Part shown: one piece after another, positions 1-64,000 of the stretch | How the letters are laid out: every line of letters begins with the position of its first letter | Numbering within the stretch: position 1 is the first letter of the stretch | Assembly (NCBI RefSeq): GCF_006345805.1 | Contig: NC_042998.1 | Coordinates: 80,352,001-80,416,000 of the forward strand | Source of the DNA: Octopus sinensis | Lineage: Eukaryota | DNA: 64,000 nt | Reading direction: 5' to 3' | Notes under the pieces: model-generated | What the model was told of the DNA's origin: nothing | Database searches by the model: none | The model's input: only the letters and a program-made list of their open reading frames with translations | Position numbers and translations under genes: made by a program

Positions 1-146
1 CATCGTTATTTAGCATCCATATTCTATGCTGGCATGGTTTGATGGGGCTCAACAGGTTAGAGGACTGCATCAAGTCCCAATGTGTTTTGGCATTGTTTCT
101 ACAGTTGGAAACCTTTCCTAATACCAGTAACTTTACAGAATATACT

Positions 147-1636
147 GTGTGTGTGGTGTGTGTGTGTGTCTCTTGCCAGCACCAGTAAAGTCACCAGGCA
201 GCTTGCAATGACAAGACCCTTTGAGAGGAAGTGTAGTATTGCGGGAGGTGGTTTATGCCAGATGCTGAGAAGCAAGAATATGATAGAAAGGTAGGAACAG
301 GTGTCATGCTGTAGTGGCTATCCCAGCTAGAAAAGGAGAGAAGATGGCAGTGGAGAATTGTATACACACACTATAAATGAGAAAAACAGGGTCAGAGCAA
401 ACTCTTGGCAACTGGAGGCCATTGATCCAATTTCTATTTTTATTGAGATCTGACTTTAGTCATTCAGCTGATATCATTGGAAAAGATAATTACTACTACA
501 ATTTTAAATTCACCCCACCCTTGACCCCTACTCCCTCTCCCTCCCATGAATCTAAGGCCTTATCTTTAATGAAGTGATTTTCATGATCATTGGCTCTTGT
601 TAGTTTTCACTTAAAAAAAAAGACTTTAAATTTTCCATTTATTTATATTTCTTCCCACTCCTCATTTGAATCAATTGTTTGCAACGAGTGTAGGCTGGTG
701 GTGATTTCATATATATGTATATATATATATATGCTAAGCAAGATCAGAGACAAAGATTGATGTTGAAGCCATAGAAAAGAGAGGGCACAACTATATCATA
801 ACTGTAAAGTGTTGATGAATAATGACTTGCCAATATAGCAGTTGACATTTTTTTAAAAATACACTGCAGAAGAGAGAGAGAGAGTGTGTGTGTGTGTGGT
901 GTGTGTGTGTGTCTCTTGCCAGCACCAGTAAAGTCACCAGGCAGCTTGCAATGACAAGACCCTTTGAGAGGAAGTGTAGTATTGCGGGAGGTGGTTTATG
1001 CCAGATGCTGAGAAGCAAGAATATGATAGAAAGGTAGGAACAGGTGTCATGCTGTAGTGGCTATCCCAGCTAGAAAAGGAGAGAAGATGGCAGTGGAGAA
1101 TTGTATACACACACTATAAATGAGAAAAACAGGGTCAGAGCAAACTCTTGGCAACTGGAGGCCATTGATCCAATTTCTATTTTTATTGAGATCTGACTTT
1201 AGTCATTCAGCTGATATCATTGGAAAAGATAATTACTACTACAATTTTAAATTCACCCCACCCTTGACCCCTACTCCCTCTCCCTCCCATGAATCTAAGG
1301 CCTTATCTTTAATGAAGTGATTTTCATGATCATTGGCTCTTTGTTAGTTTTCACTTAAAAAAAAAAGACTTTAAATTTTCCATTTATTTATATTTCTTCC
1401 CACTCCTCATTTGAATCAATTGTTTGCAACGAGTGTAGGCTGGTGGTGATTTCATATATATGTATATATATATATATGCTAAGCAAGATCAGAGACAAAG
1501 ATTGATGTTGAAGCCATAGAAAAGAGAGGGCACAACTATATCATAACTGTAAAGTGTTGATGAATAATGACTTGCCAATATAGCAGTTGACATTTTTTTT
1601 AAAAATACACTGCAGAAGAGAGAGAGAGTGTGTGTG
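147..1636. repeat. Near-perfect ~743-bp direct tandem duplication bounded by (TG)n microsatellites
   Basis: Identical 66-aa ORFs at 377 and 1120 (offset 743). The differences I saw between copies are homopolymer-length changes. Confidence 0.95.
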
Positions 1637-4600
1637 TGTGTGTGTGTGTGTGCACGCGCGCACAGAATCCTACATATGTGAACAAAGCTTTCATGTAGAG
1701 TGTATTTCAGCAAACTATATTGTCAGTAGCTGTTTTGACAATGAAATATTTCAAATATTTCTACGACATTTGTCTTTGTACTGCTTCTTATCCATTTTTT
1801 TTTCATACTAAAAGTCAAGGAGGTAGTTTTTGTTGCAAATGCTGACATTTGTATATTGTTGGATAGGTGATTTTACACGTATAAACTCTTTCGCTTTATG
1901 AAGATCCAAGTTCTCACTTTAAAATCTTAGATTCAATGCCTTATATCAAAAGTTATTATGATCATCATTACCATTTGATGTCTATTTTTCCATGCTGATA
2001 TGGATTGGACAGTTTGATCGGAAGTAGTGGGCCAGAGGATTGCACCAAGCTTCAGTGTTTGCCTTGACATAGTTTCTATGACTCGATGCCCTTTCTAACA
2101 CCAACCACTTTACAGAATGTACTAGGTGCTTTTCATGTGGCACCAGCACCAGTGAGGTCACCAAGTAACTCACATAACGCAGCTCCTCTGCTGAGAGAAG
2201 TGTAATACTGAGGGAAGTACCTCATCAATTAGGAGGAAATACATGGATGCCAAGGAGTTAGTTAATAATGTACTGAGAATGATAAAAAAAATTCTAAAAA
2301 CGAAAACTCTACAAGATATGATTTGTTTAAAATCTATTTTGGATTTTGATTTGTGAAGGATTACAAACTTAATCAACCTCAATAAGTTTCATAATTTCCA
2401 AGAGACTGGACTCATCAACAGTCTAGTCTCTCTGGCTACAATATATTATTACAGCAGAGTAACTATAACTAAATTATTATTTTCTTCATTGATTGTGTTC
2501 ATATGATAATGTTTCATATGATAAAATCTTAATTCAGATACAAAAAAAGAAAACCATATATTTTTCTTTATTGCTTTACATTCATCATTTGTTGCTAATG
2601 AACAAATGCAGTTAAGTTCTGCTTGAGATAACCCATGACAGTAGGGTAATTAATCAAACAAAGCATTTAATCACTGTTTCTACTGATGATTAATTCATCT
2701 TTGTTGTAGGGCATCATGTCCTAAAGTTTAACATTTAGAAGATAGAGTTTATTACTAACAAGACAGCATCCAAAGAGCCACACCCGATTATTTCATTCCA
2801 GAATGAAATGACTTCTGTTATAGGTCTGTTTGATCAAAGTTGACCTGGTGCTAAATAATAAGGTGCCACCAGCTGACACTCACAACCAAGTCCTGGTTTG
2901 GTAGCATGTACCATACTTTCAATAATTGTTTTGGATTCCTATGTAATCATGAGCAGACACACACAAAATGTGGCAGATGGAAGAAAAGGGGGCTACACTA
3001 GCACTCAGCTGGTACTTATTGCAGCTGAATAGATTGGAGCAATGTGAAATAAAGTACCTTGCTCAAAGACATAACACACTGCCTGGTCCAGGAATTGAAC
3101 TCACATCCTAATCATACCAAGCTGAACCCCCTAACCACACAACCTCATGGCTAAATAATAACAACCACATTTAATTAATCAATGCTTCAGATGAATAAAA
3201 CAGGGACTTGAGCAAAAGAAACAAGCTCAATCTCAAGTATTAGATGAAGATTCATTAGTCTGTCTCACTGATACAATATAAAACTTAATGAGATGACTTC
3301 ACAAACTAGCTTGTCATTTTTGTGCCAGAAAATAAGAAAAGGTTGATCTCTTTATATTCAGATATGTTTACAGAATTTTAAATAACACTCCTATTCTTTT
3401 TGTAGCTAAAAAAGATGCTTCTGTTTTTAGTGTCGAAATAAACATCAGTAGGCTTTGTATTCAAACGTTAAAAAAAAAAAAAACAGATAAAGGAAAGAAA
3501 ACAATGCATCTGATTCATTTTGTTCCAACCTAAACACAAATATGCACATGTGCACACACATACACACACAAAAGCATGTGCATGCATACATATCTGCACA
3601 CAGACTTAGATTGATCAGAAAAACTATTTTAGAGCTGATATCACAATAACTATAGCAGTTCAGCATTATACCCACAATTAACAATAGGAAAGAGATACAG
3701 GTATAAAACCTAGTGTATGAGTGGTGCTGTGTTAGGTGCAGAAACACGTAGAATAACATTGCTGTATTACAGACAGCATTGAACATAAAAGTGAATAATG
3801 ACAATTCCACTCTTTAACACAATACCTACTTGCCTGAAACAAATACTGGTGCCATAAGGCATAAAACTGGCTGATTTACAGTATTTAAATTAAAACCTTG
3901 TATCATAATTTTTATGTAAAACTTTTTATTAATTTATGTTCCAAACACCTGCTTAATTAATACTTTCATTATTTTACTAAATCCTTCCACTTGAGTATTT
4001 CATTAGAAATGTAATCACATAGTGACAAGAGTGAAGTAACACAGTTGAAATTAGTTTCCCATTATAAACTCTTTAAAAGATTCTATATATTTGTGTTGTC
4101 ACCTTGGGTGAAACTCCATTAAAATAAATGTTAAATTTCAGGGAAAATATTTTCCTTAGTGAAGGTGGTGGATTGCAAGGTGCAGTAGTAGGTTTCTAGT
4201 GAGTATTCAACTTTATTGACATTGCTAATGCACTTTGGAAAGACATTAAAAATGCAGCGTCTTCAAGCTACCTTCCTTACAGCTAAGGGGTACTTAAAAC
4301 AAAACAAACCATAAGTGTTTATTTTAACAAATATATACAACCATGACAGAATTATATATACAACACAGATTGTTAAAGTGAGAGAAAAGAAGAGGGTAGA
4401 GAAAGATATGTATACAGAAAGAAAGAGGGACAGAAAGAGGTAGAAAGACAGAGAAAGAGATGCAGCCGGGCAAGGCAGTAAGGTGAAAGTGACTGCTTGC
4501 TCAGGGCTGACCTGGGACTATATAACAACAACAACAACAATCAGAAGTAGTCTGGGCAAGGCAAATATCAAGCAAGATGGTTTACAAGTGGACATGCTGC

Positions 4601-4671
4601 AGTTTAGTCACACAACTACACACACTGATGTTCCACTAATATTCAATCCATGCGGGTGAAATTTTTTTTAC

Positions 4672-4702
4672 CTGCATATTCCACATGTATTGGTCAGTGT
4701 TG
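4672..4702 (-). CDS. Candidate 31-nt cassette exon carrying an in-frame stop (Q-H-stop) after exon D
   Basis: Acceptor ttttttttgcctgttttccctgtacag| and donor CAG|gtaaaa. Sequence CAACACTGACCAATACATGTGGAATATGCAG. GCATG motifs lie downstream on the transcript strand at 4653-4649 and 4597-4593. Confidence 0.5.
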
Positions 4703-5871
4703 CTGTACAGGGAAAACAGGCAAAAAAAATTGAAGACGAAGCAAACACAAATTTCTAGAAATTTCTATACGGACATTGTAAAAATATTTGTTTAAAGGAT
4801 TCATTACAATTTTAGTAACTGAGAAGATATAAAATAAATATAATGAAATAAAACTTTACATTAAACAAATGGTATATGCCATCTGGAGAATATGTAACAC
4901 AGTAATAACTGATAATTTTCCCAAGTATCACGCTGTGCAATATTTTAGATATCAGACTAACAGATAGAAAAGCATGATTATTTTCTTATTTTTTACAATA
5001 TGATTTTGTATAAGGCCATTCGAAAGAAAATCTTCACAAATCAAGTAATAGATTTTGACAGTCAAGAAATTACATATTTTTACTGTAGGAGATCAATCAT
5101 AATAAAACTAAACTACTATTTATTTACTTTGAATATTTTCAGGACATATGATCAATCTAATTTATAGATTCGTCTGGGCAAAAAAGTTCATTTTTGTAGG
5201 TATAATTAGTGGGATTTATAATGGCATTTTGTCAACACTATAACACTCTTCACTAATTATAATCTCTTTTAAATAACTTTCTTAAAGTAAAATATGTTCA
5301 ACATAAATATCAGAATATATCCATTAACTGACATAACTACCTTAATTCATTAAAACAAACATAAAATACAAAGTTACTTAATTAAAAAAAAAAAAATATT
5401 GAAATAATTTCAGTTGAATTTTACTTATAAGTATAATGTATTTGTTGTAAATTTTACAGAAAATATATATTTCATTTAATTTATATTTTCAAAATAATAT
5501 AATTTACCTGATGAATATTTTCAGGACAATATATTTTATATGGTTATATATATTTCCAAGTCAATTTTTATCAAAGTATATTTTGAGGACAGTATAATTT
5601 ACTTGATGTATATTTTTCAAGAACTTTTGCAATATAATTGAAATGCTTGAATGTACAATTGGGATCGATATATTATATTTCTGGCAAATTTTCAGGACAG
5701 TATATATTTAATCTATGACATACTTTCAAGATCATCTTTTTACTCCTTTAATCTTGGGAAATAAATTTCCTGAAAAATTGGCCAACACACGAAAATTTTT
5801 TCAAAGAATCATCTATAAATCTGTTACAACTGACATTGTTTGAAGATGATCACAAGTATCTATCATCTTAC

Positions 5872-5976
5872 CTTGTTCAGAAGTGCTATTTCTTTTTCTA
5901 ACTCAGCAATCCGTCGATCTTTGTCATCAAGTAATTTTATAAGGCGTCGGTTCTCTTCACGCTCTCGGTTGAGGAG
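5872..5976 (-). CDS. PAWR: PAWR-like coiled-coil exon D (105 nt, phase 0->0): LLNREREENRRLIKLLDDKDRRIAELEKEIALLNK
   Basis: Acceptor tttttgttttcag|CTC, donor AAG|gtaaga. Close by-eye match to the Par-4 C-terminal coiled coil VVRERQENLRLVRLMQDKEEMIGKLKEEIDLLNR. The next exon (the DLDD...QL leucine zipper) is not seen in 1..5871. Confidence 0.9.
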
Positions 5977-6177
5977 CTGAAAACAAAAATAAAAAGTGAT
6001 TTTTATCATTTATTTTCCTATTGTTACTATTATCATTATAAATAGGTGCAGGCAAGGCTGTGTAGTTAAGAAGTTTGCTTCCCAACCACATGGATTCTGG
6101 TTCAGTCCCACTGTATGGCACCTTGGGGAAGTGAGAAACTGAAAGAAGCCCATTATATATATATGTTTGTTATATTG

Positions 6178-6392
6178 CCTTATAAGGGGCTAAACATAGA
6201 GGTGACAAACAAGGACAGACAAACGGATTAAGTCGATTATATTAACCCCAGTGCGTAACTGGTACTTAATTTATCAACCCCAAAAGGATGAAAGGCAAAG
6301 TCGACCTCGGTGGAATTTGAACTCAGAACGTAGCAGCAGACGAAAGACCACTAAGCATTTCGCCCAGCGTACTAATGATTCTGCTAGTTCAC
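6178..6392 (-). mobile_element. tRNA-related SINE with MetaSINE-like core, nested in an older SINE
   Basis: Same family as 17972-18201. Core GCCTTTCATCCTTT..GGGG.TGATAAATTAAGTACCAG on the minus strand. Confidence 0.8.
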
Positions 6393-6831
6393 ATATATAA
6401 TATGTTTGTGTCATCTAGTCTTGACATTGTACTAGTTGTTAACAAGACTGTCACACAAAATGTCATAAATTTCCAATATTCTGCAAAATCATGTCTGGTC
6501 ATGGGGAAATAAATATCTTACTAAGAAAAAAATGAAGGTTGACAATAAGTAGGGTGTCTAGTAATAGAAAATCTACTTCAATAAATTTCATCCAACCCAT
6601 GAAAGTATGGGAAAGTAGAAGTTAAAACAATGATGATCATTATTATATATATATTTTTTCACTTTAATTCATTATCTATATCCATCATTTCCAGTGTTAC
6701 CATCTAGTAACAAGTGAAGACATAACCAAGAGAAATGACTCAGCACTAACTTCACAAAATAAGTGAAGTTAGTGCTGTCATACATTATTTAGGAAGGAAA
6801 AAAAAATTTCAAACCATCTAATAAAACTATG

Positions 6832-7131
6832 GTGGAGGCGCAATGGCCCAGTGGTTAGGGCAGCGGACTCGCGGTCGGAGGATCACGGTTTCGATTCCCA
6901 GACCAGTTGTTGTGTGTATTTATTGAGTGAAAACACCTAAAAGCTCCATGAGGCTCCGGTGGTGACCCCTGTTGTACTCTTTCTCTACAACTATCTCTCA
7001 CTCTCTCTTGTTTCTTGAGTAACACTGTGATGGACTGGCATCCCATCCAGCTGGGGGGAACACATACGCCACAGAAACTGGGAAACCGGGCCCATGAGCC
7101 TGGCTAGGCTTGAAAAGGGTGATGTTACGTT
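6832..7131 (+). mobile_element. Young tRNA-derived SINE with 13-bp TSD
   Basis: A box TGGCCCAGTGG and B box GGTTTCGATTCC. TSD taataaaactatg at 6819-6831 and 7132-7144. Retains CpGs. Confidence 0.9.
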
Positions 7132-7442
7132 TAATAAAACTATGTAGTGAGGAGAATTATAAAGTTGCTCAATGACTAATACTGATAACATCTGATTTTG
7201 ACAAGAGGAGACAACACTAGGCATGTTTCCATGTTTATCACACTTTCTTGGGGAAGCAAATTCAGCCTAACAAGTTAAAGAATCACTATACTGGTGTACA
7301 ATAACGAACAAAAATAAGCATCAAAAGTTATCCTAAGTTACTGAGGAAAATTAGAGACACCATTTGCACACAAATGAACAACAGTAAAGTTAGCACCATC
7401 ATATTGTGCTAATATTTTGCCGTCTTCATTACATAACTTTTA

Positions 7443-7925
7443 TTAATTAAAATAGCCATCTGTGTATCATACTTAATGTATACACAGTTGATAGCCAGTT
7501 ATTGCCATATTTGTCTTAAGATAACATATCTTATGAACATTTTGCGCTAAAAATGCAATAAACATCAGAGAAAGTGAGACAAAAAAATTCATACCAGCTG
7601 CAGCAGCAGCCAGTGTGAAGCCAGATGCATTTTGGCATTTTGGGGCCTTTTCGTAACATAAGTGAATGTTTTATTCATTTTTCCCTATAGCAGAGATCAT
7701 GAATTTTTGTCCAAGCATGTGGCTGGCTGCAAGTATGCACCACTGCAAAAGCTCAGTGAGCCTAAAATGAATCTGGTGCTGGGTGTAATTTCTGTATCTC
7801 TCTCTGGTATTTATCACGTTTTGAAAACAAGTCCGTAAGTGATGTTATCTCAGTACAAATACTGCAGCAACTGGCCTATCAACATTGTATACACAGTATG
7901 TATGATATATAGCTATTTTAATTAA
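7443..7925. mobile_element. Fold-back/MITE-like element with long degenerate terminal inverted repeats
   Basis: ttaattaaaatagc...tgtataca..gttgatagccagtt...agataacat...cagagaa on the left is mirrored by tctctggt...atgttatct...aactggcctatcaac..tgtataca...gctattttaattaa on the right. Confidence 0.7.
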
Positions 7926-9134
7926 ATACTGCCTCAGCTGTGTACACCTGACTTTCATTAATTAATTCATTTTTTTTCTTTTTCCTCATTAAGTATGACG
8001 GTACTATCTTGGCTGATGGATTAACTTACAATGTTACATAATATACATGCTACACACAAACCACACACACATAAATAATTAACTAAAAAAACAACTAAAA
8101 GTAGACAAGACAAAAATACAATACAACATTTAAGAAAATATATAATGTACAAGGTCTTTCATGAAGACAATGCTCTCTGAAAAGTATAATGAGCAGTGCA
8201 GTTAAGGAAAAATGTTTTGTATTTCATGCAACTTGTTGCCAGCTATTTGACAGACTGGTCGGCACGTTTTCTCATTAACCCAAGCACAATAACCACTACA
8301 GGAATTGTTGGTTCTTGTCTTGTTTTTTTTTTTTTTAAATGTTGCAACAGTTTTGTTATTTATATCTTCAACTCATTGTACTTTGCTAATTTGTGAAACT
8401 TCTTTGCAGTGTAGTAGTTGTTTGTAAAGTGAAAGAGGGATGAAAGCCATAACTATAAATAGGCATCATATCTAGTCCTTACTTTTCACTATTGCGTTTG
8501 GACTTGAATACATATTGTTGTTGTCTCTTTTAACCTCTGCCAATATATTAATTACATGTTCATGGTACACACCTGCCATACCCTTGAAGCACAAGGATCC
8601 TTCTCCCAAGTATTTAATTAAATGCATTATTATAAGGATATAACACTCTAATCCACTAATTTAATGTGACTAGACAAAGAGGCATATTGTGTTGGGGCAT
8701 ACCAGGATTCTATAATTTCACTTTTCTGTCTCATATCAATGTTTGTAATATTGAATTTCACAAAACACATTGCACAGAATTTATAAATTTTAGCCTTATC
8801 TTTACATAATGCATTCATCATCATCATCATCATCGTCGTTTAACGTCCGTTCTCCATGCTAGCATGGGTTGGACGGTTCGACCGGGGTTCTGGGAAGCCA
8901 GAAGGCTGCACCAGGCTCCAGTCTAATTTGGCAATGTTTCTACAGCTGGATGCCCTTCCTAACGCCAACCACTCCGTGAGTGTAGTGGGTGCTTTTTACG
9001 TGCCACCTGCACAGGTGCCAGGCGGGGCTGGCAACGGCCACGGTCAGATTGGTGTATTTTATGTGCCACCGGCACGGAAGCCAGACGGGCGGTGCTGGCA
9101 TCGGCCACGAGTTGGATAGTGCTTTTTACGTACC

Positions 9135-9570
9135 AGTGCTTTTTACGTACCACCAGACCAGGGATCCTGGCTGGTTCAATTCGATTTCGATTTCGCTTGC
9201 CCCAACATGTCTTCACAAGCAAAGGGGGTTGGCAAGGGTGCCTGTCGTACGGTCGCATTGGAGTATTTTACGTGCCACGGCCACGAGTCGGATAGTGCTT
9301 TTTACGTACCACCAGACCAGGGATCCTGGCTGGTTCAATTCGATTTCGATTTCGCTTGCCCCAACATGTCTTCACAAGCAAAGGAGGTTGGCATGGGTGC
9401 CTGTCGTACGGTCGCATTGGAGTATTTTACGTGCCACGGCCATGAGTCGGATAGTGCTTTTTACGTACCACCAGGCCAGGGATCCTGGCTGGTTCAATTC
9501 GGTTTCGATTTCGATTTCGCTTGCCCCAACATGTCTTCGCAAGCATGGGGGGTTGGCATGGGTGTCTGTC
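9135..9570. repeat. 159-bp tandem repeat (~2.7 copies) in the RTE 3' UTR
   Basis: Unit agtgctttttacgtaccacca..gggatcctggctggttcaattcg...gccccaacatgtcttc starts at 9135, 9294 and 9453. Confidence 0.9.
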
Positions 9571-9655
9571 GTCGGATGAGGTTCTATATCGACTTCGCTT
9601 GCCTCAGCCGGTCTTTGTGTCCAAGGGAGGGAAGGCATTCATAAGTGGGCTGGGC

Positions 9656-11049
9656 TCACTTGTCCTGCCTGGTCTTCTCACGCACAGAATACTTCCAAAG
9701 GTCTCGGTCTCTGGTCATTTCCTCAGTGAGGCCTAAAGTTCGAAGGTCGTGCTTCACCACCTCGTCCCAGGTTTTCCTGGGTCTACCTCTCCCACGGGTT
9801 CCCTCAACTGCTAGGGATTGGCACTTTCGCACACACCTATCTTCATCCATTCTCGCCACATGACCATACCAGCGCAATCGTCTCTCTTGCACACCACAAC
9901 TGATGCTTCTTAGGTACAACATTCTCTCAAGGTGCAAACGCTCTGGCGAGTATGTACACTGACATTACACATCCATCGGAGCATACTGGCTTCATTCCTC
10001 ACGAGCTTACGCATGTCCTCAGCAGTCACGGCCCATGTTTCGCTGCCATGTAGCATGGCTGTTCGTACACACGCATCATACAGTCTGCCTTTTACTCTGA
10101 GCGAGAGGCCTTTAGTCACCAGCAGAGGTAAGAGCTCCCTAAACTTTGCCCAGGCTATTCTTATTCTAGCAGTTACACTTTCAGCACACCCACCCCCACT
10201 ACTGACTTGGTCACCTAGATAACGGAAGCTATCAACTACTTCTAGTTTTTCCCCCTGGAAAGTGACGGAAGTTGTTTTCTGCAGATTTTCGGAGGTTAAT
10301 GCTCCCGAGCATCTGCCACATACAAAAACTATCTTCCCAGTTAGCCTACCTTTGACATTGCTGCACCTCTTATGTGTCCATAGCTTACACTGGGTACATC
10401 TTATAGAGTTTCTACCTACACCTTTTCTACAGATCGAGCAGGGCCATCTTCCTGAAGATATTTGTGGATTGTCTACCTTTCTACTTATTAGTACTTTGGT
10501 TTTAGCTAGGTTGACTCTAAGGCCCCTTGATTTTAAACCCTCCTTCCACACCTGGAACTTCTCCTCCAGTTCTGATAGTGACTCAGCAATAAGAGCAAGG
10601 TCGTCAGCGTAGAGGAGCTCCCAGGGACAGCCTGCCTTGAATTCCTCCGTAATTGCCTGGAGTACTATGATAAATAGGAGGGGGCTGAGTACTGAACCCT
10701 GGTGGACCCCAACCTCTACTTTGAATTCTTCTGTGTACATGTTGCCAACCCTAACCTTACTTACGGCATCTCTGTACATGGCTTGCACAGTCCTCACCAG
10801 CCATTCATCTATCCCTAGTTTCCTCATTGACCACCAGATAAGGGATCGGGGGACCCTATCAAAAGCTTTCTCCATGTCAACGAAAGCCAGGTACAGGGGC
10901 TTATCTTTGGCTAGGTATTTCTCCTGCAGCTGCCTTACCAGGAATATAGCATCAGTGGTGCTTTTCCCTGGCACGAACCCAAACTGCATCTCATCTAAAC
11001 TAACTCTCTCTCTAATTAGTTGGGCTATGACCCTCTCCGTAACCTTCAT
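9656..11049 (-). pseudogene. RTE ORF fragment: reverse transcriptase, PHD-like zinc finger and C-terminal domain, one frameshift near 9920
   Basis: ORF track 9910..11049 and 9656..9937. Comparison with the copy at ~24575 (ccaacctttctctc vs acaacattctctc) indicates a 1-nt deletion. Confidence 0.9.
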
Positions 11050-11267
11050 TGCATTATTTGTGGTTATTTATTTTAATTTTGTATTGTGCAGGTGTGGATA
11101 AGTACAAACAAGACTGTGTGGTTAAGAAGACTGCTTCATGACCATGTGGTCTTTGGTTCAGTCTCACAGCATGGCACCTTGAGCAAGTGTCTTCCAGTAT
11201 AGCCACAGGCTACTGAAAACCCTGTGAGTGGAATTTGGTAGACAGAAACTAAAAAGAAGCCTGTAGT

Positions 11268-11590
11268 CATCATCATCATCGTTTAACGTCCGCTTTCCAT
11301 GCTAGCATGGGTTGGACAGTTCAACTGGGGTCTGGGAAGCCAGAAGGCTGCACCAGGCCCAGTCTGATCTGGCAGTGTTTCTACAGCTGGATGCCCTTCC
11401 TAACGCCAACCACTCCGTGAGTGTAGTGGGTGCTTTTTACGTGCCAGACAAGGCTGGCAAACGGCCACGATCGGATGGTGCTTTTTACGTGCCACCAGCA
11501 CGGAGGCCAGTCGGGGCGGGGCTGGCAACAGCCACGTTCAGATGGTTCTCTTACGTGCCACCGGCACTGGTATCACAGCTACAATTTCCA
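11268..11590 (-). mobile_element. Short 3'-end fragment of the same RTE family
   Basis: catcatcatcgtttaacgtccgctttccatgctagcatgggttgga...ctacagctggatgcccttcctaacgccaacc matches 8820-9010. Confidence 0.9.
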
Positions 11591-12952
11591 TTTATGTTGA
11601 TTACAAAAGTATATGTGTGAACCAGATTTTTAGTTTCTTCAACAATATAGGTACAGGTATGGCTGTGTGGTGAAGAAGGCTTGCTTTGCAATCACATGGT
11701 TTCATGTTCAGTGTCTTCTACTATAGCCCCCAACCCAACCAAAGCCTTGTAAGTGAATCTGTGTGTGTGTTTGTATGTATCTTTGTGTTTATGTTTGTCT
11801 TCTCCCAGCATTGTTTATTAACTTGTTTTGGTTTGTTTACATACCCATAACTTAGCAGTTCAGCAAAAGAGACCAACAGAATAAGTACCAGGGTTGATTT
11901 GTTCAATTAAACCCTTCAAGGTAGCATCCAAGCATGGTCACAGTCCAATGACTGAGACGACTAATAGAATATTTATAATCTAACACATGTCTGAAAGATA
12001 CATAGACACAGTCAGGTTTCCACACATCTAACAACTTCCACTCCTAAGACATTTGTTGGCATAAAGGTATAGTAGAAGACACTTGCCTAAGGTGTTGTGC
12101 AGTTCAATCAAACTGAAGACCACTTGGTTGTGAAGATGAATTTCTTAAACAGTTCATTGTCAATGCATTTCAGTGTCCAATAATAACTTATCCTTTCACA
12201 TGTGAGGGGATTTTTTTTCCCTATTCTCTAACTAAACCATGAAATAATTCTGTCTTCCACCAGCAAGTGGGTTTTCTATCTTTTTCTAACCTGTTCTATC
12301 ACTACAACTCATCTATCAAGATAACAAAACGATGTTCATTGTTGATGTCAACATCATTATTATCATTTTATATCCACTTTTCCTTTCTAGCATGGGTTGG
12401 ATGGGTCATCACTGTCTGAGTCTCTTCTTATTCAAAGTTATTGCCCTTCCTAGTTGGGTATGAATAATGTAGCAACAAGAAGAGCAACCAGCCATTAAAA
12501 AACACACCAAAAAAAGATGACATGAAACAACAAGGACTGGTGGGTTTTTTGGGTTTTTTTTAAATATTTATCTTGATGATAAAAGGGTCACAATAAATGG
12601 TGTGACTCTGCAATAGAATAGATCATCCAACCCATACCAGAAAAACAGATGTACAACAATGATGATGATGATAATGATAGTCCAATGAAGGCGAAGCAGG
12701 CCAAATCTTCAAAGTCACTGTCAATACTATTCTTGTTTATGAATAATTGCATTTCTGACAGTCAGTGGGCGGACAGCTGATTAGTACTTAAATCATGAAG
12801 TGACATATAATATTCAACAGAAAGCAGACTCATATTATTGTTGAAGTCACTTCCTCAATACTAAGGAATTCTCTTGTGAAATACCTTTTAAACAACACTT
12901 AGTAAATAGTAAGTCTTTTATATAAAAATGTAGATTTGATAGAACTCTAAAT

Positions 12953-13336
12953 TGTTGGCACTCTGTCGGTTACGACAACAAGGATTCCAGCTGATCTGAT
13001 CAACGGAACAGCCTGCTCGTGAAATTAATGTGCAAGTGGTTGAGCACTCCACAGACACGCGTACCCTTAACGTTGTTCTCGGGGAGATTCAGCATGGCAC
13101 AGAGTGTGACAAGGCTGGCCCTTTGAAATACAGATACAACAGAAACAGAAAGAAAGAATGAGAGAAAGTTGTGGTGAAAGAGTACAGCAGGGTTCGCTAC
13201 CACCCCCTGCCGGAGCCTCGTGAAGCTTTAGGTATTTTCGCTCAATAAACACTCACAACGCCCAGTCTGGGAATCGAAACCGCGATCCTACAATCGTGAG
13301 TCCGCTGTCCGTATCACTGGGCCATTGCACCTCCAC
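12953..13336 (-). mobile_element. tRNA-derived SINE with 14-bp TSD (same head as 6832, different body)
   Basis: Minus-strand head TGGAGGTGCAATGGCCCAGTG...GGTTTCGATTCCCAGAC. TSD atagaactctaaat at 12939-12952 and 13337-13350. Confidence 0.9.
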
Positions 13337-14896
13337 ATAGAACTCTAAATATTCACAGGATATTTACATAACTTCAAACAATATTCCGAAGATTTTCAGT
13401 TATTATAGTAGTATTAACAGTATATCCAACCTGTAGGAAGAATAAAGTCTTGCAGAATAGAAGTCATGCCATAACCTTGAAGTCAGTGAGAAAATAGATT
13501 TGTGTCATAACAAGATTTTCAAGAACATAGTACTTCTATAATGCAGGGGATGCTTGCATCTCCTTGTTGTGGTTTATTCCCCCAGGTCAACTCTGATCAA
13601 ATAGATACAATGTATTAATATATAAAAAATATATTATATGATGTGTCCATCCATCTTCAATTCAGTAGGTTGTGACACAAGGGATACTTGGTTGCTATTT
13701 CTAGCAACTTCAGTGATTACATAGGATTTTTCCCCCTCCCTGAGGTCATATAATAAATATTTCTAACAAGAAAATCTGTACACTCAGGATATGCTAGATA
13801 TATTGAAGTCATAAAATACTTGTGTTGCATTTATTTAATAAGAGATTTGATCAGAGTTTGCCTTGACACTGAAACAACTGTAGCAGTGTCATTACTGTCA
13901 TTAAATGCACACACACACATTGTTGTATTCACTTTTTTTAATTAGTATTTTGTAAAAGATTTTATATACTATTAAGTATCTAAATATTTTGAAGATTTAT
14001 GACCAGGTCACTGACATTCACAACTTAGTCTTAAATTTAATTACCTATTTGCAATTTATTATAAAACCCTGCAATCATCTAGTCTTAAATTAGCTATTTT
14101 TTGTTTATTACAATAACCTCTAATCACCATAATCATCACCAATATCATTTTAGCTTTACATATCTTTTTCCCATACTTGCATGGGTTGTAGGAATTATCT
14201 TATCAAATCAGTTCCTATTTAGAGTTACTGCCTTCCTAAATGAGTTGGAGACTCATCTTGCTCAGAGGTTCAGTTTTGGCATGGTTTCTACAAGTGACAA
14301 GACTGAAACATCTGAGTGAAATACACTTTTCTGATTCATTTAGGACGATGGTGACGACACCACTGCTGCTACCACCGCCACCATCATCATCAACACCTGG
14401 GCATGGCTGTCTCAAGTTCTAGGTCTCATAGGGCCAGCTACCTGGTTTCTGTGGTGTACAAGTGACCAAAATCATAACATTCCCTCTGAATGCAATGCCA
14501 ATTCATCACAGGGTTACTCGTTTACAGACAAGTGGATTGGAGTAATGTGAAATGAAGTTTTTTTTAAATGAAGAACACGATGCTTCACCTGGTCCTGGAA
14601 TCAAAACCATGATCTTGTGATTGTGAGTGCAACATCCTAACAACCAAGCCAGGCACCTTTACAACAGTGAATAAAAATGGACTTAAATGAGACAACCCAT
14701 CTAACCCATGGCAGCAGGGAAAGAAAGGCTGATGAAAATGATGATGGTTATAGGTCTTTTGTAACTTATTACAAAGAGGTAATTTAAGATTAAGCTGTAC
14801 GTGTCAAAAACCATCTCATAAATTACAAATATTTGTAATATATCTTATATACACATACATAAAAGGTAATTGTTGTTTTAAGCTGTTACTGCCTAC

Positions 14897-14925
14897 CTTA
14901 GTGGCTTCAGCAACCGATGTGGATA
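14897..14925 (-). CDS. Candidate 29-nt microexon of the PAWR-like gene ((x)TA-STSVAEATK if entered in phase 1)
   Basis: Acceptor ctgtttctcttttgcatag| and donor AAG|gtaggc, in unique sequence. In frame only after a phase-1 donor. Confidence 0.5.
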
Positions 14926-15706
14926 CTATGCAAAAGAGAAACAGTTAATTAGCAGCACATAACCAGTGTTGCTTGGTTCTTATTTTAGTACTATTATGCT
15001 TAGAATTTTTCAAACTAGTTAAACATCTGTTCTAAAACCATTCTGCATTTTCTATACTATTAATACACTCTGTATAGACAGTCATTTAAATATATGGCAT
15101 TATTTTGTGAAACACTGTTTAGTTTTACATTACTATAATGTTTACTATATCATCATATTTCAGTTACTGAAGCATACTATTGCTAATCATTTAGAATAGA
15201 CACATAGACAGAGATGTGTGGTTTGGAAGTTTGCTTTTCAGTCATATAGTTTCAGGCTCAGTTCCATTTTGTGGCAACATAGGCAAGTGTCTTATTCTTC
15301 AAGCTGGCCAAAGCTTTGAGTGGACTTGATAAACAGAAACTGAAAGACACTGGTCATATATATGTGTATGTATATGTGTGTGGTTGTACCTCTTTGTCTG
15401 ACATTGTGTAATAGTTATGAATAAATATCACCATCAAACAAGCAGTGTCATTCATTTCCAATCTTCCATAGAAACATGTCTGGTTATGGGGAAATGTTAC
15501 TTCGTTGGAAGTAAATAAAGGTGAGCAACAGAAAGGGAATTAACCACTGAAAAACATCTGCTTCAATGACTTCTGTCTGATCCATGTAAACCTGGAAAGG
15601 TGGACGTTAAAGTCATGGCAGCAGCAATAGATTGGTGATGACAATGACAACACAGAGAATCAAACAAACAAAATATAATTTTTATTAAAAGAAAAAAAAA
15701 TCATAC

Positions 15707-16244
15707 CTTATCTAATGAACATTCTTCTTGTGATTGTTGCTGTTGGGAACCTTGGCACCAGTTTTCTTTGTATGATTTCACATTGTAGTTTGGATTTTCT
15801 TTCAGAGATGGCAGATGGCTTTGGTTATAAGTAGACTGTGACTGCCAACTGTCCTGCACTTGGGAGGACTGACTTGAAACTGGATGCTGGTACTCACTAT
15901 CTGGACAATGATGCAGGTCTCTTTTTTTTATCTGGGACTGTAATGTAGGCTCACGGGGAATCTTGCCAGATTCAATCTCTTTGTAGCGGGACATCACAGA
16001 AGAAGAGGATGAAGAAGAGTTGGAGCAAGTAGGAGTTTTAGATTCTTGGTCACTCCCCAATACTCGGAAACTAGAACTGGGTGGAGAGTAAGGACTTCGG
16101 GAACTTCTGTAGGGCTTGTAACTTGTCTTAGCACCTGATGATGCTGGCTCTGATTGACCAATCAGAGTTAGGTTAGTTTCTGATTGGCTAACTGCACTAT
16201 CATAATCTTGATTATCTTCCAAGTCAGCATCGAGATCAGATGGG
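15707..16244 (-). CDS. PAWR: PAWR-like coding exon C (538 nt, phase 2->0), Ser/Gln-rich low-complexity: PSDLDADLEDNQDYDSAVSQSETNLTLIG...QEECSLDK
   Basis: Lies within ORF 15701..16282. Acceptor tttttttcttgtag|C, donor AAG|gtatga. The sequence is non-repetitive and open throughout, and phases match both neighbouring exons. Internal alternative donors are possible (see findings). Confidence 0.85.
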
Positions 16245-16955
16245 CTACAAGAAAAAAAAATAAAGAAATCAAATTGACACATTAATTAATTCTCAAATTA
16301 TGATTTATTTAGGTTCAATCTCACTGCATGGTAACTTAGGCAAGTGACTTCTACTGTAACTCCAAGTCAACATAATCTCATCAGTGGATTTGGTAGACAG
16401 AAGCTGAAACAAGCTAGTTTTATATACAGCGCAAATTTGTGTTTCATCTTGACGTTACTGTCACGCTCATAAAAAAAAATCGAGTATTTCCAGTCTTCAG
16501 AGAAAACATATACAGTCATGGGGAAATATTACCTTACTTGGAAACAGGTAAGGGTTGGCAACTGGAAGGGCATCCAACCACAGAAGATCTGCCTCAATGA
16601 ATTCCATTAGACTCATTCAAGCATGGAAAAGTGATGTGTAATCAATGGTGGTGATAATTGACATGTTGATCAATTTCCCTTTTTTTTTTAATTCTTTAAT
16701 AGTTTTTCCATTGATATTTTATAATTCTTGATAAGTGATAATCAAACTGTACTTTTATATTCAGTGCACTTTATAGCAGATAAAAAATATTTGGGGATAA
16801 TTTGGCATAAAATAAAGGAAAAAAATTGCATTACAAGATGTATTTACATGTTTTAGCCTATGAATATAAATGATTTAACCTAAACTTGTTTATTACTTTA
16901 GTAAATAAACAAACCATAAGAATTCAGTTTGCATTTTCTCCATCTTTTCAATATA

Positions 16956-18474
16956 TAAAGGTCGATTGAAAAGTTTATAGGCTGACCAAGATACTCTCAT
17001 AGAATATGACGAAATGAAGTTTATTTTTCAACATAGTCCCCGCAACCCTGTGCTCCACACACTTCTTCCATTGGTGTTGCAGTGCTTGGATCCCATTGGT
17101 GAAGAGGTTTTCATGTTGTTAGTCAAAAAAAGTCATCAACAACAAATATGATGTCATTATCACTACAATAACGGTTCCCAGCCAAGCGTTTTTTCATGTC
17201 AAAAAACAGATGATAGTCAGATGGGGTCAAATCAGGAGAATAGGGAGGGCAATCAACCTATTCAAAGCTACAGTCATGCACAGCAGCCATTGAAACCAAG
17301 AGCCTTTGTGCTGGAGCGTTGTCCTAATGAAACGACCCCTTTCATCAGTTTCCCTGGGCATCTGGTCTTGAAAGCTTTTCATAACTGCCACAGCAACTTG
17401 GCACAATACTCTCCTTCGATGGCATGGCCCCTTTGAAGATAATAAACACAAAGCCTCTTGCATTCCAAACAACTGAGTCCATTACCTTCCCTGTAGATGA
17501 AGTGACCTTGACCTTTGGAGCAGGTGAGGAGAGCTGTTTCTACTGCATCCATGGTCTTTTTGATTTTGCTCAAGGTGATGAACCCAACACTTATCCTGTG
17601 TTAGGATACATTCAAGGAAACCAGCTGGATCTGCCTCAAACAATTTCAGACATTCCTGTGATATAATCAGGCTGGAGCACTTTTAATCAAATGTCAGAAG
17701 ATGTAGCACCCGAAGCCTTTGTCATGCCAAGTTCATTGTGCAGAATATTCTCAACTCACTCACGGTATATACTAATAGCATTGGCTACTTGATCAGTTGC
17801 CTGTCATCCATCACCATGTGGTGAACATGATCAATGTTTTCCTCAGTGGTAGCAGTTGCAGGATGTCCACACCTTGGGTAATCTTCAAAACTCTCCTTTA
17901 CCCTCCAAAATTCAGCTGCCCACTTTAGCACTGTTGATAAAACTGGAGCATAATCCCCTAATGTAGCAACCTATTTCTTTATTACCCACAAGGGGCTAAA
18001 CACAGAGGGGACAAACAAGGACAGACATAGGTATTAAGTCGATTACATCGACCCCAGTGTGTAACTGGTACTTAATTTATCGACCCCGTAAGGATGAAAG
18101 GCAAAGTTGACCTTGGCGTAATTTGAACTCACAACGTAACGCAGACGAAATACTGCTAAGCATTTCGCCCGGTGTGCTAACGTTTCTGCCAGCTCGCCGC
18201 CTAATGTAGCAACCGTGTCAGTATGAATGTCTTAAGGGGCTAAACTATTTTTCTACAGGTACTTGATAACACCATGATGCCAAATTGTGTCCGTTTTCAA
18301 GATGAGTTGCTGCTAGATACTTTTGAAGTCTTCTTTGAACAGTCAGATGTCAGTTTACCTGGAGAGTAACAATGCAATTATTAATAAGATGAGTTGAAAT
18401 TCATGCATGCAAGATTTAACAGCTCCAGAATCACTCCTTCAAAGTCAGCCTATGAACTTTTCAGCCCACCCTCA
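16956..18474 (-). mobile_element. Decayed mariner (Tc1/mariner) DNA transposon interrupted by a SINE
   Basis: Imperfect ~31-bp TIRs (taaaggtcgattgaaaagtttataggctgac / gtcagcctatgaacttttcagcccaccctca) flanked by TA. The minus strand encodes the mariner motif PPYSPDLTPSDYHLF at ~17205-17249. Many stops and frameshifts. Confidence 0.9.
17972..18201 (-). mobile_element. Near-intact MetaSINE-like SINE inserted into the mariner, 13-bp TSD
   Basis: 5' GGCGGCGAGCTGGCAGAAACG, B-box-like GAGTTCAAAT, core GCCTTTCATCCTT.CGGGGTCGATAAATTAAGTACCAG. TSD taatgtagcaacc at 17959-17971 and 18202-18214. Confidence 0.9.
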
Positions 18475-21400
18475 TAATTTCATTATTTTTGCAGTGCACC
18501 AAGATACATTTCACGGCATATCAATGAGCTGTAGAGCATCCAGCTATAGATATAGATACCATGCCAAAGTAGACAGTGGAGTATAATGCAATCCTTGGAC
18601 CTTTCGGATCCTATCAAACCACCCAATTCATGCTAGTATAGAACAGAATGTTAAATGATGATGTAATAGATTGAAGTTGCAGCAGTGCATTGCTTTCCAT
18701 CAGCTGAAATCTTAGTGATTTCAAGGGAGCCTAGAGGTCTTTTCAATACAACGCTACTGCCTGACAAGTTACAATGGTGATGAGGACAAGGAGTTTGCTT
18801 GTTTGACAAAAAGTTGTATGTGTGGTCCCTTTTCTTCTCATCACTATTGTGCTAGAATGATAAGGGCACTGGCATGGGTCAAGTATTTGTATCCAGTCTT
18901 TAATAATATGTTGTTTCTGTGACAAAACATTTAACTGTGGATGGCCCAGTCCATTTAGTTAACAAGAGAAATGTAGTTTATACTACAGGAAGCTGGATCA
19001 CTGTATTGGTGCTTTGTTAGCTTGTTTCTTTTTGCCATCAAATCCTTTTATGGGAAAAAGAAACCCACATCCTAGGGGTAGTGAAAGTGAACTCTCAACC
19101 ATTTAATACTTTAAAAAAGGGCTAGAAAAAGCCAACTGCAAGGAATGATTCTAATACACAGATGACCTATACAAAAATTAGTGGTAAAAGATTCACCTAA
19201 AATTAGATTCAATGAAGAGTTAGTTACCACCAAATAACCCAGATCCATCAATACTTCAGATATTTCCCTCAATTTATGCATACTGATTGGATGAGGTCAC
19301 TTAATATAAAATCAAAAATAAGGACAAGTTCTATGTATACTCCTAAAACTCTTCTGATTTTTCTTTACACACAACATTTTTCAGTAGTTACATTCAAATT
19401 AAAATCTTCCATGACAATTTTAAGTCAGAATCCAGTGTTAAGTTCTAAACACCAGATTAATATTGATTAATTTCAATATTAGTTAAAACACATAAGTAGT
19501 GTATTTCACTGGAAATATTATCACAAAATAGTTAATGGTAGTTGTAAACTTAATTATCTTGCAGCAACATTAGAAACATTGCTAACACCTGGAAATACTG
19601 CAAAACATTTATTGAAAAACACTGCTTTAAATCAATGACTAATATATTCATGTGAGTCATTAATTCGATTTGCATGGCGACAACTGTTATGCCTCATCTT
19701 TAAATTATAACGACCTTCTGACCTAGCTTCCTTCCTGAGCCACTTGTGTCTATCCCATCTTTACCCCTTCTCTCTCCACAATGGTATTTCCCATCAACCA
19801 CACCTCCACCTTTGTTCATTACTAGCTATATTCACCTCTATTCTTATCTCCAACCATCTCTCACTCTCCCTACACAATCTTTTGAACCAAACCCTCTCCT
19901 CAATCTACAGTCGGCATTCTCTTGTGCTCATCATGTACCCTAAAGGATTTGCTCTGGCATCCTACCATCTCTTCTTTCCAGTTACTCCTACCCTTATAAA
20001 ATGTGAGGTAGCCATGTATCTTCACTATCGCAAGAAACCTGTACTTGTCCCTCTCAATCCCTGGTATAAAGTCACCTCTCTTCTCTCAAATACCCTCCCC
20101 CCACTTAGTTGAAGGGGATTTTCTTCCTCATTTTTCTTTCTTGTCTTGCAAGTCAATTGGCAACTTCACTGGTGCTGGGGGCTTGAGAAAAGTAACTGGC
20201 ACAAGCTGTAAAGTGGTTGACATTAGGAAGGGCATCCAACCATAGAAACCATGGCAAAGCTGACACTGGAGCTCAACACAGCCCTGTGGCTTGCCAGAAC
20301 TTGATGGAACTGTCCAACTCATTCCAACACAGAAAACAGATGTTAAATAATGATGATAATGATGACTAACAGATTTAGGGGTTGAAGGATATAGCAAAGG
20401 GGTAATAATCTCACATAAAAAATGTGCTCCTAGTTAAAAAAATGTTTTATTCAGATATACAACTAATATTTCATTTTATAGTATATTAGCTGCCATGATT
20501 TTCATGGCAGGGAAAGTATTAAACTTAAAAAATTCACTGATGCATAATCTCTGTGACCCCTTGTTCAAATAGACTGAACCAACTGTTCCTTCAATTACAC
20601 TGATTCTATTTAGTACCAACTTCCTGTCCAAGATTGTTGGGGGGGGGGGCTTTTAAAATTTATTTTTTTATTTCTTTACCTTTAATATATCAACTGAAAA
20701 ATTTAAGAAAAATGTTAACTACATTACACTCTTTTGATTACCTACATTCTATCCAATTTCTCATTCAAGGGAGTTTCATTGCTTGGAACTAATCTAACAA
20801 GTTCCAATCCTGATCAGTAAAAATTGTTGTTTTTCAATAAACATTTACCTATCTTAGTACTCATATTTGCCTCCATTTAAAACTCAATGGACCCTAACAG
20901 CCTTTATAGCTTTGTTTTGAGAAACTCGGTTATAAAAATATTAAAATGGAATGAGAAATCATTGAAGAATTTCTTTTGGGTGATTTTATATGAAACAAAA
21001 AATATAGACAAACAAAAGAGAAAGATATCATCATCATTTAACATCTGTCTTCCATGCTGGCATGGATTGGACAGAATCCAAGCTGGAAGACTATGTCAAG
21101 CTCCAGCATTGGCTTTAGCATGGTTTCTATAGCTGGATGCCCTACCTAATGCCAACCACTTTAGAGTACACTGGGTGCTTTTTTTCCATGGCACCAGCAT
21201 TTTTAAGGTTACTGAGTAACTTGCAAGACAAGACCCCATCAGCTGAGAGAAAGTGTAGTATTGAGGGAGGTAGCTTTCTGCCAGATGTTAAGAGGTTGAA
21301 CATGTCTTGTTGTAGGGAAGATGCATGGCTGCTTCTGCTGGAAAGGGAGAAAGGATGGTAGTGATGAGATATCAGGGCATATCCTCAAGGTACAAGAAGG

Positions 21401-23422
21401 TGGATATATGAGAGAGCAGAGACAAAGTTATCAAAGATGGGTAGGTTTGCGAGAGTGTGAAAAGAGACTGACAGGTGGTTAGAAATGGTGATAGAAGGCA
21501 GTGAAGGATTAATACAGGTGGAAGTGCAGCCAATGGTGAATCTCAGTTTGTGGGGAGAAGTAAGGTAACAGAAAATAGGAGTGGGTCCAGGAGGAGGAGG
21601 TAATAAGTGGCAGTGCATAAAGGGAGGGGTGGATAGATGAAAAATAGGGAGATGATGTGATGAGTGGGAAAGGGTGAAAGAGGTAATTGGACAGAATCAA
21701 GAGTCAAGAAAATTTGACTTGAAAAAATAATACATTTTAGAGATTCTATCTCACCACACCATATCCATTTATTGAAAAGTACCCATTACATTTCTGCAGT
21801 GGTTGGCATTAGGAAGGCCATCCAGCTGTAGAAACCATGTCAAATCAGATTGGAACCTGGTACAACTCTCTGACTCATCAGCTCCAGTCAAACTGTCTAA
21901 CCCATGCCAGCAAGGAGAATGGATGTTAAATGGTGATGATGATGATGGATATGAATGATAATAGAATATAAGTAATCACTGACTAAAACATTGTCCCTTC
22001 ACTTTTAGTTAAATTCTATTCTTTCGTAAGGAAATCCAAGAAAACATAGATGACTTTTGCATTATAATGGTTAACAAACACCATTACAAACCAAGGTTTA
22101 CAAATTGTCCCTAACCCCTACTGTTATGTAATAGAAATTTATACAAGGTCAAAGAGTCACCAACTGACAGAGTTACACAGAAATCCAAGTAGTATAATAA
22201 TCAGTCAACCACAACAGCATTTTTTTGCTTCGTATATAGGATATACATTATCAAACAATCATAAACTGTTATGACAAACTCACTAGTGCATGAAGTCAAG
22301 CATGTACAGGTGTACATAGACAGTCTAGAGACTGTTTCTTGGGTGTTACATTAGTGTTTTTATTACATTTTTTAAAACTAACTCATCAACATCATCATGA
22401 TGACCACCCTTCAGCTGTTGTCACTGTCATCATCAATTTACTTCTACTTTCCAAACTGGCGTGAGTTGGATGAGTCGTCACAGTCCAAGTTGGGTTTTAT
22501 TCAGAGTGACTACCCTGCTAGACACATCACATTAGATAACTAGGTCACACTTATACATTTCGTTTTGACATTGTTTCTACAGCTGGATGCCCAATTCAAA
22601 AGGTTAATTGTTCTTAGTCTGCTTTACATTTTTTGCACTATTTACATAATTCAATGTCATCTAACCAATAATTTAACATTTTGATATTACTTTATCAAAT
22701 AAAACCAAAGCTCCCTTCACATGAGTGTACTGTAATACCCAACTATAATTTACATCCTGTATAATATAACAGAATTAAAAGAATATTCAATACATGAATT
22801 ATAATGTATAGCAAAAAAAATCCCCCTCAATAACTGAATAATTAAATGTAATCCTAACAAAGAAACAAAATTCCACTAAATAAATATATTAACAGGGCAC
22901 ATAGTGCCTCGATGCGCATGATAGTCCACTAGATTCACTAGATGAATGGATAATACAATTAGATTTTTAGAAATATAATTTTAAGTTTTTTTAAATCAGT
23001 TAAAACCTCCTGTTTGAAATAGTAACTAAACCTCCATCAGGTCACAACTTACTGTCTGGGAAAAAGGAAGAACACATCAGATTATTCAGTCACACCAGAT
23101 ACACTGTGTGAGAAAATAAGATGGTCATGGTTGGAATACTTGATTAGAGCTAAAACCTAAAGACTATAGACTAAAGATCAACTATTTCTGAAAATGGTAT
23201 TTCCCTGAAAACTGACAATTTTTAATATAAAATATTGATGGAAACTTGATGAATATTTCATCTTCTATTATAATTCTATTCACATCCAAGATACATAACA
23301 AAATATAAATCAACTCCAGAATGATAAAAAGCAAAGCTGACCCTGACAGGATTTGAACTCAAAATATAAACTAAATAATGCAAGCCATTTTGAACAAAAG
23401 CTAACATTTTCAGCAGTGAAGT

Positions 23423-25110
23423 CATCATCATCATCATCATTTAATCACTGCTTTCCATGCTGTCATGGGTTGGACAGTTTGACTGAGGACTGGCAAGCCA
23501 GATGGCTACACCAGGCTCCAATCTGATCTGGCAGAATTTCTACAGCTGGATGCCCTTCCTAACGACAACTACTCCAAGAGTGTAGTGGGTGCTTTTATGT
23601 GCCACCGGCATGAGGACCAGTCAAGCAGTACTGATAATGGCCACGCTCAAATGGTGTTTTTTACGTGCCACCTGCACAGGAGCCAGTCCAGTGACACTGG
23701 CAACGACCTCGCTCGAATGTTGTTTTTCACGTACCACCAGCACAAGTACCAGTAAGGCGGTGCTGGTAACGATCATGCTCGAATGGTGCTTTTTACGTGT
23801 CACTGGCACAGGAGCATCTCAGCGGCACTGACAAAAATTACGCTCGGATGGTGTTCTTAGTGCTCCACTAGCACAGCTGCCAGTCATGAAGTGCTGTCAT
23901 CGAATTTGATCAACAGGTCTTTGCAAGCAGAGTTTAGTGTCTAATGAAGGAAAACTACACATAAGTGGGATTGTTACACCACTGGCATTGGCCACGGGTT
24001 ATAGTCTCACTTGGCTTGCCAGGTCTTCTCAAGCACAGCATATTTCCAAAGGTCTCGGTCACTAGTCATTGCCTCAGTGAGACCTAATGTCCAAAGGTCA
24101 TGCTTCACCACCTCATCCCTGTGTGAAAAAGTGTCACATCACTAGGGTGTGACACTTTTTCACACAGCTATCCTCATTCATTCTCACCACATGACCATAC
24201 CAGCACAGTCATCTCTCTTGCACACCACATCTGATGCTTCTTAGGTTCATTCTCTCAAGGCACGCATAAGTGGACTGGTTATACCCCTAGCATAGGCCAC
24301 AAGGTTATGGTCACACTTGCGCTTGCCAAGTCTTCTCAAGCACAGCATATTTCCAGAGGTCCCAGTCACTAGTCATTGCCTCGGTGAGGCCCAATGTTTG
24401 AAGGTTATGCTTCACCACCTCATTCCAGGTCTTCCTGGGTCTACCACTTCCACAGGTTCCCTCAACTGCTAGGGTGTGGCACTTTTTCACACAGCTATCC
24501 ACATCCATTCTCGCCAAATGACCATACCAGCGCAGTCATCTCTCTTGCACACCACATCTGATGCTTCTTAGGTCCAACCTTTCTCTCAGGGCACTAACAC
24601 TCTGTTGAGTATGCACACTGATATTACACATCCAGCAGAACATACTGGCTTCGTTCCTTGCAAGCTTATATATGGCTTCAGCAGTCACAGCCCATGTTTC
24701 ACTGCTATGTAGCATGGCTGTTCGTACACATGCGTCATACAGTCTACTTTTTACTCTGAGCAAGAGGCCCTTTGTCACCAGCAGAAGTAGGAGCTCTCTG
24801 AACTTTGCCCAGGCTATTCTTATTCTAGCAGCTACACTTTCAGAGCACCCACCCCAACTACTGACTTGGTCACCAAAGTAATGGAAACTATCAACTACTT
24901 CTAGTTTTTCTCCCTTGAATGTGGCAGAAGTTGTTCTCTGCACATTTTCAGTGTTTATTGCTCCTGAGCATCTGCCACACGCAAAAACCAAATCTTACCA
25001 GTTAGCCTTCCTTTGATATTGCTGTACCTCTTGTGTGCCCCATAGCTTACACTGGGTACATCTTATAGAGTTTCTACCTATGCCTTTTCTACAGATTGAG
25101 CAGGGCCGTA
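23423..25110 (-). mobile_element. Older, rearranged RTE LINE copy with an internal duplication of the ORF C-terminus
   Basis: ORFs 24536..24991 and 24311..24517 are homologous to 9656-10450. The segment at ~23960-24260 repeats ~24260-24580. (CAT)n tail at ~23423-23440. Confidence 0.9.
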
Positions 25111-26151
25111 CTTACTATTAGCATGGTTTTACAACTAGATGGACTGAGCCAGTTAAAGAGACTTAAATATGGACATGACCAAGTAGCATTGATTAGAGAG
25201 AAATTAACTCCAGCAAATCATGATAACATATTCATTTAAGCAGTAGCAGGTCTTATCATCATCATTTTAACATCCATCCTTCAGGTGACAGAAACTATAG
25301 CTATATGCATACATGTATGTGTGCATTTGTGTGTCTGAGTGTGGTGAATTTTTTTTATGTTGGATTTAAATATAGTTGAATAACAAACAACAGCAATATT
25401 CTCAACAATAAATGTCTTTTATAACCCAATGCTGGCAAACAACCAAATTATAACAAAGATCTTCAGAATTAAAATAGCTTAAATAGTTTCAAGCCAACAT
25501 TTCAGCATTTCTGAAGAGGGGAAAACTCACAAATCTATTTTAAAAGATAATTTATTTATCTTGTTCTTTTTTTAATAAACAATCTGCATAGGAGAGAAAG
25601 AGTCAGAGAATTAGATGGGAAAGAGGAAAAAAAAAAAGAGCTATAATTATATATATATATATATATATATGTGTGTGAGCCAGTGTGTTTGTGTGAATGG
25701 AAGATTTTGAATGTGTGAGTGTGCTTATGAGTGAAACAGAAGAGAGTAAAGAGATTTTTTTTTGTATCTTTGTCTTTTTTATGAAGTGTTTTTAAATCGT
25801 GTACCTTGTTGCATGTATGTGTATGAGAGAGAGAAAGACAGATGAGAATATGGGGAATGAGAAATTACTAATTCTTTCTAATTTTGGTACAAGGCCAGCA
25901 ATTTTGAAGGGAGGTGCAAGTAAATTACATTGACCCCCCCAGTACTTGATTGGTACTTATGTTACTGACCCTGAAAGGATGCTGAACATAAAGAGCTGGA
26001 AGAAATGCCACTAAACATTTTGTCCGACAAGCTAATGATTCTGCTAGCTCACCACTTTGAAAGAGAAATGAATAATAATGTGCAAGTAGGTATGTAGTTC
26101 ATCTACAACAAAAAAATCTGTTCTGGTCCCTTCTCTCATATTTTAAGTAGC

Positions 26152-26379
26152 TTAACCCTTTAACATTTAAACCAGCCATATCTGGCCAAAATATTCTACC
26201 CATTTTATGTTCAAACTGGCAATATCCAGTCTCTCACACCTACACTACAATGTCGTTCTAAAAATACACAATCACATCATCGAAATTTCAAAGCTATGAG
26301 ATAATGCATGATTAACTGAAAGCAATGCAAATAAGTAAGTATTACATTTGACAGAGTAATCTGAATGCTAAAGAGTCAA
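26152..26379. mobile_element. piggyBac-type MITE (TTAA|CCCTTTAGCATT...AATGCTAAAGGG|TTAA consensus)
   Basis: Termini ttaaccctttaacatt and aatgctaaagagtcaa. Related copies at ~27686-27896, 43614-43823, 44330-44498, 52555-52742 and 57694-57916. Confidence 0.75.
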
Positions 26380-26827
26380 GGCTGCCTCCCTCTTTGCTGT
26401 AATCCCACATTGCATAATAACTTAACTAATGATGGTGCTGGGGAAAAAAACACCCAGTGGTTACAATTAGGAAGGGTAACTAGCCATAGAAACCACACCA
26501 AAGCAGATATTGGAGAATGGTGCCATCCTCAGACATGTCAGTTCCTGTCAAACCATCCAACCCATGCCAGCATAAAAGATGGATGTTAAAAGATGATGGA
26601 TGAAATTGAAAAACAAACTTACTTCAGCTGTGTGAGAGAAGGTACATTTTACACAAATGTCTCTATTGTTTAAATAAATTAATTCTAGAATAACAGTATG
26701 AGGAGTTTTTCCCAGATTATTAACCTCGTCTTCTATATTTCTATTTATAATAGAATTCAACTGGGTTACACTCTGCCAACATTCACATACCACATTTCTC
26801 TAACCTTCACTAGTGGTAGCTCTAACA

Positions 26828-27155
26828 CAGTGGTTCTCAACTGGTATCCATATGACCCCTTGGATGTCCATATAAAATTTGTGAGGGTCCACACAAACAA
26901 AATGGTAAATTGGAAACTCACAGTAGTAGTTTAAGGGTCCATGAAAAATTTTGATCTTGCAAGAAACAGCAAAATTTTTGTCTCTAACATTTTACATAGT
27001 TCAACCTACACAGGTGAATGTGTGAAAAACAAAATAAGAATTTTGAAAGAAATATTTATAAAACTAGTTTTATACTTCATGTGGTGATGGGAGTCCAACA
27101 AAGTTATATAGTAATCAAAGGGGTCCATAGGTAAAGAAAAAGTTGAGAATCATTG
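26828..27155. mobile_element. hAT-type MITE
   Basis: TIRs cagtggttctcaact / agttgagaatcattg; degenerate 8-bp TSD ctctaaca / atttaaca. A partial relative ends at ~52446. Confidence 0.7.
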
Positions 27156-28817
27156 ATTTAACACATCTTTATAGCTATGTGGTTCAGTTCAATTTCCAAC
27201 TGTGTGATCTTAGGTTTAGTCCCACTGCATGTCATCTTTGGCAAGTGGCTTTTACAACTGCTCTGGATCAGCTAATGCTTTGTGAGTAAAATTGGTAGGT
27301 GGTAGACAGAAACTGCATGTAAGAAGACAGTTTTGTTATGTTTGTTCTCAGTGAACACTTCTCTCAGAATTGTGGAGTAAAAGCTCATCTTTTTTTTCTT
27401 ATATAAAATAATGGTTGGTGACAGGAAGAGCAATCAACCATGTATTAAAAAAACCGCTTCAAATAGTACCCATCTAACCCAAACATGCATAGTAAAACAT
27501 ATAAAATGAACAAGTAAACTTAGCCCTTGATTGCTTTTAGTGCGGCAAGTATTTGGATCCTTAACAGTATTGGACTACACATTCCTTTACAAAGGACCAG
27601 ATTGTCAAAAAGTACAGACAGAAAAGAGAGCAGCAACTGTATGATGCTGGGCCTGGATTGCAGGACATAATATTGTATTCATCTAATCTTTAAGCATTCA
27701 GATTACTTTGTCAAATGTAATGCTTATTTGTTCATATTCTTTTGAATTAATCTTGCATTATTTCATTGCTTTGGGATTTTGACAATATGATTGTTTACTT
27801 TTAGAATTATAATGTAGAGTAGGTATGAGAGTCTGAATCTGGCCAGTTTGAACATAAAACAGGTAAAATACTTAAGCAAGATACAGCTGGTTAAACATCA
27901 ATTTGTAACTGGTTTCCTTCCCAAGATTTTGTTAGCTTCACCAGAGATCAGATCAGTAAACACCCATCTTAGTTACATACAAAGATTAATCAACATAGTG
28001 GAAAATCATGAGCCTTGTCTTCATCTTCACTCCACCAAAGCATTCATCTTCAGAACCCATGAAAATGTATTATAAAAAGATTAAACAAAATGCTAAGTTT
28101 ATCTGTTATGTACTGTATTATGGCATATAAGACAGATTGCTTCTTTTTTTTTTTTTTTTCAAATGCCTCCAAAGCATCAACCTGGATCCTATATAAAAAA
28201 CTAAGCCTACATTACATGCTTTAATGCACTTAAAACACTTTTTCTTGAATACACATTACTGAAATTGGGATGTATCTAATATGCCTGAGTGTCTTTTGTA
28301 CTATCAAATATGGTAATGTCATCAGCAATTGAATTATTATTTTGCCTATGGACAGTGCAATTTGGAGTTATTTCAGTCTGGTCCCTTATTTTATCAATTC
28401 CTGTTTATTGAATGGCTGTTATCTTTTGATAAGAAAGGAAACAACACAAGCACTGCTTTACAGCAGTTCGCACGCACACACACACACACACAATTGTCAT
28501 TACTATCATGTTCCCTTTCAATGATGGCATAGGTTGGACAAGTCATCACAATCCACATAAGTTTTTATGTAGAACCACTACCAATATTCTAATATTCCCT
28601 CTATTTTTATCTATGGGTGTGTATAGTAATTTGCATGTGTACTAATTTCGTCTTTCTTTGCAAAGTATGTGTGCATCCAAGCAAGTAACCTTTGTTCATA
28701 TTCCTTGATTAAAAAAAACTTTTAATTCAGCTCAAATACTTTGTGTGTGAATATTTTTTACCAGGAAAAATGTGTTAGAGGGGATACCAGCCATTGCTCT
28801 CACAGACTGGTTCTTCT

Positions 28818-29014
28818 TCATTTCCTTTTGACCTGGGTTCTGTGGTTGGATATCCTTCCTATCACTAACCACTTTACATTTCATTGTAGCATTAACACCT
28901 GAGATGTTGTCAAGTCATTTCCTTTTGACCTGGGGATTCTGTGGTTGGATATCCTTCCTATCACTAACCACTTTACATTTCATTGTGGCACTAGCACCTG
29001 AGATGGTGTCAAGT
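28818..29014. repeat. ~97-99-bp direct tandem duplication in an old RTE-tail fragment
   Basis: tcatttccttttgacctggg..ctgtggttggatatccttcctatcactaaccactttacatttcattgt..cacctgagatg.tgtcaagt occurs twice. Confidence 0.9.
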
Positions 29015-29644
29015 TCTCTGCAAGATATGACTAAAGGGATCTCTCAACTCGTCCACTGCTTGCTTGCCAATCACTCTAAAGGGTAACATGAGAGGGGTTA
29101 CTTTATACACTGCACATGTAAAGAACACTCACTGCCAAAAGACATGGATGTATATAAACATACACAACTGGCTTCCACACAGTTTCAATGCTATAGTAGA
29201 AGACATTTGCCTAAAGTGCCATACAGTAAGATCAAACCTGGAACTATGTGGCTACAAAGTGTTTAACTGCACATCTATGCCCTTGCTTTATACACATATG
29301 TACATGATAAGAAAAAAATTTTCACATAGATATTGGTGTATATTTGTACGTATGTATATATATGCATGTGCATCTATTTGTTGTCCACACACATAGACTT
29401 ATGTGTATGCAAAAAAATATTCTAATAACTCTAGTCTAACTGTATGATATATGAATATATTGACTGTGATTTTAACTATCTGTTTATATTATATTATAGT
29501 ATACTATATATTTGAATCTCCTATATTATGTATTGTGAAGTGAAGATTAGACTGAATCTAATATTATTATTAATAATAATAATAATAGTAATAATTAAAT
29601 ATTATATGTGTACTCATGGATATGGATGTTTATGCATGCTCCAG

Positions 29645-29677
<33 letters not shown>

Positions 29678-29854
29678 TTGTCTATATGCTTGTACGTATG
29701 TTTAATTGTGTCTATTTATGTACATGTATAGGTGTATATATTTGCTTATGTGTGTGTATATATATATATATGTGTGTGTGTAGATATTTATATATATATT
29801 AAATTGTACATGTATCTTGTTTCATGTATATATTTATATTTTGAATGTCCTTTA

Positions 29855-29983
29855 TAATCTCTGATGAGGCCTATGGATATATATAAGTACCTCATTTTTA
29901 ACTGCCTACAACCTCAATACAACTGACATGTATAGGCACAGCAAATTACTTTTTTCCATAGGCTGAAATAGCTTTAAGTGATT
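29855..29983 (+). ncRNA. Hammerhead-ribozyme-like motif (minimal type I with extended stem II), probably from a Penelope-like remnant
   Basis: CTGATGA (29861-67), stem II GGCCTATGGA...TCCATAGGCT, GAAA (29965-68), palindromic AGCT, then TA; partial stem I aatct / agtgatt. Confidence 0.55.
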
Positions 29984-30352
29984 TTAATGATTTTAACAAT
30001 TTATATTAATGTTTTTTTTAATAACTACTTGTATTCTTATCTTATATGTATTGAATTTTATACTGTATAAATGTATGTTATTATGGTTGTCGTTTTGATA
30101 AATAAATCAGTTAACATTCTAATATCATAAAGCTGATAAACCAACTAATGTGTTTCTCCATTTTCTTATTTGTAATATAAACTAATGGTAAAATATTTCT
30201 TTACCTGCACCCATTTAATACAATAAGTGAGTTTATTGCATTGCAATTAAAAACACTTGTGTATTAATAATTTGGGTATTATACCAACAGTATATTGGAT
30301 AAGTATTATCTCTTAGTGGGTTGGATCCACAACCCCTAACTTACTTGGTGGT

Positions 30353-30391
<39 letters not shown>

Positions 30392-31053
30392 CATACATAC
30401 ACCCACACATTCAGTGGATTTTCATGTACAAATCAAGAGGAAGATGAAGAATTAGAAAAGAAAGCTATTTGGCAGTTGTGAAGCACTAAAGGACATAGCC
30501 TACAAAGATAGCTGATGGCAGTGGTGGTGGTGTTTAGCCAGTCCTGGATCAACCTTTAAAAAAGACATCCCAAATATGACCATCCTAACTTTTTAGAGTT
30601 GTGTAGAACTACATTATCTACTGTACCATTTCTTTGTTTAAGATAGCAGGGTGTAATCTGAGAGAGATTTGGCAGTTATTTCTAGCAGGTCGCATGACCA
30701 CATAGACTTTCATCTTTGTGCATATTGTTGCGGAAAATACTACTATACCAGAATATGACTGCAGTGATGTTTAATGAAATTGAAATGGCTGTCATGAATG
30801 ATTTTATTATCTTCTGAAAGAGAGATGCCAATGCAATGCATTAGAAATTGTAAAAGAAAGCAGATTGAAACATGGTGTATGCAGAAATATAGAAGATGAG
30901 GTTAATAAGATAGAAAACCCTTACAAATGTGATATTACTGTTGAAAATATAATTACCAGCCATGTGTTTGGCTTCAAACATGTTTAAAAAATTCATTTTC
31001 CAATGAGGATGTTTTAAAACACTGAAAGAAAGATGGTTACTTCAAACTCTTAC

Positions 31054-31094
31054 CTCTTTGTTCTTCGTGCAGTGTATGTTTTAGGGACATGGTC
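31054..31094 (-). CDS. PAWR: PAWR-like coding exon B (41 nt, phase 0->2): DHVPKTYTARRTK(S)
   Basis: Strong acceptor ttcttttcttttctag|GAC and donor AAGAG|gtaaga. The terminal AG joins the first C of exon 16244 to make AGC (Ser), giving ...ARRTKS-PSDLD. It resembles the short vertebrate exon EPPRTVSGRYKS. Confidence 0.85.
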
Positions 31095-32014
31095 CTAGAA
31101 AAGAAAAGAATAAAGATGAGGATAAATAATAAATTGATAATGGGGAGATATTATTTAAATTTACATTCCAATTTAATATGTGTGTGTGTTTGATAATGAT
31201 AAATGAAGGCAAAAGAGAAAGAAAAAGGACAAAAGAAGTTAAAAAGAGAGAGAGAAAAGGTATAAGAGAATATGTGACAGAAGAGAGATGAGCAAAATGA
31301 GAAAGTGTGTAAGAAGGAGAGATAGAATAGAACAGTATATACTTTCTTGAAATAAGAAAGAAAAGATAGGGGGTAGATGTGTATGTATATATATATATAT
31401 ATAATGAATGAAATAATTTGCCAACATATAATATACACCAGTGTACAGGATACACTGCACATTTTCAACTAGATTTTTTTTTCATCATTTTACATTAGTG
31501 TTTCATACTTGCATGAGTTAGATGGCTTGACAAGGATCTAATGAGTCGAAGGGTTGCCTTGTATCCCAGTCTCTGCTTTACCATAGTTTCTTTCTATGGC
31601 TGGATGTTCTTTCTAACATCAACCACTTTACAGTGTGTACTGAGTGCTTTTTATTTTCATGCTACTGGCACTATCAAGGTTACCATGTAGCTTGCAAATC
31701 AACAAACCCAAGGAAGAAGGATGTTGCATTTGTATGTTAGATGCAGGTTAAGGTAAGAGGTTGGGATAGAGCAGGCTCTTGTTGTAGAGAAGCTACATGG
31801 CTACTCACATACTTCAGAGAATACATTTTTAGAGGGAAAGAAAAATCTCTTAAATGCAAGAAAATATGGAGAATTTAAATTTATTTTAACATTTAGTATC
31901 ACTACTGCTTTTAACTATTTGCCTATGGCCATATTGAAGTACCACTTTTTAATAGAGCAACAAGTCTGAACTGTTGTTATTGCTAACCAGCTAAGTTACA
32001 ACTTACTTCTTATA

Positions 32015-33140
32015 ATAATCCTTTCTACTATAAGCACAAAATCTGAAATGTTGAGGAAAGGGATAGCCAATTACATTGATCCCAGTACTTAACTGGTACT
32101 TAATTAATTGACCCTGAAAAGATGAATGGTAAAGTTGACCTCGGTGGAATTTGAATATAGAACCTGAAGATGGACAAAATAAAGCTAATCATTTTGTTTG
32201 GCATACTAACAATTCTGCCAACTCACCACCTTATAATAATAATAATTTTGGCACAAGGCCAGTAATGTAATGATAATAATAAAGGTTTCTACATTTGGTA
32301 AAAGTTCATAAATTTTGGGAAGCAATACAGTTGATCACATCAACTCTAATATTTGACTAGTATGTATTTTATGCACCCTGTACGGAAGAAAGAACATAGT
32401 CAACCACAGTGGAACTTAAACAAAGAAGTCAAAAGAACACAAATAAAACCCCCTGCTCTACCACTCAAATGCCTTTTGTGCAGTATAATAATGCCTTATA
32501 GTATAAGTACAAGGCCTGAAATTTTGTGGGGGAGAACTAGTCAGTTACATCAACCCCAGTACTTATTTTATTGACCCCCAAAAGGATGAAAGGCAAAGTT
32601 GACCTCAGCAGGATTTGAACTCAAAATGTAAAGAACCAAAAGAAATGCTGCTAAGCATTTTGTCTGGTGTGATAACAATTCTACCAGCTTGCCAGCTTTA
32701 TTTTAATGTTAATTGTTTCTGAATTTAGGCACAAGGCCAACAATTTTAAAAGGGTGGAGATTAGTTGATACCATTGACTCCAGTACTTAACTGATACTTT
32801 ACCTTGAAGAGATGAAAGGCAAAGTTAATCTCAGCAGAATTTGAAATCAGAATGTAAAGAGCTGGATCAATTGTTACAAGTAATTTTTTCTGACTTCTGA
32901 AAACTCATACCAACACAAGGCCACATATTTTGGAGGTAGGGGTTACAGTGCTTCAGTTGTGGCATAAAGCCATGCATTTCATTTTACAGTAAAGAAACAG
33001 GGTATTAAATCAATGCTGATATCTTACTGGTGCTTATTTTATTAACCCTAAAATGATGAAAGGCAAAACTCAATGGATGTAACTGTACACCAAAAAGCAT
33101 TTAGTCTGGCATACTTATAATTACTGTTGCTCTGCTAACC
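32015..33140 (-). mobile_element. Head-to-tail cluster of about five degraded MetaSINE-like copies
   Basis: Recurrent gatgaaaggcaaagttgacctc...atttgaact and cagtacttaactggtact blocks, separated by (AAT)n and aggcc...aatttt tails. Confidence 0.7.
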
Positions 33141-33295
33141 TTTACCCTTCTAATATTGATGACATGAAAATATTAACAGAAATAATGTGAAGATCAATAA
33201 TAACAAATACACAAAAACAAAATTAATGACTGTTAGCATGAAAATAAATCAGTTCAAATTAATCTTCCAAAACAAATGTTACAGGACAATTGAGA

Positions 33296-33565
33296 TACTT
33301 TCCTGATAAACAAAAATAATATTTTCGATCAAGAAAAATGCTTTTGTTTGATCAACTACAATGTTTTTCTTGATAATTTTATTATCAACAAAAATACTTT
33401 TCTTGATCAACAACAAAAAATAAATAAATAAATAAAAAACAAAAAACTTGTGATCAACAAAAATACTTTCTTTCATGAATGGAAATGCTTTTCTTAAACA
33501 ACAGAAATACTTTTCTTGATCAACCATAATATTTTTAAAAAAAATAACATGTTTAAGAATCAATC
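33296..33565. repeat. Degenerate ~21-22-bp minisatellite (TTGATCAACAAAAATACTTTTC-like)
   Basis: Repeated tgatcaac/aaaaatactttt cores; these explain the repetitive ORF 33279..33563. Confidence 0.7.
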
Positions 33566-34500
33566 ATAAATTTTCCATGAAATGTGCATTTTGTTTCCTT
33601 AAAGTGAAACAGTGCAGAAATCATGTGTAAGTCAAAGTCAAGCTGAAGTGCAGTTTCAAAATGTTTGGTGCATCACACACATGCACTCTAACAGAAAGAA
33701 GGAAGAGAGAACTAGCAAATAACAGTAACATCAACCTCAAATACTAATGTGTACTAAAACATTGAGCTCTTTTATAAGCATGGTTTTATTGGAACACTAC
33801 AATGGTGGTATTGGTGGTGAGGTGGTGGTAATAATAGTGTTGGTGATGATAGAGGCTCAACTTACCAAGGAAGACTTGGTTCCTGTCCAAACTGCTAGCA
33901 GTGTTCAGTATCAGTACATAGGATAAAGTTTAAGTGTTGGTTCCCTACAGAGTCTATCTGAGAATACACTACATCTCTTATGTAGCCACTAATATAGCAC
34001 ATCCTATACAGTATTGTTGTATTCCTGTATATTAACTAGTCATTTGCTTACTATGGTTCCTACCATTAACTAGTTAATACCTTTAGTAAAGTAATCACTA
34101 ATTAACTCACTGTAGCAACAAAGACAACTTTCATTAATTTAGACTAATGATTTTCAACACATTTGTAGCTCGATGTTCCCTTTCAATGAATGGCATCTTA
34201 TACACAGAATCCCTTCCCATATTTAAAAAGGATGAATCGCTGCATGATTAAGAAGTTTGATTTCCAACCATGTGGTTTTAGGTGCAGTTCCACTGCATGG
34301 CACTTTGGGGAAGTGTCTTCTACTAAAGCCCCAGGCTGATCACAAAAGTAGTGAGTGGAAAAGTGAAAGAAGCCCAGCATAAATGAAGTGTGTGTGTGTG
34401 TTTGTGTAACTGTGGATAAATGTCTTTCTGTAGCTCTAGCCTGACCAAAGCCCTGTGAGTGGTAAATAGAAAATTGAAAGAAGCCTTTCACATATGATGC

Positions 34501-34550
<50 letters not shown>

Positions 34551-34609
34551 ATACATACACACACACATATATATACATATATTCACATATGATGTGAATA
34601 TATATATAT

Positions 34610-35510
34610 ATCATCTTTATTATTTAATGTCCGTTTTCCATACTGTCATAGGTTGGATAGTTTGACAAGAGCTGACCAGCTGAAGAGCTGTGCAGGCTCC
34701 ACGTTTGTTTTGGCATGGTTTTTATGGCTGAATACCCTTCCTAATGCCAACCATTTTACAGAGTGTATTGGATGCATTTACACAGCACTAGCACAGGTGC
34801 CTTTTCATGGCACCAAAACCTACGAGCCCACAAAATTAAGGATGTTCATCTAGAGAGGGTTGCAGGAGACAAACCTATATGCAAGGGCAACCACACTTTT
34901 ACTTAGCTTAATATGTCTTTTCAAGCACAGCAAACCATCAGGAATCTCAGTCCCCTGTCATCCCTTCTGTGAGTCCCAATGTCTGTAGATCCTTTCTCAC
35001 CACTTCATCCCATATCTTCCTGGGTTTACCCCTTCCACATGTTCCCTCTACAGTTAGAGATTGGCACCTCTTGATGCAATTGTCTTCATTCATAGGCATT
35101 ACATAGCCATACCTGTGCAGTCTTCTCTCTTGTACACTACATTTGATGCTACGTATACCCAGTTTTTCTCTTAAATCACTTACACTCTGTTGCATATGCA
35201 CACTGATATTACCCATCCAGCAAAGTACACTTGATTCATTTCTTCCAAGTCTTCACACTTCCTCAGTAGTCATAGCCCATGTCTCACTGCCATGTAGTAT
35301 AGCTGTTCATACACAGGCATCATACCATCTACCTTTCACTCAGAGAGAGAGAGAGAGGTCCTTCATTACTAATGGCGGTACTAGCTCTCTGAACTTCACC
35401 CAGCCTATTCTTATTGTAGCAGCTATGCTTTTGGAAGAACCACTCCCACTACTAACTTTGTCACTTAAGTAACAGAAACTGACTTCTACTTTAAGGGATC
35501 CCCTCTCACA
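34610..35510 (-). mobile_element. Old RTE LINE fragment
   Basis: ORFs 34947..35216 (VEGTCGRGKPRKIWDEVV) and 35340..35552 are homologous to the 9656-10260 region. Confidence 0.85.
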
Positions 35511-36661
35511 TATGAGTGAGTCCATATATATATGAAATTTACAGAAAAACAAAAGACAGGTGTATAAACAACAAGCAGATGTTAGTTTGACGCTCAGGAA
35601 GGTGAGAAAGTCATTTATGTTTCAAGCCTATGCTCTTCAACATATACACCGAGAGAGAGAGAGAAGTGTGTATGTTGTACCTCCTTGTCATGTGATAGAT
35701 GCAAATGAGCATCTCTGTCATACAGGCAATATCATTCGTTTCTAAGCTTCCGTAAAAAATATGTCTGACCTTGGAGGAGAAATATTAGCTCGCTTAGAAG
35801 CAGGCAATGGTTGACAATAGGAAGGGCACCTAATCACAGAAAATCTTTCCAAGCATAGAAAAGTGGTACATTAACTCACTACTGATGATGATGATGATGA
35901 AACAGAAGATAATTTTGCACAGTGGTTTATCAACAATCATGTTTCTGCTCACTGATAAACACAGTACCCTGTCTATATTTTGAGCTTTTATCTTTTACTT
36001 GTTTCCAATCATTAGACTGCAGCCATGCTGAGGCAGTGCCTTGAAGAATTTTTAGCTGAACAGATCAACTCCAGTACTTATTCTATCAGTCTCTTTAGCT
36101 GAACCACTAAGTTATGAGGATGATGCAGACACACTGACACTACTTGTCAGACACACATACACACACAACAGACTTTTTTGCAGTTTCACCACCTCTCACT
36201 TGTTTCCAAGTAAGGTAACATTTCCTCATAGCTAGACATGTTTTACACAGAAGACTAGAAATGAACAACAGCACTTTTGATGTACACACACACAACAGGC
36301 TTCCACACAGTTTCCATCTACTAAATCCACTGACAAGGCTTTGATGGGGCTAGGGCTTTAATAGATGACACTGGTCTATGGTGCCATGCAAAGGTACTGA
36401 ACCAAAGACAACTTCATTGGGAAGCAAGCTTCATAACCACACAGCCATGCTTGTATATGAAAAATAACTAAATTAAGCACTAATGCACTTGACATGACAA
36501 ACGAGAAAATTTGAACCAATCAAGACTAAACTTGCTTTGATAAGAGATAAACATTGGACCAATACTTAAAAAAAAAAGGGGGGGGGGGTGAATGGAAGGC
36601 AGGTAAGACAACTCCAAGTTCAGTTTTTGACAGTCATCTTCAATTTGTGTAATGTGTGCAT

Positions 36662-37075
36662 ATTATCATCATCATTGTTTAATGTCTGTTTTCTATGCTG
36701 GCAAGGGTTGGACAGTTTGACTGAGGACTGGCAAGCCAGTAGGCTGCACCAGGCTCCAATCTGATCTGGCAAGGTTTCTAACACCAACCACTCCAAGTGT
36801 AGTGGGTGCTTTTTATGTGTCACTAGCACAGGAGCCAATCAGGTGACACTGGCATCGACCATGTTCACATGGTGCTTCTTATGTGCCAACGGCACAGGAG
36901 CCAGTCGGGAGGTGGGGCGGCTGGCTTCAACTGCTTTCAAATGGTGCTTTTTACATTCCATGAGGAGCCAGTCAGATGGCACTGGCATCAACACACGCTC
37001 GAATGGTGTTTATTACGTGCCATCATTACAGGCACCAGTCAGGCAGCACTGGCATCAGCCACAACTACAATTTCT
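36662..37075 (-). mobile_element. RTE 3'-UTR fragment
   Basis: (CAT)n followed by aatgtctgttttctatgctggcaagggttggacag..., with repeated ggtgcttttta.gtg.cac subunits. Confidence 0.8.
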
Positions 37076-37238
37076 GTATATTCTTTAGTAATTTGAACCA
37101 TTTTCTGGCTATGTTGGAGTATTACCATGCGTGTGTGTATGTAAAAGTTTTATTTTTCTAACATAACATTTATGTTGACATAGCCTTTTATAAGCACTTA
37201 TCCTACAGGTAGAGAAATGAACAAGGCAAGGTTTAATA

Positions 37239-37957
37239 TACATTATTTACATTCGCCGGATATTTGTCCTCATCTTGTTAACACAACGTTTCTTCAGGTG
37301 TTCTCATTCCTAAGGTATTTTTCAATGTTATTATTATTATTATTGGAATCGAACTTGGAATCTTGGGGTTAGTAGCCCATGCTTTTAACCACTACACCAT
37401 ATGCCCGTGGGCAATTATGGAGTGAATTTTAGGGCTTATAAATCTAATATTTTTCTATCCTTCCTTAATACCAGTTCCCATATGCTGCTCATATCTGCAC
37501 TCGGTCTGCTTAGGAGGTTGTTGTGTTCTATCTTAAGTGCTGCTTCTTTTAGTTTTCGTATTTTCCAGTGGTGTTCTCTGTCTATTATTTTAACTTCATC
37601 CCACAGGGGGAGGTGGTCTCCATTTTTCCATACATGATCAGCTATACCCGATTTATCAATATCTCCTCGTGTCACAGCTTTGCGATGTTTGTCTACCCTT
37701 ATTTTGAGGGGGCGGCATGTTTCACCTTTGTATAACCTACCACAACTGCAAGGGATGGAGTATATGCAGTCTTTGGTCATATTCTCTTCTATTGGTGGTT
37801 TTACTTGAAAGAGATATTTCTGAAGTGTTGTAATACTATTTCCCCAAGACACCTGAAGAAGGCTGGAGGATATATCAGCCAAAATGTTGTGTTAACAACA
37901 AACAAGATGAGGACAAATATCCGGTGAATGTAAATAATGTACATCATTCCTCATCTC
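37239..37957 (-). mobile_element. Penelope-like element remnant: GIY-YIG endonuclease C-terminus flanked by inverted terminal repeats
   Basis: ORF 37436..37882 contains CIYSIPCSCGRLYKGETCRPLKIRVDKH...SGIADH...RKLKEA. The sequence tacattatttacattcgccggatatttgtcctcatcttgtt (37239) is inverted at ~37900-37941. Confidence 0.9.
37848..37893 (+). ncRNA. Decayed minimal hammerhead ribozyme in the Penelope terminal repeat
   Basis: gacac-CTGAAGA-A-ggctg(10 nt)cagcc-AAAA-tgtt-gtgtt. The inverted partner at ~37280-37292 still reads GAAACGTTGTGTT on the minus strand. Confidence 0.65.
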
Positions 37958-38282
37958 GGCTCTCACGCATGCACATGCATGAGTGTTTATGAATGTCTCC
38001 GTCTTTCCCTCACTAGACAACCCATGTTGGTTTATTTATACCAAAAAAAAAAAAAAGTACCAGACTTTTAAATAAGTCTTATTTGTTCAGCTAAACCCTT
38101 GCCCCAGCTTCGGCACAGAACAATGACTGAAACAAGTAAAAGAGAAATACAGAATATGCCATTAATTAATTTCAAATCTGTATTTCTGAGAAGTTATTAC
38201 AAAAGTATGCACTATTCAGACTATTATTTAACTTCATTTGGTTTTTGTTTTTTTTTTTCAATATTTTTATTTCATTTACATA

Positions 38283-39140
38283 TCATTAATTCAAATGGAT
38301 GATTAGGAATACAAAAACTCATATAAAAATAAAACTAAAGAGATATTTATCAATGGATACTCATTATTGGCCAGAATATGTAATTCCTAATACTGAAGAA
38401 GTAAATAATCTTTGTCTGAACAGAATCAATAAATCACTTTCTTTTTCCTAACATATGCTGTAACATCTTAAAGATAGTCAGAAAGTGGTTGCTTTTGATG
38501 TTAGACAGTCGCTAATGATATTCAGATCCATTAATTTCCTAAGATGAAAATCTGTGCTCTGGAGATAGCAGAACAAGCCCCAATCAGGTTCTTAGTATTT
38601 GATCTGTTCACAAGGTTAATATCATGAAGTAATATATTTTTTTTTTTACTAAGAAGGCCTCACGGGAAGTAACAACAACAACAACACATATGAAGACTTC
38701 ATAGAATAAGGGACATTTATGCCTTTCCTTATGGCATCAGTGAAGTAAATGAGATTCACTAGGCTACCAATCAATACTAGGCCATGATCTCAGTTCAATA
38801 TAAGGCTGCTTACTTCTAATCTTGAGACTGATGCCATGTCCATAAAACCTATTTCTCTTTTGGTGATGTGCCCACTTATTTCATTTACAAGTCATTAATT
38901 CAAATGGAAGATTAGGAATCAAACAACTCTTACAAAAATACAACTAAGCTATATGTAAATTCCAAGAGCTGTAAATGTAAAAAGGTCTGTGATTACAAGA
39001 TTAGGAAAGTTCTCAATATAGTCTGATTGTTTTCCCATTGTTTTCCTAAGATGAAAATCTGTGCTCTGGAGATAGCAGAACAAGCTCCTATCAGGTTCTT
39101 AGTATTTGATCTGTTGACAATGTTAATATCATGGAGTAAT
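38283..39140. repeat. Diverged local duplication of unique intronic sequence (two blocks, each present twice)
   Basis: tcattaattcaaatgga.gattaggaat at 38283 and 38892; tttcctaagatgaaaatctgtgctctggagatagcagaacaagc...ttaatatcatg.agtaat at ~38536 and ~39042. Confidence 0.85.
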
Positions 39141-40639
39141 GTTTGTTTTTTGGTTTTTTTTTGCTGAGAAGGATATAATATTCCTTTGTTTTTGTTTACT
39201 GTCTTTGAGTAAATCTAACAATTATAGTTTCTTTCCAGAAGCTCTTTGAAATGGCAATGAATTCACCGTTGTTAGGAATAGTTTATGATTACCTTTATAT
39301 GCTATATTTTAACAGATATATTCACATACTAATTGTTGACCATTAATCAAACAAATTAAGATATGCCTTGAGCAACCTCTATGTGTCAAGATACCATATA
39401 AATCACTCTAAAGTATTTGAAGTCTTCTAGCTTAATATCTTTCCTAGTAGAATACTCTGAAGTATTTTAATTACTTCAGTAAGCAGGATTTTTTTCCCTG
39501 ACTTCATTATCCTTGAATGTTCCAGTCACTTTACATTTAAACTCCTCATGGTTGACTACTATTTACTGCAAGATTTTACCTGTATCTTTTTGTACCAGCT
39601 GATATATCTAAGTAATCACAGATATATCTAGATGTCCCAGGATAGTTATCATAAGGTAAAAACATATGCCTTATGCCTATTTTCTTTAATATGAACCTGA
39701 TTTCTTTCCTTTGTATGTTCCAGTTGCTTTATAATCAACCCCTCATGGTCAACAGGTTCTTAGGGTGATTTCATATGAACCTGTCCCTTTCCTTTCCATC
39801 TAAAGAAATAAATAGTGGCAAGAAACATTTAAGTGCCCTGAAAGTTTTCCTTTGTATGGATATTTTTGAAATTGACTCTTTCAGTTTATTTATCAAACCA
39901 CTTCGGGTCTGTAGTGTCATAACCTCACTAGAACTGGTGGCACAAAACAAAAAAACAACAACAACAAAAAAAGCAACCAGTACACATTGTAAAGGAGCTG
40001 GTATTAATCAGGACATTCAGCCATAGACACCATTCCAAAGCAAACACTGGAATACAGTGCAGTCCTTGAGCCCATCAGATCCTGGCACACTGTCCAATCC
40101 TTGGAGTATGGAAGTTAAATGATGATGATGATGATGATGATGATGATGGTCATTTCCACAATAAATTTAGTAGATCATTTTAGTTCAAACCAAATTTGTG
40201 TAAACTAAATAACTACAAACTACTATTATCACAGTGGTCAGGAAAAATGAGGAACTGATCTCTGAGGAAGAGGTATAAAAATACTGCAACTAGTCAGGTC
40301 ACACTCCTTTTCCTGATCAGAAAGTGAAAAGCATGTTGCCCAGACACAATATCTACTTTTTAATGTAAGGCTACAAATGTGTGAAAACCTACATTTTACA
40401 TCTTCCCTAACATTTCTACACTGTAGTTTAGAAGCTTCTATCAATTTGTGTGCATATGTATGTGTTGAGATGGGTGTTTGTAGGCATCATTGTGTAGATG
40501 CAGAGTTCACACTATAACCATGTGGTTTCGATATCCCTCCCTCACTTCACGATATCCAGGGCAAATGTCTTCAACTATAGTTCCAGGTTGACAATTGCAT
40601 TGTGTGTGGAGATAGTAACTGGAAATTGTATGGAAACCT

Positions 40640-40852
40640 GACATACATATATACACACACATATATATTTATATATATATATATACATATATATACATAT
40701 ATATATCCATATATATATATCCATATATATATACATACATATATACATATACATATACATATATATACATATATATATATACATACATACATATTTATAT
40801 ATACATACATACATATATATACATACATACATATATATACATATATATATAC

Positions 40853-40887
<35 letters not shown>

Positions 40888-41094
40888 CATATATACATAC
40901 ATATATATACATATATACATACATATATATACATATACATACATACATATATATACATATACATACATATATAAACATACATACATATACATACATATAC
41001 ATACATATATAAACATACATACATACACATACATATACATACATATATAAACATACATACATACACATACATATACATACATATATATATATAC

Positions 41095-41145
<51 letters not shown>

Positions 41146-41215
41146 CACATATATATACATACATATATATATACATATATATACATACATATATATATAC
41201 ATATATATACATACA

Positions 41216-41255
<40 letters not shown>

Positions 41256-41437
41256 CATATATATACATACATATATATATACATATATATACATACATAT
41301 ATATATATACATATATATACATACATATATATATATACATATATATACATACATATATATATACATATATATACATACATATATATATACATATATATAC
41401 ATACATATATATATACATATATATACATACATACATA
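40640..41437. repeat. ~800-bp compound (AT)n/(ACAT)n microsatellite
   Basis: Seen directly; it produces the spurious Y/I/M/V/C ORFs at 40571-41465. Confidence 0.98.
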
Positions 41438-42486
41438 CACTCACACTATGCCATATGTATATCATACATGTGTGTTTGTGCTCTAATGTTGATGCTCCAT
41501 GACTTTGCTGGTCACTGCCTGAGTGAAACAGTTTTGTAATGGTTTACATTCTTTGTTGACATTACCAACTGTGCTTTCAAATGCCAGTGGAATATACAGA
41601 AATCCCTTAAAGGTTGACAGCAGGAGGGGCATCTGAATATAAAATGCAGCCTCAAAATATCTTTGTCCAACCCATGTTGTCATTGGAAAACAGACACATA
41701 TTAAACAAATGAACATCTGTCATCATTATCATTATTTTAATGTCCACTTTTCAATGTTTGTATGGGTCAGCCAGAATTCTTTCAGATACATTTTCTAAGG
41801 CCAGTTGCCCTTCCTGCCGCCAACCTTCACCTGTTTCCAAGCAATTCCTTGTGGCCAGGCATGTTTACACAGTCATTGCAAACAAATATCTCCACTTAAA
41901 TGACAGTGACACTCATTTACAACTGTCAGATGATGTCAAAACAAGGAGACACAAGAACACACACGCACACACACAGACTTCTTTCAGTTTCCAGCTACCA
42001 AATTCATTTACAAGGCTTTGATCACCTTGCAGCTATAACAGAAGACATTTACCCAAGGTGAACCCAAAAGCATGAAGTTGGGAAATGAACTCCTTATCCA
42101 CATACCCATGTTCTGTACCTATACTTATATATGTATTATAGCCTATGACGTGTGTGTTTTATGTGTGTACTTATACGATAATTATAAGCACTGATGTATG
42201 TTTATTTTGTATCAGTACACACACATGTATGTCTGTATTAATGAACTAAGATTGTTCCCTCAGGCCTTTATTGCATCACAATATTTCAAAGATCTTATCT
42301 CCAACCGCAATCCCACAGATGCAGAATAAATAAAATATTCTCATCTGATCAATGCATATTTCCAAAGCCATTACATATATATATATTTATATATATATAT
42401 ATTTCAACCAGTTTCAGACGAAGGCCATTCTTTATTATCATCCATTATATAAGAGACAAAACAAAGGAAGGCTTGGTGCAACTTAC

Positions 42487-42609
42487 ATCAGATGCCATAG
42501 TGGAATTCCGATTATCTGCATGAATTACCTCATTAAACGTGGTATTCCTTTTTGTCTCTAAGGCAATCTTGTCACCCTCATCTTCATCATCAAGTGAATC
42601 TCCAGTGCT
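42487..42609 (-). CDS. PAWR: PAWR/Par-4-like gene, internal coding exon A (123 nt, phase 0->0): STGDSLDDEDEGDKIALETKRNTTFNEVIHADNRNSTMASD
   Basis: Minus-strand acceptor ttttaaattctcttttag|AGC and donor GAT|gtaagt; 41 open codons. The acidic stretch followed by T-x-x-N-T-x-x-N-E resembles vertebrate Par-4 'CLDEYEDDE...TQQNTIQNE' (compared from memory, not aligned). Not present in the ORF track in this frame. Confidence 0.85.
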
Positions 42610-42630
42610 CTAAAAGAGAATTTAAAAAAT

Positions 42631-42763
42631 GAATAATAATAATAATAATAACAACAATAATAATAATAACAATGATAATAATAACAATGATAATAATAAT
42701 AATAATAATAATATAATAATAATAACAACAATAATAATAATAACAATGATAATAATAACAATG

Positions 42764-42803
<40 letters not shown>
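42631..42803. repeat. (AAT)n trinucleotide microsatellite with AAC/GAT interruptions
   Basis: Seen directly; it ends about 20 nt from the acceptor of exon A. Confidence 0.98.
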
Positions 42804-42805
<2 letters not shown>

Positions 42806-43613
42806 GATTGATAAATAAAAAAATTTATATGCCAAATATAATTATCAAACATTTCATAAAGTGTATAAGCCATTTTTATTTTTTAATAATCATAATTAGA
42901 AATTAAAAAAGGCTCATGATTTAAAACATACTACTCTTAGTGTATTATAACCTTAAGCAAGGTATATTAACACTATGTGAGTTAGTGTGAACATGTAATG
43001 CATGAAGCATTAAAAATTTTTCACTAGAAATAAATATACAAAAAAGAGCTTTATCATTATTATCATTGTTTTAATATCTACTTTTCCAAGCCTACATAGG
43101 TCAGGCAAGAATACATCAAGTAGAGTTTTCTATAGTCAGATGCCCTTCCTGTTAGCAACCCGACCACTTGTTTCCAAGCGAGCTTACAATCTCCCAGTCT
43201 ATCAAACAACAAACAGCCCAGATATGGTTATGCAGAGAACTGAAAACTATTTGACAATATATGAACAAACCTTTTGCTTACAAAGATTGTGCAACATGTC
43301 AAGAAGCCTGGACATGCTTTTGCAGTGAACTGCAAGCAAAGAACACTCCGTGAGGCCATTGTTTGCAACCAGTAAACATACATGAAGACAGGGGAAATAG
43401 GAACTCACATACCCACCCACACACACATGTATATTAATGGCTTTTTTTCTTCAGTTTTCAGTAAATATTGGAGTCAGCTCCAAATATGTTTCAATCTTAT
43501 TCTCACCTCATCAGTGAAGCACAGATTTCACCATATCTGCTGAAGTAATGATGAAACACTCATTACATAAATGTACATGTGTTTATGTGGAGAAAAACTG
43601 AATTGTCTAAAAA

Positions 43614-43823
43614 TTAATTCTTTAACATTTAAGCCAGTTATATCCCAGCCCATATATTCTACTTGTTTTATGTTCAAACTGGCCGGATCTGGCCTTTCAC
43701 ACCTAACCTACAATGTCATTCTAAAAATAAACAATCACATCATTGAAATCTCAAAGCTATCATTCAAAATAATGTGAATTAAATAAGTATTACATTTGAA
43801 TAATCTGAACGCTAAAGAGTTAT
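43614..43823. mobile_element. piggyBac-type MITE copy
   Basis: Body (tgttcaaactggcc...acaatgtcattctaaaaataaacaatcacatcat) matches 26152-26379. Confidence 0.7.
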
Positions 43824-46800
43824 ATGCTTCATAGCAGCAAGTTTATTGCCATGAGGTTAAGAATTTTGCTTTGGAACCCTGTGGTTCCAGACTTAATCCC
43901 TTGCATGCACTTTGGTCAAATGTCTTTTAGTTTAGCTTATGTCTGACCAATATCTGCTCTGTGAAATTTGCTAGGCCGACAATATGCAGAAGCCTGTTGT
44001 ATATATATGTGTGTGTATGTGTTGCAACTGTACTTATGTCTGTGATGATGTTCACCAATATAAGCTGATGTACTGAGTTGCATTTCTTGTTCCTGTACGT
44101 TGAAAAACATAACTAAGCCATTCAGTAAATAGAAATCAATAAAGTAAGTACCAGGCTGAAACAAGTATTGGTGTTGATACGATTGACTAAAATCTCTGAA
44201 GGTTGTTCCCCAGCATGGCCAGAGTCCAATGACTGAAACTAGTAAAAAATAAAAAATAATAAAATAAACCAATTCAAAGATGTCTTTCATGTAAAAACAA
44301 CAGATTGGGGTTAGTATTGTTAAGATATGTTCAAACTGACCGGATGTGACCCTTCACACCAACCCTTCAATATCACTCTAAAAATAAACTGTTACCTCAT
44401 CAAGATCTCAAAGCTACAAAATAATGCATGATTAATTCAAAACAATGTGAATAAATAAGCATTACTTTTGACAGAATAATTTGAATGCCAAAGGGTTAAT
44501 ATAAAGAACATTAAAAGCCAAACTGGAACTAAATAAGCAGCAAGGGGGAAATGATGTTAACTGTACACATTTCACTTAGCTGAGTGCAGGCATTAATAGC
44601 TATCTATCACATCACAGGGGGACGAAGGTGCAAAATGTTTGAAATATTAATGAGAAACTGTAAGAGTCATAGCTAGATGTGACAACAGAATGCTGGGTTA
44701 CCAGACCATGTGTTAATAGTCTATATCTCATTATCAATGCTGTGTCATTGATGAAAACACTTAAACTCTAAATGTCCTAGTCCACTGAGCTGTAAGTAGA
44801 AGTGCAGTTTACTTCTGTAAACAAAGGGATCACTGTTTCAGGTGGTCAGCTGGCAGAATTTTTAGCACATTCAGCAAAATATTTAGTGGCATTTCTTCTT
44901 ACTATGCTCTGATTTCAAATTTTGCTTAGGTCAACTTTACTTTCATCCTTTCAGGGCCAATTAAATGAAGTACCAGACAAGTATTGGGGTCAATGTAATA
45001 GACTTGTCCCTCCCTGCTAAAACTGCTGGCCTTGCACCAAAATTTTGAAACAATTATATGGAAACTGTAGTCACCGCTATAAGAGTACTTGTAGTCACTA
45101 CATCAACAATGTGACAACAGTCACCATCATACTCATGGTTTATCTTTAGCTGGCAGCTATGTGGTAGGGAAAAGTAAACATGTTATAGCTAGTAACTACG
45201 TGAGGGAAATATGTATATGATTAGTCTGCTCTGAATGACAAATATTTAGATTATGACCAAGATATTAACTCGACAAAGGCTTTCATTTAAATCAAAGTTA
45301 GCACTAATAATCAGCTTCTAATTTATAGTCTTTTTTGCTAACCTCCTATTTCTATTAATTCTGCAGTTAATTTTTGCTAAATTTTACTGTGGCTGAACCA
45401 ATTATTCATTCTGATCTCAACCCAACTGAGAATGCTTCTGGCCCTATGATCAAAAATTAAGAATTTTAAAGAATTCATGTTTAAATTAAAATTTTGCAAC
45501 ATAATTTTAGGGGAAAAAATATCTAAGTTAAATATAGAAATATATGTAAAAGTTATAATGCAACAAAATTCTTAATTATTTTCCAAATTAGTATACGCAT
45601 AGTATATTTCATTAGAGATATCATCATAAAAGGGTTTCTAATGCAAAAGTTAATTACTTTATGTAACACCAACAAATTTTTTAATGTTTTCAAAATTAAT
45701 TGAAATGCACAGAGAGCATATTCATATGTTCACATAAAAGTTACAAATTAACCCTTGTTACCATATTTCTGTTGAAATATGGTAACTGCCTTTATATCAA
45801 TTGATTTAGAAAATAATAAAGAATTTAGTAAAATAATTTTGTGATTATTAACCTAGTGTTTGAAGCAAATTAACATGGAATGTTAATAAAAAGCTCTAAT
45901 TTAGATAACTTAAATCAGAAAGTTTATATCAGACAATCAAAGGTAGGCTCAGACAGGTTAGTTATCAAAAGGGTAAAACTTATAAATTGATCAGAATTTA
46001 TTTAAGACTTCGGAGCAAATGTGCAATTTAAAACAGTAGCTGACTCAGAAAGGTATGCCATGACATGAAAACAATTAATTAGTTGGTCAGTTGTTAGGTT
46101 TGAAGTAGAAAACATCAGCAGACATTTTCTAATAGAGTTCATACATAAGTCTAACAACACCAAGCAAGTTAATCACACACATCAAGACAATTTGTTCCAG
46201 AAAACAAAAAAATGCACATATTAAGGTATGTATTATTTCAGATGGTAAACTAAAACTATAGTAAACATTTTCTATACAATACCATTCAATGGAATTTTTT
46301 TGTTATTGTATTTCTATATATACAATAGAAAGTTTCTACAAAATAAACAAAAAACATGTAAATGGTGAAGAGGAGAAAAATATTTAATAAAAGATGATAA
46401 AATCATAATTTAAATGTTGTTTAAAGATATTTTTTTTTAAATTATCCAAATATTATCAATTCAAAAATAATTTCTGTATTACAAGAAGAATGGCAAACAA
46501 TATTTGTGTTCAGTTTTAAATCCATGTAAAACCATTGTTTTCTAAGTGTGAGAACTTTTTAAAAATAATTTATTGTGAAGGTTTGAAATGAGCAATTTTG
46601 AATGAATAAAAAGATCAGATGATTGTATTAATAAAAAATATAATGCAACAGTAAAACTACTAGAGTAGTTTTAATATGATTTATATGCTTTTGACGTCAT
46701 AAGCATTTAGGAACTTTGAGAATGTGAAATAATTCTTCTTTGGAATGATGAATCTCAAAGCGTATAAAATTAGTGTGAAAATATTGGGTTAAAAAAATGT

Positions 46801-47564
46801 TTACAAGAGATATAGGTTCTATGGGTAGCTTCAACCTTTTTTATACAAAGAGTTTTTAACCCATAATTTACACACTAATATCTATAGCTTTATCTTCTTC
46901 AAGAATCACCATGCTCAATATATATATATATATATAAAACCATCATTTTAGGTGCAGGTGTGGCAAGGAACTTGCTTCCCAACCGCATGGTTCCAGGCTC
47001 AGTCCCACTGTACAATACCTTGGGCAAGTGTCTTCTACTACAGCCTCAGGTAGCTCAAAGCCCTGTAAGTGGACTTGGTTGATGAAAACTGAAAGAAGCT
47101 TGTCATATATATGTGTGTGTGTGTATGTGTGTATGTGTGTGTGCGTGTCTTTGTGTCTGTTTGTCCCCCATCACTGCTTGGCACCCAGTGTTCGTGTGTT
47201 TACGTCCCCATAACTTAGTGCTTCAGCAAAAGAGACCAATAGAATTAGTAGGCTTTAAAATAAGTACTGAGAGTCAATTTGCTCAACTAAAACCTTTCAA
47301 GGTGGTGCTCCAGCATGGCCACAATCAAATGACTGAAACAAGTAAGAGAATAAAGGAATTTAACATCCACTTTCCCATGCTTTCACAGATATGGGATTTA
47401 ATGAGGCAGATTTTCTGCAGACTGATGCCCTTCTTGTCACCAACCCTCACCCCTTTCCAAACAAGGTATTATTTCCCCATGGCCAGATATATTTTCAGAG
47501 AAGATTGGAATCATTCCAGTAACTACTGTGCAACATGAAAACAAAGGAACCACAAACCCACCCA

Positions 47565-47601
<37 letters not shown>

Positions 47602-49408
47602 GCTTCTTTCAGTGTCTGCCAACCAAATCTAATATCAAAGCCTTGATGGGCCTGGGCTTGGGCAAAACACACTATATATAAGCATAAAAGTGTGTGTGCA
47701 TGCGCATAGTTAAAATATTCCCTTTGCAATCAAGAGATCCCAAGTTTAATCCCACTGTGCGACATCTTAAAAAAATGTCTTCTAACAGAGTTTCCAGTTG
47801 ATCTAAGCTTTGTGAGAAAAACAGTAAATGGAAACTATGCAGAAGACTGTCATATGAACTATACTTGTAATTTAAATGCCTACTTGAGGATAATTTTAAA
47901 AGCACATGTATTTGTGGGATACTCAACTGCTTAAAGTGCTAATACAACAAATAGGTTGTTCAGTTGATCAAACAACTGGAATAGTGATTCATGAAACTAA
48001 AGGGAGATGCATCTACTTATTACAGTATGTTTCTTGAGGGTAAATATATAAACAATGTTACAACCATATGTTTAATAAACATATTTTTAACCCCACTGTG
48101 GAAAATGACACCTTATTAAACCAGAGAGTCCCTCAGTAGCCAGGCTGAAAGATCAGATAAATTTGTTCTGCTTTCATCTAAGCCTCATTGGTATACACTT
48201 ATTTTCTCATAGTCAATGAGGAAATTTGATACTCCATACAGAAAATATAAACAAGCTCAGGGCAGATTTCATCATATTTACATATCAGAGTAAAGTTGGC
48301 CATGTGCAATAATTAAATGGGACACTGTAACAGCACACTTCAGATTTTATCTTAAATATGCCATGTTATTACTGTATTTAATATATATCATCACTATTTT
48401 AACACCCACTTTTCCATACTTGCATGGGTTGGACAGAATTTGATAAGCCAAACCTCATCTGTTTTCAAGTAAGGTAATGTCTGCCAATGACCAGACATGT
48501 TTTCATGGAAAATTGGAAACGAAGGCAATGACACACTTTTACAACTCCTATATAACATGATGTGAAGACAAGGAGACACCAATTCACACATGCGCGCACA
48601 CACACACACACACACAGATAAAATAGATAGATACACAACTGGCTCCTTTCAGTTTCTGTCTACCAAATCCACTCACAAGGATTTGGTCAGCCTAGGGCTA
48701 GAGTAGAACTTGCACAAGGTGCCATACAGTGGGACTAAACCTGAAACCATGTGATTGGGAAGCAAGCTTCTTAACCACGCAAGAATGATAGTAAAAACGG
48801 AAACTATAAATACATTAAATTATTCAGTAAATTGTTTCAGCAGTTATATGACATTATTACCTTGATAACCACTATCGGAAAGTACAATCTTAAATAAAGT
48901 TATGCATAAAAAAAAAAGTAAAACTGTGTGATTTTGTAGACTTCATTTCACCCATATATGCATATTTGATGTTGAGCACCTGCTAATACTTTGCATGTAT
49001 CACACCTTCATGTTGTTGATTTCATCTTGTGTTTGTTTTTGTCTTTTTATTTACTATATATATATATTTGTAAACTTGCATATTTTATTTGTGCATTGCA
49101 TTGTTAAGTTACATCATGTCACATTACTAAATAAACAGGCTACCATAAAGTCTGATAAACACATCAACTCTTATCGCATCAACTTGCAGTGCACGGCAGT
49201 GTCATCTCTTAAGAAACACCTTAAATAAAGTTGTATGGAAGACTAGTAGTTTGCCCATGCCACAATACATGAAGTTTCAGCTGGGTCCCTAAGTAAATCT
49301 TAGAGAGTATTATAGCTTTCTACACATAGCTAACACACAACTAAAACCTTCTTATATACTACAAATGCTATGTCACATAATCTCTGATATCTCTCATGGT
49401 AATCCCAC

Positions 49409-49633
49409 ATCATCATCATCATCATCATTTTAATGTCCACTTTTCCATGCTTGCAAGGGTTGGACTGAGATTATTGAGGCAGATTTTCTATGGTTGGATG
49501 CCCTTCCTGTTGGCAACTATTATTTGTTTCCAAGAAAGGTAATATTTCCTCATAGCCATACAGGTTTTTTCTGAATATTGGAAACAAATGACATTCATTA
49601 ATGACAATCACACAATCTCAAGACAAGGAGACA

Positions 49634-49669
<36 letters not shown>

Positions 49670-49832
49670 TACATTCATGAGGGCTTCTTTCAGGTCCTGT
49701 CAACTAATTCCATTCACAAAGCTTTGGTCAGCCTGGGGCTACAGTAGAAAACACTCAAGTTTCCACATACTGGGACTGAACCTGAAACCATGTAGTTAGG
49801 AAGTAAACTTCTTAACCACACAACCACAACTG
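49409..49832 (-). mobile_element. tRNA-head SINE with an RTE-like 3' tail ending in (GAT)n
   Basis: Head ...gtggttaagaagtttacttcc...ggttcagtcccagt; tail aggaagggcatccaacc.tagaaaatctgcctcaa...gcatggaaaagtggacattaaaatgatgatg. Similar copies at ~41720-42120, 48394-48780, 54738-55185 (minus) and 15210-15620, 16310-16650 (plus). Confidence 0.75.
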
Positions 49833-49838
49833 CATGTA

Positions 49839-50855
49839 TCAGGTCATTAAGAATAAAATGGTCTGATTTTTTTATGCACCAAGTTTGACAGTTGTTAACT
49901 ATGTTTTATCCTGACAATTCTTTGTTTTACAACATTGAAGAGTTACATCATCACTTTTCAAAATGCAATTCACGGTGTCTGGTTATATTGTGAGTTTTCT
50001 CTTGTAAATTAATTTTTGTGAACCTATGGATAGATCAAAAATTCATGTTGTTTATGAATATGAGTTCCATTGTGGAACCAATGCATCCTAAACAGCTTGA
50101 AACATCAATGAACTGTTTGGTGAAGATATGACAAATAACGCACTGTACATCGATGGTTTGAGAAGTTCCTGTCTGGTGACTTTACTCTTGAAAATCAGCC
50201 CCAAAGTAGACCTGAGAACAAGGTGGATAATGATGAGCTGTAAACGGTAAAAGCAGATACATCTCAAACTACACGTGAGTTAGCAGAAGCTAATGGTGTC
50301 GTCCACTACAGCTTCATGGGACCTGGTAAGTCAATTACAGTGGATGTATACATCAACCAATTGGATGAAATGATGAGTGAAATTGCAATTAAACAACCAA
50401 GATTGGTCAATAGAGACAGGTCAATTCTCTTGCAAGACAATGCTTGACCACATGTTGCACAAAGAACGCTACTCAAGTGACAGAAGCTGAGCTCAAGTGA
50501 CAGAAAATGAGCTCAAGTGACAGAAACTGAGCTCAAGTGACAGAAACAGAAGTACTTTGTCATCCACCATAAACACCAGACCTTGCACCAACTGATTATC
50601 ACAATTTCCAGGCATTAGACAACTTTTTGCAAAGAAAAGACTTCAAATCTGAAGATGCAAAAACAGCCTTTCATGATTCCATCACCTCTTGCTCTCCAGA
50701 ATTCTTAGCTGCCAACATAAATAAGCTATTGATAAAATGGCAAAATTGTGTTGATAATTTAGGTGCATACTTTGATTAACTGCATTGCATTTTGTTGAGA
50801 TAAAGTTAAAGAAACTTTCAGTTCAAATTCGGACATTTCATTCTTAATGACCTGA
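49839..50855 (+). mobile_element. Internally deleted, decayed mariner (Hsmar1/cecropia-like) element
   Basis: TA|TCAGGTCATTAAGAATAAAATG ... CATTTCATTCTTAATGACCTGA|TA TIRs. Translation remnants RWFEKFLSGDFTLENQP, LLQDNA*PHVA, HPP*TPDLAPTDYH and KWQNCVDNLGAYFD. Confidence 0.92.
50472..50547. repeat. 20-bp tandem repeat (~3.8 copies) inside the mariner
   Basis: ctcaagtgacagaa(g/a)(c/a)tgag repeated. Confidence 0.95.
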
Positions 50856-53701
50856 TATATAACAATTTTAAACAGTTTACCTAAGATTAAGTTTCCTCTT
50901 TAGATGCCTCTCTCCCCACCAATATTTCAGTTTCCATTATTTAGTAAGTCTCTACAAAGCTCAAAGAGAATCCACATTAAAGTTCTGTTAACATATTTGC
51001 TGTTTCATAAGTATTCAAGATGACATTCCAAATAAAGCCATTCAACTGATTGGCAAAGATTCTATCACCAACATGCTTCGACCACTTATTCACAGACCTA
51101 TTGTTCCCCAACCCATCTCTTCTGCTGCTGCTGCTACTGCTACTACTACTACTACAGCTTCTGCTCCTCTTGATTAGCTAACAGTGTATCCGGTGCACTT
51201 GTTTCTTTTACTCCCTACATCACTCTATTGTGCCTAACTTCTTAGTTCTCACACTAAATTCTTTACTGAAACTTCACAAAATAGTTATGCTTTTGAATTT
51301 TTGTTTCCGTAATTGTACCTTCACTAAATTTCCTTACAACTTCCTACCTGCCTGGGGTAAGGAAATTACTAAGATCAACTGTTATGTATAGAGACTACAA
51401 GTACTTCATTGGCCTTCATAGGGAAAGGCTTACATCTCTAGAAATGATATTAAAACCAATGACCCATGAAGTTGTGCCAAGGCCATGTGTGTGCTTTTAA
51501 GGCATCTAAAGAATTTGTGGGGGTGTGTGTGTGTGTGTGTAGGGGTGGATTAGATATGTGTGTTAATAAACTTGTCAGTTATCCAGTCTTTACTCGACAT
51601 AGGAGGTAAAAGTGAATACAATATTCATCATTAATTTTATTGCCAATTGAAGCTAAGATTTGGTATATAAAAACCATGGGAGAAAAAGAAGAAACAGATG
51701 TCGACCCTGCATGCTAGGAAAGTCATGACTTTGAATAAAAGCTGATAGCAGATACACTTTAGTTTCAACCAATAGCACCTCTTATGTCAGTGGCATAATA
51801 AAATGAACTAAGCTCATAAAGAAAATAGATTTTGATTGGTAATAGGAAAAGATCCACCTGTAAAAACAATAGAAATAAATAGAAGGTAAGTTTACTCTAT
51901 GTATGGGTGTATCAGATGATGAAGAGTCGACAGACTTATTCAACACACACTAGCCTAGAAAGACAAATATAAAACAATGATGATGCTACACACACACACA
52001 GTTCTTTTGTCAGCTGAAATTATTACAGGAATGACTCAATAGCCTACAGCTCCCGAGTCACGCCTCATTCCAAACCACTTATTAAACTAATTTACATATT
52101 GACATTTCTTTACAAATGTAAATCCAAAACAGACCTACCACACACACACACACACATATGCACACACATGTATCTTTATATGTGACAAATGAAATCAAAG
52201 CCATTAGAAGGTTGGATAGAATGCATTGCAATATTTATGCCAGATCTCTGTACTCTACATTAAAAATTCACTGAGGTTACCTTTGCCTTTCATCTTTTCC
52301 AGTATTATTTGGAGGAGTATAAAAAAATTGATAAAATATTTTGTGTATTATAGAAGTATTACCAATATACTGACCATAAATTTTAACAACAAAAATCATA
52401 TCTGAAATCCCCACAAGGGTCATATGGACCCCAGTTGAGAACCACTAAGCTAGATCAAAGGTGGGAGACCCAAGAGTGTTAGTATCGTTATCTAATATGG
52501 TGTACACAACAGAAACAGTATCAAATAATATAACCATCTATTTATCATAATATTTAAACCTTTAGCATTCAGATTACTTTGTCAAGTGTAATGCTTATTT
52601 ATTCATGTCGCTTTGAAATTTCAATGGCATGAGTGTTTATTTTTAGAACAATATTGTAGGGTAAATGTGAGAGGCCAGATCTGATCATATTTGAACAGAA
52701 AACAGGTGGAATATTTTGGATATGGCTGGTTTAAATGCTAATGGAATGTATGCCATCCACAGGCAAGTTACTATGGTATTCACCTTGAGATAACATCTCT
52801 TATGTGTGTGTATGTACACACACACATGCTGTATTTCAAAACAGAATGTATATCAGAGGCAGACAAAACTCATCCTGGCAGTAACTAGTGAGGACATCAG
52901 GTGCATCTCAGCGTTTTTGGACCTTGTCAATGATGTCTATTTGTAGCCAGCCACATGCACAGAGGAGATCTGTTGCCTCTAATATAGCAAACGGTGAATA
53001 ATTCATCCACTGGTATTGCAAACATCTACCCAACTAAGCACCTAAAACAATTAACAAAAGTATGGTTTTGTGCTACAAAGCTAGCCTCCAGTTGTTGTAG
53101 GGTGTGTGATATATGAGAGAGTGAGAGAGAAAGAGAGAGAAATTTGTATCCACATTTCATGCTTGTATGGATGGCTTAATTCATTTGTTAGACTAACTGC
53201 ATTTAAGGCTGAGAGCCCTTTCTGTCACAAACCACTCAACTATAGAGTAGGAGTGGAATCTGTATTTTTGTTCAGTCAGGCAGCTTATAACCATGTCATA
53301 TGATAAAGGAAAGCAGCATGACAGCTTAACCTCACAGTCACTGTTTAATTTTTTTTTGTAGCTCTGTTCTTCCAATACAACTTTTGTCTATTGTTTTTGA
53401 AGTTTGAATAAATTTCAACTCTTTTCGGACATTTGATGATGGAGCAAATACCAAGTAAAAAAATAAGCAGAATATAGTATTTTCCATATTTGCTACTCTT
53501 AGTTTTCACTGAAGGTTTCAAAACTGCAAAGTCATTTCAGACATGTACACAAATGGTTTACATGCTCCAAGGAAGAGGAAATCAACTTCACAAACTCTCT
53601 ACACTCATGCCAACCTGCTCAGTTCAATACTGATCAATTGAACCATCTTCTAAGAGCATCTGTGCTATTCCACTAGGAAATTTGCTCAACAGATTGGATG
53701 C

Positions 53702-53762
<61 letters not shown>

Positions 53763-56377
53763 ACACACATTTATACACATGTAAATACACACATGTATAA
53801 TATATGAAGGAGAGGGAGACAAACATATATGTAAATAGAAGCACACATTCACACACGTGCTATTATGACTATATGTAATATATAACAGGTTGTAGAGTTC
53901 CTTCCCAAATGAAGACAGTCAAAGTAGAAAGTGCTACAACTATTACAACCACCATATAACTATCATTACTGCTGCTACTACAATCTCTGTATTTCATTTA
54001 TATTTTATTGACTGTGTCAACATCATTGACTCTCGACAGAAATTAATATAATAGCACTCATTAATAATTAATTAACACCAGTCTATATTTCACTGAAGCT
54101 GTTATAACATGCAGCTTATAACTGATATAAACTCACAAACAAGTCTGTATGGACACTCAAACTGTTAGAATTAGCAGCCAAATCTCCCTCAAATCACATT
54201 CCATTGCTTTAAAAAAAATAGAACTTTGAACAATCTTGGATATATTGTCTAAACTTGAGATGAGATTGTCATAGGTGGTACCCTTAGAAAAGAGGTTTGT
54301 TTGATCAAACAAACCAAAAACAGAGCCTCTGCAAAGCCACTCAACCAGCTAGAAATACCTGCCAAATCTCTGACTCACACTGTCTTAATAAAAGGGAAGG
54401 ACACATTAGATAATATACTCACAGATAATCATAAAATGACTGGGTGGTCTACTCAATGAAGGTTTGGCATGACGTTAAAAACAACAATAAGAACAAGAGA
54501 TGGACAGAAACTGAAAGAGCCTGCAGGACCAATAACCCCCACCAAAGAATTGGATCAGCTACAATATGGGATTGTGTCTTAAAACATAAAACCTCAATCC
54601 TTGAGAACCCAGTGATTATAATATTGATTCTTTGCATTGGCATGTAGCCACAAATTTGTGAGGAATAGCGTAACAAATTGAATCAATTCCAGTTCATTGA
54701 TTGAACTCAGGATTGTCATCTATAACCAGATCTGAATCATCATCATCATCATCATTTAATGTCAACTTTTCCATGCTCACAAGGATGGGTCAGATGGAAT
54801 TTGTTGAGGTAGATTTTCTATGGTCAGATGCTCTTCCTGTTGCAAACCCTCACTTGTTTCCAAGTAAAGTAACATTTTCCCCATGGTCAAACAATATATT
54901 TTTCACAGAAGACCAGAAATTAACCTTGCTTGTATGATGATGATGATGCTCATTTACAATTACCATGTGATGTTGAGACAAGGGTACACAATTATGATGA
55001 TGCCGATATCACACACACACACAACAGGCTTCTTTCAGTTTCTGTCAATCAAGTCCTTTCACAAGGCTTTGAACGATTCAATGCTATAATGGAAGACACT
55101 TGCCGAAGTTGATGTGCTGTGGGACTGAACTCAAGACCACATGGTTGGGAAGTAAACTTCTTAATTACACAGCCATGCCTATGCCTGTAGAATTTTAAAA
55201 CATTAAACTAAATACTATAATAAGACATTTATTTTGTTTGACTCTCTACCATTTCTACCATACATTGCTGCCTAAAAGCACCAATGAAGCCACTGAGGAG
55301 AGACATGCCATATAAACATGCTATCATTTATCAGTTTCCATAGCATTTTGTCTAATACTTTAACTGCTTCTATCCACCTACCACTCTCTAGGTAGTGTTT
55401 ATAACACAGATATAAGCAGCAGTTGTTGCTGACTATCACTACCACTCATACTTGGATGGATAAAGATACTAACATTTAAACCAATATTGATTTTCTTTTT
55501 ACCAAGTGCAAGGTTAGTTCTAGAAAGGGGAAGCTATAGCTGATTGACTCATCTTGTATATTACTGATCCTTATTTTACTGATAACCCCCACCAAAGCTG
55601 GATTTGAACTTAGAACATAGAGCAATAAAGATATCATAAAGGATTAACTTTTAGTATTACAAACTGTTTAATCAATTTCTGCCAGCTCATATTCTCTGAA
55701 TTGATTTTTTTTTTTCAAAAATTGCCTCACATCCATTTTTTTTAATGTTTATATGGCTAGAGCATATTTTTATTGGAGCAAATGCATGTTCACATTTTTT
55801 AAGCCCTCTTGATGTCTGATACTAAAACCCATACTATGAAAAGAAGCTTTATACAGCAGACTATTAATAATATGCTACAATTAGAACAATCTGGAAGCTG
55901 CAATTAGAATAATCTCTATGGATGGTATTACAAACTTTCAAAAGCCAACTGTGCAAATACAATGGTTGTTTTAAAATATATTCTTATATATAATTTATCT
56001 TTATAATGTGTTACATAATTTTCTTTGAAACTCTGCACAACCAGATGATTTATCCTAGACATTCACTGACATATAAAGTCTAGAAGCAAACAAGATTCAG
56101 CTACATTGAAACCATAATCTTTCAGTTGTTAGACTTACATGAAACCAGACAAAACAGACTTCTACTTAACCCAGGCCAACCAAACCCTTGTAAGTGGATT
56201 CAGTTGATGAAAACTGAAAGAAGCTAATTGTGTGTGTGTGTGTGTGTGCGTATGTATGTGATTGTGTATGAGCATGGATGTGAATGCGTCTGTCTGTTTG
56301 TCTTGATATCATATGATAGTTGTAACAGTTACTGTCATACAAGTGGTGTCCATTTCTAATCTCTTAGGAAAGCATAC

Positions 56378-56803
56378 AGGCGTAGCAGTGGCTTTGTGGT
56401 AAGTATCTTGTTTACCAACCACATGGTTCTGGGTTTAGTCCCACTGCATGGCACCTTGGGCAAGTGTCTTCTACTATAGCCTCGGGCTGACCAAAGCCTT
56501 GTGAGTGGATTTGGTAGATGGAAACTGAAAGAAGCCCGTCATATATATGTGTGTGTGTGTGTGTATATATATACATATATATATATGTGTGTGTATATGT
56601 TTCTGTGTCTGTGTTTGTTCCCCCAACATCGCTTGACAACCGATACTGATGTGTTTACATCCCTGTAATTTAGCGGTTCAGTGGAAGAGACTGATAAAAT
56701 AAGTACTAGGCTTACAAAGAATAAGTCCTGGGGGCGATTTGCTCAACTAAAAGGCGGTGCTCCAGCATGGCCACAATCAAATGACTGAAACAAGTAAAAG
56801 AGA
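56378..56803 (+). mobile_element. Near full-length tRNA-derived SINE (CORE-like ccttgggcaagt) with an internal (AT/GT)n tract and a non-RTE tail
   Basis: Head gtggctttgtggtaagt...gggtttagtcccactgc; tail aggcggtgctccagcatggccac..caaatgactgaaacaagtaaaagag. Relatives at ~11655-11965, 46950-47350 and 59780-60115. Confidence 0.8.
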
Positions 56804-56892
56804 CTATGGGAAAATATTTACTTTACTTGGAAACAGGAGACAGTTCAAACAAGAAGGGCATCAAGCTGTAGAAAATTTGCCTCAACAAATAT

Positions 56893-57205
56893 GTTACCAA
56901 CAGTGACATCCTTGAACAGGCAGAAGCTGCTAGCATGAAGATAAAGTTACAAGTGCACAAGGTAGGACACATTTTCAGGATAGAGGATCATTGCCTGCCT
57001 GAGACTGTGCTGAATGGCAAACTCTCTACTGGCCACTATGACAGAGGTGTACCAAAGAAATAGTATATGGATATTCTAAAGAAATCTCTTAGCGTTTGTC
57101 ACATTGATCCTTGATAGCCTCCAATTCTGAGGCTTGGCAACACACCATCCACCCATCTGTTTCCTTCGAGAATGCAGGTAGGGTTACCTCTGAAGACAAA
57201 AGATT
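56893..57205 (+). mobile_element. Degenerate RTE-BovB-like LINE 3' ORF fragment
   Basis: Conceptual translation VTNSDILEQAEAAS...GHIFRIEDHCLPETVLNGKLSTGHYDRGVPKK..DILKKSL, typical of the RTE/BovB C-terminus. Confidence 0.7.
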
Positions 57206-57693
57206 CAGGAAGATCTTTTCTATTGAACATTTTTAGATATTTTGAAAGATGAAGTAGACAACAGTAAAGAAAGGAACGGCTGTTAAAAGGTAATGAGGGA
57301 GTAGCAGGGAAGTGGTTGGGAATCATGTAGCAGATTATTTGGGACTCAGGGTAGGATGAGATGGAAATTGAAAAAGACACCGAGTTCTACTAGCTTTAAA
57401 ATGTGAATACTACTGCTGCTGCTGATAATGATGACAGTGATAATGAAGTTGTTTAGCCCCATTGAGCCTTGACAGCAGATCCCTGATCAAAAATGTTTCA
57501 TGGGAATGATAATGATGTATTCCAAATCAGTTCTGATAGAGGAGACCTATGATCAAATGCATTCATGTTTAAGTCATCCTAACATTTTTAACATTTAGTA
57601 TACTTTGGATAACATTATCTAACATGGTGGGTGTAATTTGAAAGAGATTTAGCTGCTATTTTTGGCAGGTTGAATGGCCACATAAAGGTTTGC

Positions 57694-57916
57694 TTAACCC
57701 TTTAGCATTTAAACTGGCCATATCCAGCCAAAATATTCTACCTGTTTTATGTTCAAATTAGTTAGATTCTAGCCTCTCATACTTACACTTTAATGTTATT
57801 CCAAAAATAAGCAATCACATCACCAAAATCTCAGAGCAAGAAGGTAATGCATGATTAATTTAAAACAAAATGAATATATAAGTATTACATTTGACAAAAT
57901 ATTGTGAATGCTAAGG
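57694..57916. mobile_element. piggyBac-type MITE copy
   Basis: Begins ttaaccctttagcatttaaac; the body matches 26152-26379; ends aatgctaagg. Confidence 0.75.
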
Positions 57917-59704
57917 ACCTATATCTAGCAGGTGCCATAATCATCATCATCCTGTATCTATGTTTCTATGTAGGAGGATGGGGCTGGTCATGTATGTTTG
58001 GAGTATATAGGAAACCCTTACTATATATATGGAAACCTTTATTATTCCAGATACAAGTTCCACATATAATCCAGGAAGTCTGATTACAGTTACTTTGCTC
58101 CGCCTAATGATTTCAACAGTCTGTAGTATTTATTTTTCAGCTTACAAAGTAGCTAGATAAAATATAAGACAACAATTAGAAGTAGTCTCATTTGAAATAA
58201 GTAAAATGGCATTCAAAATTAAATACAGTAAAAATAACAAATTCATGTAAGACAATCAATTCAACAGGCTTTATAATTCTGTAAAGACAGAAACTTAAGG
58301 AAGACTAACTCAGTCTATAATACACTAGCCATATTCACCTACTGAGTCAATACTTTTAATATCAAAGCCTCAAGACTGCTTCTAGTTGTTTTCATACAAA
58401 TAGTCATCGTTATCAGTGTAACATCTACTTCTCCATTCTTGCAGCCGTCAGATGGAATTAGTTGAGGCAGAGTTTCTACAGCTGGATACTCTTCCTGTCA
58501 ACAGTCCTCACCTGTTTCCAAGCAGGGTAAGATTTCCCCCATGGTCAGACAGGTTTTCAATGGAAGACTGGAAACAAACAAAATTGCTTGCATGACAGAG
58601 ATGACTGTTTAAAGGTACATACAAACACTAAGACATTACAAATTTTTATAAATGAATAACATCATAGTCATTTAACATCTGTTTTCTATGCTGCCATGGG
58701 TTGGACGATTTGACATAGAGCTGGCCAGCCAGGGAGCTGACCAGACACCAATTGTCAGTTGTGGCATGGTTTCTACAGCTGGATGCCTTTCCTAATGCCA
58801 ACCACTTTACAGAGTGTGCTGGGTGCTTTTACATGCCAATGGCACAATTACATTTACATAATTGAAATACTGGTTGCAAATTTTGGTACAAGGCCAGTAA
58901 TTTTTACTACACCGACTCCAGTGTTCAACTGTTATTTATTTTATCGACCCCAAAAGGCAAAGTCAACCTCAGCAGAATTTGAATTCAGAATGTAAAGAAG
59001 GATGGAATACTGTTAAGCATATTGCTGAGCCTACTTATGAACCTGTCAGTTTGCCACCTTAAATAATTCAAACATTAAAGCTTATGGTAAACTTAATGAG
59101 ATGACATAGCAGGAAGATGGTTGGTTGAATAGGTAATGTAACCTCAGTGATTTATTTAATATACAAAACACATGATTTATAGGTCAGTAGTTCAAATCCG
59201 CAGCTAGTGTTTTGTTATTTTGTAAACAGGATGGATGTATAAAAGATAATGTTATATGGTCCTAGTTAATCTTGCTGCAGGGATTAGCAGTGTAAATGAC
59301 AAACAATATCCTAATCAGCCATCGTTGACCTAATAAAACAAAGACAGACAGGCAGAGAGAAATGGAGATGGCAGAGAGGAGAGGAGAAAGAGAAAGAGGG
59401 AAAGGGAAAAAGGAAAGTGAGAAGAGAGAAAGATACAATACTAATCAGGCTACTAGAAACAATGAAGTGTCTTCCCTAAACATACAGTGTAACATGTCCA
59501 ACTAAATGCAACCTTCCAATTTATAGGGCAAATTACACAATGTAATCCATAGGAAGGACAGAGCTGAAGATGAATATATAAGAAGTTACGGTGAGGTAGA
59601 GAGAGTACTCAATCACAATATGAAAGAATATTGAAGAAATATTTCGTTTTTGCATTTGATTTGCAAGATTCTTGCTGTGAGCCCATGTGTTGAAATGTAT
59701 TTTA

Positions 59705-60306
59705 TTGTATCTTGGGAGGGTCATTATGCCATTAATAAACACAAACACTGGTTCTATTTCACTTACCTTTTACCCTATATCTTTGACTTTTTTCAGTTAT
59801 TTGACTACAGCCAGTCTGGGGCTCTGCCTTTGAAGAGTTTTAGTCAAATAAATTGACTCTAAGACATTGTTTTAAGCCTAGAACTTATTCTATTGGTTTC
59901 TTTCCTGAACCACAAAGTTACAGGGATGTAATCACACCAACATTGGTTGCCAAGTGGCGGTGGGGGACAAAAACAGAGACCCAAAGATACACACACACAT
60001 ATACACATACATATATAGTAGTTTCCATCTACAAAACCTACTCACAAGGCTTTAGTTGGCCTGAGGCTATAGTAGAAGACACTTGCCCAAGGTTCTACTA
60101 CACAGCCACGCCTGTGCCTTCTTTGTTTTTATTTATCAGTTTGTCAAGTATTTAACCAATTAACTAATTGATTGTCTGATTAAATGTTTAGTCAATCATA
60201 ATCAACTAACTGATTAGTTAAATAGTTAACCTATTAACAAATGAATAAGTGAAATAGAACCAGTGTGTGTATTTATTAATGGCATAATGACCTTCCCAAG
60301 ACACAA
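59705..60306. repeat. 61-bp inverted repeat pair (4 mismatches) enclosing a SINE and a quasi-palindromic core
   Basis: 59705-59765 matches the reverse complement of 60246-60306. Confidence 0.9.
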
Positions 60307-61279
60307 CAAAAAATTGGTCAAATGTTACTGTCAAAACCTCAGTAAAATGTAAGCATAACAGATCAGACATAATGGTCTAAGATGAAGAAAAATTGCACAC
60401 AGTAGTGGAAATGAGTTGCATCAGATGATGTTAAAGATAAGTAAAAAAAAAACATCTATGCTCAACTAAGGGAAATCTGCTGATACTCTGTCAGAATTAT
60501 AGCTTTAGATTTATAGCTGTGAATATTGAGACATTTGAATATATAACTAACAGCTATGACATGAAATCTTGAGAATCTAAGCATCACAAAACCAGAAGCA
60601 GGTGGCTAATTAGGAAATCACATTGCAATCCATTAACTGAACTGTGAAAATATGTAAAACATTCCAGAAGTTTCACATGTAATGTATGTGTACACACACG
60701 CAAACATACATACCATAGAAAGAATGTATATGTACACATACATAAGTCAAACCATACATATCTACACATGCAATGACATTGATGCTTACGAATATACATA
60801 TGTGTGAGCAGATACATACATGATGATTGAAGTCCATTAAAAATTCTTATTGGCCACCTAAGATATTTAATCAAGAACACCCTCAGAGGATCAACTGAAT
60901 ATTACAAGATGGACATGCAAGTGTGAGGAACAAGCAAATTGAAGTGCATTATGCATTGTAGACCACTAATGTGCCACCAATTGCACAAAGCAAACAACAT
61001 GCTGATGCATAAAGAGTTATGCAGTCCAAATGTGCATGCACCAGTGAATAGGACCAGGAGTGTGAAAGAACAACCCAGGTGGACACACGAGGTACACCTA
61101 CAATGGCACCCATACTCTAAATATATTGGAGTACCTTTTCAAGACCCAGTAATGAGCATGTCTACAGCTTGTAAATGATTAACAAACTAATACCTAAGTT
61201 CACAATCAACAACTGTATTGGTTGTTATAAACAAAACCAGTCTAGATATATCAGTATATGATATAATAATGATATTTCC

Positions 61280-62200
61280 TCATCTCAGAAATTCAGGCAT
61301 TATTTATCAAAAAATGCATGTTTTGAAAATAGACTAGAATGATAAATGATTTGCCGGTAGCAACATATTTCTTCAAATTCTTTGAATATTTTCTTTCTGC
61401 TATTTGAAAAGGGAAATCTTTCCTGAAATATTCTAGAATCATTGAACAGCCTATGGAAAGTAATACAATATCTTTTCTCTTTGTTTTCATTTATTGACAT
61501 CACCTTACATATTTCTTTTAACTCCTCACCTATATTGCTCAAAAGCTTTTTCAAGTATTTATCTCATTTATACATTTTGAAGTGCTTCAAGCAAATTACA
61601 ATATTCTTTTAGATATTTTAGTATTATTTTATATATCTATATCTTTTGGAGCATAATGAAAATTTTAAAAGATATTCATGATCTCTGAATTCTATTTGCA
61701 AATTATCAAGATCTGTAATTGTTCAACAAACCACTAAAATATATAAAGGCTTGGTTATCTTTCAAACTTTTACCATATACTGTTATTTTAAGATTTATAT
61801 GAGATTTTCACGACAGGGCTGATAAAAAATGACAGCTTTATCAAGATTTATGATACGGTCTAATATGTCAAATGCCAATAAAATTTTATCCACAAGAGTT
61901 TGAAGATAGTTTTCATTGTCTGTGATAATATTAGTCATTGGTCTCTTATCAGAGACACAAAAGTGTGAAATTTAGAATTAAACCCTCTGGGATTGAATAA
62001 CTTACCAGTTGTGCTGTAGTGTATATAAACATTTTCAAAGCAGCTATTGAAAATGATTGAAAAAAGCTATTGTGAAGTCTATGGCAAATATTATAGTAGT
62101 TATATCACCCTATTATATCTCCGTCACTGACTGAAAATATATCTGAGCATTCCCCACTAATTACAACATGCACTAATTATATCATGTCAAAAGAATTGAT
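61280..62200 (-). mobile_element. Highly decayed RTE-BovB-like RT fragment
   Basis: The minus strand at ~61950-62035 translates ENVYIHYSTTGKLFNPRGFNSKFHTFVSLIRD, matching the RTE/BovB 'VYIRYRT.GKLFNLRRL...LIRDLL(Y/F)ADD' segment. Boundaries are approximate. Confidence 0.6.
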
Positions 62201-62315
62201 TCGGGAAATCATGATGCATAACGAATAGTTCTCAAGTTGGTTGTGTTGATAAATTTACAAATATCAATTCTTTTGACATGATATAATTAGTGCATGTTGT
62301 AATTAGTGGGGAATG
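62148..62315. repeat. Perfect 53-bp inverted repeat with a 62-nt spacer
   Basis: cattccccactaattacaacatgcactaattatatcatgtcaaaagaattgat (62148-62200) is the exact reverse complement of 62263-62315. Confidence 0.97.
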
Positions 62316-64000
62316 TTTTGACTTGGTTTCTACAGCTGGATGCCCTTCCTGATGCTAACCACTTTTACAGAGTGTACTAGGTACTTTTTATCAGTGCGTT
62401 TCATGTGGCACCAGCACCCAAGTATGAAACAATTAAACTCCAATGGTTTACTGATGCCACAAATATACACAGAACCGAATTTCATTGTTCAACACATTCT
62501 TTGAAAATAAAGAGATTCACAAGGAAACCCAAACTGAGTGCACCCAGGTTCCAGGAATTGCACATGATTGGTTAGAAGGAAAGATTTTGAATAATAATGG
62601 GTTTCTTGGTTTTAAGAGGATGAGTATAATCCTGCAAGAACTAAACTGAAGTTCAAATTCAAAGTAAGACTTAAAATTAGAAAGAATTTTCAATGCTTAA
62701 GAAGGTTTGATGTTGCGGGGTTAAAAGAAATCTGTCAGGTATTAATTCTTTGAAAGATATTACGAAGTGGGATGTCTTAAGAAGAAAAAAAAAGAAATTT
62801 ACCAAGTTTCAAAAGAAGTATTGGTGTTTACAAAGTCCAAAAGCAAGGACAGGTTTAACAATAGTAATAAATATATACAAAGCTTTATTATCCTTGTAAA
62901 AGATCTGCATAAACAAATTTATCAAAATGAAAATTTAGACATAAATTATAATTATATAAAACTATATAGATTATTTAAAATTTTAATTATTTAGATTTAT
63001 ATGAAAATTTGAGTCAAAGATTCAGAAAGAAACCATAAACAAGAAGAAGAGGTGGGTTGTATGTGCCTATGATCTTTAATAAATGTATGCCAAAAGAGAT
63101 GCTAAGTAGCTTCAGATACATATGCATGCATGCACACACACACACATCTATCTAAATTCCACTTAAAGAGCCTTGTTTCTGCACTGGAAACTAGCACTTT
63201 CTCTTGGAAAGAAACTTGAAAAATAAGATTAGAAGAACAAATAAATGCATGTATGTGTGTGTACACACACACACACGTACACATATATGCAAGGACACAC
63301 ACACACGTACACATATATGCAAGGACACACACGCATACATAAACTTATGGAAAATGATAGATTCAGCCTTAAGTAGGTTCTATGAATATTTAATGCAACA
63401 AGTCCTAGGAGTGTGATGTTCTACGGCAATACAATATCTATTTCTCTTCATCTTTAGACTTCAAAAGGTATTGATTCATATGTGTAAAAGAGATAAACAT
63501 GTAATGTATATGGATGTGAAGTACTGACTAAATATTATTTAGCTGTAGGTCAGCCCTGGGCCAACAGACATGTGATCAAAGGTATTCCAGCCATGACCAT
63601 TCCATTTTTATGGGTATCTAGCACTATATTAATCAATGCATCAATATTTGTTTAAAACAATGAGGTTTGCTTTGAGGGATAGTTGTTGGTGGTTATAAAC
63701 ATATAATGTCTATGGAAGCAATTTGGCTCAGTTATAAACACATAATATATATATATAAGTGATAAGTGCTCAATAAGTTTCAACAAGTACAAGAGACAAT
63801 TCAGAACAATTTGTTTTTTTATGAGATGATATGTCCACCGACACTTAACTGTCAATTTATATGCAGATGGCATCTCTGAGAACATTAACTTTACATATGT
63901 TTTGTTTTTCTAAATATATAAAACTTGTAACAAATATGTCAATGTTCTTTTTCTTTTTTGCTCATTTTACTTATAATATATATATATATATTACTAATTA

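Follow-up and report, generated by a model that had tools for sequence, protein, structure and literature searches.

Can the leucine zipper of Par-4 be removed by splicing? A 31-nt segment on the minus strand of the 64,000-nt stretch of Octopus sinensis DNA analysed here (the window) raises this question, as an earlier note on this DNA had described it as a stop-bearing cassette exon just before the zipper exon. Our main reading, which we hold with a probability of about 0.7, is that the cassette places a stop before the last exon, that it belongs to an ancient lophotrochozoan switch predicted to be promoted by RBFOX, and that its inclusion would give a stable Par-4 without most of the zipper. 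The parts of it that were directly found are both joints, both RNA forms, annotated proteins with short tails from 22 named species, and an exon with TGCATG in bivalve-like DNA.

Par-4 gene and the cassette exon

The gene had been taken for Par-4 from its sequence, and this identification held up. Named Octopus Par-4 proteins match with 97-100% identity, the tail can be aligned with the coiled coil and leucine zipper of PDB 5FIY (E 7.8e-12), and the SAC motif KRKLREKRRSTGVV was found both in P0005 and at G000:C2:80477543-80477568, in the first coding exon about 61 kb past the other end of the window; the strict SAC pattern gave matches in Par-4 only. In its SAC motif, coiled coil and zipper the octopus gene resembles vertebrate Par-4 (PAWR, 5FIY). 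Exons within the window were placed by mapping P0015, all on the minus strand. They comprise an optional 87-nt exon with repeat-like sequence (44152..44238), annotated in three Octopus species, an exon at 42487..42609 with an alternative inner donor at 42529, at which annotated isoforms lose 14 residues (VIHADNRNSTMASD), a 41-nt exon (31054..31094), a large low-complexity exon (15707..16244), which is supported by both protein mapping and an RNA contig and is joined directly to exon D, and exon D itself (5976-5872, LLNREREE...IALLNK), which aligns to 5FIY and encodes the homodimer part of the coiled coil and the first two zipper heptads. The 87-nt exon shows 82-89% resemblance to three other places in the window and is likely an exonised repeat.

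The zipper exon (DVEAF...LSTTV-stop) extends from G000:C2:80342583 downward, 14 kb past the cassette and outside the window, so that the intron between exon D and the zipper exon measures 15,288 nt. Two contigs follow the zipper exon over 300 nt up to a microsatellite, an AATAAA lies at +406, and the exon appears to be terminal, as seen over these 300 nt. No retrocopy was apparent, because the cassette region (4550-4800) and the zipper exon each gave one match in the G000 search.

The cassette (4702-4672, minus strand) is defined by its sequence, by joints in RNA contigs and by annotated proteins that end in LLNKQH. The earlier note had described a unique segment between a pyrimidine/CAG acceptor and a CAG/gtaaaa donor, which agrees with the sequence: the acceptor (4703..4730) is a pyrimidine tract with a TGC and a CAG at its end, with GT..AG intron ends in the observed joint, and the donor gtaaaa (4666..4671) is used in run X7. 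Read in phase 0 after exon D, the exon gives CAA CAC TGA (Q-H-stop) with 22 nt from the TGA to the next junction, both as had been stated. The two GCATG motifs reported within about 80 nt downstream on the transcript strand start +18 and +74 nt past the donor (4653 and 4597). The first, a predicted RBFOX-type site (4649..4654), reads cGCATG in this genome and TGCATG in organisms E and F; at the second (4593..4597), none of the differences listed for X18 or X20 is located. The full TGCATG hexamer is present at neither octopus site in this genome. Two or more GCATG per 80 nt are to be expected in about 0.3-0.4% of such intervals, given 63 GCATG on the minus strand of the 64-kb window.

Several other features were noted in the window. 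Positions 200-945 and 943-1652 are tandem copies that hardly differ (99.3% identity along about 710 nt), owing to either a recent duplication or an assembly artefact. An intron holds what we take to be a broken LINE-like reverse-transcriptase element followed by short tandem units (about 9650-11050, minus strand), and fragments at about 16990-17970 (minus strand) and 50244-50776 (plus strand) presumably resemble mariner-type transposases. Between the large exon and exon D lies a 29-nt segment (14897-14925, minus strand) with an AG acceptor, a TGC and an AAG/gtaggc donor; it is absent from the X7 contig described below, and no support for it was seen.

Included and skipped forms in RNA, proteins and DNA

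The RNA evidence consists of assembled contigs of four runs (24 listed), taken to be RNA by guess; such contigs prove the presence of a form, not its absence. The joint 4702-5872, with GT..AG ends, was present in two of the four runs compared, X3 (organism A, depth 48.4) and X7 (organism B, depth 51.7), which come from different studies. A 1,635-nt contig of X7 leads from the large upstream exon via exon D and the cassette to the opening letters of the zipper exon; the joint between cassette and zipper exon was found in X7 only, where the loose ends of the contig were matched to the genome. In a 1,108-nt contig of X10, exon D is followed by 300 other letters, 31 fewer than in X7, and from this length the contig is read as the skip form, which is also present in annotated proteins that continue as LLNK-DVEAF. 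The contig of X1 ends at the end of exon D with no joint seen, and in a minor contig of X10 (depth 4.9) the cassette runs on into the downstream intron. Of the two junctions singled out for an RNA search, 5872 to 4702 was thus found in X3 and X7, and 4672 to the next exon in X7. The cassette is an alternatively spliced exon, included or skipped by sample, and the assembled form differs between samples because X3 and X7 include the cassette while X10 skips it. The zipper-minus isoform by alternative splicing that the earlier note had proposed is therefore borne out by the joints in X3 and X7, the full path in X7 and the skip in X10.

Among annotated proteins, LLNK-QH endings are present in O. 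bimaculoides (XP_014771228.1), O. sinensis (XP_029657044.1) and O. vulgaris (P0002), and three out of eight members of one cephalopod cluster end in LLNK-KH. A quick tree places this cluster as the sister group of the octopods, so it is probably squid or cuttlefish. More widely, 255 of 373 stored Par-4 relatives reach the end of exon D, with long tails in 213, tails of 1-3 residues in 27, tails starting with Val in 10 (mostly intron read-through) and other tails in 5, the latter two groups being left out of the short-tail count. The 27 short tails correspond to 23 rows from 22 named species, three other cephalopod rows and one row, P0190 (1-residue tail, weak register), that was left out of the species count. 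The species belong to four lophotrochozoan phyla (molluscs, a brachiopod, ribbon worms and an annelid); 20 of the 22 have a zipper-bearing twin, and same-species pairs diverge exactly at this junction. Represented are bivalves (Crassostrea, Magallana, Saccostrea, Potamilus), gastropods (Patella, three Haliotis, Gigantopelta, Pomacea, Littorina, Babylonia, Biomphalaria, Physella), cephalopods, a chiton, Lingula, two nemerteans and Owenia, most of the short-tail proteins being automatic annotations (RefSeq, UniRef). Accessions of such short isoforms include XP_041351411.1, XP_078322527.1, XP_013417058.1, XP_064627600.1 and CAH1799234.1. The tails vary, with Q, H, QH, KH, HY, EN, KS, RA, LR, CYH and PKE among others. 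Conservation in cephalopods and other molluscs, on which the proposal had been made to depend, is seen in the LLNK-QH and LLNK-KH endings of cephalopods and in the short tails across four phyla. From these matching forms, the short-tail form is likely ancient, far more so than had been proposed. Other unusual endings at the same junction are a tail of 5 residues in P0279 (Tubulanus), a frameshift in the zipper exon of P0303 (Saccostrea cucullata) and an insertion of 6 residues in P0302.

No short tail was found among the Mytilus-type members listed (15/28 and 15/17) or scallops, nor in 49 named arthropod rows or 28 vertebrate-type rows; a vertebrate search scored on exon D returned seven proteins, none of them short-tailed, which are too few to show absence. 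Since most of these rows each stand for a whole cluster, and scoring over the full length gives zipper-bearing forms an advantage, short tails may nevertheless exist in mussels, scallops, arthropods and vertebrates.

At the DNA level, one metagenome locus (L017) contains a true Par-4 exon, whose exon D is closest to the clam Mya and P0046; 11 of 12 metagenome loci were dropped as unrelated coiled coils. The intron of L017 (2,932 nt) holds a 34-nt exon, predicted from DNA alone, that reads CAC TAA (H-stop), has an acceptor and a donor and leaves 28 nt between stop and junction. As in octopus, a TGC lies in the pyrimidine tract. A TGCATG is located 9 nt past the donor. Outside octopus, the exon itself is known from this one contig. 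When a filter for stop-bearing exons of 20-60 nt, written after both exons were seen, was run over the introns, the 34-nt exon was the sole candidate in L017, while the 15,288 nt of the octopus intron contained four candidates, with a downstream GCATG only at the real cassette; shuffles yielded any candidate in 6/500 (L017) and 4/100 (octopus) cases. Primary likeness of the two exons is weak (45/5000 shuffles, exon to exon), and intron-wide it is not above chance (82/500 shuffles).

A conserved block of 217 nt surrounds the cassette (4550..4766, minus strand), with 1 listed substitution compared to 20 (X18) and 26 (X20) in the next ~465 nt. Fisher's test of block versus flank on the differences listed gave p values of 0.007 (X18) and 0.0005 (X20), for a block boundary chosen after the data were seen; the values become 0.27 (X18, 4 unlisted differences) and 0.027 (X20) if all unlisted differences fall in the block. 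Contigs of X17 do not span the cassette. Within the block, the exchange 4654 G>A (plus strand) turns the first site into TGCATG in X18 and X20 (organisms E and F). The downstream (U)GCAUG is accordingly conserved, as TGCATG in L017, X18 and X20, which supports the earlier note on this point.

The common junction, phase and length of 1-3 residues in every case, the recurrence of His (QH, KH, HY, HS, HQ, H, CYH, MIH) and the layout shared by L017, with its donor and downstream TGCATG, make it unlikely that short tails arose repeatedly or from alternative last exons instead of from a single ancient cassette. A repeated origin would account for the differing tail sequences and for the lack of short tails in the mussel and scallop rows listed, and 19 non-cephalopod species are known from proteins only; an alternative last exon would fit the minor X10 contig that enters the downstream intron, where AATAAA is found at +348, +454 and +741.

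Splicing control, decay and the truncated protein

RBFOX binds (U)GCAUG and promotes inclusion when bound downstream, and SRRM4/eMIC uses an upstream UGC, as described in PMC10551640. Candidate sites of both types, a downstream (U)GCAUG and an upstream TGC, are present in octopus and in L017, and RBFOX bound downstream is predicted to promote inclusion of the cassette, presumably where RBFOX is abundant, as in neurons or muscle. The cassette resembles neural microexons and poison exons (RBFOX, SRRM4/eMIC) in its length below 50 nt, its downstream (U)GCAUG and the TGC in its pyrimidine tract; unlike these, it breaks the frame yet is positioned to escape decay. By the usual junction rule, a stop more than ~50 nt before the last junction triggers nonsense-mediated decay. 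As only 22 nt lie between its stop and the last junction, the next exon appearing to be terminal, the included mRNA would escape junction-dependent decay. The expectation that this transcript escapes decay is in line with the contigs, in which the included form is abundant and not degraded in two runs (depth ~50).

A regulated poison exon, through which nonsense-mediated decay would reduce Par-4 and no protein would be made, is in our view an improbable reading of the cassette. Poison microexons are a known class (PMC10551640), and such a role would suit the in-frame stop at codon 3, the length of both exons (1 mod 3, so that a second stop follows in the shifted frame) and the rarity of the included form among cephalopod contigs (3 vs 137), but no more than 22 nt (28 nt in L017) separate the stop from the last junction, inclusion adds only ~115 nt of 3’ UTR, and the included form is the one that the assemblies follow past both branch points in X7, and past the first in X3, at a depth of ~50.

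Residues 257-291 of Par-4 form the homodimer part, 292-332 the zipper and 295-301 the export signal, and the zipper, the main partner site, is unstable as a homodimer (PMC5563986). The junction falls before the equivalent of Asp305, and the equivalents of D305, E310, N313, L316, N320, L323 and L330 are kept in octopus. The short form would therefore lose four of the six zipper heptads, from the Asp305 equivalent onward, and would retain the other two along with the export signal, the homodimer subdomain and the SAC motif. It should still dimerise, and zipper-dependent partners (MYPT, aPKC and others in vertebrates) would be lost or weakened; we infer that inclusion likely yields a Par-4 able to dimerise but uncoupled from its partners. 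Zipper-deleted Par-4 mutants still kill cells according to a review (PMC7790818). In cultured vertebrate cells, Par-4 is a binding partner of MYPT1 and protects it (PMC4819215, PMC4139802), an interaction that has been questioned in tissue (PMC6910671), and Par-4-MYPT binding is known only in vertebrates.

Comparison with MYPT and meaning of the probable switch

The equal length of 31 nt had led to the suggestion of a special link to exon 24 of vertebrate MYPT1. Human MYPT1 exon 24 has 31 bp and acts by frameshift, and the normal stop is located in E26, two exons after exon 24 (PMC9367544, PMC13755552), which therefore is not in the last intron; its inclusion is tissue-restricted (PMC9367544). 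As with exon 24, inclusion of the short octopus Par-4 cassette of 31 nt costs the protein its C-terminal leucine zipper, which is of the PF15898 type. Unlike exon 24, the cassette is found in another gene and in lophotrochozoans instead of vertebrates, its stop lies inside the exon, the zipper exon follows directly (last intron, not the one before, whereas E25 and E26 follow in MYPT1), and its length is not fixed (34 nt in L017). The 31-nt match is likely a coincidence, because intron and stop mechanism differ and the bivalve-like counterpart has 34 nt, and on the same grounds the special link is not supported: the Par-4 exon works like MYPT1 exon 24 but is not a member of that switch. Shared ancestry of the two exons is very unlikely and largely refuted by the frameshift with the stop two exons on in MYPT1 and by the own stop, the place directly before the zipper exon and the variable length of the Par-4 cassette, although length and outcome are equal and the tails are alike. 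As for the latter, PF15898 (MYPT tail) matches Par-4 tails in 7/10 proteins, a set picked partly for known matches or short length, all below the curated cut-off of 32.4 bits (best score 30.7, E 5e-7) and ending at profile positions 100-101. Splicing noise or annotation artefact, for which one could cite that the runs were only guessed as RNA and that many proteins are automatic predictions, is refuted by joints with exact GT..AG ends, seen at depth ~50 under two organism labels and in two different studies, by parallel forms in four phyla and by the local conservation.

The closest analogue of the Par-4 cassette is a predicted zipper cassette in octopus MYPT. This gene is located 92 Mb off on the same contig and has a 17-codon exon followed by two tandem 28-codon zipper exons (G000:C2:172383135-172383221 and 172396526-172396612; L009, L008, L013, L014). 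The first of them starts with Q-H, ends in TAG/gtaaat and has GCATG at +60 and +125; it is predicted to be a stop-bearing zipper-swap cassette in the intron equivalent to that of Par-4. Both cassettes bear a stop and a donor, are in phase 0, lie in the intron before the terminal zipper exon and have two GCATG downstream. Unlike the Par-4 cassette, the MYPT exon, as predicted from DNA, encodes a whole second zipper (87 nt) and so would swap the zipper rather than remove it.

MYPT (G000:C2:172322895, L035) and Par-4 (80477543-80477568, L030) also share E-[KR]-R-R-S-T-G-V, which we take to be likely ROCK sites (T853 in MYPT and T163 in Par-4 in human), and 10-11/28 residues are shared between the zippers; the comparison of the two tails suggests common ancestry. 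DNA likeness to the MYPT second-zipper exon was rejected as evidence, both for the Par-4 cassette (510/5000, one base off register, and 524/3000 shuffles) and for the L017 exon (1456/3000 shuffles), and a tblastn comparison of 120 kb of the MYPT locus with four Par-4 proteins yielded nothing beyond E values of 0.13 and 0.32. Descent of one cassette from the other is a bold reading because there is no significant DNA likeness between them. In its full form, which we entertain only tentatively, Par-4 would be a detached MYPT tail half (with RRSTGV, coiled coil, zipper and last intron shared), the stop exon would be a decayed MYPT second-zipper cassette, and one RBFOX programme would have switched both for >500 million years, swapping the MYPT zipper and dropping the Par-4 zipper. 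If true, this would mean that myosin phosphatase control was rewired in spiralian muscle or neurons.

The Par-4 zipper-off isoform is real, conserved across four phyla and apparently undescribed. Short isoforms are already known in RefSeq and UniRef as automatic predictions; full-text literature searches returned no description of a zipper-less Par-4 splice form and no paper on PAWR with octopus, and supplementary tables of cross-species splicing atlases may list the exon. In contrast to octopus, no natural zipper-less splice form was found in the 28 vertebrate-type Par-4 rows or the literature searched. Par-4 has been studied almost only as a vertebrate tumour suppressor, where the forms lacking a zipper have been deletions made in the laboratory. 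Such an isoform occurring naturally in four phyla would imply that the truncation has been selected, and as the cut comes very close to the border that divides the homodimer part from the unstable part that binds partners, the isoform may serve as a natural test of the zipper’s role. The cassette would also be a clear example of a conserved, frame-breaking short exon that makes protein, not decay, and, together with the predicted MYPT cassette, would place one zipper type under splicing control in two genes of a single pathway.
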